64,000 bases of DNA from the NCBI GenBank assembly GCA_963722075.1, contig CAVRJM010000001.1:512001-576000 (forward strand), given 5' to 3'. A model generated the notes under the pieces. The model was given only the letters and a program-made list of their open reading frames with translations, did not search any database and was not told the DNA's origin. Both the position numbers and the translations under genes were made by a program. The first letter of the stretch is position 1. Each line of letters starts with the position of its first letter. Shown here in pieces: positions 1 to 64,000 of this stretch. This stretch comes from Candidatus Babeliales bacterium. Its GTDB lineage: Bacteria; Babelota; Babeliae; Babelales; JANWKD01.

Positions 1-399
1 AAATGAAAATAGGTAAGAAGCTGATTTCTCATCAAGTAGTTTTGAATCAGTTAACGTTCCAGGAGTAAATACCTGTTCCACACCACGCTCCACCACCCTA
101 CCCGGCGTAGCTGGTTCTAGTTGATTACATAACGCTACTTTAAATCCACCCTTCACCAATTTAGCAATATAATGTTCTATAGTATGAACTGGCACGCCAC
201 ATAAGGGGATGGGCTCGCCATTTATTTTTCCTCGTGCCGTTAACGTTATAGCCAAAAAAGCTGAAGCCTTTTTAGCATCTTCATAAAAAAGCTCATAAAA
301 ATCACCTACCTGAAATAATAATAAAGCATCAGGAAATTGGCTTTTTATAGTAGCATATTGTTGCATTAAGGGGGTGGTTGGTTGTGTTTCGGGATTCAT
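1..399 (-). CDS. mutS: DNA mismatch repair protein MutS, 5' part (runs off window)
   Basis: Manual translation of the minus strand from ATG at 399: MNPETQPTTPLMQQYATIKSQFPDALLLFQVGDFYELFYEDAKKAS...IPLCGVP...VERGVEQVFTPGT. This is the MutS domain I signature (TPLMQQY, GDFYELF, TPGT). Not in the ORF track. Confidence 0.96.
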   Translation of the reverse strand, partial: MNPETQPTTPLMQQYATIKSQFPDALLLFQVGDFYELFYEDAKKASAFLAITLTARGKINGEPIPLCGVPVHTIEHYIAKLVKGGFKVALCNQLEPATPGRVVERGVEQVFTPGTLTDSKLLDEKSASYLFSF

Positions 400-430
400 T
401 TTTTAATCTATATGGCTTTCAATTTATTCA

Positions 431-582
431 CTGGATCCTTACGTTCCGTCTCCGTCAAAACTCCGCCGGACACGCACTTGCTGTTACGGAAATCCGGCGT
501 AGCCGTGGCGAAGTCGGACGCAAGTTCCTCAGGATGACACATGAAGTAAAATGTCATCTTGAGCGATAGCGTAAAGATCCAG
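431..582. repeat. REP-like palindromic doublet with a second palindromic element nested inside
   Basis: CTGGATCCTTACG...CTCAGGATGACA / TGTCATCTTGAG...CGTAAAGATCCAG, the same family as 25832-25911 and 34857-34940. An extra imperfect inverted pair lies at about 445-470 and 493-518. Confidence 0.85.
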
Positions 583-605
583 TTATAAAATTACCTTATT
601 AATGA

Positions 606-664
606 ACTGCTTCGACGAGCCATGTCCGCCGAAGCTCGGCGAGCGAAGGCTGGATCGCAACGAC
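606..664. repeat. Degenerate REP-like half element with GC-rich insert
   Basis: TGCTTCG...TCGCAACGAC matches the arms at 30510-30539 and 59416-59445. It is interrupted by TGTCCGCCGAAGCTCGGCGAGCGAAGGCTGGA. Confidence 0.65.
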
Positions 665-752
665 ATCATTTTGAATGTACATAATTTATTTTGCTTTGCG
701 TAAATTTTATAGCATTTTAATCAAAAATACAATTATGAGTCCTATAATCCAA

Positions 753-2195
753 TTACCATTTCTCAGTCATTAATGAAACACCATAAATTACTAGTAAGCC
801 ACTCATAAAGGCCGGAACCATGGCATATATTGGCATAGTAGTAATAAACGGATTGATAAAATTCCATACAGCAGAAATAACTGCCCCGGTAATAATACCG
901 GCGATAGCACCATATTTATTAATTCTTTTTGAATACACCGATAAGATCATCAATGGCCCGAAAGAAGCTCCTAACCCTGCCCATGCATATTTAACTAATG
1001 CCATAATGGTACTTTGTTCATTAGAAGCAATAGCAAAACCAACTATACCAGCGGCGCATAATGAGAATCTAAACACTCTTAATATTTGCGAGGGCTTAGC
1101 TTGCTTACAAAAAATATTTTTATAAAAATCATTTGAAATAATACTGGCAAGCACTAGTAATTGTGAATCAACCGTAGAAATAGTTGCCGCTAGAATAGCA
1201 CATAAAATAACACCAGCAAGCCAGGGATTAAAAAGCTCTTTTGTCATTTGAATAAAAATAAATTCTGGTTTTGCAAGGCCAGTACTAAAATACGCAATAC
1301 CAACTAACCCTACGGCAACTGCTGCAAAAGTAGCTAAAAATTGCCAGGTAAGCCCTACGTATTTTGCTTTATGAAGGCTTTCAGCATCGGAAGATCCCAT
1401 AAATTTAGTTAAAATATGGGGCATACCCATATACCCTAAGCACCATGCAAATTGATTTAACAATATTGAAAGAACTCCAACTATGGAGAAATCCGGTACT
1501 AAAGCAAGCGATATATGGTCAGCAGCTGCGCTTTGAATAATAGCAGACGCTCCTCCCACCGTAAAAAATGCATATATTGGTACCAATAGCAACATCGCTA
1601 ATAAAAAAATTCCTTGAAACAGATCAAGCCACGCAACAGAAACAAACCCACCCAATATCGTATACGTAGTAATTACCCCTAATGCTAATGCTATACCAAT
1701 ATGATAATTAAGATTAAAGGCCGCCTGCAACACGTATCCAATACCCTTTAATCCTACCGATAAGTAAATGGTAAAATAAAAAAAGGAAATAAGTGCTGCA
1801 ATAATGATAAGAATTCCTGAGGTATCATGAAAGCGGTTATTAAAATAAGACGCTAAAGTAAGCGCGTTATATTCCTCAGAACTTTTGCGCAATGGTTTTG
1901 CAATAAAATGCCACGCCATGAACATACCAACCAATAAGCCGATAGGTATCCATATTTCTTTGGCTCCGCACATATATACTGCTGCCGGCAACCCCATAAA
2001 TAACCAATCGCTCATATCAGCTGCATGCGCTGAGAGTGCCGTTAAAAACCAATGCGTTGAGCGCCCACCCAATAATAAATCAGCTGACTGTTCTGTTACT
2101 TTCTTAAGCCCATGAGCTTTGATTGAAGAAATAAAACCGATCATAAAGACGGCTAACAAATACACGCAAAAAACTATTACAAATTGATAATACAT
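753..2195 (-). CDS. putP: Sodium/proline symporter (SSS family)
   Basis: 480 aa polytopic membrane protein with ALSAHAADMSDWLFMGLP, LGYMGMPHILTKFM, STVDSQLL and YAWAGLGASFGP, typical of PutP. Confidence 0.9.
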   Translation of the reverse strand: MYYQFVIVFCVYLLAVFMIGFISSIKAHGLKKVTEQSADLLLGGRSTHWFLTALSAHAADMSDWLFMGLPAAVYMCGAKEIWIPIGLLVGMFMAWHFIAKPLRKSSEEYNALTLASYFNNRFHDTSGILIIIAALISFFYFTIYLSVGLKGIGYVLQAAFNLNYHIGIALALGVITTYTILGGFVSVAWLDLFQGIFLLAMLLLVPIYAFFTVGGASAIIQSAAADHISLALVPDFSIVGVLSILLNQFAWCLGYMGMPHILTKFMGSSDAESLHKAKYVGLTWQFLATFAAVAVGLVGIAYFSTGLAKPEFIFIQMTKELFNPWLAGVILCAILAATISTVDSQLLVLASIISNDFYKNIFCKQAKPSQILRVFRFSLCAAGIVGFAIASNEQSTIMALVKYAWAGLGASFGPLMILSVYSKRINKYGAIAGIITGAVISAVWNFINPFITTMPIYAMVPAFMSGLLVIYGVSLMTEKW

Positions 2196-2398
2196 AAAAT
2201 ACCTTATTACTTATTTTTATGATTTTAGAATATGTTAATTAACCAATAACATTGCAAATCAAATTAAGATTGAATTGTACCCTTTACGGGATATAGAGAG
2301 AAAAGTAGCTGCATTAATTTATTCATAACTATACTATTTTATGATATTATTGAAGTATAATCACTATAAAAAGTCCTTCAAAAAATAACAAGTGAAAA

Positions 2399-3370
2399 AT
2401 GAATATAGTTAAAAAACCAATACTGGGTATTATACTTCTTTGCTCTACCATACAGCTGGTATATACCTATTGGTTTTTGTATGACCAAAATAAGATTCAA
2501 ACGGAGATGGTACCCATGGTAGACCAGCCTCATAACAGTATTCTTAGCTTCTTGTATACCACCAAAGCAGGCCAATTAATTCGGTATGGGCTAACTAAAA
2601 AATGGTTTAGTATTGCTGCAGGCATCTATTGTGACCAATCAATTAGCAAGCATCATATACCATCTTTTATAGAAACTCATAATATCAACATGAATGAAGC
2701 TATATTACAACCGCAGGAATTTAATACGTTTAATGAGTTTTTTACCCGCCGTTTAAAAGAACATGCCCGCCCGATTGATTCAGATACTCATTCAATTATC
2801 TCCCCCGCTGATGGCAATATTCTTGTTTTTCATCATTGTTCTACTCGAGCAACCTTCCCTATTAAGAGCGTTACCTTTAATTTAGAACAATTCTTAGATA
2901 ATAAACAATTAGCCCAAGAATTTGCTAATGGCACGGTAGTAATTATTCGCATCTCTCCACAGGATTATCATCGTTTTCATTTTCCATGCACTTGCTTACC
3001 AGCAGCCCCGCAAAAAATTAATGGGAAATTTGAATCGGTTAATCCTATTGCTTACTATACAGGTATCCAACCACTCACTGAAAACGAACGGCGGCTATAT
3101 ACATTAAAAAAGGATGATTTTGATAATATTCTTATGGTTAGTGTTGGCGCATTATGCGTGGGAAAAATTATTGAAACCTATCAACCTAATACGCGCTATG
3201 AAAAAGGTGCTGAATCAGGTTATTTTAGCTTTGGCGGTTCAACTATTGTGCTTATTTTTAAACAAGGCTCGGTAGAAATTGATAAGCATATTATTACTCA
3301 TTCTCAGCAAAACAAAGAAACACCCATTAAAATGGGGCAAAAAATTGGTATATTCTCACAAAAAAACTAA
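2399..3370 (+). CDS. psd: Phosphatidylserine decarboxylase proenzyme
   Basis: FNEFFTRRLK, SPADG, DYHRFHFP and the GGST autocleavage motif (YFSFGGSTIV). Confidence 0.93.
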   Translation: MNIVKKPILGIILLCSTIQLVYTYWFLYDQNKIQTEMVPMVDQPHNSILSFLYTTKAGQLIRYGLTKKWFSIAAGIYCDQSISKHHIPSFIETHNINMNEAILQPQEFNTFNEFFTRRLKEHARPIDSDTHSIISPADGNILVFHHCSTRATFPIKSVTFNLEQFLDNKQLAQEFANGTVVIIRISPQDYHRFHFPCTCLPAAPQKINGKFESVNPIAYYTGIQPLTENERRLYTLKKDDFDNILMVSVGALCVGKIIETYQPNTRYEKGAESGYFSFGGSTIVLIFKQGSVEIDKHIITHSQQNKETPIKMGQKIGIFSQKN

Positions 3371-3431
3371 TTCTTGATTTTATAATCTCCCTTTTTTTAA
3401 TTTACTACTAAATTAAAAAAGGATATATAAT

Positions 3432-4286
3432 ATGAAATATATAAAATATATAGTTTTTCTTGTAGCATTCAATAGTTATGGCGCTGATGGTTTAGAAACA
3501 GAGCTCGTTGCGCTTCAAAAAAATTTAATCAAGCTTAAAAATAGTTTTCCACCCCCCCGTCCACGCAGTGCTAGAGAAAAAGCACAAACAAAGGCAGTAA
3601 TAGATAAAGCACTAAAAGAAGCAGATGATATATTAAACACGCTGGCACAATTAACTCCATTACCGCAGCCTCAACAGAGAGCTCAACGTACTCCCCGCCG
3701 TAAACCAAGAGGACCATTACCTACACCACCGCCACCCGCAATAACATCCCTTGAAACACCAATTTATGAAACACCGATAACCACACCGCTCGAAGAAAAA
3801 AAACAGTTTATATGGGGCCACGAAGAAACAACAGAAGCATCACAAGAAGAGTCTCTGCAAGAACATTTAAAAAATGAATTAGATAAACGAATGAATTATT
3901 TAGGAAGTAGTGTAAATTTAATGGACGAAGAAGGTGTTAGATATTTTAATGAAGTAAGTAAAAAAGATAAAGAAATGGAAGAACAAAAACAAAAAGACTT
4001 ACAAGATAGAATTGCACGTGCTAATGCGCTTGGTCGCGGTTTAGAAACCGGTGCAGAAAAGATGAAATTAGAATTAGAAAAAAAAGAAGCTCAGGAAAAG
4101 CTGAAACAATCCAATAAAAGAATACAAGATTTAAGTGCTTCTATTGATTTAACGAATAGTATTATGAGGGAGGAATCAGAATGGGAAGAAACACCACCCG
4201 GTCAAGAATTTGCTGAAGAAGAATTAGCAGGAGAGCAATATCAATTAGAAAAGCAAAAGAAAAAAGCATATGGTGGCAAAAAATAA
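3432..4286 (+). CDS. Hypothetical exported protein, Pro-rich then charged coiled-coil
   Basis: RBS AAGGA, signal-peptide-like N-terminus, PPPRP and PLPTPPPP tracts, E/K-rich tail. Confidence 0.75.
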   Translation: MKYIKYIVFLVAFNSYGADGLETELVALQKNLIKLKNSFPPPRPRSAREKAQTKAVIDKALKEADDILNTLAQLTPLPQPQQRAQRTPRRKPRGPLPTPPPPAITSLETPIYETPITTPLEEKKQFIWGHEETTEASQEESLQEHLKNELDKRMNYLGSSVNLMDEEGVRYFNEVSKKDKEMEEQKQKDLQDRIARANALGRGLETGAEKMKLELEKKEAQEKLKQSNKRIQDLSASIDLTNSIMREESEWEETPPGQEFAEEELAGEQYQLEKQKKKAYGGKK

Positions 4287-4287
4287 T

Positions 4288-5322
4288 TTAAGCAGCTGTA
4301 TCTTTTACTGGATTCAGAAAATCATGCTTCTTTAATGATTCAATCAACGAGAATGATGAAATCTCATGCCCCAGCTGCGCACGTAAGGTTTGAACTTCGG
4401 CATATAAAAATTGTTTAATATGAGATTGTTCCAGCGTGTTAAGCTTCGTTTCAAGCAATTGGGCAAATTCATTAACTATCGCTGATATTCTTGAAATAAT
4501 TGTCCGCATTCGTTCAACTTCTAAGGCATTAGTATGAACCGAAATTGTATACTCCATATATCCCAATACTTTTTCTATATGCTGCACAAATAAATTCCAA
4601 TAGCCAGTAAGATCATGGCATGCCATCTTTTCTGTTGCATGACTAGATACTTCAGTAGGCGAATTAACCGTAATAGCCACATTGGCAAGTAACGGATTAG
4701 TAGGTAATTGAATTGCTCTACCTTCAAGCTGCGCTGCATTATATTCTATAAAATTAAAAATAGTCACCAGATCAACATGAGTGGTTATATACCATTCAAG
4801 GTTATTCTTATGGAACAAACTTGAGTATGTTCGATCAGCAATCCCCTCAAGACGATTGATATATCTGGAAATGGGGCCTAAAGAATTATTCATGAGATTA
4901 AACATTGCAGCGACGGTTACGCCCACCAAAAAAGTATGCATGTTTGCCATCATTTGCTGCTTAAACCAACCTACAAATGGAATACCATCAATAAAGGAAC
5001 CTTCTGTCTGTGCTTTTTGTACAAGTGAATACATACACGCGCGAAAAAGTTGTACATCATCAGCGGTTATGTAACCAGGGCCTGCAATGGCAATGGGAGC
5101 TGCATATAACAATTTATATCCTGCCCAACCAAGTGCGGCAGCTATCCCAGTAATGGCAGCACCTTTGGTGATCCGTTGATAGATAAGATGATTATATAAT
5201 TCTTTTTTTACTGCTTCTTGCGCAGTAATAATATTGGTAAGATTTATTCTGGTAATTTCATCATGAGAATAAACAGACGTTACAAATAGAGATAAAAAAA
5301 GAAAAATAACCTTCAATTTCAT
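4288..5322 (-). CDS. Hypothetical exported/membrane protein
   Basis: 344 aa ORF with signal peptide and two hydrophobic segments; no family recognised. Confidence 0.75.
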   Translation of the reverse strand: MKLKVIFLFLSLFVTSVYSHDEITRINLTNIITAQEAVKKELYNHLIYQRITKGAAITGIAAALGWAGYKLLYAAPIAIAGPGYITADDVQLFRACMYSLVQKAQTEGSFIDGIPFVGWFKQQMMANMHTFLVGVTVAAMFNLMNNSLGPISRYINRLEGIADRTYSSLFHKNNLEWYITTHVDLVTIFNFIEYNAAQLEGRAIQLPTNPLLANVAITVNSPTEVSSHATEKMACHDLTGYWNLFVQHIEKVLGYMEYTISVHTNALEVERMRTIISRISAIVNEFAQLLETKLNTLEQSHIKQFLYAEVQTLRAQLGHEISSFSLIESLKKHDFLNPVKDTAA

Positions 5323-5473
5323 AAAATACTATTCTTTCAACATAATCGGACAAAAATAATAATACTAGATTAAAGGAAATTCTTCTTTTTGACAAATTAG
5401 TTACTATTTTCAAGAGCCTTTGCAATACCGCATAATTTCAAAATGAAATTAATTTAATGTTGTAAACATCATC

Positions 5474-7312
5474 TTATTGAATTTTTACAGGAACGCTTAA
5501 TAACCCAGCAGCCCAAAGAGGTACTGTTATATTTCTATCAAAATAATTATTTCTTAAATACCAACCCAAAGCAACAGCACTCGTTACGTAAAACCCATAG
5601 GCCGGATAAGAATTAAATACTTTCTTAAGCGAATATAAACCAGGTTTTATAAGAGGTTTCATATAATAGGTATATTTTTGTTTTATGAATTTTGAACATC
5701 TTGATGGTTTATTGCCTACTGCTCCTTCATGGGCTTCAAAATCAAAAAGTGGTTCATCATAATCAAAAATATAATTATTTAAACTACAAGTAACAATTGT
5801 TTTAGAATGTTCTAAAGCCAACTTGTTTGTTAACAATTTACTCAATTCATCCTCAGCAAAATCAATAGTTCCCGAATCATATCCACCATCTTGCAAATCT
5901 TTTATCTCTTTCTTTTTTTGAACTATCTGTTTTTCAATATCCTTGATACGGTCAGGAATCATTTCCAATAATCGTTTTTGTAAATGTGGAATTCCGACCC
6001 CCTTTAACTTTTGATTGTCAGTTAAATTTGAATGGCTATTTGAAGAGCTTGCCTGCTCACTTCCAGATTGGTCTTGATCAGTTTGGGAAGTAAGGTCAAC
6101 TTCTTGTATTTTTTGTTCATCATCGGTAGATGATTCTTTCTCCTTCCCTTTTCCTTTTTCGCCCGATAAACTCACAATATTATTCCTAATAGTTAAAGAA
6201 GAGGTATCCCTATCAATTTCATATATTTCTTTATCAGGTTCAATTGGGGGGATATGGTTGGCTTCTCTCTCTGCAAGGCCAGTTGCTTCATTAATTAATG
6301 ATCCCAATTGAGCAGCAGTAAACCCACAGGTATAATAATAAGCTAATTTGGGTAATAATTCATAAGCGCTCTTATACATTATACGTGAACGCGCTTGCGA
6401 CTTTAAAATTTTCAATCGTGTTTTAGGCCCGGGTAGTCCAAATTTAACTAATTCTAACCTGCCTTCGCGAAATAACGCAGGATCAATTCGAGCTAAATAA
6501 TTAGTTGCAAAAAAAAGATGTACTTTAGGCGATAATCGATGTGGTATAGCATCCAAAAAGTTATTTATTCCATTATGATTATGCAAAGCAGATTGGTTAT
6601 CACGCGAACCCAATGAATCGGCTTCATCTATTAAAACGAGAGTATCGCCTTTTTCTTCCGCTAAATGATTTAGTTCTTTAAATATATCATCAAAAGCAAC
6701 GCTATCGGAGCCAACAAAAATTTTAGTGGTAAAATCATTACCTTTTAACGCAACAAAGGGGATTTGTAAACGCCCAGCAATTTTTTCTGCTACGGTAGTT
6801 TTTCCAGTTCCCGGCAAACCATAGGCCATTATTCCAGGGGGAAGATCATGACCAAAATCCTGATATTTACTATCATTTCTTTCCTTATACACTTGCCATA
6901 ATGTCTTAGGTTTTTGTATACGGTTCTCTAACATAAGAAACCAACGCAGTGCGCCCTCGGAAGGAATAGCAAAAGTAGTATCCTGTTTTGGAATATACCA
7001 ATCCTTAACTTTAGTTTTATATCCTTCACTTACTTCCATTAGTTTCTTTATGGAGTATTGCAATATTGCAGTCGATCCAACTTGAATAGTCTGTTGTTTC
7101 AAAATATCAAATAAAGAAATTCCCGTATTTACTGTTGAATAAGTAAACAAATCACGCACAGTCATAGCAACAGGCGAATAAAGTGTTAAATCTGGTTTTT
7201 TAGCAATATCTTTCTGAAAAGAACTGTAATCCATTGCATAAGATAACGGCTGATTGCATAACTGAATACAGAATATAAGAAGAAAAAATCTATTAATTAT
7301 TTTTTTAGTCAT
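5474..7312 (-). CDS. Signal-peptide-bearing AAA+ ATPase (classical AAA clade) with C-terminal hydrophobic segment
   Basis: Walker A GLPGTGKT, Walker B VLIDEAD, SRH ATNYLARIDPALFREGRL, GFTAAQL lid motif. Confidence 0.88.
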   Translation of the reverse strand: MTKKIINRFFLLIFCIQLCNQPLSYAMDYSSFQKDIAKKPDLTLYSPVAMTVRDLFTYSTVNTGISLFDILKQQTIQVGSTAILQYSIKKLMEVSEGYKTKVKDWYIPKQDTTFAIPSEGALRWFLMLENRIQKPKTLWQVYKERNDSKYQDFGHDLPPGIMAYGLPGTGKTTVAEKIAGRLQIPFVALKGNDFTTKIFVGSDSVAFDDIFKELNHLAEEKGDTLVLIDEADSLGSRDNQSALHNHNGINNFLDAIPHRLSPKVHLFFATNYLARIDPALFREGRLELVKFGLPGPKTRLKILKSQARSRIMYKSAYELLPKLAYYYTCGFTAAQLGSLINEATGLAEREANHIPPIEPDKEIYEIDRDTSSLTIRNNIVSLSGEKGKGKEKESSTDDEQKIQEVDLTSQTDQDQSGSEQASSSNSHSNLTDNQKLKGVGIPHLQKRLLEMIPDRIKDIEKQIVQKKKEIKDLQDGGYDSGTIDFAEDELSKLLTNKLALEHSKTIVTCSLNNYIFDYDEPLFDFEAHEGAVGNKPSRCSKFIKQKYTYYMKPLIKPGLYSLKKVFNSYPAYGFYVTSAVALGWYLRNNYFDRNITVPLWAAGLLSVPVKIQ

Positions 7313-7713
7313 AACAACCTAATTTTGTATATAATGATTATTAAAATAATATTGCGGAATTCTTTCTTTTTGTCCAGAAGAAATAAAAAATAATATCATT
7401 ACAAACAAAAATTATTTGCAATAATTTTTCAAAAGTTAATTTATTAAATGAGTGCTTTTTTCAGATATTTACCCGTATGGCTCTTTTTATTTTTACTGAT
7501 TTCTTGTGGAGTTCCTTGTGCAATCACATATCCACCTTCATCACCGCCTTCTGGCCCTAAATCAATAATATAAACAGCAACTTTTAATACATCGAGGTTA
7601 TGTTCAATAATAATCATCGAATTGCCTTTATCGATTAATCGATTTAAAACGATAAGTAATTTCTCGATATCATTGGTATGTAATCCGGTTGTTGGTTCAT
7701 CAAGTACGTATAA
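7290..7713. repeat. Direct repeat copy 1 (AAA gene start + intergenic + uvrA 3' end); copy 2 at about 9486-9909
   Basis: Intergenic 7313-7443 vs 9509-9639 differ at about 4 positions by eye. Both AAA genes begin MTKKIIN. Confidence 0.92.
7444..7713 (-). pseudogene. uvrA: Displaced duplicate of the uvrA 3' end (about 89 codons)
   Basis: 270 bp colinear with 9640-9909 ([12 protein letters not shown]...TGKYLKKA). It begins abruptly at the Walker B motif and has no plausible start. Confidence 0.9.
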
Positions 7714-7746
7714 GGAATTTATATCTCTAATTGAAAACACCGATTG

Positions 7747-9508
7747 TTAGTAATAACTACTAGTTGCTGCCTTCATTCCTAAATAATATTTCATAAACCA
7801 ATATGTACCTGCTATACCAGCTGTGCCGGTATATGTCATAAGTGCAGGCGTAGAGAGAAAGATCTTCTTACTCCATCGTGCGGGAGCACAGATATAAGGG
7901 TGAAATAAAATTTTCCTATAACCAGTTAATCGCTCTTCAGATTTAATAAAGGATATTTCTGGCTGGATAACTTCCTCTCCTGCTTCCCTGACTACCCAAC
8001 GCCTACGGGGCTCTTTGGTACTAGATGATGAAGCTTCAGCATTATCCAGTATATTTTGACCAGCTATCAGCGCTTCTTCAAGGGAAGGACAAGGATCTGG
8101 TTCCAATATGCTTTGAGCAGCTTTTAGCAACATTTCCTTTTCTTCATCATCAGTCAATGAAGCAATTTCCGCAACATCTAATAGTTTTTCTTTCCCTTTA
8201 TCCTTTTTTTCTACTCCTTTATATTTTGCATGATCATTTTTTCTCTTAATATCATAAAGAATTAATGCCTTAACGTTTTCTTCAGCTTCATTAAGACTAT
8301 TTACATATGCTTCAATTTCTTCTTTGCTGTTCTTTACAATACTCTAAAGAAACACTATTATAAACACCTTCTTTTTTCTTAATTAATTCTGCATAGCCAT
8401 TAGCATGGCGCATTAAATCTTTTTTAATTCTTGGCATTAACTTGATAAAATTTTCTCTTAAATGTCTAATTTGCATTCCACCACATCCTTCTGTTTTAGC
8501 TTGATCATCAGCATCATTAAAAAGATCAGAAAGATCTCTATATGCAAAACCATTAGTCAAAAAAGTTAAATTCTCAAGCTCTTCATAAGCACTAGAATAC
8601 ATAGGATATAATCGAGCGAATTGTAATAGCACCTTTTTCCGATCATTATAATTAGGTAATTTCATTTTAATTTCTCGAAACCGGCGAGAAAATGCAGTAT
8701 CTAATAAAAAAGGAAAATTAGTTGATGCAATTATTGTAACATTCGTTGATAATTTAGGAAGTTTAGTTAGCAAACTACTAATTACATTACGGCTTTTTGT
8801 ATCAGATTTTGAATCACCCGACCTCATACCAATCCCATCTACTTCATCTAGTAATACAATAACTTTTTTATTTTCACCTTTTGCCTTTTTTGCAACTTTC
8901 TCTATATTATCAATAATATTTTTGGTAAAAAAAATCCCTTCATTAACCTGCAAATTAGCAAAATCTGTTGCTTCATATTCCAAATAATAAGAATTAGTTT
9001 GGGCAGCAATTTGTTTTACTATGCTTGATTTTCCTAATCCTGGAGGGCCGCTTAATAAATAATGTTTTCTGCGTTGATATAATTCATTAGAACTATTTAT
9101 AGTCGTTTGATTAATATCAAGGTGAATAATACTCTTAATAATATCCTTGATTGGTTTAGAAAGATAATAAGCAGGATCGATCGAAGGTTTTTCTAGTTTT
9201 GTTTGTATGGTAGTTTTCCATTTATGGTACCATTCAGCAGACGCCTGAGAAACTACCGTATTATATGAAAGCATAGTAGTATGAGCTGCAATATTAAATG
9301 CCAAAGGAAGTCCATAGTACAATCCTATATGGGCCCCCACTTTTAACCCCTTCATCCATAATGGTTCTGGATTCGCAGCAGCCGTTCCTACATAATCGCC
9401 AAGATAAGAACCAACACCTTTATTATCCATGGTATATGATAATGGCATACTAAGTACTTGAGTACATAAAACAAAAAGAATGAATTTATTAATTATTTTT
9501 TTAGTCAT
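7747..9508 (-). pseudogene. Second signal-peptide AAA+ ATPase, split by a frameshift near 8312-8343
   Basis: 8312-9508 has GPPGLGKS, VLLDEVD and STNFPFLLDTAFSRRF. The frame of ORF 7747-8157 stays open upstream to about 8343 (KEEIEAYVNSLNEAEE...KDKGKEKLLD) and supplies a C-terminal hydrophobic tail like that of the paralog. Confidence 0.75.
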
Positions 9509-9639
9509 AACAACCTAATTTTGTATATAATGATTATTAAAATAATATTGCGGAATTCTTTCTTTTTGTCCAGAAGAAATAAAAAAAACTATCATAACAA
9601 ACAAAAAATATTTGCAATAATTTTTCAAAAGTTAATTTA

Positions 9640-12219
9640 TTATATGATTGCTTTTTTCAAGTATTTACCCGTATGACTCTTTTTATTTTTGCTGATTTCC
9701 TGTGGTGTTCCTTGTGCAATTACATACCCACCTTCATCACCACCTTCTGGCCCTAAATCGATAATATAATCAGCAACTTTTAATACATCGAGATTATGTT
9801 CAATAATAATCATCGAATTGCCTTTATCAATTAAGCGATTTAAAACAATAAGAAGTTTCTCAATATCGTTGGTATGCAACCCGGTTGTCGGTTCATCAAG
9901 CACATATAAAGTCTTAGAACCGCGCTTTGCAAGTTCATCAACTAATTTAATACGCTGCGCTTCACCGCCCGATAAGGTAGTTGATGGCTGGCCAAGTTTT
10001 AGATAATCAAGCCCAACATCACATAATAAGCGCAGTTTTTTTACGATATTTTTATGTGCTGCAAAAAATTCAACTGCTTCAAGCGCTGATAATTCCAATA
10101 TATCCGCAATTGTTTTGCCTTTATAGGTAATTGCTAATGTTTCTTTATTGTACCGCTTACCGTGGCATACCTTACAGGTCATTACCACATCGGCTAAAAA
10201 TTGCATCGATACGGTAATGGTACCTTCGCCATTACATTCAGCACAGCGGCCTTCAGGAACGTTAAAACTAAAGCGGCCCACTTTATAGCCACGCGCATTA
10301 CTTTCAGGAAGTTGCGCAAATAAGCCACGAATTTCATCAAAGACACCCAAATAGGTAGCTGGATTTGAACGTGAGGTGCGTCCAATAGGAGACTGATCAA
10401 TAACTACTAATGATTCTATTACGTTCGCACCGCTTATATCTTCTGCCGGTGGCGCTACTAACTTTGATCTGCCTCTGCTTAATAAATCCCGTTGCAATGC
10501 CGGTACCAATTGATCAAGCACTAAGGTGCTTTTGCCAGATCCTGAAACGCCTGAAATACAACAAAAAACGCCGGTTGGAAACGATACGGTTATATTTTTT
10601 AAATTATTTTGGGTGGCGTTATGAAGTGTTATAAATCCTTTTGGCTTGCGCAACATATCCGGAATTGCTATATACTTTTTGCCCGCTAGATATGCACCGG
10701 TTAATGAATGCGCATTTTTAGCTAGCTGTGCTGGCGTACCAGCTGCGGTCACGGTGCCGCCTAAAATACCGGCGCCAGGTCCCATATCAATAAGATAATC
10801 TGATTGGCGCATAGTATCGGTATCATGCTCAACTACTACCACCGTATTACCTTGATCACGCAATTTTTTTAAGGTATCAATGAGACGATCATTATCACGC
10901 TGATGCAAACCAATACTGGGTTCATCTAAAATATAGAGAACGCCACTTAAGGCAGAACCTATTTGTGTGGCAAGCCGTATACGTTGCCCCTCACCGCCTG
11001 ATAAGGTCATTGCTTTACGATCAAGTGATAAATAATCAAGCCCCACATCTTTTAAGAAGGTTAATCTATTAGCTATTTCTTTTAACAACGAGTTAGCAAT
11101 CGTTTTTTCGTACGCTGACAAAGAAAGTTTTTGAAAAAATAGCAATAATTCCTTTACCGACATACGGGCAAGCGTATCAATATTGGCATCACCAATCCAT
11201 ACTGCTAACGCATACTTGTTTAATCGTTTACCATCACACTCAGTACATTTCTTTAGTTTTAAATAATCAGTAAAAAAACTACTATCAGCTATCTGCTGAG
11301 CTTCAAAGGTCACCCGATCCCAATCGTGAAGCGTACCTAAACCATTACACTTTTTACAGGCACCAATAGGAGAATTGAAAGAGAAAAGGCGTGGTTCTAG
11401 TTCAGGAAAGGATGTAGCGCAGGTTAAACAAATCCGATGAGCCGAATACGTATACTCTTTTTTACCTACTATAATTTTACAAAAGCCGTTTGCTTGTTTA
11501 AAAGCATGCTCTATGGCTTCTTGCAGACGCGCTTGCTCTTGGGCCTTCACTTCAATCATATCAAGCAGTAAATCAATAGAATGTTTATACGTTTTGCCCA
11601 ATTGTAATGCTTCTATTTCATGCTGATTACTAAAGCGTATCTTTTGGCCATCAATAATAAATCGATAATAGCCACTAGTATATAATTGTACTAATTGATG
11701 CGTAAATTCCCCCTTTTTTGCCACCGCAATAGGAGCTGCTATAGAGATGGTTTGCCCTTTAAAATTTTCTTGAACCATTGCGCTTATATTTTCAGGGGAT
11801 TGGGCTGCTATAGCCACCTGACAGGTTGGGCATGAAGGTTTACCGATACGCGCAAAAAGCACCCGCAAATAATCATAAATTTCGGTTATGGTTCCCACCG
11901 TAGAGCGGGGATTATGGCCTACTGTTTTTTGTTCTATGGCAATTGAAGGACACAGCCCATCAATACGGTCAAAATCAGGCTTTTTGGTGATTCCTAAAAA
12001 TTGCCGTGCATACGAAGAAAGTGACTCCATATAACGCCGCTTGCCTTCAGCATAAAGAATATCCAAGGCTAAGGAGCTTTTTCCTGACCCTGAAGGGCCC
12101 GTTATTACTGTTATGGTATCCTTAGGGATTGCCACGGTAATATCTTTAAGATTATGTTCCCGGGCACCGGTAATGGTGATCCATCCGGCCCCTTTTTTAT
12201 TATTTTTTATGATATTCAT
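9640..12219 (-). CDS. uvrA: Excinuclease ABC subunit UvrA (compact, 859 aa)
   Basis: GAREHNLK, two Walker A motifs (GPSGSGKS, GVSGSGKS), LSGGE signatures, zinc-binding CxxC pairs. Confidence 0.98.
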   Translation of the reverse strand: MNIIKNNKKGAGWITITGAREHNLKDITVAIPKDTITVITGPSGSGKSSLALDILYAEGKRRYMESLSSYARQFLGITKKPDFDRIDGLCPSIAIEQKTVGHNPRSTVGTITEIYDYLRVLFARIGKPSCPTCQVAIAAQSPENISAMVQENFKGQTISIAAPIAVAKKGEFTHQLVQLYTSGYYRFIIDGQKIRFSNQHEIEALQLGKTYKHSIDLLLDMIEVKAQEQARLQEAIEHAFKQANGFCKIIVGKKEYTYSAHRICLTCATSFPELEPRLFSFNSPIGACKKCNGLGTLHDWDRVTFEAQQIADSSFFTDYLKLKKCTECDGKRLNKYALAVWIGDANIDTLARMSVKELLLFFQKLSLSAYEKTIANSLLKEIANRLTFLKDVGLDYLSLDRKAMTLSGGEGQRIRLATQIGSALSGVLYILDEPSIGLHQRDNDRLIDTLKKLRDQGNTVVVVEHDTDTMRQSDYLIDMGPGAGILGGTVTAAGTPAQLAKNAHSLTGAYLAGKKYIAIPDMLRKPKGFITLHNATQNNLKNITVSFPTGVFCCISGVSGSGKSTLVLDQLVPALQRDLLSRGRSKLVAPPAEDISGANVIESLVVIDQSPIGRTSRSNPATYLGVFDEIRGLFAQLPESNARGYKVGRFSFNVPEGRCAECNGEGTITVSMQFLADVVMTCKVCHGKRYNKETLAITYKGKTIADILELSALEAVEFFAAHKNIVKKLRLLCDVGLDYLKLGQPSTTLSGGEAQRIKLVDELAKRGSKTLYVLDEPTTGLHTNDIEKLLIVLNRLIDKGNSMIIIEHNLDVLKVADYIIDLGPEGGDEGGYVIAQGTPQEISKNKKSHTGKYLKKAII

Positions 12220-12394
12220 ACGCTTCCATTTAAATTATTAACTTTTTTGATAGGGGGCTCGAGGCCCCGCTTAATTATTATACTCTATTTGTAATATTTT
12301 GCAAGGTAGGACCATTTGCTATAATTTCCTAAACTATTGACCCTTACTACTAACAAGAGTACCATAAAATAAGAAAAAAATTAGAAAGGGAGCT

Positions 12395-13021
12395 ATGGCG
12401 TTCAAAAAATTGTTAACCATACTATTAATAGGCCTTATTCAACGAGCTGAAGCGCACAAAAAAATTTATGATTTTACCTTAAAAGAAGCGGTCACTATAG
12501 CATGGAAAGCAAAAGATGCCTCATACCATTCCCATGAAGCTCATAATAGAAGAAAATATCTGATACAAGCAAAAAAAGCTGAGCCCCTCACTGAGTTAAG
12601 AGAATTAGCCCAAAATAAACTGGACCAATTAACATTCTTCAAAAATGCCTTGGCTAATAAAAAGCCCTATACTCGATTTTTGAACCACAAAACGAATCGT
12701 GGTTGCTTACATACCATCCCTTCGATTGGCTTCTTGGCAACAGGGCTATGGCTTATCAATTATGGTTATACTAATACCGAACCATTTAGCTTTAAAAATG
12801 TTGGTATCAAAACCGGTGCTACTATTGGTGGTATACTAGTAGCTATTTATAGCAGTAAGCATATTTACAAAGGGTTAGTAAATTTATATAAAGGTTTATT
12901 TTACTCATCTTATTTACATGCCCGCACCGATCAAATACAACAATTCTTAACAATTTCCAATCCAGAGAAAATGGATAGTTCTGATGACGATGATAATGAA
13001 CAATCAGACAAAAAAATTTAA
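12395..13021 (+). CDS. Hypothetical exported membrane protein
   Basis: RBS AGGGAG, signal peptide, two hydrophobic segments, acidic tail (SSDDDDNE). Confidence 0.75.
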   Translation: MAFKKLLTILLIGLIQRAEAHKKIYDFTLKEAVTIAWKAKDASYHSHEAHNRRKYLIQAKKAEPLTELRELAQNKLDQLTFFKNALANKKPYTRFLNHKTNRGCLHTIPSIGFLATGLWLINYGYTNTEPFSFKNVGIKTGATIGGILVAIYSSKHIYKGLVNLYKGLFYSSYLHARTDQIQQFLTISNPEKMDSSDDDDNEQSDKKI

Positions 13022-13069
13022 AGTTTATTGATTTTATCAGTAATTTACGGTACGTTAGTCAGCATTAGT

Positions 13070-13146
13070 GGTGAGTGTAGCTCAGTTGGTAGAGCATCAG
13101 GTTGTGGCTCTGAGGGTCGTGGGTTCGATCCCCACCACTCACCCCA
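13070..13146 (+). tRNA. tRNA-His (GTG)
   Basis: G-1 plus GTGAGTG/CACTCAC acceptor stem, anticodon loop TTGTGGC, GTTCGA T-loop, encoded CCA. Confidence 0.97.
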
Positions 13147-13290
13147 GTCTTCGCTCCTACGGAGCTTCGCCTGGCACCGCCAATCTAAATGAAATTGACA
13201 TTATTAGCACAACGAAAAGCGAAGACTGCTTGCCCGCCATAGCTTTCTTCACTTCGTTAGTGAAAGCTTACGGAAAGCGACGGCTGGGCG
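13147..13290. repeat. GC-rich palindromic cluster downstream of tRNA-His
   Basis: GTCTTCGCT...AGCGAAGAC inverted pair and other short hairpins. Shares AGCGAAGACTG with the cluster after tRNA-Phe. Confidence 0.6.
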
Positions 13291-13344
13291 CCGCTATCGG
13301 TTTGAAATGATGTGCAAGATTGAAATTCAATAATGGAGTAATTT

Positions 13345-13575
13345 ATGTGGTATAATATTTTTTGTTTACATTTTGACGAACTTTTTTTTGGCATATTGCT
13401 CATAGCTTTTGGTATAGCAACTATTTTAAAAGCTATTTTTAAATTTAATATACCGCTATGGCCACTTTTTTGCGGTATTACCCTGATATATCTTGGTATG
13501 CATATCGTTCTTGAAAATACGCGCTTCAACATATGCAAAAAAGAAAAAACATATAATGATGATAAAAAATTTTAG
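13345..13575 (+). CDS. Small two-helix membrane protein
   Basis: RBS GGAG; 76 aa with two hydrophobic helices. Confidence 0.7.
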   Translation: MWYNIFCLHFDELFFGILLIAFGIATILKAIFKFNIPLWPLFCGITLIYLGMHIVLENTRFNICKKEKTYNDDKKF

Positions 13576-13629
13576 TTGCGAAATGACAAAAAAAGGTATA
13601 AAGTAGGGTTTACTTTTAGAGATTAAGAT

Positions 13630-13705
13630 CGGGGCGTGGCGCAATTGGTAGCGCACTCGCTTTGGGAGCGAGGGGTTGCCAGTTCGAGTCTGGCCGCCCC
13701 GACCA
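13630..13705 (+). tRNA. tRNA-Pro (TGG)
   Basis: CGGGGCG/CGCCCCG acceptor stem, CTCGC-TTTGGGA-GCGAG anticodon arm, encoded CCA. Confidence 0.97.
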
Positions 13706-13740
13706 GTTTTTTCCTACACCCAATTTCTAGGAAAAGCATA

Positions 13741-14490
13741 ATGAATTCCATTAATACAAAGCTTCTACTCTCATTAATAATTTCACTGTATTTCTCCCCT
13801 TTAATTTCAGTTCATTTTGTTAACGATTATATTAAAAACCCATTTGCAGCTCTTAATTCTTCCTATTTATCACAAAATACGCTTACTGCTTCTAAATCAT
13901 ATGCTATAGGTGCTACAGCACTAGTTGGAGTACTTGGTGCCGTATATGCGCTACATCGAACAATAACATATCTGAACGATTGTTGTTTCAATAAGAAATC
14001 AGATCAATATATTATTAAATATGCTCATGCTATACATTATAAATTTTCGCGCCAATTTAGCGTTTTATTAAATCATATTGATGCATATGATCTTACCAAT
14101 CCTCATACAACGCAACAAAAGATCATATTTAAAAATGCGCTGTTGCAGCGATCTACTGCTCTTTTTCCTTTCTTAGAGGCTGTAAACGAAATTAAAACAG
14201 CCCTTATTGTTATTACTCAAACAATTTCTATATTAGAACGAAGAATCACTAGCGTAAAAAGCACCGTTACTGATGCAACTCTTAAGAATGGTACTCATGC
14301 TGATTGTATCGTTATTTTGACCGCCCTCAAAACGTCATTACAAAAATTAAATACTAAATTAGAACGTTTAAAAAATGAAATAACCAGTTGTTATGAATAT
14401 AAAATGGAATTAAGAGAAAATAATACCCGCAATCAACTTTTTCTCAATGCCATTTTGGCATCTGCTGCAATAGGGGCATTAGTATGGTAG
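13741..14490 (+). CDS. Hypothetical exported helical protein (related to 16856 and 17533)
   Basis: Start moved to ATG 13741 because the ORF-track start lies inside tRNA-Pro. Shares PF...LERRI...KNE(I/V)xxxYEY with two downstream ORFs. Confidence 0.75.
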   Translation: MNSINTKLLLSLIISLYFSPLISVHFVNDYIKNPFAALNSSYLSQNTLTASKSYAIGATALVGVLGAVYALHRTITYLNDCCFNKKSDQYIIKYAHAIHYKFSRQFSVLLNHIDAYDLTNPHTTQQKIIFKNALLQRSTALFPFLEAVNEIKTALIVITQTISILERRITSVKSTVTDATLKNGTHADCIVILTALKTSLQKLNTKLERLKNEITSCYEYKMELRENNTRNQLFLNAILASAAIGALVW

Positions 14491-14726
14491 CAACAACCAC
14501 TAAATGGTTATTCCTTCTGATATTTTTACTATGCGGTTCATATATACAATCAATGAATATCTTGAAGCCTTATGATAATTCTACTGACACAAAAATTGAT
14601 CTCATATGTCCCCTGTTTATGGTAACAGTAGTAAGTGCCTACCAAGAAGCAAAAAAGAAAATGGTGGAATTATTTTTTACTGAACAGTTAGCAAACATGC
14701 CCATTAACCATGACAAAACCGATTAA
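14484..14726 (+). CDS. Small hypothetical exported protein
   Basis: 80 aa ORF overlapping the upstream stop; signal peptide followed by MN. Confidence 0.5.
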   Translation: MVATTTKWLFLLIFLLCGSYIQSMNILKPYDNSTDTKIDLICPLFMVTVVSAYQEAKKKMVELFFTEQLANMPINHDKTD

Positions 14727-14749
14727 CTTTTTTACCCAAGACAAATACC

Positions 14750-15643
14750 ATGAATTATAGATATTTTATAGTACTCTGCACATTTTTTCTAAATAGTTAT
14801 GCACTTGTTCAGCAAGAACCGGAACTAGTTAACGAAGTAAAATACATAGTAATACATAATGCTAATACTATAATAGAAGGGCATTTCTTAACACCAATAG
14901 AAATGCAGATTCTATGTAATATATTTTTCTATTCTTATCAACTCACTCAAAAAATGTTTTTATTACAGCATTATAAATATAGATTTGCAGAATTAATTAT
15001 GCATTATATGGGTCCACAGGATACTAATCCCCATGCACAGCAGCCCGCTCATAATAAAGCATTAAAGTTATTACAAAAGATACAACGCACTGAACTAGAA
15101 TATAAAAAATTAAATCAAATATGGGTTATCATTGAAGCATATTTAAATGCACCTGAGCAGAAAAAAATAGCTGATTTTATTGCACAACGAGCTATTGAAC
15201 GATTAACATTCACTGAGCATTATTTGCAACAACAAAGCGAATATTTTAACACCGCATTGCATGACCAAAAAGAAAATATACTTGCTAGTGCTTCTCATAT
15301 CGCAACTACCGGTAATTGCCTCCAGGCAATTATAGATGGCGTTTTACCCTTCAATCAACCGGATTGCAGCTTTCCAACCTTAAATAAATACGATTTGGCA
15401 CAACGTCTTGTTTTAATGCTTACTTCTGAAATTAAAACACAGCTCAACGCTATTATTGATGTCCACCGTTCTTATCAAATGACATTATATATTAGTATTT
15501 TGTTCGATCAAATTTATTATGAAGCGTTCTTTGCTTACTTAACCCAACAGATCCCAGATTTTTCAATGTTCAACATGTTTAATGAAGAAGGAATAATTCC
15601 CACCCAAGCACGAGTAGAATTATTGCCCCATGTTATTGATTGA
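14750..15643 (+). CDS. Hypothetical exported protein
   Basis: 297 aa, signal peptide, overlaps the rodA start. Confidence 0.75.
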   Translation: MNYRYFIVLCTFFLNSYALVQQEPELVNEVKYIVIHNANTIIEGHFLTPIEMQILCNIFFYSYQLTQKMFLLQHYKYRFAELIMHYMGPQDTNPHAQQPAHNKALKLLQKIQRTELEYKKLNQIWVIIEAYLNAPEQKKIADFIAQRAIERLTFTEHYLQQQSEYFNTALHDQKENILASASHIATTGNCLQAIIDGVLPFNQPDCSFPTLNKYDLAQRLVLMLTSEIKTQLNAIIDVHRSYQMTLYISILFDQIYYEAFFAYLTQQIPDFSMFNMFNEEGIIPTQARVELLPHVID

Positions 15644-16742
15644 TCGCCGCTATTTACGATATTTTGATTGGCTTAGTTTTTTTATCACCACTTTTTTGTG
15701 CGCCATAGGATTGATTTTTGTTTTTAGCGCTACCTATAAAATAGATACGCCCTATTCACTTTTCTTTAAAAAGCAACTTTTTGGCATTGTAAGCGGCTTT
15801 ATTATTTATTTTCTTTTTTGTTTCAGTGATTATCGTACCCTGTATCGCTGGGGTTATTTTTTATATTTTTTTATTATCGGCTTATTAACATTTACCCTTA
15901 TCAAAGGAAGCATCGGTATGGGAGCTCAGCGATGGATCAATTTATTCTTCTTTAAATTTCAGCCATCAGAACTTGCAAAATTATTTTTACCAGCATTCAT
16001 TACCTACCATTGCTTTACAGAACAAAGCTTTCCAAGGCTCACCTTGCATCAATTCTGGCCTATGATTCTTATGATTATTATTAGCTTTATTTTAATTAAA
16101 AAACAGCCCGATTTAGGTACCGCTCTTATTATTCTTTTTTCTGGGTTACTGCTATTATGGTTTGCCGGTATACCAAAAAAATTTTTCTGGTGCAGCTTCT
16201 TAATAATATTAATAACCGCACCCCTCAGTTGGCATTTTTTAAAACCGTACCAAAAAAAAAGAATAGCGGTATTTTTAGGATATGGTGATGAATATAAGGA
16301 ACGCTATCAAATCGAGCAATCTAAAATAGCCATTGGCTCAGGAGGAGTGCTGGGTAAAGGTTTTTTACGCGGTACCCAAAATAAGCTGCAATTTTTACCA
16401 GAAAGTCGCACTGATTTTATTTTTTCAGTGATTGCTGAAGAATACGGCTTTACTGGCGTATTACTCCTCATTCTTCTTTTTTCAATTCTTTTTAGTCGTC
16501 TTTTTTATATTATTACCACCATAAAAAATTGTTATGCACAATTGCTTGCTGTTGGTCTTATTATTCATTTGTTACTTTCGACCCTTATTAACATCGGCAT
16601 GGTTATCGGATTGCTACCAATTGTTGGAATTCCTTTACCACTTATCAGTTATGGTATTACGCATTTATGGATTGCGCTTGCTAGCTTAGGTTGGTTTAAT
16701 GGAATTGCCATGCGCCGATTCTATATAACGGCCATTGCATAA
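15630..16742 (+). CDS. rodA: Rod shape-determining SEDS glycosyltransferase RodA
   Basis: GAQRWI, FQPSELAK, QPDLGTA, QSKIAIGSGG, LPESRTDFIF, GIPLPLISYG. Confidence 0.93.
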   Translation: MLLIDRRYLRYFDWLSFFITTFLCAIGLIFVFSATYKIDTPYSLFFKKQLFGIVSGFIIYFLFCFSDYRTLYRWGYFLYFFIIGLLTFTLIKGSIGMGAQRWINLFFFKFQPSELAKLFLPAFITYHCFTEQSFPRLTLHQFWPMILMIIISFILIKKQPDLGTALIILFSGLLLLWFAGIPKKFFWCSFLIILITAPLSWHFLKPYQKKRIAVFLGYGDEYKERYQIEQSKIAIGSGGVLGKGFLRGTQNKLQFLPESRTDFIFSVIAEEYGFTGVLLLILLFSILFSRLFYIITTIKNCYAQLLAVGLIIHLLLSTLINIGMVIGLLPIVGIPLPLISYGITHLWIALASLGWFNGIAMRRFYITAIA

Positions 16743-16855
16743 TTTTCTTTTTGTATTATATAGAAATGTATAAATTTTAAATAGTTACTTAATGTTGACT
16801 AAAAATTACCATCCATTATAATAATATCATTATTAATATATCTCTTAGGGACATT

Positions 16856-17506
16856 ATGTATAAACAATTATTTGCCATTCTTATTTCATTATCTTTGTGC
16901 TTTTCTTCAGATGCAAAATTTACCCTATTTAGGGAACAACCAAAAGTTGAGATTGAAAAAATCATAAAGCAGGATTATAACCCGTTGGTATTCCTTGGAA
17001 TCGAGTTCGGGTGTGTAGCAATAGCTGTTACCGGGTATTATGCATATAAATGCTACAAACAATATCAGCTTGATTGTAAACCGGCACGCGACCTCGTTCA
17101 AGAATCAAGAGATACTTTAAAGCGAATTAGACAAATCCATAATGCATTTTTAGAACAACCTAATAGCTCCTTAGGCATAGATATTCAACACAAAATGATT
17201 TCATCTGATAATTTTAAAAAGATCGTTATTGAAGAATATAACGGCTATTCTTATCCTTTTGTCAATTGCAAAAAATCTTTAGAAAAATCAATCAACGAAT
17301 GCCAAACCATTTTAGAACAATTAGAAAGAAGAATTATAAGAATTAAAGATTGCATAAGTGATCATGATGAATATATCCCTAAACTGGAAGCTTTAGAACT
17401 AAAATACGATAGATTGGTTAATATTTTAACAATCATAAAAAATGAAGTGGAACATAGTTATGAATATCAAATTGAACAAAATATTTTAAATATTCCACGT
17501 CGATAA
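16856..17506 (+). CDS. Hypothetical exported protein, tandem paralog 1
   Basis: Clear similarity to 17533-18231 (KPAR.L..ESRD.LKRI.QIHNA, SINEC.TILE.LERRI). Confidence 0.8.
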   Translation: MYKQLFAILISLSLCFSSDAKFTLFREQPKVEIEKIIKQDYNPLVFLGIEFGCVAIAVTGYYAYKCYKQYQLDCKPARDLVQESRDTLKRIRQIHNAFLEQPNSSLGIDIQHKMISSDNFKKIVIEEYNGYSYPFVNCKKSLEKSINECQTILEQLERRIIRIKDCISDHDEYIPKLEALELKYDRLVNILTIIKNEVEHSYEYQIEQNILNIPRR

Positions 17507-17532
17507 AAAATATAAAACTATATAGGGACATT

Positions 17533-18231
17533 ATGTATAAACAAATATTTACTCTTATTATTTCACTTTCTTTAATATCCTCTTCCAGCGCAGAATTTAC
17601 TTTATTTAAAAAAACCCAGGTATATGATAAGCCATCTCCTCTTGATAATTGTTGCTTAAAGCCGTTAGCTTTCACCATTGCCGGTGTTGCAACCATCGGC
17701 CTAGTAAGCGCGGGTTATCAGTTTATTAAATGTTATTATTTAGATAAAAAGCCGGCACGGGAACTTATTAATGAATCGCGCGATGCATTAAAGCGTATTA
17801 AACAAATACATAATGCTTTATTATGCCAACCGGTGATTTCACAACTTCCTGAAGGTCAAGAAAGAATGGTTGCGGAGTTCAATTTCAAGAAAACAATTAC
17901 AAATACTTATGAGGAGCGGCATCCATTCATTACATGCAAGAACGACTTAAGAGATTCGATCAATGAATGCATAACGATTTTAGAAAAATTAGAACGTCGC
18001 ATTGATAGAATAAAGGATGGCAAAAATGATCATAAGGGATATTTACCTAAATTAGAAAGATTAAAAGTAGAATGTTATTCATTAATAGATTCCTTAACTG
18101 CAATAAAGAATGAAGTAGTTAATTGTTATGAATATACCAATGAATGTAATATGTCCCGTACATCCGGTGTAGCGACACAAGCACTCATTTATTCACATGT
18201 TATTCCAATACTACTTACATGTCCTATATAA
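17533..18231 (+). CDS. Hypothetical exported protein, tandem paralog 2
   Basis: Same family as 16856; same GGGACATTATGTATAAACAA start context. Confidence 0.8.
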   Translation: MYKQIFTLIISLSLISSSSAEFTLFKKTQVYDKPSPLDNCCLKPLAFTIAGVATIGLVSAGYQFIKCYYLDKKPARELINESRDALKRIKQIHNALLCQPVISQLPEGQERMVAEFNFKKTITNTYEERHPFITCKNDLRDSINECITILEKLERRIDRIKDGKNDHKGYLPKLERLKVECYSLIDSLTAIKNEVVNCYEYTNECNMSRTSGVATQALIYSHVIPILLTCPI

Positions 18232-18242
18232 GGTAAACCATT

Positions 18243-18539
18243 ATGACTTTTATAGTACCGATCATTACTTTTTTATTTCTTAATTTTTTTTCCTGTGAAG
18301 CCCGAGAAAGGCCTATTTTCCCCGTAAAACGGTCAAATACTTCGCACTATAGCAAGCCATCAGTACAAACCAAGCCAGTAGCAGTTTCTCAAAAATCTTC
18401 TATTGGCACCAAATTCAAAAAAGCGTTTAAGGTAATTGGAATTGCTATTGGGACAATGGCCGGCGTCCTTTTTGTAGCTGGAATTGGTTTTTGCGCTTAT
18501 GTAACAGGTATGACAATAAGAATGATGGGATACAGATAA
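18243..18539 (+). CDS. Small exported protein with C-terminal transmembrane helix
   Basis: 98 aa; signal peptide, basic middle, hydrophobic tail. Confidence 0.65.
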   Translation: MTFIVPIITFLFLNFFSCEARERPIFPVKRSNTSHYSKPSVQTKPVAVSQKSSIGTKFKKAFKVIGIAIGTMAGVLFVAGIGFCAYVTGMTIRMMGYR

Positions 18540-18637
18540 TATTCTAAAAAACTTGTTCTAAAGAATGTCCCTCCTTGTCGTTTACCTAAAATTTTGGTAT
18601 ACAGTAAGTAATTTTTGACATTACTTACTGTATATTT

Positions 18638-21600
18638 ATGAATCATATCAAACAAAACCTAATACGCTTTTTTTTCATTATTCTTTTTACTCCTATAAAT
18701 ACCGCTGCTATGCAAATTGCAGCCGAATTGCTTAATTATTTTGCAGCCACACCAACTCTTATTGCATTACCTGCATGGTATACATTCAATCAAAATGATT
18801 ACGGAAGCTATAATGTTACTATTGATGTTCCTAGTCGCACCTTTCACGCACCTCAAACCACACCCCAACTAGCACCTACAACACCACAAACACCGTATTT
18901 TACAAGAGACATGCACCGCATGTTTTCCTCACAAATGCAAAATACTGACCCGCTTACCTTTAGTTCCTTGCATGATTCAGGACGTTATTTTTCCTTTACC
19001 ATACAACCAATGTCTTATAGGCCATGTGTAGAGCCTTCATCGATAACAAAACAACAACGAATTGAGCAGCATCTCATTACAGAAGATATTATGCAAGGAT
19101 TACAAAACCCTCAGCTTCCCGAGCGTGGGCCAGTTTCTTTAGGCGTTTCCGATTCGCTGTATGCTCAATATCAGTTTCAACGAAATCAAATTGTCAACAA
19201 TTGTATCCAGGCATTACGCAAATCCCCTACTGCATGTCTTAATTTGGTTCATTCACGTTATATTTTGAATGATGCATCTTATTCTCGGCAATTGAACGAG
19301 ATTCTGGAAACAACCATCTCAAAGTTTTGTGATGCCTTTTATGATAAGCAAGGTGCCGCAACCTTACCTGATAAAAAAGAATACTATCCATTAACAGAAG
19401 TGTTATGCACGTACATGAGGCAGTACCTTACTGATGAACAACTTATCGAATATATTCATCGTGAATGTGCCGATTTAGCATATTTTAAGCAGTTTGAACG
19501 CTACATAACAGGACGCCTAGAACCTATTGCTTTCAATTTCAAATTGATTGCAGCTGCTTTTAAAGAATTGGTGCAATCAAGTGATTATTTTGAAAAACGA
19601 AAAAAACTAATTCTTGAAAATTCCTTTAATCAAAACTTACAACGTATTCAAAAGTTATGTCAAAATGAACAATTTGCTCAAGCACATGCTTTTATCGAGC
19701 ATTTAAAAAAAGATAACCCTTTAAAACAACAATTTTTAAATGCATTTGCACAAGAATTAATAGCCAATTCAACCCCATTACAAGCACTCAAATCAATCGA
19801 TCCTCGATTACTTACTTCGCCGCTTATTTATTTTATGCGCCATGGTATGATGGAGCGCTTATCCAAAGACCGGGATCAATATAGTACCGCTCAATTACTC
19901 TTTAGGACGTTATATACCCAACCACAAAATTATTGGTATAAAAAAGCTGATATGGAAATTTATCCATGTGATCAGCTTGAACACGAATGTATGGTAGCAT
20001 ACAAAGCATTATGTAATGAATATGGGTTGCCTTTGTGCTTTTCTTATAATCAACAAGCCTTATCACAGGGTTTTGCTGCAAAAGAACAAATCATTTCTTT
20101 GCAACATTTACGCGAACGATCTTTTCTTTTTAAGTTCGCTACCTTAAAATGCCCACCACATCTAAATGACCTTGATTTTCAACAAGCAATAATTACCGGA
20201 TTATCATATCTACAAGCAGCGGTGAAAAATCCAGATCGGTCCTATAATTATACCGTTCTTGCCGCTGCAATATATTATGCATTAACCCATAAACATACTT
20301 CGCAAGCGATTCTAAATTGTAATTCTTTTCTATTACCGGAACAATCCGATCTGTTTTCACTACACGAATTTTTACTTGAGCAAGCTATTATGTTCATCCG
20401 GATCAATAATGATCGCAATCCTGATCAACCTTCTTTATTTTCTTCGCATCAAGCAACTATTGATAATGCCCTTTATGCCGAAAGTCAACTCTGGCAAAAT
20501 GCATTACTTGAAGATGAGTATCCACAACGACAAGCGTGCGACGATATTTGTTCTATTGCAGAACATCTATATTTTGATGAACTATCATACATAGTTCCCC
20601 ATTCAAAATCATCAATACCGATTAATTCATCTCAAAGATCAATAGAATTAGTAAATGCGGATGATAGTCTCACTACACTCATTACATTGCATATAGGGCC
20701 TATAAGCAATTTTGAATTTAATCAGTATGAACAAGCTGCTATTCACCGGCAAGACAAAGAATTAATACCGAGCCTTAATACCATCAAAGCAATTAACCTT
20801 TATAATACACTTAATTCTACTATCGAGCTCTTTCAAGATGCATTACTTCTATGGTATGGAGCACCGCTCTTAAATGAGCGAGAAGCAGCTGCGATAGCAA
20901 TACAGTGTGGAGAAATTGCTGCTTTATATATCCCGGAAAATAAAACAAATCATTTTGCAGAACTATTTACTAGCATCGGACAACACATTCTCAATTTTGC
21001 TCAAGTAGCTCCGCAGCTTATGGTCAGCAAATACGTAACGCTTCCAGTATATTGGGCTCTGGCTCACCAAAAAATAAGTGGTGGAGAGCTTTTTGATACC
21101 GCGCTTAAAAATGCAATCAGTGCCTTTATTCCACTGCGCAGAGCAATACAATTATTAGATTACAATTTAGGGAATGATGACAATTTCATTCAATTGCCCA
21201 ACTCATTACTGGATATAAAGGAAATTTGCTCTTTCTTAGAACAACAAAAACCATTGCCCGGATGCGCTGCGCAAGTAACGGCTAATTTACGATTACTTGG
21301 TTGCATGGCCGGTATTAATGACAAACCAACCCTCGAATCGTTCAATCATTGTCTGCACCATTATCTTGCTCAGTTTTTTATAAATAATCCTGATAAAGCC
21401 GCTGAGGAGCACTTTGCTTCCTGCATTCTTTCTAATAAACTATTTAGTATTGCCGCCGGTGCTTTCAAATTAATGCAGGAGTTTGAGACGGAACTGAGTG
21501 GATGGGAACGGTATCTACCCTTCTTTAAAGATGGCGCTATAGTGCTTAATTACGCACAAGAATTATTACTTGATACGCAAAATCAGCTTGCTCATTTTGT

Positions 21601-22042
21601 CCATTTTACGCTGATTCCTGCTATTGGTTGGGCGAATGATATAGTAATTCAACCAGGAGAACGCGTTCCATGGATGTTTGCGCCATTTGATTTTAAGAAA
21701 AACAATAATATTAAAAAACCAAAAAAAGATAAGGGGAAAGAAAAGGAGGAAACTCCGCAGCAGAAAAGGGAACGTGAAAAGAACGAACGCAAACAAAAAA
21801 GAGAAAATTGGAAGGAAACTCTTAAGAAAAACGTGCAAAAAGAACTTGAAAAACACGGCTATAGGTATCGCAAAGATCCCCCCTTTGATACGCATGGACA
21901 ACCAGCATATCAACATATTAAAACCGGGGAATGGATTACTCTTGATGTTGATGGCCATAATGGAGGTGTTTGGAAGAAGTTCGATAGAAGAGGCAAAAAT
22001 AGAAAAACTTTGGATAAAGATTTTAATCCCATAGGCGATTAA
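18638..22042 (+). CDS. Polymorphic toxin: uncharacterised N-terminal carrier + C-terminal Ntox21/CdiA-CT(ECL)-like RNase
   Basis: The C-terminus THGQPAY...WITLDVDGHNGGVWKKFD...TLDKDFNPIGD carries the HGQ, DxDxH-xGGxWK and TxDxxxxxIGD pattern of Ntox21. A CdiI(ECL)-like gene starts 6 nt after the stop. Confidence 0.85.
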   Translation: MNHIKQNLIRFFFIILFTPINTAAMQIAAELLNYFAATPTLIALPAWYTFNQNDYGSYNVTIDVPSRTFHAPQTTPQLAPTTPQTPYFTRDMHRMFSSQMQNTDPLTFSSLHDSGRYFSFTIQPMSYRPCVEPSSITKQQRIEQHLITEDIMQGLQNPQLPERGPVSLGVSDSLYAQYQFQRNQIVNNCIQALRKSPTACLNLVHSRYILNDASYSRQLNEILETTISKFCDAFYDKQGAATLPDKKEYYPLTEVLCTYMRQYLTDEQLIEYIHRECADLAYFKQFERYITGRLEPIAFNFKLIAAAFKELVQSSDYFEKRKKLILENSFNQNLQRIQKLCQNEQFAQAHAFIEHLKKDNPLKQQFLNAFAQELIANSTPLQALKSIDPRLLTSPLIYFMRHGMMERLSKDRDQYSTAQLLFRTLYTQPQNYWYKKADMEIYPCDQLEHECMVAYKALCNEYGLPLCFSYNQQALSQGFAAKEQIISLQHLRERSFLFKFATLKCPPHLNDLDFQQAIITGLSYLQAAVKNPDRSYNYTVLAAAIYYALTHKHTSQAILNCNSFLLPEQSDLFSLHEFLLEQAIMFIRINNDRNPDQPSLFSSHQATIDNALYAESQLWQNALLEDEYPQRQACDDICSIAEHLYFDELSYIVPHSKSSIPINSSQRSIELVNADDSLTTLITLHIGPISNFEFNQYEQAAIHRQDKELIPSLNTIKAINLYNTLNSTIELFQDALLLWYGAPLLNEREAAAIAIQCGEIAALYIPENKTNHFAELFTSIGQHILNFAQVAPQLMVSKYVTLPVYWALAHQKISGGELFDTALKNAISAFIPLRRAIQLLDYNLGNDDNFIQLPNSLLDIKEICSFLEQQKPLPGCAAQVTANLRLLGCMAGINDKPTLESFNHCLHHYLAQFFINNPDKAAEEHFASCILSNKLFSIAAGAFKLMQEFETELSGWERYLPFFKDGAIVLNYAQELLLDTQNQLAHFVHFTLIPAIGWANDIVIQPGERVPWMFAPFDFKKNNNIKKPKKDKGKEKEETPQQKREREKNERKQKRENWKETLKKNVQKELEKHGYRYRKDPPFDTHGQPAYQHIKTGEWITLDVDGHNGGVWKKFDRRGKNRKTLDKDFNPIGD

Positions 22043-22048
22043 TTAATT

Positions 22049-22540
22049 ATGAAACAATTTAAAATTAACATACTTACTGATCGACCAGAAATTATCAGAG
22101 ATGAACGCTCTCATATTGGTGAAATAGTTATCGGTAATTTTGAAGAGATATTTCAAATACCATTGTGCTTCTGGCGATTAATAGATTATAAAAAACAATG
22201 GAAAAGTGCCCTTGAGCATATTAAAACCCATGATTCAAGCTGTTTTATCGTTTCTATACATGCTACTGCTAAGAATTTGATCAATGACCCAGACGATTTG
22301 GATTTACAATTATTTATATTATATAAAGTTGGTAATAAAATATTTATTCAAAATCGTTTTTTTGGCTGGCTTCGATTAAGAGAAACCAGGAAAATCAAAA
22401 AATTACCTCCCTTCGATGCAAAATCATGTTACTCATATCTTCCTCCTCGAGAAACAGTTACCCCAGAAGGCGAAAAGATTTCTGAATGGAGTATCAGTGT
22501 CAGTGATTTAAAGCATGCGCAAGTAGGAGGCAAGTATTAA
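22049..22540 (+). CDS. Immunity protein, CdiI(ECL)-like; probable cognate immunity
   Basis: IVIGNFEE.FQIPL.FW...DYKKQW, LYKVGNKIFIQN and RET.T.EGEKISEW recall Enterobacter cloacae CdiI (recognised from memory). Confidence 0.85.
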   Translation: MKQFKINILTDRPEIIRDERSHIGEIVIGNFEEIFQIPLCFWRLIDYKKQWKSALEHIKTHDSSCFIVSIHATAKNLINDPDDLDLQLFILYKVGNKIFIQNRFFGWLRLRETRKIKKLPPFDAKSCYSYLPPRETVTPEGEKISEWSISVSDLKHAQVGGKY

Positions 22541-22744
22541 AAATTCCTATTTTCTAATTTAACTGTACAAAAATAATTTTTACTATACACTTTAAAATAA
22601 TAATTTATAATTTATTTTTCTGCAGGAGACCTTATCATGACTCCAAACATTTCTTCTAACTAACATCCCTAAAAATACAACCTTATCTTTCAACTTTTCT
22701 TTTTATAAAGAAAAATAATAATTGGATTATTCTGCAGAATATTT

Positions 22745-23314
22745 ATGAAAACTTTCAAAATTGAATTGGTTACCAAAAAACCAAAAAAAATTAATGGTAC
22801 ATGGTCTCATTTTGGTAAGATTACTATCGGAACCTTCGTGGAACGCTTTCAAATTCCTTTAGATTATTGGTCCATAGAAGAATATATAAAGCAATGGGAA
22901 GAAGGCCTTAATAGAATTAAAGCACATGATTCATCATGCTTCGTTTCCAAAGTATGGAGCCCTGAGTCTGACCCATATGTTTTTATGTATGTCGCCTATA
23001 AAGTAAAAAAACGTATTTTTTTTCAGGAACATGCAACTCTTCATATGGATGTTTATGAAGAGAACCTTCCGCCTTTCGATGCTCAAACCTGCTATTTATA
23101 TGTGAGAGAAAGAACCCCAGGTCGCAACAAAAAAGAAGATGAATTATTCTTAGGTCGTAATATTAATGATCTTACGGAAGAAGAAGCGACACAAATAAAG
23201 CCTTCTGAATGGAACATTATGCTTAGAAATCTTGATCATGCTCGAGTAGGTAAATTTGGTGATTGTTGTCCTCCAAATGAAGAGTGTTACCTTAAACTGA
23301 AAAAATGGCTATAA
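22745..23314 (+). CDS. Orphan immunity protein, CdiI(ECL)-like paralog 2
   Basis: FQIPLDYW..EYIKQW, HDSSCFV, LPPFD, SEW. Has an acidic insertion and a Cys-containing C-terminal extension. Confidence 0.83.
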   Translation: MKTFKIELVTKKPKKINGTWSHFGKITIGTFVERFQIPLDYWSIEEYIKQWEEGLNRIKAHDSSCFVSKVWSPESDPYVFMYVAYKVKKRIFFQEHATLHMDVYEENLPPFDAQTCYLYVRERTPGRNKKEDELFLGRNINDLTEEEATQIKPSEWNIMLRNLDHARVGKFGDCCPPNEECYLKLKKWL

Positions 23315-23359
23315 ATTCCTTAAAATTAAACGAAAATAATTAATCAAAATAATTAATCA

Positions 23360-23821
23360 ATGAAACGATTTGAAATTAATATACTTTCTGATGAACCGGA
23401 GATTATTAATGGTGAGCAGTCTCACAGGGGAGAATTATTTATTGGGAATTTTGTAGAAGAATTTCAAATTCCTCTCACTGTCTGGCGACTTAAAGATTAT
23501 AAAAAACAATGGCACGAAGCACTTGAGCGCATCAAAACTCATGATTCCAGTTGCTTTGTTACTTTTATCCGTAGAGAGGCCGCCCCTTTAGATTTACTAA
23601 AAGATCCCAATGATTTAGAAGTGCTCCTCTGGGCTTTATATAAAGTTGATACTAAAATTATTATACAAAAACATTATTTTGATAGCCACTTGTTACAAAG
23701 AACACGATCAACCTACAACCTTCCTCCCTTTAGCGCAGAAACTTGTTATTCATATCTTGATCAACGTGAAACGATCAAAAATGCCAATAAACTTGCGGCT
23801 GGAAAGAAGGTTGCTGAATGA
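23360..23821 (+). CDS. Orphan immunity paralog 3, truncated by TGA at the conserved (S/A)EW tryptophan
   Basis: Ends KKVAE-TGA. The frame continues GISVKDLKHTQVG, matching SISVSDLKHAQVG of paralog 1. Confidence 0.8.
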   Translation: MKRFEINILSDEPEIINGEQSHRGELFIGNFVEEFQIPLTVWRLKDYKKQWHEALERIKTHDSSCFVTFIRREAAPLDLLKDPNDLEVLLWALYKVDTKIIIQKHYFDSHLLQRTRSTYNLPPFSAETCYSYLDQRETIKNANKLAAGKKVAE

Positions 23822-23860
23822 GGTATTTCTGTTAAGGATCTAAAACATACTCAAGTAGGA

Positions 23861-24019
23861 GAACTAACTGTGGGACGAGTGGCATATGAAAATCCTACCA
23901 CTCACAACCGAATCACTCTCGAAATTTGTGGCAATGATGGCCAATGGAAACTCTATGAAGGCAAAACTGGTGAACGATTAGCAACCTTAGATGAAGATGG
24001 GAATCAAATTGGCAGATAA
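23861..24019 (+). pseudogene. Orphan Ntox21-like toxin tip fragment
   Basis: Manual translation ELTVGRVAYENPTTHNRITLEICGNDGQWKLYEGKTGERLATLDEDGNQIGR* aligns with the last ~50 aa of the toxin. Not in the ORF track. Confidence 0.8.
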
Positions 24020-24023
24020 AATT

Positions 24024-24476
24024 TTGAAAACACTTGAAATAATGGTTCTTACCGATACACCCGAAAAATATGAAGGAGTTCCCTTCCATGTTGTTCTCCT
24101 CACCCTTGGTGATTATGAAGAATATATTGATATCCCCTTAAACTATTGGGACATTAAAGCGTATAAAAAACAATGGCACGAAGGTATTGAACGGTTAAAA
24201 ACATTTAATACATCATGCTTAGTAACTGCAGTGTGGCGGCGAGATCCCGATCCACTTATTTTTATATGGGAATTGTATAAAGAACAAAATACCATTTTTG
24301 TACACAATGCTATGATTACGTGGGAATTTAAAAAATACAGACCAGCTTTACCTCCTTTTGACAGCAACACCTGCTATGCCTATATTAATCCGCGCAAAAC
24401 GGTTACTGAAAATGGCGAAAAAATTTCTGAATGGAGCATTGAATTAGATGCCCTTAAACATGCTCGAGTACGGTAA
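24024..24476 (+). CDS. Immunity paralog 4, partner of the orphan tip
   Basis: IPLNYWDIKAYKKQW, LPPFD, RKTVTENGEKISEW. TTG at 24024 aligns with the paralog starts and lies 4 nt after the orphan tip stop (the ORF track starts at 23991). Confidence 0.83.
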   Translation: MKTLEIMVLTDTPEKYEGVPFHVVLLTLGDYEEYIDIPLNYWDIKAYKKQWHEGIERLKTFNTSCLVTAVWRRDPDPLIFIWELYKEQNTIFVHNAMITWEFKKYRPALPPFDSNTCYAYINPRKTVTENGEKISEWSIELDALKHARVR

Positions 24477-25736
24477 TTATTCCAAAACATGCATCCTGTA
24501 ATGTTCAGTAACTAATTCAGGAGTTTTTAAATACTTACTTTTAGCAGTAGCAATTTCTATTGCAGCACCATATGCTTTACTGGCTAAACAAATTTTTCCA
24601 TTGGAAAACCACATAAAATCTGCTTTTTTATCTTTTAGGAGTATAAATGGCTTTTTAAGCGATTTATTACAACCGCTAAGATCCCAGAATATAATATCAT
24701 CAAAATCGTTCTGCAAAATAATATAATGAGGATTATGGGCATCAACAGCAAAATTTTTAAATGTTAGAACTTGTTGATCTTGTTTGATAATTTGTTTATG
24801 TAAAACAACATTACCATCTTTAATTGCTGCAGAAAAAAGATTGCCCTTTTGCGAAAGCGCTAGTAAGGTATTGGGAGTAACAAAAGCTACTTTTTGTAAT
24901 TCTTCTTCAAAATTTCCACGCGCTATCCATTTGGGGCTATACCAAAAGGTATTAATTGGCATTTCATAAACTGCAATATCTTTTTCATCAACCAATGCAT
25001 ATCGTTCAACCGTTTTACACAACGCACAGGTTTTTACTTCGTGATCAAAAGAATCATCATAGCTAGAAACATATTTCCAATCACCCTCACTGCGACAAAC
25101 TTCCGGCAGATATAATGTACTTTTTTCATAATACTGTTTTACAATTTCCTCTGTGTACTTTCTAAATAAATAAAAATAGGCATCTTTATCTTTATTTGTT
25201 TTTTTACCGGTCATTATAAAAAAATTATTATCATTAGGACCATCAAAACAGAGTTTCTCGCATTCAAAGTATAGCCTTGTTAAAAATCGTTTTTTATTGG
25301 CATCATCATCCACTTTAAGCATTCTTGCTTTATCCCCTTGCTGCGTTACCACAAAAGGCCGCCAACATTGCAAAGAAAAAAAATTACACTTGGCTCCCGC
25401 ATCATAACTTACATCGCAGGGATTTAAATTAACCGGAGAAATATAGCCTTGTTGAAATTGAGTTAACACTATTTCATTACCTGGATTTTCTTCTTGCGGT
25501 GGTGTAAAAGGGTTTTCATTAGTAGTTAATGCATAATAGGTATTATCCTGAGCACGGCTTTGCACAATTGAATAGGGCGGTTGTTGCGAATAAAAACCAA
25601 CAACAAAACTTTGCAACTCTTTAGGTAATGTAATTAATGAGCTAGCCGATAAATTGTTTTTCATTTGTTGATCCATACCCATACACATAAATGGCACAAT
25701 TATAAAAGCAAATATTGTTTTTTTCATGATATCCAT
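24477..25736 (-). CDS. Exported protein with F-box-like segment and probable beta-propeller
   Basis: Signal peptide then MD, SLITLPKELQSFVVGF, beta-rich remainder with IIFWDL. Confidence 0.55.
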   Translation of the reverse strand: MDIMKKTIFAFIIVPFMCMGMDQQMKNNLSASSLITLPKELQSFVVGFYSQQPPYSIVQSRAQDNTYYALTTNENPFTPPQEENPGNEIVLTQFQQGYISPVNLNPCDVSYDAGAKCNFFSLQCWRPFVVTQQGDKARMLKVDDDANKKRFLTRLYFECEKLCFDGPNDNNFFIMTGKKTNKDKDAYFYLFRKYTEEIVKQYYEKSTLYLPEVCRSEGDWKYVSSYDDSFDHEVKTCALCKTVERYALVDEKDIAVYEMPINTFWYSPKWIARGNFEEELQKVAFVTPNTLLALSQKGNLFSAAIKDGNVVLHKQIIKQDQQVLTFKNFAVDAHNPHYIILQNDFDDIIFWDLSGCNKSLKKPFILLKDKKADFMWFSNGKICLASKAYGAAIEIATAKSKYLKTPELVTEHYRMHVLE

Positions 25737-25831
25737 AATTTAAATAGTATTTATTATTTCGTTTTAATCATAATCTCATTATAATTATTTTAATGCTAAA
25801 ATGAATCGGTACAACAAGAGAATTTTATTAA

Positions 25832-25911
25832 CTGGATCCTTACGATGCTAACGCATCTCAGGATGACATTTAGGTTTTCTTGTCATTCTGAGCGAATGCG
25901 TAAGAATCCAG
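25832..25911. repeat. REP-like palindromic doublet
   Basis: CTGGATCCTTACG...CTCAGGATGACA / TGTCATTCTGAG...CGTAAGAATCCAG. Confidence 0.9.
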
Positions 25912-26048
25912 CTATAAAAAAAATCCCTATTATTATTTGGCTCTTTCATATTTCATTAAGCATTGCTTTAAAATAAAAATATGAAGATGATAACTATGAA
26001 TGAAAAAAAAAAGATACCACTATATTAAGCGAATTACCCACCATCAAT

Positions 26049-27050
26049 TTGTTATTGCAACAAGAATCTCCCGAAGAACAAATCCAATCATTTAACCCTA
26101 AAACCTTCGATGAGTATTTAGGGCAAGAAGAACTTAAAAAAAAATTAGCAATATTCACCCAAGCAGCCAAAATGCGCGGCGAGCCGCTTGATCATCTTTT
26201 GTTATTTGGTCCTCCGGGTCTGGGCAAAACCACCCTTTCAAATATTATGGCTCAAGTTATGAACGTCGGGATAAAAATATGTAGCGGCCCCATGCTTGAA
26301 CGCACTGGTGATTTAGTTGCACTCCTTTCAAGCTTAGAACCGCGCGATATTTTCTTTATTGATGAAATCCATCGTATGCCAACGGCAGTGGAAGAAGTGC
26401 TCTATAGCGCTATGGAGCATTTTCGGGTGGATGTTATTATCGGCCAAGGAGTTGGTGCAAAATCGATTAATTTACCAATCAATCCTTTTACGTTAGTTGG
26501 TGCTACTACCAAAAGCGGTATGCTTTCGGCGCCCCTGCGTAGCAGATTTGGCATTATCGAACGCTTAGATTTTTATACTGACGAAGAACTGCAGGCAATT
26601 GTGCTACAAAATGCTAATTTTTTACAATTATCGCTTTCACAAGAGGCAGCGCTTACTATTGCCCAATGCGCGCGCGGCACGCCGCGTACGGCAAAAAAGC
26701 TTGTGCGGCGCGTGCGCGATTTTGTGCAAGTTACCAATAATAATATTGCTGATGATAGCATGGTATGTCAGGCATTAACATTCTTGGGCATTGATGAACA
26801 AGGTTTAAGCAAACAAGATAATTTATTACTTGAAAAAATTGTTATTCATTATAATGGCGGCCCGGTAGGGCTGGAAACACTTGCCAGTATTTTAGGCGAA
26901 GATAAAGATACCATTGAAGAGGTATACGAGCCCTATTTAATTCGTAAGGGATTTTTAGAAAAAACAGCTCGTGGTCGACAAATTCCGCATCATATGGTAC
27001 CGTTATTAAAAAGCAAATTTTTAGGCCAAAAAACGGTCTTTAATTCCTAG
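26049..27050 (+). CDS. ruvB: Holliday junction branch migration helicase RuvB
   Basis: GPPGLGKTT, FIDEIHR, GATT..G.L..PLRSRFG, RGTPR, GGPVG, EPYL. Start uncertain (see finding on the A10 tract). Confidence 0.97.
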   Translation: MLLQQESPEEQIQSFNPKTFDEYLGQEELKKKLAIFTQAAKMRGEPLDHLLLFGPPGLGKTTLSNIMAQVMNVGIKICSGPMLERTGDLVALLSSLEPRDIFFIDEIHRMPTAVEEVLYSAMEHFRVDVIIGQGVGAKSINLPINPFTLVGATTKSGMLSAPLRSRFGIIERLDFYTDEELQAIVLQNANFLQLSLSQEAALTIAQCARGTPRTAKKLVRRVRDFVQVTNNNIADDSMVCQALTFLGIDEQGLSKQDNLLLEKIVIHYNGGPVGLETLASILGEDKDTIEEVYEPYLIRKGFLEKTARGRQIPHHMVPLLKSKFLGQKTVFNS

Positions 27051-27057
27051 GAGATTC

Positions 27058-27780
27058 ATGTCAGGACATTCAAAATGGGCAACCATTAAACGCAAAAAGG
27101 CAAGCATTGATGCCAAAAGAGGAAAAGAATTCACCAAGCTTATTAAAGAAATTACCGTCGCAGCACGTTTAGGAGGCGGTGATCCAACTGGTAACGCCAA
27201 ATTACGCTTATTAATTGATAAAGCTAAAGAAATTAATATGCCACATGATAATACCATGCGCGCTATAAAACGCGGTACGGGTGAAATGCCTGGTGTCAAT
27301 TACGAAGAGCAATCCTATGAAGGGTATGGCCCCTATGGCATAGCCGTAGTCGTTGATTCATTAACCGATAATAAAAATCGTACAGTGGCAGAATTACGTC
27401 GTCTTTTTTCTATCCATAATGGCTCACTTGCTGAAACAGGGTCAGTAAGTTGGATGTTTCAACGCGCTGGCGCTGTTGAAGTAACCGGCGCAACTTCAGA
27501 AGATCAATTACTTGAACTATTACTTGATTATGATATCAAGGATATTAAGCATCATGATGGCACCTACACCATTATATGCGATCCCAAATCATTAGAAAAA
27601 GTAAAAGAGGCTCTCAGCAAAGCTGGTTTGAAAATTGAACGAGCTGAGCTTGATTTAATCGCGCAAAATTATGTTGTACTTCCACACAATGATTATGAAA
27701 AAGCTGCTGAATTTTTGGCAGAATTAGAAGATCATGAAGATGTGCAAAATATTTACACGAATCTAAACGGCGAAGGATAA
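27058..27780 (+). CDS. yebC: YebC/PmpR family protein
   Basis: MSGHSKWATIKRKK, YEGYGP, TDNKNRT, DVQNIYTN. Confidence 0.96.
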   Translation: MSGHSKWATIKRKKASIDAKRGKEFTKLIKEITVAARLGGGDPTGNAKLRLLIDKAKEINMPHDNTMRAIKRGTGEMPGVNYEEQSYEGYGPYGIAVVVDSLTDNKNRTVAELRRLFSIHNGSLAETGSVSWMFQRAGAVEVTGATSEDQLLELLLDYDIKDIKHHDGTYTIICDPKSLEKVKEALSKAGLKIERAELDLIAQNYVVLPHNDYEKAAEFLAELEDHEDVQNIYTNLNGEG

Positions 27781-27782
27781 CT

Positions 27783-28676
27783 GTGCTTGCAAGTATGACC
27801 GGATTTGCATCAAAAATTATAGAAGTTCACACCAGTAACAATAATAAAGCATTTATTTCACTGATTTTAAAATCACTTAACTCACGATTTTTTGAGGCTT
27901 CGTGCAAATTGCCGCATGCATTGCAACCACTAGAAATTGAATTTATAAAAATGTTCAAAGAATCACTCCATCGGGGAAAGGTTACTTTTAATGTAACCGT
28001 AAGCAACCCGTTAATATTTAGTGGCCCCATTGAACCTTCTTTTTATATGGTTCAAAATTATTTACAAGCAATAGAAAATATTCAGCAAAAGTACGGCGTT
28101 AGCGGCACCATTACCATGAGCGATCTCTTAAAACTTCCTCATATTTTTATTGAAGAAGAATCGACACTTGATCAGGCGATCCATAATCTTATTATGACTA
28201 CAACGCGAGAGCTTATTACCATCTTATCTGATTCCCAACAAAAAGAAGGCGCACTGTTACAAAAAGATATTGAACAGCGGCTGGCTATTATTCTTACAAA
28301 AATCACTGAGATTGAAACGTTAGCAAGCGAATTGATAGTAAAGAATAATCTTGCGGTACAACAAAAATTAGCCAAATATGAACAAAGTTCTGCAGAGATT
28401 ATTGAATTAACTAAGCATCAACTCTATGCAGAATTAGAACGGATGGATATTCATGAAGAAATTATTAGGTTTAAAAGTCATTTAACGTTACTAAATAATT
28501 TCATTGCTTCAAAAGAAGTAGAAAAAGGTCGCCGTATTGATTTTACTTTGCAAGAATTAACGCGAGAGATTAATACCATTGGTGCTAAAACGGCTGATCC
28601 TTTAATTGGTTCCTTAGCAATCACCATCAAAGTAGAATTAGAAAAAATAAGGGAGCAGGCACAAAATATTGTTTAA
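27783..28676 (+). CDS. yicC: YicC/YloC family endoribonuclease
   Basis: SMTGF, SLNSRF, RGKV, DIHEEIIR, GRRIDF..QE..REINT, REQAQNI. Confidence 0.92.
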   Translation: MLASMTGFASKIIEVHTSNNNKAFISLILKSLNSRFFEASCKLPHALQPLEIEFIKMFKESLHRGKVTFNVTVSNPLIFSGPIEPSFYMVQNYLQAIENIQQKYGVSGTITMSDLLKLPHIFIEEESTLDQAIHNLIMTTTRELITILSDSQQKEGALLQKDIEQRLAIILTKITEIETLASELIVKNNLAVQQKLAKYEQSSAEIIELTKHQLYAELERMDIHEEIIRFKSHLTLLNNFIASKEVEKGRRIDFTLQELTREINTIGAKTADPLIGSLAITIKVELEKIREQAQNIV

Positions 28677-28698
28677 ATTCAAAAAAAGAGAGTTTTTA

Positions 28699-30195
28699 AT
28701 GAAAAAAATTATTGTTCTATTTTTATCAATCTCGGTAATGGCTGCTTATGCATTAGATATAGTAGAAGATTATGATCTGCAATCATATATTGCATCAGTC
28801 GAAGATACTATTACACGCGACTGCTCATTTTCAATTCAACAAATTACCCAATTTAATATTCCCTTTACCATTACCAATCCGGGTTTATATTGTTTAGCCC
28901 CCAATACCGCTTCAATAAGCCCAAGCCAAACCGGACGGCTAGTGGTAAGCTCAGGAACCGGCATTACCGTTAGCACCAGTAATGTTATTATTGATTTTAA
29001 TGACACTATTTTAGAAGGCCAAGGCGGTGCTACAGGAATACAGATTAGTAATGGCGTACAAAATGTTATTATTCGCAATGGTACCGTTCGTGCTATGACG
29101 CTTGCTGGGATTACCTTTAATAACATTGCTAATCAACAAACTGGTCCCATTATTCTTAGCAATATCACTTTGATGAATAACAGTATCGGCTTGAATACCG
29201 CTAATCCCTTTAACTTAGTTGCCAATAATATCCGTGCTTATTTTTCTACTAACACGGGATTTTTCGTAAATCAAGCAACCAATTGCTTATTTACCAATTG
29301 TATAAGCAATAACAATTCGGTAAATGGCTTCACCGTGCAAAATGCTAATTCAGTTACTTTCGTATCATGCTTTGCAGAAAGCAATTCAAATAATGGTTTC
29401 AATATTGTTGGCGTAGCTGGTTCTCAATTTATTAACTGTATAGCAAATAGAAATAAAACAGGCTTTCTACAAGTTAATGGTACTCTGACCAGCCAAGATG
29501 ATATTTTCAAAAACTGTATTGCACAACAAAACAATAACATCGGCTTTAATATTCAATTACAACAATCAATTCTTAGTCAATGCATTTCATCGTTAAATCT
29601 AACAGGATTTCAAATCAACGGCTCAAATAATACTATTACAGATTCAGTAGCTAATGATAATACCAATACCGGTTTTAACCTTATAGGAACTGCAAATCAA
29701 AGTAATCAATTTGAAGAATGCCATGCCCTGAATAATGGTTCGCATGGGTTTCAAACCATTGGTAACTTTAATAGCATTTTAGACTGTGTTTCAAAAAACA
29801 ATTCGGGTAATGGTATTGTACTCACTGGCACTGGATCAGAAATACAAAATTGTCATATAATAAATAATGGATTAAATGGGATTAATGTTAATGGCAGTGC
29901 TCATGTCATTTTATCAAATGTTATTGATACCCATAAATCGAGCGCAAGTACGCTCACCAGTGTAGGAATATTATTAGCAGTTACGGGCACATTTGGTAAC
30001 ACTGCGTCACTTAATGCCGTACGAAATAATTCACTGGTTAATAACACCGTAGGGATTAATAATCAAGGAATTGGCAATAAAATATATTCAAATTTTGCAA
30101 GCGCTAATACCACTGATTACATTGGCGTTCCCAATGTATCAGTTTCACCAACAGTAGCAACGCCAATTAACTTTACGGCTAATATTGCTGAATAA
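28699..30195 (+). CDS. Exported right-handed parallel beta-helix repeat protein
   Basis: Repeated NC.A.NN...GF units, Asn/Gly-rich; signal peptide from ATG 28699. Confidence 0.85.
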   Translation: MKKIIVLFLSISVMAAYALDIVEDYDLQSYIASVEDTITRDCSFSIQQITQFNIPFTITNPGLYCLAPNTASISPSQTGRLVVSSGTGITVSTSNVIIDFNDTILEGQGGATGIQISNGVQNVIIRNGTVRAMTLAGITFNNIANQQTGPIILSNITLMNNSIGLNTANPFNLVANNIRAYFSTNTGFFVNQATNCLFTNCISNNNSVNGFTVQNANSVTFVSCFAESNSNNGFNIVGVAGSQFINCIANRNKTGFLQVNGTLTSQDDIFKNCIAQQNNNIGFNIQLQQSILSQCISSLNLTGFQINGSNNTITDSVANDNTNTGFNLIGTANQSNQFEECHALNNGSHGFQTIGNFNSILDCVSKNNSGNGIVLTGTGSEIQNCHIINNGLNGINVNGSAHVILSNVIDTHKSSASTLTSVGILLAVTGTFGNTASLNAVRNNSLVNNTVGINNQGIGNKIYSNFASANTTDYIGVPNVSVSPTVATPINFTANIAE

Positions 30196-30313
30196 GGATC
30201 TTTATATTTTTTGCAATCTCTTTATACTAAAGAGCAATCATTTATTAATTAGATTATTTAGAATGTGTACAAAAACGTATACTCAAGGCTAAAAAGTCAT
30301 TGCATTGAAAAAC

Positions 30314-30539
30314 CGTCGTTGCGAGCTTGCGAAGCAATCCAGGCTAAAAAGAAATAAAAAACTGATATAAATAGAATAGAATAAGACTCAATGAGTTATC
30401 AGTGTTGTAAGAAAATAAATCTCTACTATCTGGAACAAATAGGGAATGGCTAATATTATTCATCAGTAAATTTGTATTATGATTTATTGCAGAAAATTTT
30501 CAAAGAAAACCTGGATTGCTTCGTAAACTCGCAACGACG
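30314..30539. repeat. Inverted REP-like pair enclosing a ~166 bp AT-rich spacer
   Basis: CGTCGTTGCGAG...CGAAGCAATCCAGG and CCTGGATTGCTTCG...CTCGCAACGACG; same arms at 59239-59445. Confidence 0.88.
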
Positions 30540-30606
30540 TCCTCTTGCAAATTTACGTTATTTCCCAAGATTTTGTTACACAGAATAAAAAAAATTACAT
30601 ATAGTT

Positions 30607-33600
30607 ATGTCAAACCAGCATTTTACTCATCTTCACCTCCACTCTGAATTTTCACTCCTTGATGGGGCGATTCAAATCGATAAATTGATCGAATTTGGCA
30701 AGCAACATAATTTTAAAGCATTAGCAATAACTGATCATGGCAACATATTTGGTGCAGTAAAATTTTTTCAAAAATGTAAAAAAGCAGGTATTAAACCAAT
30801 TCTGGGTATGGAAGCATATTTTACTGAAGATGCCACCATAAAAAATGCCGATCGCAAATATTACCACCTTATATTATTAGTACAAAATGAGATCGGTTAT
30901 AAAAATTTATGCAAACTTATATCATATTCCTATCAATCAGGGTTTTATTTTAAGCCGCGCATTGATTATACCCAATTAGAAAAGCATTCAGAAGGTCTCA
31001 TTGTCACGAGTGCTTGTTTGGGAGGCCATATCCCTTCCTTATTAATGAATAATCAACAAGAACAAGCTATCGATCGCTTAAATTGGTTTTTAAATGTATT
31101 TGGACCTGAGCGATTTTACTTAGAAATTCAACCAGAAGATCAACAAGATCAAATCACTTTAAATAGCAAATTATATGAATTAAGTTCGCAATACCAGGTT
31201 AAATTGGTTGCTACCGGCGATTGTCATTATATTCATGCAGATGATCGTGAAGCACATGAAGTTATGCTTTCTATTCAAACACAGCATAAAATTACCGATC
31301 CCGATCGATTTACTTTTGGCCAAGCACGTGTCCACATAAGAACAGCCAACGAAATGTTATCATTATTTGCCCAACATCCTGAGGCAATTTGGAATAGTGG
31401 TGTAATTGCTGATGCCTGTAACTTTGAATTTCCATCAGGAAAACTCCATTTTCCTGAGTTCAAAATCCCCGAAAACCATAGCACCGATTCATATTTTAAC
31501 CAATTATGTCAGCAGGGTCTTTCTACCTTAATAAATAAGGGAATAATTGACAGCGATAAACAACAAGATTATTGGGATCGCCTTACGTTTGAATGTGATT
31601 TAATTATCAAAATGGGATTTGTCGGTTATTTTTTGGTCGTTAGTGACTTTATTCAATGGGCGAAACGAAACAATATCCCCGTTGGACCCGGCAGAGGATC
31701 TGCAGCAGGATCATTAGTAGCATGGACACTTCAAATAACTAATATTGACCCCCTCAAATACAACTTATTATTTGAACGATTTTTAAATCCAGAACGTATC
31801 AGCATGCCCGATATCGATATCGATTTTTGTATAGAAGGACGAGAATCAGTCATTAATTACGTACGTGAAAAATATGGGCATGATAAGGTAGGTCAGATTA
31901 TTACTTTTGGTACCATGATGGCAAAAGGCGTCATTAAAGATGTAGCACGCGTTCTGGGGATGCCTTTTGAAGATTCTAATGGGATTTCAGCACTTATTCC
32001 TGAACAATTAAAAATAACCCTCAAAGAAGCAATTGATCAAGAACCTAAGTTAAAAGAGCTCATTGATCATAATACGCACGTTGCAAAAGTATTTGATATT
32101 GCTTTTAAATTAGAAGGCGTAACGCGTCATGCATCCAAACATGCCGCTGGCATTGTTATTTCGCCAGATCCCATTGATGAAGTACTTCCCATCTACGTGC
32201 AACCAAAAACGAATGAAATAGTAACGCAATATGCAATGACAGAACTTGAAGCATTAGGGTTTTTAAAAATAGATTTATTAGGGCTTAAAAACTTAACGCT
32301 CATTGAACGCGCTATTCAACTGATTAAAAAAAATAGAGCAATTGAGATTAATTTGGATACGTTACCCCTTGATGATTCCAAAACATTTTCTTTAGTTTGT
32401 CAGGGCAAAACCTCCGGCGTATTCCAATTGGAATCCAGTGGCTTAAAAGAAGTATTGCAAAAACTACAACCAGAAAAATTTGAAGATATTATTGCCGTAA
32501 ACGCATTATATCGACCAGGGCCATTAGGCTCAGGAATGGTTGATGATTTTATAGAACGAAAACATGGCCGACAAAAAATTAACTATTTATTTCCTGAACT
32601 AAAACCAATCCTTGAAGAAACGTATGGTGTTATTGTATATCAGGAGCAAGTACTTAAAATTGCAGCTGCTATTGGCGGGTATACTCTAGGCGAAGCAGAT
32701 ATTTTACGCAAAGCAATGGGAAAGAAGAAAGCAGATGTAATGGCAGAGCAGCGCGATCTGTTTTTAAAACGCGCCGTAGCTCAATCATTTGATGGAAAAA
32801 AAGCAGGAGAACTCTTTGATCTAGTAACCTACTTTGCCGGGTATGGTTTTAATAAAGCCCATTCAGCGGCATACGCTTTAATTGCGTATCAAACTGCTTA
32901 CTTAAAAGCGCACTTTCTTCCTGAATTCATGGCATGCCTTATTTCTCTTGAATCAAGTAATGCTGAAAATATGGTTTTTTATTTACAGGAAGCAAAAGAG
33001 CTCGGACTCACTATTTGCCCCCCTGATATAAATAGTTCTGAAATTGATTTCAGCATTGTTGATGGCGCCTTGCTATTTGGGCTACGTGGCATAAAAAATC
33101 TAGGCCTTGCTTCATTAGAAAACATATTACATGAGCGGCAAAAGGGCGCTTTTACCGATCTATTTGAATTTTGTAAACGAATTGATTTAAGAACGTCAAA
33201 TAAACGGGTTATTGAAAATCTTATTTGCGCCGGCGCCTTTGATTCACTACCTGGCACCCGTGCTCAAAAATATGAAGATCTTCCTAAGATAATGGAACAG
33301 GCAATTGTTCATAAAAAAAATGTAGAAACCGGTCAATTAGGCCTTTTTGATGCAAGTCGCAGCAATTCCATAACAAACGCAGATCAATTCCAATTTACCT
33401 CAGTAGTAGATTGGGATAATAAAACAAAATTAGAAAAAGAGGCAGAAGTAATAGGATTTTATTTAAGCGCTCATCCGATGGATATCTACAAAAAACAGAT
33501 ACAATGGTTCAACATACCTTCCTTTAACCAATTATTAAGTACCGAATTAAAAGATAACTCTGCCCAAGAGCCATCAGTGATAGCATGCGGCATAGTAAAA

Positions 33601-34062
33601 AGTAGTAAAGTAATTTTTACTAAAAAAGGTGAAAAAATGGCTTTTTTAACGGTTGAAGACCGTACTACCAGTGCTGAAGTAATATTATTCCCTAAATTAT
33701 ATAGCACCGCCGAACAATGGTTATCAACACACACTGTTTTTATCATATTAGGAACCCTTGATATCAGTTCAGCACAAAAATGTAAAATCAAAGCAAATCA
33801 ACTGATTCCTCTTGAGCTTATTTTTGATGAACACAAATACCTCCAAAAAACGGTGTTAGAATTACCGGTGGAATTTAATGAGTCTTTAATTCAACATATA
33901 GATCAAAAAATGAATAATGGGACTACTGCATTGCATCTTATATTTCAGGAGAATGGAAAGCGTCTCTATTTAAAAAGTTCAAAAAAGATAACCGTGGATC
34001 CCGCATTTCTTGCTGAACTTGAGAACAATAATATAAAGATAGCTCTTACGCTGGCCTTATAA
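30607..34062 (+). CDS. dnaE: DNA polymerase III alpha subunit
   Basis: HLHLHSEFSLLDG, TDHG, GPGRGSAAGS, PDIDIDF, YGFNKAH. Confidence 0.98.
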   Translation: MSNQHFTHLHLHSEFSLLDGAIQIDKLIEFGKQHNFKALAITDHGNIFGAVKFFQKCKKAGIKPILGMEAYFTEDATIKNADRKYYHLILLVQNEIGYKNLCKLISYSYQSGFYFKPRIDYTQLEKHSEGLIVTSACLGGHIPSLLMNNQQEQAIDRLNWFLNVFGPERFYLEIQPEDQQDQITLNSKLYELSSQYQVKLVATGDCHYIHADDREAHEVMLSIQTQHKITDPDRFTFGQARVHIRTANEMLSLFAQHPEAIWNSGVIADACNFEFPSGKLHFPEFKIPENHSTDSYFNQLCQQGLSTLINKGIIDSDKQQDYWDRLTFECDLIIKMGFVGYFLVVSDFIQWAKRNNIPVGPGRGSAAGSLVAWTLQITNIDPLKYNLLFERFLNPERISMPDIDIDFCIEGRESVINYVREKYGHDKVGQIITFGTMMAKGVIKDVARVLGMPFEDSNGISALIPEQLKITLKEAIDQEPKLKELIDHNTHVAKVFDIAFKLEGVTRHASKHAAGIVISPDPIDEVLPIYVQPKTNEIVTQYAMTELEALGFLKIDLLGLKNLTLIERAIQLIKKNRAIEINLDTLPLDDSKTFSLVCQGKTSGVFQLESSGLKEVLQKLQPEKFEDIIAVNALYRPGPLGSGMVDDFIERKHGRQKINYLFPELKPILEETYGVIVYQEQVLKIAAAIGGYTLGEADILRKAMGKKKADVMAEQRDLFLKRAVAQSFDGKKAGELFDLVTYFAGYGFNKAHSAAYALIAYQTAYLKAHFLPEFMACLISLESSNAENMVFYLQEAKELGLTICPPDINSSEIDFSIVDGALLFGLRGIKNLGLASLENILHERQKGAFTDLFEFCKRIDLRTSNKRVIENLICAGAFDSLPGTRAQKYEDLPKIMEQAIVHKKNVETGQLGLFDASRSNSITNADQFQFTSVVDWDNKTKLEKEAEVIGFYLSAHPMDIYKKQIQWFNIPSFNQLLSTELKDNSAQEPSVIACGIVKSSKVIFTKKGEKMAFLTVEDRTTSAEVILFPKLYSTAEQWLSTHTVFIILGTLDISSAQKCKIKANQLIPLELIFDEHKYLQKTVLELPVEFNESLIQHIDQKMNNGTTALHLIFQENGKRLYLKSSKKITVDPAFLAELENNNIKIALTLAL

Positions 34063-34710
34063 TTCTTGTAATTGAAGTGTTGCTTCATGGTAATAACCAT
34101 AATGAAGTGTTTCAATAGTTGATAAAAACGTTTGTAATACCGTCGAATTGTTGTTAATGATTAAACATTCCATTGTCTTTTTAAGATATTCCTTAACATG
34201 CGATGCAAGAGCTTTTTTCTTTATTAATAATACGGTAATTGTTTTGTATAACTCACCATTACAATGATAAATTTTTTGTTCCCATTGATTAACATAAAAA
34301 TTGAGCTGTTCATATGCTTCTTGTTCAATAAGATGACGACATAGTTGTTCAAGATGTACCATTAACCGAGTATCTTGCTCTAGTTGATCATATAAATAAA
34401 TAATTTGAATAATATGATCTATGTGCTGTGGTTCCAATATAATTAAATGTTCATATAATGCAGCTGCTTCAATTATTTTATTATGGGCTTTATATGCTTC
34501 TATTGCTTGCTCATATTTTTGACATGCTTGTTTAGTATCATTAAATGAAAGTAATAAATCCCCCTCTAATTGATGGGCAAGCGCAAGATTATCAAAGGAA
34601 TGAATGAGTAATTTATAAAGACCTAATGCTCGTTCGCGTTCACCACGTGCTACAAATTCTGCAAGCTTAAACCATGCTACATTGTATTTATCTGATGGAA
34701 GCTGCCTCAT
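34057..34710 (-). CDS. Hypothetical protein with TPR-like helices
   Basis: ATG 34710 preceded by GAGGGG; helical repeats (EGDLL..F....A...YEQA). Confidence 0.65.
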   Translation of the reverse strand: MRQLPSDKYNVAWFKLAEFVARGERERALGLYKLLIHSFDNLALAHQLEGDLLLSFNDTKQACQKYEQAIEAYKAHNKIIEAAALYEHLIILEPQHIDHIIQIIYLYDQLEQDTRLMVHLEQLCRHLIEQEAYEQLNFYVNQWEQKIYHCNGELYKTITVLLIKKKALASHVKEYLKKTMECLIINNNSTVLQTFLSTIETLHYGYYHEATLQLQEL

Positions 34711-34856
34711 ATCAATTACCCCTCTTAATTTTATAATCAATTTTATTATACCCTAACATGTGAAGGATTGATCTACAAGTTTTTTGGTATAAAAGTTGAT
34801 TTCTCCTTACCAAGACACTATTTTTAATCAATTAATTTGCCTCATCTAATATTTCG

Positions 34857-34940
34857 CTGGATCCTTACGTCACTTCGTTCCTCAGGATGACAATTCTACT
34901 TTCAATGTCATTCTGAGGCCATTCGGCCGTAAGAATCCAG
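34857..34940. repeat. REP-like palindromic doublet
   Basis: CTGGATCCTTACG...CTCAGGATGACA / TGTCATTCTGAG...CGTAAGAATCCAG. Confidence 0.9.
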
Positions 34941-35013
34941 TAATAAATAAGTATGCCGTTTTTTTACTGATTATTATTGACAAAAAATAGTATATCTGTA
35001 CCATACATTCTAT

Positions 35014-35088
35014 GCCGAGGTAGCTCAGTGGTAGAGCATGTGCCTGAAGAGCACAGTGTCGGTGGTTCGATTCCACTCCTCGGCACCA
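35014..35088 (+). tRNA. tRNA-Phe (GAA)
   Basis: GCCGAGG/CCTCGGC acceptor stem, TGTGC-CTGAAGA-GCACA anticodon arm, encoded CCA. Confidence 0.97.
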
Positions 35089-35106
35089 GTAATTTCCCTT
35101 TGGAAA

Positions 35107-35278
35107 TGCCTGGCAGGCAGTCTTTTTAAATGAAGTTAACATTATTAGTACGGTGAAAAGCACAAGATTGTCCAAAGACCTGTCCGAAGCTTGCCAAGCC
35201 GGAAGGCGTGGATAAGCGTAGGCGGAAGCTCAGCTATACTTCAACGACATTCCATCGCAAGCGAAGACTGGGCAGCCT
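35107..35278. repeat. GC-rich palindromic cluster between tRNA-Phe and pheS
   Basis: GCAGTCTTT...AAAGACCTGTCCGAAGC...GCGTAGGCGGAAG...AGCGAAGACTGGGCAGCC; shares motifs with 13147-13290 and 606-664. Confidence 0.55.
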
Positions 35279-35365
35279 TAGAGAACTTTTTACCTTCTTT
35301 CAACTTGCCATCCTCTATTTCCTTTGTTACAGTGGTAGGATTAGAATCCCATAAAGTTGATTAAA

Positions 35366-36403
35366 ATGAGTATCAATCAAAACCGTATCGATCTCCTACA
35401 AAAGGAATTTTCTGAAAAATTAGCCCGAGTTACCACACTAGAGGAACTTGAGCAGATTCGTTTGGAATTTTTATCACGTAACGGTCTTATAGCTCAAGCA
35501 ATGCATGATCTAAAGGCTCTCTCCTTAGAAGAAAAAAAAACAATCGGTCCTCTTTTAAATAATATAAAAAAATTTGCACAAGAATCATTTGATGCTAAAA
35601 AAAGCTCTATTGAACAAGAACTTTTACAAATACTGCTTGGAAAAGACCGCAACTTTGATGTTACCGCCTATGTTCCTAAGACCCTGCATGGTAGTTTACA
35701 CCCAATTACCGTTATTTATAAAAAAATAGAGGATATTTTTATTAGTATGGGATACGGTATCATAGAGGGACCAGAGGTAGAAACTGAATATTATAATTTT
35801 GAGGCACTCAACATCCCAAAAGATCACCCGGCACGCGATTTTTTTGATACGTTTTGGCTTACTATTCCTGGATTATTATTACGCACGCATACCTCGTCCG
35901 TTCAAATTCATGGTATGGAAAAAAATGAACCGCCATTCGCATTCATAGCACCAGGAAGAGTGTACCGCCATGAAGCAACTGATGCTACTCATGATTTTCT
36001 TTTTAATCAAATAGAAGGGTTAGTAATCGGTACCGACATTTCTTTAGCGCATTTACTGGCAACCTTAAAAACTTTTTTTCAGACATTATTTAATAGAAAA
36101 GATCTTGATTTAAAAGTACGCCCTAGTTACTTCCCTTTTGTTGAACCGGGAATTGAAATAGACATCACCTGTCCTTTTTGTTCAACCGGATGCTCCATAT
36201 GCAAAAAAACCAAACTTATTGAAATGGGTGGCGCTGGACTTGTACATCCAAATGTTTTAAAATTCTGTAAGCTCGACCCACATAAATATTCTGGGTTTGC
36301 GTTTGGGCTCGGCGTAGATCGTATAGCAATGTTATTATATAATATACAAGACATACGGCTATTTTCCAGCGGAAAAATCGATTTTTTAAAGCAATTTGAA
36401 TAA
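35366..36403 (+). CDS. pheS: Phenylalanine-tRNA ligase alpha subunit
   Basis: HPARD, LLRTHTS, GRVYR, YFPFVEP, GFAFGLG.DR. Start ATG 35366 (alternative TTG 35357). Confidence 0.97.
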   Translation: MSINQNRIDLLQKEFSEKLARVTTLEELEQIRLEFLSRNGLIAQAMHDLKALSLEEKKTIGPLLNNIKKFAQESFDAKKSSIEQELLQILLGKDRNFDVTAYVPKTLHGSLHPITVIYKKIEDIFISMGYGIIEGPEVETEYYNFEALNIPKDHPARDFFDTFWLTIPGLLLRTHTSSVQIHGMEKNEPPFAFIAPGRVYRHEATDATHDFLFNQIEGLVIGTDISLAHLLATLKTFFQTLFNRKDLDLKVRPSYFPFVEPGIEIDITCPFCSTGCSICKKTKLIEMGGAGLVHPNVLKFCKLDPHKYSGFAFGLGVDRIAMLLYNIQDIRLFSSGKIDFLKQFE

Positions 36404-36437
36404 AATATGGTAATTTGCAATACATAAAAGGAGTATT

Positions 36438-37355
36438 ATGGATATTTTGAAAACGGTGATACCAGCAGCAGGATTGGGAACTCGCTTTCTTCCTTTCACT
36501 AAAGCAGTGCCAAAGGAGATGCTACCGGTTCTTAATAAACCTGCCATACAGTACGCCGTTGAAGAATCAGTACATGCTGATATAAAAAATATACTCATGA
36601 TCATCAACAAAAATAAGCATGCTCTTGCAAACCATTTTGATTCAGATTTAGAGCTTGAACTAATCCTTAAAGAACGTGGTGAATTAGACCTATTATCAAG
36701 CCTTAAAAAAATTAATAAAGACACGTTTTTTTCCTATATTCGTCAGCCAGAGCCAATGGGACTCGGTCATGCAGTTTGGCTTGCACGACATAATATTGGT
36801 AAAGAATATTTTTGCGTACAACTTCCTGATGAGATTATAATCTCAAAAGTTTCTGCTCTTGCCCAGCTTATAAAAATTGCACGTCAAGAAAAAGCAACCA
36901 TCGTAGGCGTACAAGAAGTACCATCAGAATTAACCTCACAGTATGGTATTATTGCCGTAAAAAAACAAATTACGCCAAATTTATTCCAAGTTTCACATGT
37001 TGTTGAAAAGCCTGATCAAAAAGAAGCACCTTCAAATTTAGCAATTATCGGTCGTTACGTATTATCACATAAAATTTTTGCAGCGCTGGAAAGCATTGAA
37101 ACTGATCATAAAGGTGAATTACAGCTTACCGATGCCATTACACAAATGATGTTTAATAACGAAAAGGTCTTTGCTTATAAAGTACAAGGCATACGTTATG
37201 ATATTGGTAATCCTATTGGTTGGCTTAAAGCTCTTATTGGGTGTGCGTTACAAGATCCTCAGTATCAACCACACATTAGAAAATTCTTAGAAGATAAAGA
37301 GTTAATGGATTCCTTTATGTATCAGCCAGTTAATATTGTTGAAAATATCTTTTAA
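36438..37355 (+). CDS. galU: UTP-glucose-1-phosphate uridylyltransferase
   Basis: VIPAAGLGTRFLP.TKA.PKEMLP, GLGHAV, VEKP, GELQLTDA. Confidence 0.95.
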   Translation: MDILKTVIPAAGLGTRFLPFTKAVPKEMLPVLNKPAIQYAVEESVHADIKNILMIINKNKHALANHFDSDLELELILKERGELDLLSSLKKINKDTFFSYIRQPEPMGLGHAVWLARHNIGKEYFCVQLPDEIIISKVSALAQLIKIARQEKATIVGVQEVPSELTSQYGIIAVKKQITPNLFQVSHVVEKPDQKEAPSNLAIIGRYVLSHKIFAALESIETDHKGELQLTDAITQMMFNNEKVFAYKVQGIRYDIGNPIGWLKALIGCALQDPQYQPHIRKFLEDKELMDSFMYQPVNIVENIF

Positions 37356-37823
37356 TACTACTGGCTTATATACTTTATATATAAGCCATCCCCCTATTAA
37401 TCCCCCCATACAAATACCGGCGCTAGAAAGAAGTTTTACTGCAAAAGAATATTGCTTTTTTGGTTTTGATAAAATGGGTCCGTAAAGAACAGGCATTTTC
37501 TCAGTAAAAAGCTCTGTCTCTTCAGCTACTCCTTTTTCTTGAGCATTTAACAGAATATTAATTGCATTGCTTATTTTATTATGAAGCTCATCTGCTGGCG
37601 TAATCCGATCAGCAACTGCAAGCAAAACTTCTATATTATTATTTCTTACTAATATATCAATCGTTGAATAATCTGATTTATCATGCTCACCTTTTATCGA
37701 TTCCATATAAGAATTAATAACGCCAACATTTTCACATTTAGGGTATAACTTTTTCTCCATTGAATAGTTAGATCCACTTATTAAAAATAAAATCGTTAAT
37801 AATAGTAAGATTCTTTGTTTCAT
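37302..37823 (-). CDS. Hypothetical exported protein with C-terminal transmembrane segment
   Basis: ATG 37823 after AAGGA; signal peptide then ME; 3' end overlaps galU by 54 bp. Confidence 0.7.
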   Translation of the reverse strand: MKQRILLLLTILFLISGSNYSMEKKLYPKCENVGVINSYMESIKGEHDKSDYSTIDILVRNNNIEVLLAVADRITPADELHNKISNAINILLNAQEKGVAEETELFTEKMPVLYGPILSKPKKQYSFAVKLLSSAGICMGGLIGGWLIYKVYKPVVLKDIFNNINWLIHKGIH

Positions 37824-37975
37824 AAGTATATTCCTTTTGTACATATCCATATTGCTTATGAATTACCATATAATGCAAAAAAAGTAAAAAATTAAATCTT
37901 GTTTTTATTGCAATCTGAAAAATTAAAAACGTATACTAATACATGAGCAAACTTCTAAAAATTAGGATAATTTCT

Positions 37976-38149
37976 ATGAAGTATTTAATTTGTGTCATTA
38001 TAGTATTATATAGTTTTTCAATACAAGGCTGCCCTGCATGTGTTGCGCGGGTTCAAAAAAATTCGCCGCCATTCTTTTCACCAGAATTTTATGAATTTCC
38101 TGAATTTGATAATGAATTAGATATGATCATTACTGGAAGCGGCCGCTAA
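37976..38149 (+). CDS. Small exported protein with CxxC immediately after the signal peptide
   Basis: MKYLICVIIVLYSFSIQG-CPACVARVQKNSPPFFSPEFYE; RBS AGGA. Confidence 0.6.
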   Translation: MKYLICVIIVLYSFSIQGCPACVARVQKNSPPFFSPEFYEFPEFDNELDMIITGSGR

Positions 38150-40091
38150 GATATGAAAATAGCTTTAATCCAGCTAAACCGCCTATAAGCGTTGAAACAG
38201 TTACTCCAAACGGATAATCTTCTAACGCTTGCGCGGTATATTTTAATCCCAGGTAACCTAAACTCCCCCCCAATAAAGCACCAAATCCAAAACTACCAAG
38301 TTTGGCTAAGAATAATAATTTGCCGTGTCGATTACATGAATCATTACAAGATTTAATTTCTACAATTTTTCCGAGCTCATTGTATAAAGGAATAAGATCA
38401 TCAATTTCTTTTAATGATTTAAAATCACGCGAAATAATATCATCTTTATGATACGGACAGGAATTATTGTCCACATAAATAGTAGCTTTCTTTTTGACTA
38501 TTTCATTAATCAATAACATCTGTTTTATGGTCAATTTATTTAAACAATTTATTTCTAGCTGTTTAAATACACATAATTGATCATATCCTTTCTGTAACAT
38601 TCCCGGTTTTTGGTGATTTGTAAAGACAAAATAAGGATCATTAAATCTTTGAAATTGAATATTTTTAAATTCTGAATAATGAGAATAACTCCCATACCAC
38701 CACCATATAGAAGAGTTAGAATCTCCCCTTAAACAGCATTTATTAGTTTCTAAATTAATGAAACCCCAATAAATAGGAGTTGCTATTGCACAACTGTTAT
38801 TATTGAAAATAATATCGATAAATTTGCCATAAGCAGTATTTATAGAATTACCTAAAAAGATCGCCGATGATTCATCATTTTCAGAATCGGCTTCTTTTAA
38901 AAAGTCCCTTACTTCTACCGCGTTTTCAATAATTGAGTATGCTACGATATAACGTGCATTGGGAGAAATTGCTATCCGAGTAAGATCAGATAAATTAAGA
39001 TGATACTCTTTTTTTGGTGCCTTTTCATCTTCTAAAGTAATAAGCTTTAGTGTTACTTTTCTGGAACGATCCTTATATCCATACGCCACATACGAACCAT
39101 CAGGAGCAAATGTTATTTTTGGTAAAACAGTTACCCCATACATATGCTGTTCTTTAACGATTGGTTCAGCATTATTTTTAGCGTATACATACAACCCTTT
39201 ATTAGTATAAAGAGCATAAAAATTAGTATCCGGTGAGACAATAATATTAATAATAATATCTGGACAATTAATATCGATCGTTTCTAATGTTTTTTTATTA
39301 ATAAGACTTTTTATTTTAAGCTGTTTTGTATCTTCATTGTATAATGCAATTCGATTATTATCGCAAAAAGAATAAAAGGTACTGCTACGCGAAAAAATAG
39401 GTCTAACTTGAATACCAGTAAGGTCATAAATAGTAAGCGGTTTCTCATTTTGTTTTGTAGTGATAGCCAGATACCCATTAGAAGCAATATTACAATCATC
39501 AATAGAATCAATTAATTGCGTATGTACTAAAAAAGGCTTTTTCAACTTTTCTTTTAACTGTAGAATTTTCTCTATTTTAATCGCAATTTTAATACTCATA
39601 TCGTCAGATAATTCAGCACCATTTTTTTTTGAAAAAGGATAATTCATTCCCGTTTTATTATATTTTTTAATACAAAAAAGAGCATAATAATCTGCCAATT
39701 GATCAAGAACTGGTTCTGCATCCAAATAATTTAATGCATTAAGAAGCATAATAATCTGCTCTTTATTAAAATTATCATGTATAAAACAAGGATCGATTAT
39801 TTTATTATTTTCAAAATAATGCGTTAGTAAATCATCTAAATCCGCAAGCAATTGTAAATTAAAAAACTCAGGTAGGTTTACAGAAACTTCCCCTCCTAAG
39901 GCATCATTAATATTAACAATGGTTTTACACAGCATCGCTTTTTCAGATGATAAATTATACTCTGTTTTATCACTGAGCTCTAACACTACCGCTTTTTCAC
40001 CATTTATATTCCTTATACCCTCCGGAAATTCCATGGGATGTACCTTCGATGTTAAAAGAAGAGAAAATAAGAAGATAAGTATTTTTTTCAT
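38130..40091 (-). CDS. Exported Skp1/BTB-like + WD40-like beta-propeller protein with C-terminal membrane anchor
   Basis: VVLELSDKTEY...CKTIVNI...LLNALNYLDAEPVLD resembles Skp1/BTB. VSPD, FAPDG.YVA and ISPNARYIVA are propeller-type repeats. Confidence 0.7.
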   Translation of the reverse strand: MKKILIFLFSLLLTSKVHPMEFPEGIRNINGEKAVVLELSDKTEYNLSSEKAMLCKTIVNINDALGGEVSVNLPEFFNLQLLADLDDLLTHYFENNKIIDPCFIHDNFNKEQIIMLLNALNYLDAEPVLDQLADYYALFCIKKYNKTGMNYPFSKKNGAELSDDMSIKIAIKIEKILQLKEKLKKPFLVHTQLIDSIDDCNIASNGYLAITTKQNEKPLTIYDLTGIQVRPIFSRSSTFYSFCDNNRIALYNEDTKQLKIKSLINKKTLETIDINCPDIIINIIVSPDTNFYALYTNKGLYVYAKNNAEPIVKEQHMYGVTVLPKITFAPDGSYVAYGYKDRSRKVTLKLITLEDEKAPKKEYHLNLSDLTRIAISPNARYIVAYSIIENAVEVRDFLKEADSENDESSAIFLGNSINTAYGKFIDIIFNNNSCAIATPIYWGFINLETNKCCLRGDSNSSIWWWYGSYSHYSEFKNIQFQRFNDPYFVFTNHQKPGMLQKGYDQLCVFKQLEINCLNKLTIKQMLLINEIVKKKATIYVDNNSCPYHKDDIISRDFKSLKEIDDLIPLYNELGKIVEIKSCNDSCNRHGKLLFLAKLGSFGFGALLGGSLGYLGLKYTAQALEDYPFGVTVSTLIGGLAGLKLFSYLSGRFQ

Positions 40092-40235
40092 AACCTTTTA
40101 TTTCCATTTGAAATTATTTTATCAGATTTGAGCCGCAGCCCTTTATTACAGCATAACAGTAATTATAATTTTGTAAACTAATATACATTATTATAAAAAA
40201 TAGAGAATAGCTCAATGACAAATATGAAATAACCT

Positions 40236-42608
40236 TCACTCAGTCATTAAAAATGGGATTACTGAATCAGCATTTAAAGAAAGTGATGTAATCCCCTGAC
40301 TAATCAGAAATTGTGCAAATTCAGGATAATCGGATGGGGCCTGGCCACAGATACCGATAGGCTTTTCATGCCTAAGCGCCCCTTCTATCACCAATTTACA
40401 CATTTTCTTTACTGCTTTATCCCGCTCATCAAATAACGGCGCTAATAATGCCGAATCGCGATCCACTGCCAGTGTGGTTTGCGTTAAATCGTTTGATCCA
40501 ATAGAAAAGCCATCAAAAAGGGTGCAAAAATCATCGATTAACAATACATTTGAAGGTATTTCAACCATCATATAAATCTTTAATCCATTTTCTTTTTGAA
40601 CTAAGCCATTTTTCTTCATAATGGTTATAACCTGCCACGCTTCTTCCATCGTTCTGACAAAAGGAAGCATCAGAATGATATTAGTTAGCCCCATTTCATC
40701 ACGGGCTTTTTTCATTGCTGCACATTCAAGCGCAAATGCTGGCGCATAGAGCTCATTATAATAGCGCGAAGCACCGCGTAACCCCAGCATCGGGTTACTT
40801 TCAACTGGTTCAAAATAAGAGCCACCTAATAAATCGCGATATTCATTGGTCTTAAAATCTGAAAACCGCACAATTACTTCATGGGGATAAAAGGCTGCCG
40901 CTATTGAACCGATGCCTTGTGCTAAGGAGTTAACAAAAAAATCACGTGGATTATCATATGCTGCGGACAGCTCATTTATTTCCTGCTTAATATGAGCATC
41001 AGTTATCATTTCTGGTTGGGCAAATGCCATCGGATGCGCTTTAATCGTATGGGCAATAATAAATTCTATGCGTGCTAACCCTACTCCTGATATAAGCGGT
41101 AACTGACATACACTAAAGGCAGCTGCCGGGTCAGCAACATTTACCATAATAGCTACGGGCGGTTTATGAAGATTTTTGGTATCAACTTCCTGGACCGTAA
41201 AAGGAACCGCGCCTTCATATACGTATCCTTGCGCGCCTTGGCTGCAATCAATAGTAATAGCGCTCCCATCTTTTATTTTTTGCGTTGCATTAAATGCCCC
41301 AATAACTGCCGGAATACCCAGTTCACGGCTCACAATAGCCGCATGACACGTACGCCCTCCCGATTCAGTAATAATACCGCCAGCTTTTTGCATAAGCGGT
41401 ACCCAATCAGGATCGGTCATATAGGTAACTAAAATATCACCCTTATTAAATTGGCCAATATCTTTAGGATTTTTAATAATACGTGCAACACCAGAAACAA
41501 TTTTAGAACCAATACTTTGCCCTTCTAACAGTATTTTTTTATCCGTTTCTTTGAGCATATATTGTTTTAAAAACCCACGTTGTTTTTTTATTGAATGAAC
41601 CGTTTCAGGACGAGCTTGCACAATATACAAAAAGCCATCAATGCCATCCTTAGCCCATTCAACATCCATCGGAGTCCATTGACCATTAATAGTTGAATAA
41701 TAATCCTCAATAATCATGATATTATTAGATAATTCAAGTATTTCTTCATCTGATAAACAAAACTGATTTATTTTATCTTCAGGAACCGTTACCCATTCAA
41801 TTTTTTTTTCTGCACCATAGACCAACTTTTTTGTTTTATTGCCAAGCATTTTTTTTATAATAGGCTTATATCCTTTTTTGAGCGTCGTTTTAAAAACATG
41901 AAATTCATCAGGATTGATGGCTCCTTGTACCACCGCTTCACCTAATCCATAGGAGCCGTTGATCATAATAAGATCTTTAAAACCTGACTCAGTATCCAAT
42001 GAAAAGCCAACGCCTGCTGCTGCTAAATCTGAGCGCACCATTTTTTGTACTGCAATAGAAAGCGCCACTTTAAAATGATCAAATCCTTTGGTTGTGCGAT
42101 AAATGATAGCACGATCGGTAAATAGTGATGCAAAACATTTTTTGCACGCCTCTAATAATTCTTTAGTGCCTTGAATATGCAAAAAACTTTCTTGTTGTCC
42201 TGCAAATGAAGCCCCCGGCAGATCTTCAGCAGTCGCTGATGAGCGTACTGCTACATCCACGTTATTTTGCTTGTAATGCAGTGAAAGTTGGTTATATGCT
42301 GCAATAATTTCTTCTGCTAATTCATTGGGCATACTACCGGTAGTAAACAAACGCCGGAGCTGTAATCCGGCGTTTTTAAGTTGTTGAAAATCAGTAATAT
42401 CAACGGCATTTAAAATAGTTTTTATGTGATCATGAAGTTTATTAAATTCAATATAACGCCAATACGCAGCAGATGTGATAGCAAAACCAAAAGGAATTTT
42501 GATACGATCACTTAATTGCGTCGTCATTTGCCCTAATGATGCTGTTTTACCGCCAACCAATGCCGTGTCATTTATGCGTATTTCATCGAACCATTTAATA
42601 AATTTCAT
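40236..42608 (-). CDS. ppsA: Phosphoenolpyruvate synthase
   Basis: VGGK, VAVRSSATAED, EWAKDG, QARPETV, GGRTCHAAI, GFSIGSNDLTQ, CGQAPSD. Confidence 0.97.
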   Translation of the reverse strand: MKFIKWFDEIRINDTALVGGKTASLGQMTTQLSDRIKIPFGFAITSAAYWRYIEFNKLHDHIKTILNAVDITDFQQLKNAGLQLRRLFTTGSMPNELAEEIIAAYNQLSLHYKQNNVDVAVRSSATAEDLPGASFAGQQESFLHIQGTKELLEACKKCFASLFTDRAIIYRTTKGFDHFKVALSIAVQKMVRSDLAAAGVGFSLDTESGFKDLIMINGSYGLGEAVVQGAINPDEFHVFKTTLKKGYKPIIKKMLGNKTKKLVYGAEKKIEWVTVPEDKINQFCLSDEEILELSNNIMIIEDYYSTINGQWTPMDVEWAKDGIDGFLYIVQARPETVHSIKKQRGFLKQYMLKETDKKILLEGQSIGSKIVSGVARIIKNPKDIGQFNKGDILVTYMTDPDWVPLMQKAGGIITESGGRTCHAAIVSRELGIPAVIGAFNATQKIKDGSAITIDCSQGAQGYVYEGAVPFTVQEVDTKNLHKPPVAIMVNVADPAAAFSVCQLPLISGVGLARIEFIIAHTIKAHPMAFAQPEMITDAHIKQEINELSAAYDNPRDFFVNSLAQGIGSIAAAFYPHEVIVRFSDFKTNEYRDLLGGSYFEPVESNPMLGLRGASRYYNELYAPAFALECAAMKKARDEMGLTNIILMLPFVRTMEEAWQVITIMKKNGLVQKENGLKIYMMVEIPSNVLLIDDFCTLFDGFSIGSNDLTQTTLAVDRDSALLAPLFDERDKAVKKMCKLVIEGALRHEKPIGICGQAPSDYPEFAQFLISQGITSLSLNADSVIPFLMTE

Positions 42609-42617
42609 CGAAGTCTA

Positions 42618-43142
42618 TTACCTTTCATACGTTGCCATCAGCGTTGCTTTTTCACGTATATGATTGTTCATTGCACTCAATAATTCTTGTTTAGTGACTC
42701 CATCCTTCAGATTCAATGTAGTATCTAACGCATATAATGTAAAATAATAATGATGTGTCCCATGCCCTTTAGGCGGGCACGCGCCTTGATATTTAATTTG
42801 GTTACTAGAATTCATTCCTTGTTGCATTGGTTTGGTTATGTTAGCACCTTCTGGTAAATTGCTAACGGTAGGCTCAATATTATACACCAGCCAATGTACC
42901 CACGTACCACCGGGTGCATCTGGATCATCAACGATCAGCGCTAAACTTTTAGTGCCGTCAGGAATTCCTGACCATTGCAAGGAAGGATTAACTTCATCAC
43001 CTTCGCAGGTATATTTTTTGGGCAACCGATCCCCATCATTAAATACTGAACTGATAAGCTTCATAGGAGCTCCTTTAAGATTATTCACTGGTAATATGCT
43101 TAATATGATAATTAACACAATAGCTGGTTTTTTCATACACAC
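42618..43142 (-). CDS. YbhB/YbcL (PEBP/Raf kinase inhibitor-like) protein
   Basis: DDPDAP, WVHW, Y.G.CPP, HHYYFTLYALD; N-terminal signal. Confidence 0.93.
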   Translation of the reverse strand: MCMKKPAIVLIIILSILPVNNLKGAPMKLISSVFNDGDRLPKKYTCEGDEVNPSLQWSGIPDGTKSLALIVDDPDAPGGTWVHWLVYNIEPTVSNLPEGANITKPMQQGMNSSNQIKYQGACPPKGHGTHHYYFTLYALDTTLNLKDGVTKQELLSAMNNHIREKATLMATYER

Positions 43143-43288
43143 CCTTTCAATTTAACTTTCTGACAATTTACTTTTAATAGTATTAAAACAATTTACAAAG
43201 AAACAAATAATTGTTAAAATTATGTAATTATTAATGATATTATTTAGTGTTTTACTTATTTTACATCCTCAACAGTAAGGAGCTTCTG

Positions 43289-43447
43289 ATGAATCATAGT
43301 TCATCTCGTATCTTTCCTTTTTCTCACACCCTTCAAACTACCCAAACTATTATCATTAATACAGTTATTTTAGTTTCTTCAATGAGTATGTGCTCCTTAT
43401 CAATGTGTGCCAGTATAACCAACGGCGCCTTATCATACGCCTATTAA
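43289..43447 (+). promoter_or_regulatory. Putative leader peptide (Thr/Ile/Val/Leu cluster) upstream of brnQ
   Basis: RBS AAGGAG; 52-aa ORF containing TTQTIIINTVILV; T-rich tract after the stop; 77 nt before brnQ. Confidence 0.45.
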
Positions 43448-43524
43448 ATTTTCTTTTTTCTCTATTTTTTAATTTAAATCGATAATGCAAGGTTTTCATT
43501 TAAACCTATAAAGGATATTTTTTT

Positions 43525-44685
43525 ATGAAACGTTTTTTTAAATCGGAAATAATAGCTACTGGTCTTGCTATTTTCTCCATGTTTTTTGGGGCAGGTAATT
43601 TAATTTTTCCGCTCAAAGTTGGTCTTATTGCAGGTGAAAAAAATATATGGGCAATTTCTGGCTTTCTTCTTACCGGTGTTTTATTACCGCTCTTGGGATT
43701 GCTTGTTATTATTCTTTTTAATGGTGATTATAAAGCTTTTTTTCATCGCTTAGGAAAAGCTCCCGGCGACTGCTTTATACTCTTTTGCATGCTCTTTATG
43801 GGCCCGCTGGTTGCGATGCCACGTATTGTAACTTTCTCTCATATTATGGTTGCACCCTTTCTAGGTAATATCTCTTTAGTGCTTTATACTGCTATTTTTT
43901 TGCTATTAACCTTTTTAGGTACCTATAAAGAAAGCCGTATCATCAATTTACTTGGGTATATCATCAGCCCACTGCTTTTACTTTCGTTAGCCATAATTAT
44001 TATAAAAGGATTATTCATTCATAATCAAGCAACAACCGCCTACCTTTCTAATATAAATTTATTTTTAGAAAGTATAAAAATTGGGTATAACACGCTGGAT
44101 GTTATTGGAGCTATTTTCTTTTCTTCAATTGTTATCACCATTTTAAAAGAAAATCTAAAAGATCACTCAGAAAAATCATTAAAGAAATTAGCGATTATGG
44201 GTCTTAAATCGGGTCTTATCGGTGTTTCATTGCTTGCAATTATTTATGTTGGTATGAGCTATTTAGGTGTATTTCACGGATCAGGTCTAGAAAGTTTAAA
44301 TGAAGGAGAACTTTTTAGCGCTATTTCATTTAGAATTTTAGGTTGTCAAGGCGCAATTATTATTGCATTAGCGGTATTCATGGCATGCTATTCAACAATA
44401 GTCGCTTTAACTGCTGTTGTTTCTGAGTATCTACAGCATACTATTTTTAAAAACAAAATAAGTTATCTTAATGCCTTATTAATAGTGCTGTCTGTTACTG
44501 CCATAATTTCCAACTTTGGGCTAGGCTCAATCTTAGCATTCTCTAGACCATTTATTAATGCAGCATACCCAGCATTGATTATGCTTATTATTTGTAATCT
44601 TGCTTACAAAATTTGGGGTTTTAAACCGGTAAAATTGCCGGTATTTATTACCTTAATTATTTCATGCATTTTATTTTTACGATAA
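43525..44685 (+). CDS. brnQ: Branched-chain amino acid transporter (LIVCS family)
   Basis: FSMFFGAGNLIFP, GP..AMPR, GYNTLD, YP..I.L. Confidence 0.93.
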   Translation: MKRFFKSEIIATGLAIFSMFFGAGNLIFPLKVGLIAGEKNIWAISGFLLTGVLLPLLGLLVIILFNGDYKAFFHRLGKAPGDCFILFCMLFMGPLVAMPRIVTFSHIMVAPFLGNISLVLYTAIFLLLTFLGTYKESRIINLLGYIISPLLLLSLAIIIIKGLFIHNQATTAYLSNINLFLESIKIGYNTLDVIGAIFFSSIVITILKENLKDHSEKSLKKLAIMGLKSGLIGVSLLAIIYVGMSYLGVFHGSGLESLNEGELFSAISFRILGCQGAIIIALAVFMACYSTIVALTAVVSEYLQHTIFKNKISYLNALLIVLSVTAIISNFGLGSILAFSRPFINAAYPALIMLIICNLAYKIWGFKPVKLPVFITLIISCILFLR

Positions 44686-44758
44686 AAAAGTTGTAAAAAA
44701 ACTGATTTTTCTTACAATTATTGCATTAGTCTAACATATCAAATGCATGTGAGTATTT

Positions 44759-44926
44759 ATGAATAAAAAACACACTGGTTTATTTTTACTATGTAGTTTC
44801 GCAATAATAACATTATCAGTTGGTTGCAGAAGAAGCAGCCAAGAAGTTGTTATTGTTGAAGAACAACGAGTATCCGGTCCTCTTTCAGATAATGATGTTA
44901 CTTGGTCTAAGGAAGATTACCGATAA
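44759..44926 (+). CDS. Small putative lipoprotein (55 aa)
   Basis: Manual translation MNKKHTGLFLLCSFAIITLSVG-CRRSSQEVVIVEEQRVSGPLSDNDVTWSKEDYR; lipobox-like SVGC. Not in the ORF track. Confidence 0.65.
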   Translation: MNKKHTGLFLLCSFAIITLSVGCRRSSQEVVIVEEQRVSGPLSDNDVTWSKEDYR

Positions 44927-44937
44927 AATATACCTCT

Positions 44938-45013
44938 TGTCATTACGAGGCTTTTAGCCGTGGTAATCCAGAAAATGGGTCACCACGGTGCCCAAATGCA
45001 CTTCGTGATGACA
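44938..45013. repeat. REP-like palindromic doublet
   Basis: TGTCATTACGAG...CGTGGTAATCCA / TGGGTCACCACG...TTCGTGATGACA. Confidence 0.8.
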
Positions 45014-45384
45014 AAATATCAACTTCCCTTTAATTTTTTAAGGAGGTACAAACGCTTTTCCTTTATGCTTCAAGTCTCTACATGCTTAGTCTTTACATAC
45101 AACCCTCCAAAAGACGAATGTATACGCAAACGGCATGCTGCTTCAAACATTTTTGGAAACTATCCATACCTCCAATTTATAGAATCTTCATGGCAAATAA
45201 GCAGGAATAACCTTCATTTTATTAAGCTATAACCGCTATAAGATATCACTGATCTCTATTATAACTCTACCAACTATCATTTCTATTTGTCAATAATTAA
45301 GCAATTTGCCATTAATGACTAATTGACTATTACTAAATAATTGATAAAATAATAATATATATATAAAACTTTATGGAGATTTTC

Positions 45385-47793
45385 ATGAATTATAGGTATT
45401 TTATTCTTCTTTTTACCTTCATTGGGCTTTCTTATTCTGTCATTTTTCCAGGCCGCTTTAATATCTACCTAAAAAATAATACTAGAATGCGTGCTTTATT
45501 TTCATCTCGGAATAGCCTTATTTCTAGCAGCGTTTTCCGTAATTCGTTATTGAAGAAAATAAAACCTTCCTTAAAGAAATTTGATTATCTAAAACGTTTT
45601 TTTACTATAGGTGTGGGATTCGCAGGATATTCCTTAGCAACCTTACCTTACATCGATACATCTCATATAAAGATTTCATTGGAACAATTTAAAAAAGAAT
45701 TAGAAAACCCGCACCGCGTTGCGCACATCATATTATATGATGAAGATCTTTACGAACAATATATTGAATTTATTAATGTTAATTTTTACGAATTAATAAC
45801 CAGTCGCCAAAGAGTCAATATTTTTAAGGTGCTTGACCTTCTTATTAAGAATGACAAAGATAATATTAATTATTTTTATGAATCAATTAAAACTAATTTT
45901 AACCATATAGTGGAAACCAAATCTGGGTTATCTTTTCTGCAAAATATTATTGAAAGTCGTTTAACATTAATTGATCGTGGGTCATACAATAAAGGCAAAA
46001 AAACATATTTTTCAACGTATGATAATGATGCCATTATTAATGATTTAGTAGAATTATGTTTTGAACCTAAAAGCGCTTTATATAGATCAATGGAAGGTAT
46101 AAGGATCTTGTGGGATTTCTTATTAATTGAAGGAGAAATCTCAAACAAAGCCGGTAAACTAATTTTTATGAAACTCAATAGGTTTAATGATTATTGCTTT
46201 CCCTATCTGGATAGATTACCCCTTGATTACTTAAAGGAAACAGTTACTCATCATGAGCTAAAAGAAATTGTTAATGGATTATTAATAAATACACCACGGG
46301 TCTCATGGTTAGCCCAAATTTTATGGGTGATTAAGCATATCAATGAAGAAACACCAGTTTTAATCAAAGAAATGTTTCTCGAATCCATAAAAAAATCTAT
46401 TCCGATGCCCTATTTAACAGAGGGATGTATTGATCGGCTACTTAAGCCTAATGACCAAAGTGTTTTAATTCCTCTTCTTATGGATAACATTGCGCTCGCA
46501 GCTCAATCACCAGGACTAGCAAATTTAATTACTAGTCACCTAAAAAATAATCCTCAATTAGCATCTCAGTTTTGCAAAACAATAATTAACTTTTGGAATA
46601 AAATAGAAGATTTCCCCTATGCCTTTAAGCTTGCTCAACACTGCATAATTCATGATACAACCACCATTCCATTTTTTATTTCACAGATTAAACCTTCCTC
46701 CAATCTTCAATATCTAGAAGTTGTTTGCATAAATGCTTCCGGTAATAAGGATTTAAAAAACAAATTAGAAGAAGTAATGGAGTCGAATAGTCTTAATAAT
46801 TTTGAAAAAATCGCACGACTTATTAGTTATAGTTATTACTGTACCCATGATTCACACTCATTACTTTCCAAAATTCCTTCGGGTCCAACCAAAAGACATC
46901 TTATTCAAAATAAACATTTGTTTTTAAGCAGCCAAGTGCTTTCTTTTTATTCAAATAACAAAGAACTCAGCGCATTTGCTAATGCTATAATGACATATGA
47001 GGGATTATTACAAAATAATTATTATACGTTTGTACATGGCCAAAAAAGTTGTTATTTATTACCGGAACTTCTTTACACCTTCCTTAATAAAATTAAATAT
47101 GATACCCATACTCATCAGGATTTTATCTATTTACACGTTAAAAAATTAAATAACGATCTGAAAAGTGAAAAACAATTACGCAAATCTATTTTAAAAAATG
47201 GAAGGGGCTTAAGTAATCATCCTTTCCTCTTGTTCACCAATTACACTTTATTTGGTAATGAAATGCATGGAGGGGAAAATACAGCGAAGTATATTGCAGT
47301 CAATGCTAATCAAACTGATGTAGAATTAAATTTTGATGAAATTTTTTATAATCATGATTTACCTCATGATATTTATAATAAATATAAAGCTCGTTTAGAG
47401 CATCTTCAACGAGAATATTTACAATTGACTCCCTATGGCACCTGTATTCTAATTGCAATTCCAAAAGTCACCGCACATAAACATGTTTATTTAACACTGC
47501 CAGAGGGATATAAAAATAGCCTTGAATTTAAAAATGGCATTACAACTAATGACATGCAACTTTTTATGAAAAAATTGGAAAAGTCGCCAGAACTTATTAA
47601 AAACACTGATGAACTTATATTTTGCATCCCCATGACTACCGATAAAAATGGCGGCTTAAACCCAGAAAGCGGTATCAAAGTTTTTCCTTTTAGCGCAGCT
47701 AATCCATCAGCTTTAGATGCCTGGTACGCACAAGTACATGCGCTATTTGATGAAATATCGGAGGATATTAAAAATCATGGCCACAACAATTAA
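45385..47793 (+). CDS. Exported protein family, paralog 1 (conserved YYTFVHGQ C-terminal domain)
   Basis: ATG 45385 after GGAG; C-terminal ~270 aa shared with the two following ORFs. Confidence 0.85.
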   Translation: MNYRYFILLFTFIGLSYSVIFPGRFNIYLKNNTRMRALFSSRNSLISSSVFRNSLLKKIKPSLKKFDYLKRFFTIGVGFAGYSLATLPYIDTSHIKISLEQFKKELENPHRVAHIILYDEDLYEQYIEFINVNFYELITSRQRVNIFKVLDLLIKNDKDNINYFYESIKTNFNHIVETKSGLSFLQNIIESRLTLIDRGSYNKGKKTYFSTYDNDAIINDLVELCFEPKSALYRSMEGIRILWDFLLIEGEISNKAGKLIFMKLNRFNDYCFPYLDRLPLDYLKETVTHHELKEIVNGLLINTPRVSWLAQILWVIKHINEETPVLIKEMFLESIKKSIPMPYLTEGCIDRLLKPNDQSVLIPLLMDNIALAAQSPGLANLITSHLKNNPQLASQFCKTIINFWNKIEDFPYAFKLAQHCIIHDTTTIPFFISQIKPSSNLQYLEVVCINASGNKDLKNKLEEVMESNSLNNFEKIARLISYSYYCTHDSHSLLSKIPSGPTKRHLIQNKHLFLSSQVLSFYSNNKELSAFANAIMTYEGLLQNNYYTFVHGQKSCYLLPELLYTFLNKIKYDTHTHQDFIYLHVKKLNNDLKSEKQLRKSILKNGRGLSNHPFLLFTNYTLFGNEMHGGENTAKYIAVNANQTDVELNFDEIFYNHDLPHDIYNKYKARLEHLQREYLQLTPYGTCILIAIPKVTAHKHVYLTLPEGYKNSLEFKNGITTNDMQLFMKKLEKSPELIKNTDELIFCIPMTTDKNGGLNPESGIKVFPFSAANPSALDAWYAQVHALFDEISEDIKNHGHNN

Positions 47794-47932
47794 TATTATT
47801 ACTTCTGGTAGCTCATCAATACATGAGATGAAATGATTTCTGCTTGTCAATAATTAAGCAACTGCCAGCAATATTTAATTGACTATTACTTAATTACTGG
47901 TAAAATAAAAAATAGATATTATGGAGGTTTTC

Positions 47933-49963
47933 ATGAATTATAGGTATTTTATTCTTCTTTTTACCCTTATTGGGCTTACTTATTCCGTCACTTTTCCTGG
48001 CCGTTTTAGCACCTATCTAAAACATAATGCTACCAAAATGCGCGCTTTATTTTCATCTGGGATTAGTTCCAGTTCTTCCGGTATTTTCAATAAGAAAAAG
48101 TTGTTTGAAAAATTAGCAGAAACAAAGTATTTTTTTTCATCTAAAAAATCTGATTATATTAAACCTTTTTTTACTCTGGGTATGGGAATAACGGGATACA
48201 CTATTGCAACATCACCCACTTCTACCGATTCTCATAAAAAAATTTCATTGGGACAATTAAAAATGGAATTAAATAATACTGATCAGGTTACACAAACAAT
48301 ATTATACGATGAAGTTCTTTATAAAGAATATATTGATCTTATTAATACGCATTTCTATGAATTAATAACCAGCGAACAAAGAAATAATCTTTTTACAGTA
48401 ATCACTAATCTAATCCACAACGATAGGGATAATATTGATTATTTCCTTACCTCAATAATAACAAATTTAAAATATATAATAGATGATTACCCAAGCCCCG
48501 GGATAACTTTTATACACAATATTTTTAAAAGTCGTTTATCATGGTTTGATTATTTTTTATTTATAATAGGTAGGCTCCCCCCTGACTTAAAATTAAAATA
48601 TGATAATGATAAAGTTTGTAAAGATCTAGTCGATGCTTTTGAAAATTTATTCACTAGTCTTGTAGATAATATTGCTATTACTGCTCATTCCGCCCCTCAA
48701 TTGCTTGGACTGATTACGCCGCTAATAGCTGATTTAGTCCCTCATTTTTGTGAGCAAGTAGTGCTTCATTGGAATCAGATACAAGAATCGCCTATTTCAT
48801 ATAAGCTTGCTGAATACTGTATTCTTCATGACCCATCTACTATTTCATTTTTCAGTACGCAGATCAAACCAACCTCCTCTATTCAATTTATAGAAGTGGT
48901 CAACAGATACGCACCTTGTGATAAAAATATAAAAAAATCATTAAAACAACTAGCAAAAGACGATTATGCCCATGATTTTGAAAAAATTGCACGATTACTC
49001 AGCTATAATGCTTATTGTACTAAGGACTCCTGCTCATTAATTTCTAAAATTAATTCCAGCTCAACCAAAAATCATCTTACTGAAAATCCAAGCACCTTAT
49101 CTAAAAGCCCTGTACTGAGCGCTTATGCAAATAATAAAGAATTAAGTGCATTAGCAAATACAATAATGTCATATGAGCAATCTCTGCAAAATAACTATTA
49201 CACCTTCGTACATGGCCAAAAGAGTTGTTATTTATTACCCGAATTATTAAACACTCATTTCTATAAGATTAGGAATAATGATAATGACCAGCATAACTTT
49301 ATCTATTTACATGTTAAGGAATTAAATAAAAGCACAAAGGCTGAAAAACAATTACGTAAGTCAATTTTAAAAAATGGCAGAGGGCGTAACAATAGGCCTT
49401 ATCTTTTATTTGCCAATCGGGCTCTTTTTGGTAATGAAACAAATCCAGGATCAAATACAGCAGGATATATTTTAGAAAATGATAATGTAGGCAATGTACA
49501 ATTACGCTTTGAAGAGATTTTTAAAAACCATCATTTATCTGAAAATTTTTATAACAAATATAAAACACGTTTAGAGCATCTACAGCAAGAATATTCGCAG
49601 CTTACTCCGTATGGCACTTGTATGCTCATTGCAATTCCAAAAGAAACCATTCATAAACATGTTTATTTAGCAATTCCAGGCGGTTATAAAAAGGCTATTA
49701 CATTGAAATCTGGCACTTCTATTCATGATATTAGGGACATCATGGCAATAGTTCAAAAAGCACCCGAGCTCATCATTGATACTGATCAACTTGAATTCTG
49801 CATACCCATGACTACTGATAAAAATGGGGGCTTAAACCCGGAAAGCGGTATTAAAATATTTCCATTCAGCGCTGCCAACACCAGCGCCTTAGATGCATGG
49901 TACGCTCAAGTGCATGCATTATTTGATGAGATAAAGAAGGATATTGAACAACATGCTCAATAA
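47933..49963 (+). CDS. Exported protein family, paralog 2
   Basis: ATG 47933 after GGAGG; upstream region and signal peptide duplicated from paralog 1. Confidence 0.85.
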   Translation: MNYRYFILLFTLIGLTYSVTFPGRFSTYLKHNATKMRALFSSGISSSSSGIFNKKKLFEKLAETKYFFSSKKSDYIKPFFTLGMGITGYTIATSPTSTDSHKKISLGQLKMELNNTDQVTQTILYDEVLYKEYIDLINTHFYELITSEQRNNLFTVITNLIHNDRDNIDYFLTSIITNLKYIIDDYPSPGITFIHNIFKSRLSWFDYFLFIIGRLPPDLKLKYDNDKVCKDLVDAFENLFTSLVDNIAITAHSAPQLLGLITPLIADLVPHFCEQVVLHWNQIQESPISYKLAEYCILHDPSTISFFSTQIKPTSSIQFIEVVNRYAPCDKNIKKSLKQLAKDDYAHDFEKIARLLSYNAYCTKDSCSLISKINSSSTKNHLTENPSTLSKSPVLSAYANNKELSALANTIMSYEQSLQNNYYTFVHGQKSCYLLPELLNTHFYKIRNNDNDQHNFIYLHVKELNKSTKAEKQLRKSILKNGRGRNNRPYLLFANRALFGNETNPGSNTAGYILENDNVGNVQLRFEEIFKNHHLSENFYNKYKTRLEHLQQEYSQLTPYGTCMLIAIPKETIHKHVYLAIPGGYKKAITLKSGTSIHDIRDIMAIVQKAPELIIDTDQLEFCIPMTTDKNGGLNPESGIKIFPFSAANTSALDAWYAQVHALFDEIKKDIEQHAQ

Positions 49964-51998
49964 AAAATTAATAATTTTATTACTTATTATTTCTTGTGGT
50001 TCATCATTACCTGCGATGAATTATTTTCATTGGGCTAAAAAGAAGCTAACACCGCGATCACTTTTTTCGTTAGTTTATAAACACGAGAACTATGGGTTCA
50101 AGGGAAATCAAATTACTCCTAGAAGGTCATTTTTCAATTACGCAAGAACCCCATTAAGTCGTTTTTATCAAAGAGATACCTTATTATCCAAAACATTTTT
50201 CACTATAGGTACTGCTCTGGGGTTAGGGATATATAAGCATGCATATGCAGTGGATGAAAGACCCTTAGGTTGTGAACCTGTAACAGGTTCTAATTATGCA
50301 TGGCATCCTCTTATTCCGGAAGATATCCCGATAACTTTAGACAATTTTATAAAGTATCTTGAATCTTTAGACAACAAAAGCTTTGCTGATGAAGCAACAA
50401 GAAATAATGACATCCAAACCCAATATGAATCGCTCATTGGTAACAATTTTAAAGAATTGCTTACGGGCAACCATCGTCAAAAATTTTTATTATTTCTTAA
50501 ATACTTTATTCAAAAAAGTAATGAAAAAAATCTACTACAAAAGATAGCGCTCCATCTAGAAGATCTTTTATCAGATTACGAAGGGCATTGTGTAATAGAT
50601 AATGCATTTATACCTTCTGATTACCAGTCAGTAACTTATTTTTTACCATACTTATTTGATAACTTAGCACTCTGTGCACAAACAGAAAAATTAATGTATT
50701 TAATACGAGAAAGTTATTACTTTTTCGGTCAATTATCCCATACCTATAAATCAATGGGATATTCACCGGATATCCATCAATTACTGCAAAGCCTTCCTAG
50801 GCGATTAAAAGAACAATGGAACTCGGTACATACGAAACCTTATGCATATTTATTATTACAAAATGCTATTTCATTAGAACCTTCTTTACTCGACTTTTTT
50901 TTACAAAATATTGATTACACTACACATTTTAAGGTAATAAAATCATTGAATAAGTTAGCCCCTTGTAATATACATCTTAAAAATAATTTGATTAATCATA
51001 CTGAAAATGATCAAATAATCGATTTTCCTTTACTTATGAAGTTATTAGCCTATAGCAGCAGCTGCCCAAACGATAATGCGCTGTTGAATCGTTTACCTAA
51101 AACTATGACGGTCAAACATTTAAATCAAAATAAACATATGGTTAACAGTCTTATTGTTCCCAACTATATTGATAATACTGAATTAACTAGAATGGTGAAT
51201 GCCATTATTGCTCAAGAGAACACATTAAAAGAGAATTATTATACATTTATACATGGGCAACGAAGTAGTTATTTACTTGCTGAGCATCTTTATACGTTTT
51301 TAAAGCAACAACATTCAAATGATAATCCGGAATTCCTCTACTTACATGTTAATAAAGAAGTTAATGATAAAAAAACCGAAAAGAAATTACGAAAATATTT
51401 GCTTGCTAATGGTAGAAATAATGATGAAGATAGACAACGAATTCTGTTTGTAAATTATGCCTTATTTGCTAACGACACAAATTCCGGGTCAAACTCTGCT
51501 CATTATATCATACAAAACCATAACGTAGGCGCTATATCCATATCATTTGAAGAAATTTTTAAAAATAACAATATTGAACATTTATATTTTAAGTATCAAA
51601 GCCGTTTGAGACAATTGTATAACGAATATAAATCACTTAACCAATATGGTACCTGTATTTTAATTGCTGTACCAAAATCAACCATTCATAAACATCTCTA
51701 TACGGCTGTATCTGGCGGCGGTAAGCGTGCAGTAGATATTAAAGGACATGGTTATACTTATGATATCCGATTAATCTTGAAAACAATTGAAGAATCTCCT
51801 GAGCTTATTAAAGATACTGATCAATTAGAATTTTGTATCCCCATGACAACCGATAAAAATGGCGGATTAAACCCTGAAAGCGGTATTAAGATTTTTCCTT
51901 TTAGCGCTGCTAATCCAAGTGCTTTAGATGCCTGGTATGCACAAGTACATGCATTATTTGATGAAATACAAAAAGATATACAAAGCAATGCCCAATGA
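49953..51998 (+). CDS. Exported protein family, paralog 3
   Basis: ATG 49953 overlaps the paralog 2 stop; YYTFIHGQ and FCIPMTTDKNGGLNPESGIK conserved. Confidence 0.85.
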   Translation: MLNKKLIILLLIISCGSSLPAMNYFHWAKKKLTPRSLFSLVYKHENYGFKGNQITPRRSFFNYARTPLSRFYQRDTLLSKTFFTIGTALGLGIYKHAYAVDERPLGCEPVTGSNYAWHPLIPEDIPITLDNFIKYLESLDNKSFADEATRNNDIQTQYESLIGNNFKELLTGNHRQKFLLFLKYFIQKSNEKNLLQKIALHLEDLLSDYEGHCVIDNAFIPSDYQSVTYFLPYLFDNLALCAQTEKLMYLIRESYYFFGQLSHTYKSMGYSPDIHQLLQSLPRRLKEQWNSVHTKPYAYLLLQNAISLEPSLLDFFLQNIDYTTHFKVIKSLNKLAPCNIHLKNNLINHTENDQIIDFPLLMKLLAYSSSCPNDNALLNRLPKTMTVKHLNQNKHMVNSLIVPNYIDNTELTRMVNAIIAQENTLKENYYTFIHGQRSSYLLAEHLYTFLKQQHSNDNPEFLYLHVNKEVNDKKTEKKLRKYLLANGRNNDEDRQRILFVNYALFANDTNSGSNSAHYIIQNHNVGAISISFEEIFKNNNIEHLYFKYQSRLRQLYNEYKSLNQYGTCILIAVPKSTIHKHLYTAVSGGGKRAVDIKGHGYTYDIRLILKTIEESPELIKDTDQLEFCIPMTTDKNGGLNPESGIKIFPFSAANPSALDAWYAQVHALFDEIQKDIQSNAQ

Positions 51999-52103
51999 TT
52001 TCTAGGTAATAGAAAAAATATTTAAAAATACGATAATTCGATTATAATAATTTCTAGAATCCATTAAATTGTTTATATTCTCATAACCTAAAGAAAGCAT
52101 TAT

Positions 52104-52718
52104 ATGATTAAAATAAAAAAACTTATTTTTTTACTATTGCTTATAAATACATCTCACCTCAATTCGATGCACATAAGTGATTTGTGGCAAGAATCTGCTT
52201 CTGCAAAAAAGATTTTTGCTTTATCAGTAGCTTCTATACTTGGTTATAATATGCTTCATAGATTCATAAGCTATCACCTCAGCCCATTTTATATTAAGAA
52301 TAAAACGGTAATTCAGAACTTAAGCAATGTTGAGGCAGCAATCGAAGGCTTCCAAGATGCATCGCGACCAAGTCTGCTTATCGGCGCCCTTATAGTCGGT
52401 GCTTCACGCATAGGTTCTCTGCCTAAACTAGAATGGGCTGATTTAATTAAACCCGGCCTTGCTACGCTAGGAATTATAACAGTATTTTCCTTATTTGATG
52501 GCTATCGAAAAGCACTATATTACGATCATGAAGAAATGGTTAATGGAAGGACTGGAAAGATGAAGACATCGCTCATCAATAAGGGGCCCGAACAATCTAA
52601 GAGATTCGTTGCGTCTGCTTTTGCTAATGACTCGAAGCAATTTTGGGGAACCATAGCGGCTATAGGATTACCTCTTGGCTTTATTACTATGCGTTATATG
52701 AAAAGTAGGAATGCTTAA
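52104..52718 (+). CDS. Hypothetical membrane protein
   Basis: Signal peptide then MH; several hydrophobic segments. Confidence 0.75.
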   Translation: MIKIKKLIFLLLLINTSHLNSMHISDLWQESASAKKIFALSVASILGYNMLHRFISYHLSPFYIKNKTVIQNLSNVEAAIEGFQDASRPSLLIGALIVGASRIGSLPKLEWADLIKPGLATLGIITVFSLFDGYRKALYYDHEEMVNGRTGKMKTSLINKGPEQSKRFVASAFANDSKQFWGTIAAIGLPLGFITMRYMKSRNA

Positions 52719-52732
52719 TAAAGGAGAGATGC

Positions 52733-53770
52733 ATGCATCTCATTTTTGTTCTTTATGACAGCATAACTAATTCAATTTTCGATAGTCAGATTGCAATTCC
52801 CTTACTGCAGCGTAAGCAGCAAAATCCCCTTCTAACTATCACGATTATTAGTTTTGAAAAAAAAATTAATGCGCATTCGTATAAAGCAATAACTGATAAA
52901 TACCCGCAGCTGCAATTTGTGTTTTTAAAAAAACAGCTCTTTATTACGCCATTCTTTTTATTTTCTGCCATTCAGCAATTAAAAAAAATATTGGCTTCTT
53001 TTTCTAACTATCAGCTCATAGCGCGCGGGCCGCTTGCTGGCTTTCTTTGTCTAAAAGCTATTAACCCAAAAAAACGCACACCATTAATTATTCAAGCACG
53101 GGGATTATTATATGAAGAATATAACTATGTTCATCAAGACACCAAAAATAAACTGCTGCAATTAATTCACTCGTGGCGAGCACATCAATATAAAAAAATA
53201 GAACAGTACGTTTATTCACACAAAAAAAAACAAACGTACGCCATAGAAGCAGTCAGTATTGCACTGAAAGAACATCTTATTGCCACCTACCATGCGTGTC
53301 CCGACGCTATTACCATTGCAGAACACGATATCCCAACTACCATACCAGCATCACAACTCCGATCCTGGCGAACTGAAATCAGACATCAACTACAATTATC
53401 GGATGATATCATCGTTTATTGTTATAATGGATCGCTACGAGCATGGCAATGCCCACAACAAACCATTGAGTTTTTTTATAATCAGTTGCAAAAAAATAAG
53501 AATATTTTTTTATTAGTACTCACGCAGGATGCCAAATCTTTCCAGCAATTATTACAACAAAAAGATATAGATGCTGCTTTTTACAAAGTACTCAATGTAC
53601 CTCATCAGGAGATTTACCAGTATTTAGCTGCTGCCGATAGCGGACTTATTTTTAGAGAACAGCATATACTTAATTGGGTTTCTCGTCCTACCAAGATTCT
53701 TGAATACCAAGCAGTAGGGCTTCCTATTATTCACAATAATACGATTGCTATGATTACAGAAACAAATTAA
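52733..53770 (+). CDS. Glycosyltransferase, GT-B fold (GT4-like)
   Basis: YNGSLRAWQ, VPHQEIYQYLAAAD, PTKILEY.AVGLPII. Confidence 0.8.
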   Translation: MHLIFVLYDSITNSIFDSQIAIPLLQRKQQNPLLTITIISFEKKINAHSYKAITDKYPQLQFVFLKKQLFITPFFLFSAIQQLKKILASFSNYQLIARGPLAGFLCLKAINPKKRTPLIIQARGLLYEEYNYVHQDTKNKLLQLIHSWRAHQYKKIEQYVYSHKKKQTYAIEAVSIALKEHLIATYHACPDAITIAEHDIPTTIPASQLRSWRTEIRHQLQLSDDIIVYCYNGSLRAWQCPQQTIEFFYNQLQKNKNIFLLVLTQDAKSFQQLLQQKDIDAAFYKVLNVPHQEIYQYLAAADSGLIFREQHILNWVSRPTKILEYQAVGLPIIHNNTIAMITETN

Positions 53771-53793
53771 TGGATCCACACGCCAGCTCGGGA

Positions 53794-53818
53794 TGACAGC
53801 TTTGAATCAAAGCTGTCA
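53794..53818. terminator. Hairpin between convergent genes, part of a REP-like half element (53771-53798)
   Basis: TGACAGCTTTGA-A-TCAAAGCTGTCA perfect inverted repeat that includes the nupC stop codon. Confidence 0.6.
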
Positions 53819-55078
53819 AATTAACAACCCAACAATCATAGCTGAGAGAAGATTTGATAACGATCCTCCCAAGACTGCTAATAATCCCAATTCAGTAAGC
53901 CAATGACGTTTTTCAGGAACCAATGACCCAATACCGCCAATTTGTATACCAATACAGGAAAAGTTAGAAAAGCCACATAATGCATACGTAAGTAATGCGG
54001 AAGTACGCTCAGAAAAGTTACTTGCCACCATATGACCATACGCAATAAGCTCATTAATGGTGACCTTAATACCAAGCAAGCTCCCCACTTTGAATGCTTC
54101 TTCACCGGTAAAACCAAGCAGATACCCAAACGGCGCAAAAAGCCATGAGAAAATGTACTTAAGATTAATAAGTGGCAATGCAAATGCATAGCCCCATTGT
54201 GAAAGCAATGAATTTGCTTGTGTTGAAGAATATTCAAGTAAATAGTTAAAAAGCGCGATTAATGAGATAAATGAAATTAACATAGCACCAACATTAAGTG
54301 CCAAAAAGAGGCCGTCAGTTGTTCCGGTTGAAACAGCATCAAGCATATTAGTTGCCGGGCTTGCAGCGGCCGTAGCGCCGTGTGCCGTTTCAGGCTGTTC
54401 CGTTTCAGGGTATAAAATTTTTGCAATTAAAATAGTTCCGGGGATAGCCATCACACTTGCCGTTAATAAATGTACCGCCGGTACTCCCATTGCTACAAAC
54501 ACCATCAATATTGCACCGCTAATGGTTCCCATACCGCTTACCATAACTACCAGCATTTCCGATTTGGTCATATTTTTTAAATAGTTACGAATCAATAAGG
54601 GCGCTTCTGTTTGCCCTAAGAAACTATTAGCAATGGTACATAACGTTTCAGCTCCAGAAGTTCCAAGCAATGGTCTCATAACGATACTAATAGCACCAAC
54701 GCATCGTTGCACCAAGCCTACATAAAATAATAATGACATTAAGGCCCCAAAAAAAATAATAATAGGAAGCACCTTAAAGGCAAAAATAAAGGCCCATGAG
54801 CCAGTGGCATTGGTTAAATTACCAAATAAAAACCGCGCACCTTCATCAGCGCATACATAAACTTTATTAATAGCATTTGCAACTGATTGCACTAATCTTA
54901 TACCCACGGTTGTCTTCAACATAAAAAAAGCAAGCAGACCCTCTAGGCACAGTGCGTTACAAACTAATCGATAATTTATCGCTTTACGATTACGTGAAAG
55001 GAGAAATGCAAGAAAAAGAATTACAAAAATACCAATGACATTACAAAAACGGTTATATTCAAGTAAATAAGAAATCAT
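53816..55078 (-). CDS. nupC: Concentrative nucleoside transporter (CNT/NupC family)
   Basis: FAFKVLPIIIFF, FLGQTEAPL, NELIAY, YALCGFSNFS.IGIQIGG. Confidence 0.93.
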   Translation of the reverse strand: MISYLLEYNRFCNVIGIFVILFLAFLLSRNRKAINYRLVCNALCLEGLLAFFMLKTTVGIRLVQSVANAINKVYVCADEGARFLFGNLTNATGSWAFIFAFKVLPIIIFFGALMSLLFYVGLVQRCVGAISIVMRPLLGTSGAETLCTIANSFLGQTEAPLLIRNYLKNMTKSEMLVVMVSGMGTISGAILMVFVAMGVPAVHLLTASVMAIPGTILIAKILYPETEQPETAHGATAAASPATNMLDAVSTGTTDGLFLALNVGAMLISFISLIALFNYLLEYSSTQANSLLSQWGYAFALPLINLKYIFSWLFAPFGYLLGFTGEEAFKVGSLLGIKVTINELIAYGHMVASNFSERTSALLTYALCGFSNFSCIGIQIGGIGSLVPEKRHWLTELGLLAVLGGSLSNLLSAMIVGLLI

Positions 55079-55099
55079 GAAAATCCTTTTATGTTTCAG

Positions 55100-56185
55100 T
55101 TATGATGAAAGTAAAGATGCAAATAATGCGGTGTCTTTTTTTCGAGCTTGACGACCATGGACTATAAGGGCAGTAATAATTTCATCCAAATCCCCTTCCA
55201 TGACCATATCTAATTTTTTAAGAGTTACATCAACTTGATGGTCGGTAATTCTATTTTGTGGATAATTATAGGTACGTACTTTTTCAGAACGCATACCAGC
55301 GCCTACCATTTCTTTTCTTTTTTGACTTAATTCTGCTTCATGTTTTTCTTGTTGCGCAGCAATGAGCCGTGCCTGCAAAATCTTCATCGCTTTTGCACGA
55401 TTTTTATGTTGCGAACGTTCATCTTGACATGCTACCACAATACCGGAGGGAATATGGGTAATACGTATGGCAGAATCAGTTTTATTGACATGCTGCCCGC
55501 CCGCGCCGCCTGCTCGATAGGTATCAATACGTAAATCAGCCGGATTAATCGCAATATCAACTTCTTCACCTTCAGGCAGTACCGCGACCGTTGCTGTGGA
55601 GGTATGAATTCGGCCTGAGGTTTCGGTTTTAGGAACCCGCTGTACTCTATGTACCCCAGCTTCATACTTAAGATGGCCATACACATTTTTACCCTGAATA
55701 TGAAGAATTCCTTCTCGGATTCCCCCTAAATCAGTAGAACTTGAATCAACCAATGAAACCTGCCATCCCTTTGATAAGCCATAATTGGTGTACATTTTAA
55801 GCATATCAGCAGCAAAAAGAGCTGCTTCTTGCCCCCCCGTACCTGCTCGTATTTCTAAGAACACTGAGCTATTATCAAGGGGATCTTGCGGATACAAAAG
55901 CTCTTCCAGTTCATTACTGGCCTTAATAAGCCGCTCTTCTATATCGGTAATTTCTGCCGTATACAATTCAATTAAAGAAGGATCTGTGTGGGCGCCAAGC
56001 TGCGCTTTTAAATCAGTAAGCTCTTTTTGTAACACTACAATAGATGTATGTTTTTCTAAGAGGTTTTTTAAGACGCTATGTTCTTTTTGAACTTCTTGCC
56101 GTTGCATGGTATCCAGATTTGGCTGTACCATTTTTTTTTCTAACTCATTTATACGAGCTTCAACAGAATCCCACTGAATGTTCAT
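55100..56185 (-). CDS. prfA: Peptide chain release factor 1
   Basis: GGQ motif, PKT (PxT) stop-codon recognition motif, RTYNYPQNR. Confidence 0.97.
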   Translation of the reverse strand: MNIQWDSVEARINELEKKMVQPNLDTMQRQEVQKEHSVLKNLLEKHTSIVVLQKELTDLKAQLGAHTDPSLIELYTAEITDIEERLIKASNELEELLYPQDPLDNSSVFLEIRAGTGGQEAALFAADMLKMYTNYGLSKGWQVSLVDSSSTDLGGIREGILHIQGKNVYGHLKYEAGVHRVQRVPKTETSGRIHTSTATVAVLPEGEEVDIAINPADLRIDTYRAGGAGGQHVNKTDSAIRITHIPSGIVVACQDERSQHKNRAKAMKILQARLIAAQQEKHEAELSQKRKEMVGAGMRSEKVRTYNYPQNRITDHQVDVTLKKLDMVMEGDLDEIITALIVHGRQARKKDTALFASLLSS

Positions 56186-56195
56186 ATATACTTTT

Positions 56196-56408
56196 TTAAG
56201 CCTTTTTTAAGCTTTTCTTGAATCGTTTTTCAAACTTTTCAATACGTCCTGCTGTATCAACAAATTTTTGTTCGCCCGTAAAAAAAGGATGGCAAGAAGA
56301 GCAAATGGTAACGCGTAGTTCAGGCAATGTTGAATGGGTAGCAAAGCTATTACCACAAGCACAGTGAGCTGTAATCTCATGAATTTCAGGATGAATAGAT
56401 GATTTCAT
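56196..56408 (-). CDS. rpmE: 50S ribosomal protein L31 (zinc-binding type)
   Basis: [23 protein letters not shown]. Confidence 0.97.
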
Positions 56409-56653
56409 AAAACTCCTTATATTCTATTTATTTATAATTGGAATGGTTTCTATTAGTATTGCCTAAATCCTCATTCTTGTAAAGATTAAGACCCTATAAA
56501 ACACCTAGGCAAATCGCCTTAGATAATATAAGATAGCAGATTTTAAAATATTTTCAAGTAGTAATTTTTATTGATTTATTTCCCTATAAATTGGTATTCT
56601 TATATAAAGAATAAGTTATAAGCGATAAATAGGTATAAAGGGGGAGTTTATTA

Positions 56654-57619
56654 ATGAATAAAAGAATTATATTGTTACTTACCACTTTTTTCAGTGCCCC
56701 AGTTTTTGGGCTTTCTGATTGTAGTAAAACTACTCAAGAATTGATAACTAAGGCAACTCCGGCACGTATGCAACAAGTTATTGATTCATATAAAAATGCC
56801 GTTTTTGGCATGGGGAATGATTCACTCATAAAAGCTGGCTATGATGAAAAAGCATTTGAGACCTGGGAAGATCTTTTAGAATGTGCTCATGAATGGATTA
56901 AAGAACAAGTCAACCAAAAAAAATCACCTGCTCATTATAAAACAGCTATTACTAATTTAAGAATGGTTAACGAATTTCTTAAAATTAAAATACCGCAACT
57001 CAAAACAAAATATGCTTTAATCATTGAAAAAAAGAATAAGAAAACAGGAACCATTGATATTGATGCTAATAAATTAAAGATATTCTCTTCTATCGATGTA
57101 GCACAATTAGCTGACCTTGAAAAAAATTTAGAAAAATATAGCGGCCTTGCTAATACTATTAATGCTACCGCACTTAGTACCATTTTAAACAATACACCGG
57201 TCCCAACTTCATGGACCGGCAATATAGAAAAAAATCCCGCTAAAATATTACCCAATTATCAAACGTTTTTCAAAAGTTATAGTAATATAAAAACAGCTCT
57301 TAATCATGACCCGGATAAATTTCTTTACTTTTTACAAACACAAAACATCCCGCTTCATGACTCAATTGATGCTGCGATTGTTATGGAACAAATGGAGCAA
57401 TTTATTTTTATTAAGAAAAATGCAAAAGAAGCGCAAGAAGTTTTAAATCGCATACGAGAAATATACCCGAAAATTTTAAGTAATAAAGAAGTTGGGCAAT
57501 TAGTTGCCACACAGGATAAAGCTTCAATGATTATTTATAGTGAAGCAGAAGTATTGGCACTTATTTGTGATCGATTACTGCAAGAAGTTCACCAACTTGT
57601 TCAGGCAATGAAGAAGTAA
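56654..57619 (+). CDS. Hypothetical exported protein
   Basis: Signal peptide; shares W.........PNY.TFFKSYS with the next ORF. Confidence 0.75.
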   Translation: MNKRIILLLTTFFSAPVFGLSDCSKTTQELITKATPARMQQVIDSYKNAVFGMGNDSLIKAGYDEKAFETWEDLLECAHEWIKEQVNQKKSPAHYKTAITNLRMVNEFLKIKIPQLKTKYALIIEKKNKKTGTIDIDANKLKIFSSIDVAQLADLEKNLEKYSGLANTINATALSTILNNTPVPTSWTGNIEKNPAKILPNYQTFFKSYSNIKTALNHDPDKFLYFLQTQNIPLHDSIDAAIVMEQMEQFIFIKKNAKEAQEVLNRIREIYPKILSNKEVGQLVATQDKASMIIYSEAEVLALICDRLLQEVHQLVQAMKK

Positions 57620-57629
57620 TGGTGATTTT

Positions 57630-58535
57630 ATGAAAAGATTATTAATTTTATTATTATTTACCGCCATCTTTGGTCAAAGTTACTCCGTTGCTCCCTTTGG
57701 CTCTTGTAGTAAAGATATTTATGCAGGAACCCTTAAACAAAATGCTGAAGATCTTATTAGACGGCTGAATACCGAATCTGTTCGCACATTTGCGGTAGAT
57801 TCATATATTAATGAAGAAATTAATAAAATAAAATTTATTAGTTGGGTAAATTCACTTGCCTGTTATTACGAACTCGCACAAAACACCAAAAAAAATAATC
57901 AATACATGTTATATATTCTTACTCGTTATTACACCATTGCCACAGCAATTTATAGCGCAGCAAACGCAATTTACAAAAAAAATACACTCAAATTAGAAGA
58001 AAAAAACAATCTCAAAAAAACATTGGAAACTATAGACACCGAGCTTAAATCCTATAGTTTGGAAACTTATGAGATTCTTAGACAGACGGAACTACCATCC
58101 GCATGGAAAAAAACAGTCCCTAAGAAATTAGAAGAAGCTTTTCCCAATTATGGAACTTTCTTCAAAAGCTATTCACTCGGTAAAGAATCAGTCAATAAAT
58201 CTTTTTCAAATGTTGAGTTTGAAGCTTTTTTAAAAATAAATGGGATATCAATTACTAAACATGGCCTTGAAGACCTTTTAAATCAACTTGAAAAGTTTAT
58301 TTATCGTTTAAAAGAAACTTGGTTTAAAAATGAAGTCCAACTCGCGCTTATTAAGGAAGCTGAAGAAATTGAAAAACGTATCATAACTCAATATTCAAAC
58401 TTTAGCTTTATTACCGGATCATTTCGCCAGCAAATAAGCAAAAGTTCTGATAAAATCAATTTAATAATATTCTTTATTGCTGATATTTATAGAGGAATAA
58501 TTCAAAAATTATTAAAAAATATTAATAGTTTATAA
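57630..58535 (+). CDS. Hypothetical exported protein, distant paralog of 56654
   Basis: Signal peptide; CSK near the N-terminus, PNYGTFFKSYS, Q(L/M)E.FI. Confidence 0.75.
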   Translation: MKRLLILLLFTAIFGQSYSVAPFGSCSKDIYAGTLKQNAEDLIRRLNTESVRTFAVDSYINEEINKIKFISWVNSLACYYELAQNTKKNNQYMLYILTRYYTIATAIYSAANAIYKKNTLKLEEKNNLKKTLETIDTELKSYSLETYEILRQTELPSAWKKTVPKKLEEAFPNYGTFFKSYSLGKESVNKSFSNVEFEAFLKINGISITKHGLEDLLNQLEKFIYRLKETWFKNEVQLALIKEAEEIEKRIITQYSNFSFITGSFRQQISKSSDKINLIIFFIADIYRGIIQKLLKNINSL

Positions 58536-58550
58536 ATAAGGGAGATACCA

Positions 58551-58847
58551 ATGAAAAACGTTACTAAATTAGTTATATGTTCATTACTTGCCTATGGTCA
58601 ATTATATGCGGCTGCCGAACTTGATACCCACAATGAACCTCTCGCCAATAAAGCAGAATGTGTTCAATGGAAGAAAAATATTGATAGTAAGAAAAAACTT
58701 ATTACTAAATATCAACAAAAGCTAACGAACACTGTCGATAAAAAAAGTAGACAAGATTTGCACAAAAAGATTCAAACTCATATTGACCAACAAAGTAATA
58801 TTGAGCACAATTTTGGCCAAGAGTGCTCAAAATATAACATAAAATAA
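58551..58847 (+). CDS. Small exported helical protein with two cysteines
   Basis: RBS AGGGAG; signal peptide; 98 aa. Confidence 0.7.
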   Translation: MKNVTKLVICSLLAYGQLYAAAELDTHNEPLANKAECVQWKKNIDSKKKLITKYQQKLTNTVDKKSRQDLHKKIQTHIDQQSNIEHNFGQECSKYNIK

Positions 58848-58852
58848 TATTT

Positions 58853-59071
58853 TTATTTTTTTGGCAATCGCCGCAAGGCCGAACCTTTATGCATAGCTAA
58901 ATGCTCTGTCTTATCACTTTTAATAAGATATTGAGGCTCTTCTTTGCTTGCATGTACGGTATACCCTTTAAAAATGATGGGTGCGGTAATTTTTTTCTTT
59001 ATAACGCCTCGCACCATTCCCGCTTCTGAATTCCATTCAACATGATCACCTATTTTAAAATCTTTGGCCAT
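58853..59071 (-). CDS. DUF2945 / HVA1 Tudor-like small protein
   Basis: GDHVEWNSEAG, ASKEEPQYLIKSDKT.HLAMHK; RBS GAGG. Confidence 0.85.
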   Translation of the reverse strand: MAKDFKIGDHVEWNSEAGMVRGVIKKKITAPIIFKGYTVHASKEEPQYLIKSDKTEHLAMHKGSALRRLPKK

Positions 59072-59189
59072 ATTACCTCTTTTTGGCGGTTATAATCTCG
59101 TTCCCTTCTTAATACTAATAACTAAACTTCTCTTAAATGAAGATCTGGTCAAATTTACTAAGAGCTTGAGATTAAAATTTAATTTTAGC

Positions 59190-59445
59190 CTGGATCCCCA
59201 CGCTACGCTCGGGACGACGGTATTCGAAAACAAAAGAGCGTCGTTGCGAGCCTGCGAAGCAATCCAGACTAAAGTAAATAAAATGGAACCTGTAAAAATG
59301 ATAAATATGCTTATTTATTTGTCACTACGAAAGATCTTCCCCTTCTTTCAAATCAGTAGGAAACAATTCACTAATCTATTACACTATCCTTCATCGATAG
59401 CCATAATTAATAAAACCTGGATTGCTTCGTATACTCGCAACGACA
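59190..59445. repeat. REP-like cluster: half element (59190-59219) plus inverted pair (59239-59267, 59416-59445) around a ~149 bp spacer
   Basis: Arms match those at 30314-30539 and 53771-53798. Confidence 0.85.
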
Positions 59446-59472
59446 GCATATTTCAAAGGAATAAATCTTTTA

Positions 59473-59510
59473 TTGACTAATGCTGTTGCCACGTGCTATC
59501 ATGATAGAAC
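59473..59510 (+). promoter_or_regulatory. Putative sigma70 promoter with overlapping TrpR-type operator
   Basis: TTGACT (59473), 18 nt spacer, TGnTATCAT. Palindrome GTGCTATCATGATAGAAC (59493-59510) lies over the -10. Confidence 0.55.
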
Positions 59511-59538
59511 AATAGAACGCATTAAAAGGGTAAGATAA

Positions 59539-59898
59539 ATGAAAAAAAATAATAGTATAGATTCCATAGAAGAACTCTATGAGGCACTTCTTTTAATAAA
59601 AAACAAACAAGAAATGGCACGTTTTATGAAAGATTTATGTACCCCACAGGAAATTTCTACCTTAGCTGAGCGCTGGCGCGTTTGCAAACTGCTTAATGAA
59701 GGAACTCTTTCGTATCGAGAAATTAATGAACTTACCGGAGCAAGCCTTGCAACTATTACGCGCGTTGCACGCTTTTTAAAAGATGAACCCCATCAAGGCT
59801 ATACACATATTTTAAAAAAGCTCGCGACAAATGAAAATTTTATAACTGGATCACCACGTCGCTCCGCTCCTCGTGACGACGATGGTTGGAAAAAATAG
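59539..59898 (+). CDS. YerC/YecD (TrpR-related) repressor
   Basis: DLCTPQEI..LAERW.V..LL, SYREI...TGASLATITRVAR. Confidence 0.92.
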   Translation: MKKNNSIDSIEELYEALLLIKNKQEMARFMKDLCTPQEISTLAERWRVCKLLNEGTLSYREINELTGASLATITRVARFLKDEPHQGYTHILKKLATNENFITGSPRRSAPRDDDGWKK

Positions 59899-59905
59899 GT
59901 TAATT

Positions 59906-60679
59906 ATGAGAAAATTACTCATCACCGCTTTTATTGTAATTGGTATCACCGTGATAACTTATGCATTCTTTAATCGAAACAGAAACGAAAATGATGTTTT
60001 GATAGTAGGAACTGCTGCTGGTTACGCACCATGGGTAAGCATTAATGAATATGGTAATTACGAAGGATTCGATATTGATGTAATGCAAGAAGTGGCAAAA
60101 AAATTACATAAAAAACTCGTTATTAAAGATCTTGGTTCTATGACCTCCCTTTTTATGGCATTAGAACAAGACAGCATTGATGCAATTATCTGGGGGATGT
60201 CTATTACACAAGATCGTTTACAAAAAATAGCAATGGTACGTTATCAAGGTGATACCACTAGTTCATATCCCCTCCTATTTTGGCAACAGATCCCAAACCA
60301 GATACATTCCATTCATGATATGAAGGGAATGACCGTGGCCGTTGAGCCTTCTTCATCACAAGAAAAAGTATTACAAAAATATGAATTTATCACCCCACTC
60401 TCAATGGATAAGGTAGATGATGCCTTACTTTCTATACAATATGCAAAAGCAGATGCTGCATTAGTTGAACCGGCCATTGCTAAAAAATTTAAAAATAAAT
60501 ATCCAAACATCCAGATTCTTGATATTCCTTTGGATCCTCAAGATCAAGTACATGGCGTCGGCATTTGTATTAAAAAAGATAACATATCTTTGATTAATGA
60601 AATTGAAAAAGCTGTTCAAGAACTTAAACAAGAAGGAGTTATTTCAGCACTTGAATCTAAATGGGAGATCGCTTCATGA
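59906..60679 (+). CDS. Polar amino acid ABC transporter substrate-binding protein
   Basis: VGT.AGYAPW, GFDID, MSIT.DR; N-terminal anchor; ATG 59906. Confidence 0.9.
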   Translation: MRKLLITAFIVIGITVITYAFFNRNRNENDVLIVGTAAGYAPWVSINEYGNYEGFDIDVMQEVAKKLHKKLVIKDLGSMTSLFMALEQDSIDAIIWGMSITQDRLQKIAMVRYQGDTTSSYPLLFWQQIPNQIHSIHDMKGMTVAVEPSSSQEKVLQKYEFITPLSMDKVDDALLSIQYAKADAALVEPAIAKKFKNKYPNIQILDIPLDPQDQVHGVGICIKKDNISLINEIEKAVQELKQEGVISALESKWEIAS

Positions 60680-61329
60680 CCTGGCAAAATTATAGTAGCC
60701 TTTTTTTACATGGTATTTTTATTACGCTTTCAGCATGGATTATAACCGCTCTTTCAAGTTTAGTAATAGGCACCTGCTTTGGCATTTTAAGTTGTAATCA
60801 TCTGGGTTCAGCATGGATGAAAGCAAGCATTCGAATATATACCTTTATTGCTAAAGGAGTACCCGCATACGTACAGATTTTAATTGCTTATTTTATTCTT
60901 CCATCATTATTAGGCATTTCCTTACCAGGATTTATTGCTGCGTGCGGTGCACTTGCCTTTTGTTCCAGCGGCTATGTTACTGAGATTGTTCGTTCAGGAA
61001 TTAATTCAATACATAAAGGTCAATGGAATGCATGCCTTACCTTAGGATATCCCCTACACGCACAATTGCGTTATATTATACTACCGCAAGCATTTCAACA
61101 TTGCATGGCTGCTTTATTTGGTGAAGGCGAACAATTACTCAAAAGTACTTCATTATTGGCAACCATTGGGATTACTGAATTAACGCGCACGGGGATGAAT
61201 ATAATATCACGCGAACTAAACCCAGTGCCTATTTACTTTTCAATAGCTGCCATTTATTTATTATTTTCAGCATGCTTGCAACTACTATTATTATATTTTG
61301 AAAAAAGGTTTTCCCATGGTCGTCGTTAA
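60676..61329 (+). CDS. Polar amino acid ABC transporter permease
   Basis: GVP..VQ, YVTEIVRSGI.SI.KGQ..A...LG, IILPQA, LKSTSL; ATGA overlap with the upstream stop. Confidence 0.92.
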   Translation: MTWQNYSSLFLHGIFITLSAWIITALSSLVIGTCFGILSCNHLGSAWMKASIRIYTFIAKGVPAYVQILIAYFILPSLLGISLPGFIAACGALAFCSSGYVTEIVRSGINSIHKGQWNACLTLGYPLHAQLRYIILPQAFQHCMAALFGEGEQLLKSTSLLATIGITELTRTGMNIISRELNPVPIYFSIAAIYLLFSACLQLLLLYFEKRFSHGRR

Positions 61330-61999
61330 AAATCTTACCTTTTGCCGTAATGGAAAAACGATTCTTGATTCTATTTCATGCACCCTACTATCCAAAACAG
61401 TCACCCTTTTTATTGGTAAAAGCGGTGCAGGAAAAACAACGCTGCTTGAATCTATCGCTCATGTAATTAATCCTAATTGCGGGACTATTCTTCTTAATAA
61501 TCAAGAATTAAAAAGTAAAAAGCCTACCGAAATCGGTTTTGTTTTCCAACAATTTAATCTATTTCCTCATTTAACCGTACTTGAAAATTGTACTAACCCA
61601 TTACTAGTGCACGGTGTAGAGCAACAAGCAGCGCAAAAACGGGCGCTTGAACAACTGGAACAGTTTGGCATGGAATCATACGCGCATCAATATCCAGCAT
61701 CATTATCAGGCGGCCAACAACAGCGCGTAGCAATCGCACGCGCCTTATGTTTAAATCCATCAGTATTATTGCTTGATGAGCCAACGGCATCGTTAGACCC
61801 CATTAATACTGAAAATCTCATAATGCTTTTAAAACAGTTAGCACAACACGGATTAACTATTGGCATTTCAAGCCAAGATATGCCATTTGTAAAAGCGATT
61901 TTTGATCGGATTTATTATATTGAAGATGGCAAAATTATTGAATTTTGCGATGATAAAAATTTACTCAATTGCCCACAAACTCAAAAATTTTGCGCTTAA
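61316..61999 (+). CDS. Polar amino acid ABC transporter ATP-binding protein
   Basis: GKSGAGKT, FQQFNLFPH, LSGGQQQRVAIARAL, LLDEPT. Confidence 0.93.
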   Translation: MVVVKNLTFCRNGKTILDSISCTLLSKTVTLFIGKSGAGKTTLLESIAHVINPNCGTILLNNQELKSKKPTEIGFVFQQFNLFPHLTVLENCTNPLLVHGVEQQAAQKRALEQLEQFGMESYAHQYPASLSGGQQQRVAIARALCLNPSVLLLDEPTASLDPINTENLIMLLKQLAQHGLTIGISSQDMPFVKAIFDRIYYIEDGKIIEFCDDKNLLNCPQTQKFCA

Positions 62000-62005
62000 C
62001 ATCTA

Positions 62006-62425
62006 CTAATTTCTTTTTGGTTGAGACTTATTTTTTTGCAATAAAGTATGTATATATGCTATCGTGGGAACATTTTCAGGATAAAAATGCACTTTCTTAT
62101 CTCCAACTGAAAAATATTGTAAACGTCCCAGCTTTTCAATATGTTGTTGAGTTTCTAAAAATATGCTGCAAGCTTCTTTATACGTTGAATATTCTTCTAG
62201 TTCTTTACCTTTCAATTCAGAAGAAAAAATAGGTCCATCAAAAAATTTAACATCATTTGATTTATGAGAGCATAAGTTTCTCATTCCTGAAAAATAATTT
62301 TGAATAAGCTTAAATTGTTGATTAATTCTTCCAAGATTTCTGACCCGTCGATACATAGAATTACTTAATGATGGCCACAAAACAAGAATTAAACCCATAT
62401 AAAAAATGCTTTTTATTTTTGACAT
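62006..62425 (-). CDS. Hypothetical exported protein
   Basis: RBS AGGAG; signal peptide followed by MYRRVRNLGR... Confidence 0.7.
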   Translation of the reverse strand: MSKIKSIFYMGLILVLWPSLSNSMYRRVRNLGRINQQFKLIQNYFSGMRNLCSHKSNDVKFFDGPIFSSELKGKELEEYSTYKEACSIFLETQQHIEKLGRLQYFSVGDKKVHFYPENVPTIAYIHTLLQKNKSQPKRN

Positions 62426-62461
62426 GTACTATTCTCCTAAATTATAAAAAATTTCAGTCGT

Positions 62462-64000
62462 TCAACCTAAATCTTCTGTTACCACTAAAACTTCTTTACC
62501 TTTAAAGGCAACACCATACGCTTTTATGAGTTTAATACCTTCAGCTTGCAATTCATGTACATATTTTTTAGTAGTAATTTGCTCTAACGCACGTTTTGCA
62601 GCCATCTCTAATGTCTCTTGTGCTGCAGCTTTTTTAAACTCCATGATTATACCACGATTATTTTTATCATGTGGAATAAGCATAATATCATATCTACCAA
62701 GGCCACTTTCACGATTAGATTTCACGTGATACGTATCAGAAAGCATCACTAATAATCCTAATACAAATAAATGATAACTTTTTTCCGGCTCATTACTTGG
62801 TAAATCGTAAACACTTATACTATTAAGAACAAACTCTTGTAATAAAGAACTAAATGTTTCAACGTCGCCTGTGATTAACGTCTTCATAAAAGTAGTGATT
62901 TTGGCTGTTTTCAATAAATGCTGAACTATATCACGAATGAAATTTTTGTATAATAATTTAACTTCTTTATTAGGTATAGTGAGATTGCACATAGTAACAC
63001 CTTCGATTAATGTGCAAGAGGTATAAGTAACATACCCAGTAAATAATAGAAGACTCCATAAAGCACAATCATTTTTTTCTATACCTGGAAAAATAATTGC
63101 CTCATCAACGGCTTTAGTAACTGATTTATCAGATAATAATAGTTCAAAATCTGATTTTACTTCTATATCAGATAACGTAAGCAATTTTTTTATTATGTGA
63201 TTATCACTGGTGTTAACCCAATATGGCTGCAGAGCGCCCCGCTCAGAAATACACATAAGCAGCGACCACGGATTATAAATAGTGGTAGATCCAAATGTAT
63301 ACCCATTATACCATTGTTGTGCTTCAGGTAATTGTGATGAAAGATTATAATCACCAAAAAGTTGTATTACTTCTTGCTGTGTAAAACCAAATTTGTCTTG
63401 AAAGGTGTTATTAAGCAATGAATATACTTTTAGATTATTAAGCCCTGAAAAAATACCTTCTTTGGCAGTACGTAAAATGCCAGTTAATATTCCTTTTTTT
63501 AGATATTTATTATCTTTCATTGCCGATGTTAAAAGGGAGCGTAAAAAGTTTATGGATTTGTCATAATAACCAAAACTATAACCTGCATGAACCGGCGCAT
63601 CATATTCATCAATTAAGATGATTACTGATTCATTATAAGCCTCATATAATAGTTTACTTAAAAAATACAAACTATTATGAAACATTCCTTGCTGAGCCGT
63701 TTTGGTTATAATATTGTTATATTCGGAAAGATCATTGGCTGATATTGTTTTTTCAAGAATGGGAAGATGATACTTAAATTCATCAGCAATAATTTGTATT
63801 AAACGACTATAAGCAATATCCCAACTTTCTTCCTTAACATCTTTAAACGTCAGAAAAATTACTGGATATTTTCCTTGAAGCTTTCGATATTTTTCATCTT
63901 GCCAAATAGCAGTATCGGTAAAAAGAATACTATTGTCGGTATCAGTTTTCTCAAAAAAGTATTTAAGCATTGAAAGGTTAAGTGTTTTTCCAAATCTACG
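62462..64000 (-). CDS. AAA-ATPase-like + PD-(D/E)XK nuclease domain protein (5' end outside window)
   Basis: RRFGKTLNLSML at the window edge, ILIDEYD, SGLNN, WYNGY, IYNPWS, EKSYH, SNRESGLGRYDI, IMEFK. Confidence 0.9.
   Translation of the reverse strand, partial: RRFGKTLNLSMLKYFFEKTDTDNSILFTDTAIWQDEKYRKLQGKYPVIFLTFKDVKEESWDIAYSRLIQIIADEFKYHLPILEKTISANDLSEYNNIITKTAQQGMFHNSLYFLSKLLYEAYNESVIILIDEYDAPVHAGYSFGYYDKSINFLRSLLTSAMKDNKYLKKGILTGILRTAKEGIFSGLNNLKVYSLLNNTFQDKFGFTQQEVIQLFGDYNLSSQLPEAQQWYNGYTFGSTTIYNPWSLLMCISERGALQPYWVNTSDNHIIKKLLTLSDIEVKSDFELLLSDKSVTKAVDEAIIFPGIEKNDCALWSLLLFTGYVTYTSCTLIEGVTMCNLTIPNKEVKLLYKNFIRDIVQHLLKTAKITTFMKTLITGDVETFSSLLQEFVLNSISVYDLPSNEPEKSYHLFVLGLLVMLSDTYHVKSNRESGLGRYDIMLIPHDKNNRGIIMEFKKAAAQETLEMAAKRALEQITTKKYVHELQAEGIKLIKAYGVAFKGKEVLVVTEDLG

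Follow-up and report, generated by a model that had tools for sequence, protein, structure and literature searches.

A 1134-aa protein and the four small genes behind it constitute, as judged from their sequences, a polymorphic toxin system, in which variable tips stand on a shared carrier, a cognate immunity gene adjoins the toxin gene and orphan cassettes occur. They lie in a window of 64,000 nucleotides, the whole stretch of DNA analysed here. The reading that we favour, with a probability of about 0.7, is that a secreted Ntox21 rRNase is encoded together with CdiI proteins (the products of genes 1 to 4) that would block this tip as well as variant tips deployed by rivals of other strains. 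The toxin and immunity proteins belong to families already known; the carrier is apparently new. The genome is assigned to Babelota (Dependentiae/TM6), in keeping with the lineage guess of an earlier, sequence-only reading, by a 16S primer site specific to the phylum, its two secretins, its ADP/ATP translocases and its small AT-rich genome, a placement from primer site and hallmark genes made without a tree against named taxa. The bacterium is likely a parasite of protists. The ORF listing contains the toxin ORF and the four small ORFs where the sequence-only reading had placed them (Table 1).

Table 1. Features of the toxin locus, in window positions.
Feature	Position	Strand	Basis or remark
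Polymorphic toxin gene, full-length, 1134 aa	18638..22042	+	ORF; Ntox21 at C-terminus
Predicted Sec signal peptide, aa 1-24, before A-M-Q	18638..18709	+	Hydrophobicity rule and lineage motif
Unnamed conserved core of the carrier, aa 223-622, all-helical by prediction	19304..20503	+	Core profile; model pLDDT 81
Middle region, aa 623-1020, predicted helical at low confidence	20504..21697	+	Region comparison, model
Charged linker/helix before tip, aa 1025-1075	21710..21862	+	Composition, model
Ntox21 / CdiA-CT(ECL)-type tip	21869..22042	+	Pfam Ntox21; catalytic residue alignment
Immunity gene 1, CdiI_N	22049..22540	+	Pfam CdiI_N; 6 nt behind toxin
Immunity gene 2, CdiI_N	22745..23314	+	Pfam CdiI_N; no tip remnant seen ahead
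Immunity gene 3, CdiI_N	23360..23821	+	Pfam CdiI_N; ends early at TGA
Decayed orphan tip, final ~50 aa of Ntox21-like domain	23867..24019	+	In frame behind gene 3
Immunity gene 4, CdiI_N, 150 aa from TTG	24024..24476	+	Pfam CdiI_N; start re-assigned

The Toxin Tip and the Predicted Route of Export

The sequence-only reading had described a Sec-type signal peptide, an unrecognised carrier without FHA, Rhs/YD, LXG, PAAR or MafB features, a charged linker and an Ntox21-like rRNase tip, with no cdiB or other secretion gene nearby, and this description agrees with the results. Residues 1078-1134 score 33 bits on Pfam Ntox21 (cut-off 25). Within the motif DVDGHNGGVWK, which begins at aa 1103, D1103, D1105, H1107 and K1113 align with D203, D205, H207 and K214 of CdiA-CT(ECL), all four active-site residues of the D-x-D-x-H...K site being kept. 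In the PDB, the tip and the immunity proteins find their best relatives in the two 4NTQ chains (E 9.6e-6 and 6.9e-19), the match of the tip spanning just 55 residues. As summarised in a review, CdiA-CT(ECL) has a defined active site and cuts 16S rRNA between A1493 and G1494; the tip described here is predicted to cut bacterial 16S rRNA at this place in the decoding centre. A prediction of the tip-immunity complex scored 0.00 in a run whose controls were themselves not folded.

The call of a signal peptide rests on a crude hydrophobicity rule together with a lineage motif, not on SignalP. The motif [AGSCP]M[EDQN] stands at that place in 163 of the 671 signal-like proteins of this genome versus 17 of the 641 others; the public gene call P0001 begins at M25 and therefore lacks the signal peptide. 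No lipobox was seen in the toxin. Two secretins, both distant from the toxin locus, and two T2SSF/PilC genes are encoded in the genome, and the secretins may serve pili instead. No T6SS, T4SS or T3SS marker was found in this 99%-complete genome, as VipB was absent from a profile search and VirB4-type and FHIPEP markers were not found, the positive controls matching in each case. No secretion gene adjoins the locus, and a POTRA_2 search of the genome for CdiB returned solely one 5-POTRA Omp85 protein, BamA-like; a ShlB search of the genome was blank, but its control was equally blank.

Export is likely by Sec plus a secretin. The toxin would cross the inner membrane by Sec and leave through a secretin machine (type II or type IV pilus-like) or in outer-membrane vesicles, a route that we infer as for the many other proteins of the lineage that bear signals. 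The carrier would then mediate uptake into a neighbouring bacterium, and the neighbour would be killed via ribosome cleavage. Past the N-terminus the protein showed no conserved membrane-spanning stretch, nor was a protease domain found in it, which leaves both entry and release without a visible means. The rivals may be other Babelota in the same protist cell or vacuole; the literature searched, as far as it was covered, gave no account of Babelota strains infecting one host together.

A toxin whose N-terminal signature is the same as that of 163 other proteins of the genome could also be an effector secreted into the protist to cut mitochondrial or cytosolic small-subunit rRNA, the immunity genes only guarding the producer. 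Such an effector would have no bacterial envelope to cross. Chromulinavorax is described as replicating wrapped in a host mitochondrion, with signal peptides on 44% of its proteins (PMC6561590), and for colicin E3 cleavage of 18S rRNA in isolated eukaryotic ribosomes has been reported (PMC4639596). We nevertheless consider a host-directed role unlikely, because one cognate immunity gene would be enough for it, whereas three spare genes that diverge from one another, along with orphan cassettes and swapped tips, are to be expected of inter-bacterial conflict. The divergent spare genes would point to rival bacteria rather than to host organellar ribosomes as what the toxin attacks. Furthermore, host-directed toxins of intracellular bacteria are described by Zhang et al. 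as mostly without immunity genes (PMC3482391).

The Immunity Genes and the Orphan Tip

Four mutually similar CdiI-type genes had been proposed to form an immunity array behind the toxin. All four match CdiI_N above the Pfam cut-off of 25 (67, 55, 38 and 82 bits for genes 1 to 4) and are pairwise 40-58% identical, and gene 1 is likely the cognate immunity gene of the main tip. The array is not a pure poly-immunity run, since a decayed second tip, overlooked in the sequence-only reading, lies between genes 3 and 4 and marks it as a worn orphan-cassette array. Gene 3 stops at a TGA in a position at which its paralogues encode Trp, about 13 codons short of the usual end of the family. Recoding of TGA is ruled out, as this codon terminates 115 of the 649 long genes in the genome. 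Past the TGA, the frame of gene 3 continues into the remnant of about 50 aa, which is 42% identical to the main tip, has lost the catalytic motif and gives no Pfam Ntox21 match. The ORF call for gene 4 covers 23991-24476; its start is more likely the TTG at 24024, 4 nt behind the stop of the remnant, of which gene 4 is likely the former partner. A contig of another run spans 23864-24082 without any difference from this sequence; neither gene 3's TGA nor the tip falls within the contig pieces listed. Around the locus, a promoter/terminator scan gave a signal below chance, an Rfam search over 12-30 kb returned two tRNAs and nothing else, and no RNA holder was listed.

The shortened gene 3, the decayed orphan tip and a paralogue elsewhere in the genome (C1:162188) without most of the core would suit a defence island, in which toxin delivery has been lost and the locus is retained for its immunity genes. 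This is very unlikely, since the main ORF runs intact through 1134 codons and retains the signal, the core and each of the four catalytic residues. Retention could also come from addiction, the toxin and immunity genes securing the locus within the genome or making the host depend on its bacterium, as has been suggested for polymorphic toxin loci of a Bodo endosymbiont (PMC8163844). The locus does occupy a variable slot between rodA and ruvB, in which all three relatives examined carry unrelated genes. However, the immunity proteins have no hydrophobic leader at the N-terminus and would not reach the host, addiction inside the cell needs neither a signal peptide nor a 1000-aa carrier, and the toxin-less spare immunity genes would be left unexplained, which makes addiction highly improbable.

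The Carrier in This Genome and across Babelota

The carrier core is predicted to be an all-helical domain of about 400 aa. The 1134-aa protein matched no FHA, Rhs, LXG, PAAR, MafB or Hint family of Pfam at E<=1 and none of the NCBIfam families; the core matched nothing in Pfam, NCBIfam or PDB sequences. Fold searches with the core model returned generic helical matches and no clear fold match (Foldseek, best E 1.4 versus solved chains; VIA, best Z 11.8, rmsd 8.4, with a designed helical repeat, which falls below the mark that the tool sets for helical proteins). Among the 41 regions compared, the only ones to share the middle region are the two copies of its subfamily in this genome and a single copy from the same genus, and the model of aa 623-1134 is of low confidence (pLDDT 52). 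The linker holds 20 K/R and 11 D/E among its 51 residues. Word-index protein searches with the carrier returned the protein itself and at most one further family member, phmmer against 1.84 billion representatives gave three proteins (the query, its paralogue and one unnamed relative), and neither the ESM Atlas (two carrier cores) nor plasmid and phage searches gave a match. Matches were confined to Babelota in the searches run, which beyond the phylum were single-sequence or word-limited, the core profile being run on Babelota genomes. The carrier is apparently undescribed and phylum-wide.

Homologues with different tips, which would be expected of such a carrier, occur here as well as elsewhere in the phylum. 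Three further carrier copies in this genome bear two other tips and are followed by small genes, making three tip types in total. The copy on C3 comes with an orphan cassette of tip and immunity gene and with repeated pre-tip sequence; tips may be exchanged through recombination in the pre-tip region. Tip class 2, that of the C3 and C1:162188 copies, has a weak CdiA_C_tRNase match below cut-off (E 0.017); its WD40 matches in the PDB were dismissed as spurious. Further orphan cassettes are the remnant before gene 4 and locus L043.

The core profile matches 52 of 261 Babelota genomes, 14 of which had built it, and the weakest matches may be false because one of 18 loci of an earlier profile round was (L050, E 4e-4); 8 of the 40 loci drawn from the phylum profile search gave no ORF-level match. 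Complete tips with a small downstream gene were counted at 47 of 54 carrier ORFs (left out were one without a small downstream gene, two ending without a tip, two split before the tip and two at contig ends), and they fall into 16 tip classes (EndoU, Ntox35, Ntox21 and unnamed) and 25 downstream-gene classes. The immunity class tracks the tip class: loci of the same downstream class have the same tip class in 42 of 42 pairs (shuffles, mean 3.4, maximum 11, n=2000), a concordance inflated by kinship, as the tips agree in part with the carrier tree (21 changes versus 29.8 shuffled). This tree also places carriers with unrelated tips as sisters, among them a tandem pair separated by zero distance, and the carrier of the window clusters (SH-aLRT 99) with two carriers bearing another tip. 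Ntox21 is present in 32 and CdiI_N in 30 of the 261 genomes, frequently as tip-immunity arrays, so variant attackers are present among relatives. PT-HINT, absent from the window protein, occurs on different Ntox21 carriers within Babelota.

Related Systems and Significance

Among the closest known systems is CdiA-CT/CdiI of Enterobacter cloacae (PDB 4NTQ; Ntox21 PF15526, CdiI_N PF18228), which shares the tip family, the four active-site residues, the immunity family, toxin-immunity adjacency and orphan modules. Unlike that CdiA, the present protein is a 1134-aa predicted helical carrier without haemagglutinin repeats, TPS or pretoxin domain in Pfam or NCBIfam, and no CdiB was found. The signal-peptide 'T2SS' class of Zhang et al. 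2012 (MafB, Amoebophilus APD1/APD2, Odyssella) is described with lineage-specific N-termini, and is similar in having a signal peptide, an N-terminal domain that stays constant, nuclease tips that vary, and immunity genes, the Odyssella system being a precedent within amoebae (PMC3482391). Here, in contrast, the carrier has no Pfam or NCBIfam model, no visible lipobox and matches only in Babelota in the searches run. Ca. Bodocaedibacter vickermanii, likewise a protist endosymbiont, is described with unnamed N-termini and orphan modules, and with a T6SS and three unrelated loci (PMC8163844), whereas here a single carrier domain is found phylum-wide and the genome has no T6SS marker; its loci are set apart from this carrier by description, not by sequence. 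Colicin E3 and cloacin-type toxins resemble the system in predicted 16S cleavage, a large receptor/translocation part, a small nuclease tip and an adjacent immunity gene. They differ from the present toxin, which has no colicin domain match, a signal peptide instead of lysis release, a chromosomal location and many tip families per carrier. Rhs and T6SS effectors are set apart by the absence of YD repeat, PAAR and VipB matches here, and MafB, LXG and Hint-type toxins by that of MafB, LXG/WXG and PT-HINT domains in the window protein.

Intracellular bacteria are said, in the account of Zhang et al., to be mostly without immunity genes and without competition among their own kind (PMC3482391). 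Here, a single toxin scaffold, paired with matched immunity genes, is present in about a fifth of the genomes of an intracellular phylum. The unnamed 400-aa domain gains a testable job, entry or display, and the unnamed tip-immunity pairs now listed are assayable in E. coli. Tentatively, a phylum-wide toxin arms race may take place among the wholly intracellular Babelota in the protists that they parasitise, in which the helical carrier, unique to the phylum on this reading, would be a new entry module delivering interchangeable nucleases, many still without a name, via Sec/secretin into rivals sharing the host cell, and the spare immunity arrays would record past co-infections. The spread of the scaffold points to frequent co-infection and conflict within protists, and the reuse of the carrier with different tips suggests that intracellular Babelota fight one another.

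The Ntox21 tip and the genes downstream

The toxin gene and the four small genes behind it lie where the sequence-only reading had placed them (see the table). The final 57 residues of the 1134-aa window protein score 33 bits against Pfam Ntox21, and each of the small genes scores 38-82 bits against CdiI_N (cut-off 25 for both), bearing out the predicted tip and immunity families; NCBIfam returned zero families for all five ORFs. The only meaningful PDB relatives are the two chains of 4NTQ, the E. cloacae CdiA-CT/CdiI complex. In the PDB sequence alignment, D1103, D1105, H1107 and K1113 align with D203, D205, H207 and K214, reported in a review as the active site of the 16S rRNase CdiA-CT(ECL), which cuts between A1493 and G1494 (PMC9086364). 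An older table in PMC3482391 enters Ntox21 as a tRNase.

Gene 3 ends at a TGA where genes 1, 2 and 4 have Trp (repeat family D3). Past this stop the same frame completes the CdiI fold and enters a remnant of about 50 codons that shares 42% identity with the main tip's final 50 residues but lacks the catalytic motif. The alignment of gene 4 with its paralogues begins at a TTG, four bases after the remnant's stop, a spacing that resembles the six-base junction between the toxin and gene 1. Taken together, these features mark the array as a worn series of tip-immunity cassettes. The proposed four-gene immunity array thus stands in that all four genes are CdiI_N, but it does not consist of immunity genes alone, a decayed tip between genes 3 and 4 having been overlooked. 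In the relative L143, CdiI and a tip fragment are likewise joined, there within a single open frame. One contig of another sequencing run covers 23864-24082 with zero differences; the gene 3 TGA lies outside the listed pieces.

Features of the window and carrier copies elsewhere in the same genome (G000; C1 and C3 are contigs of it)
Feature	Position	Remarks
Toxin (window protein)	18638-22042 (+)	Ntox21 tip
Gene 1	22049-22540 (+)	CdiI_N
Gene 2	22745-23314 (+)	CdiI_N
Gene 3	23360-23821 (+)	CdiI_N
Remnant	23867-24019	decayed tip
Gene 4	24024-24476 (+)	CdiI_N
Upstream ORF	13636-14490	call overlaps tRNA at 13630-13702
Upstream ORF	16856-17506	47% identical to the next
Upstream ORF	17533-18231	
Carrier copy	C3:674-4255	tip different from window protein; immunity-like gene; orphan tip-immunity cassette; pre-tip repeats
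Locus L001	C3:674-6368	
Carrier copy	C1:162188-164449	most of core missing; tip class as C3 copy
Locus L002	C1:161938-164793 (L002:5939-8794)	
Carrier copy	C1:3-2708, open start	Ntox35 tip
Locus L094	C1:3-4082	

The carrier and its tips across the Babelota

Domain tests agreed with the earlier description of an unrecognised carrier, the window protein being no CDI, Rhs, LXG, MafB or Hint toxin. A four-row carrier profile, searched against 261 phylum genomes, matched in 17, and 17 of 18 fetched loci held long ORFs whose starts are leader-like and whose C-termini are unrelated. Their common core is about 400 aa (aa 223-622 of the window protein); against the first core alignment, six proteins that it had not included gave E-values from 3e-24 to 6e-9. 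An 18-row core profile from 14 genomes matched in 52/261 genomes, of which the weakest rows may be false, and 32 of 40 further loci yielded 33 carrier ORFs.

Pfam gave zero families above cut-off over 18 cores and none matched by more than one core, NCBIfam gave 0 families, and the best PDB sequence match of the core had E 0.069. The AlphaFold model of the core is all-helical (pLDDT 81, pTM 0.65) and gave only generic helical matches in fold searches. The C-terminal half of the window protein is poorly modelled and helical as far as the tip, and no conserved hydrophobic stretch beyond the leader was seen in the carriers. As no family and no clear fold emerged, the carrier's job is judged from its position, which suggests display, receptor binding or entry.

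Pairing was analyzed in those 47 of 54 carrier ORFs whose tip is complete and closely followed by a small gene, excluding L034 (small gene absent), L046 and L051 (at contig ends), L047 and L078 (split ahead of the tip), and L101 and L102 (no tip). The 47 comprise 16 tip classes and 25 downstream-gene classes. All 42 pairs of loci sharing a downstream class also shared a tip class (same-tip pairs, n=85), a concordance that kinship inflates; 2000 shuffles gave a mean of 3.4 and a maximum of 11 such pairs. Most tips had zero Pfam matches, the named ones being EndoU above cut-off (5 loci) and Ntox35 (2 loci), and the named downstream genes CdiI_ImmP (behind 4 tips) and DUF2247 (behind 2). A quick tree built from 40 cores clusters the window carrier with L001 and L007 (SH-aLRT 99), which bear a different tip; L091 (genome G229) and its tandem copy have zero core distance and unrelated tips, and the sister cores L080 and L081 have unlike tips. 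Tips partly track this tree (21 changes; minimum 14, shuffled 29.8). The second L091 carrier has a frameshift near its start; the cores of the pair are identical.

L001 is a second full toxin locus whose unnamed tip has a conserved E...D...WDVK; its pre-tip region is repeated twice, both repeats broken. In L002, the leader is a 108-aa ORF of its own, overlapping a 753-aa ORF of truncated carrier that retains its tip and immunity gene. The fourth copy of the carrier, L094, is truncated by the start of its contig and has two similar genes of ~200-240 aa after its tip.

Like the carrier, the tip is mobile. Ntox21 occurs in 32/261 and CdiI_N in 30/261 phylum genomes, and each in 0/14 controls. Other Babelota Ntox21 carriers are signal-plus-Hint proteins and further long carriers, often accompanied by as many as eight CdiI genes in an array or by orphan tips alternating with CdiI. 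The long CdiI arrays of L137 (G258), L139 (G259), L136 (G058) and L039:1551-3067 (G001) include such alternation, eight CdiI genes behind one toxin, and three CdiI genes in the same-genus genome, where Ntox21 was not found. L138, L140, L143, L144 and L145 represent a second toxin scaffold of 320-900 aa: a signal peptide, a Hint-like domain directly after it and an Ntox21 tip. A second module, absent from the window protein, is common to 15 of 41 middle regions compared, Hint-bearing carriers among them. This unnamed module, with the motif G-N-x-L-Q-H, is found on core-bearing and Hint-bearing carriers alike (L035, L045, L075, L080, L081, L084, L098, L105, L109, L110, L112, L140, L141, L145).

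The organism, export and the locus slot

Within its SSU rRNA gene, the genome has an exact match to a 16S primer that was designed to target Babelota (PMC12172432). The genome (1.47 Mb, 35% G+C) has three TLC ADP/ATP translocase ORFs and two secretins, and such traits are described for TM6 (PMC4776705). By its phylum membership, the organism would be an intracellular parasite of protists.

The N-terminus of the window protein is a hydrophobic stretch followed by A-M-Q. By a crude rule, Met followed by E, D, Q or N behind the leader occurs in 163/671 signal-like proteins of this genome versus 17/641 others. Gene-calling software may take this Met as the start, which removes the leader, as in the public call P0001, which starts at M25. 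The two secretins flank a PilM gene, and there are two T2SSF/PilC genes; VipB, VirB4-type and FHIPEP had no match in the genome, with control searches positive, and the sole POTRA_2 match is BamA-like. Vesicles are reported for Chromulinavorax (PMC6561590). Export is likely to proceed through Sec and a secretin, or by vesicles as in Chromulinavorax.

The slot between rodA and ruvB in which the locus sits is variable: in 3/3 relatives it contains unrelated genes. Three related leader-bearing, coiled-coil-like ORFs lie upstream of the toxin. In sequencing run X1, a related strain's contig at window 21454-21577 differs at 19/317 bases just before the linker (aa 1025-1075); the other carrier pieces are near-identical, and none of them spans the tip, so that a swap there would go unseen.

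Proposed role

In vitro, colicin E3 reportedly cleaves eukaryotic 18S rRNA (PMC4639596), and the export signal of the window protein is the common one of its genome; a toxin directed at the host is therefore conceivable. We consider it unlikely, as it leaves the spare immunity genes and orphan tips unexplained. Addiction, proposed for Bodo symbiont loci (PMC8163844, PMC12999062), and an island serving defence only both fit less well than the killing of rivals; the island is very improbable and addiction the least probable of these alternatives.

Polymorphic toxins with signal peptides and lineage-specific N-termini, features shared by the system described here, are already known, for example from the amoeba symbiont Odyssella (PMC3482391). 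Searches of open-access listings showed no paper on toxin-immunity systems of Babelota, and the word 'toxin' is absent from the main text of PMC4776705, PMC6561590 and PMC12172432. In the reading that we prefer, with a probability of about 0.7, the window protein would leave the producer cell, get into a neighbouring bacterium and halt translation there. The gene 1 product would shield the producer and its siblings, and the spare CdiI genes would guard against variant Ntox21 tips, which kin among the Babelota demonstrably encode.
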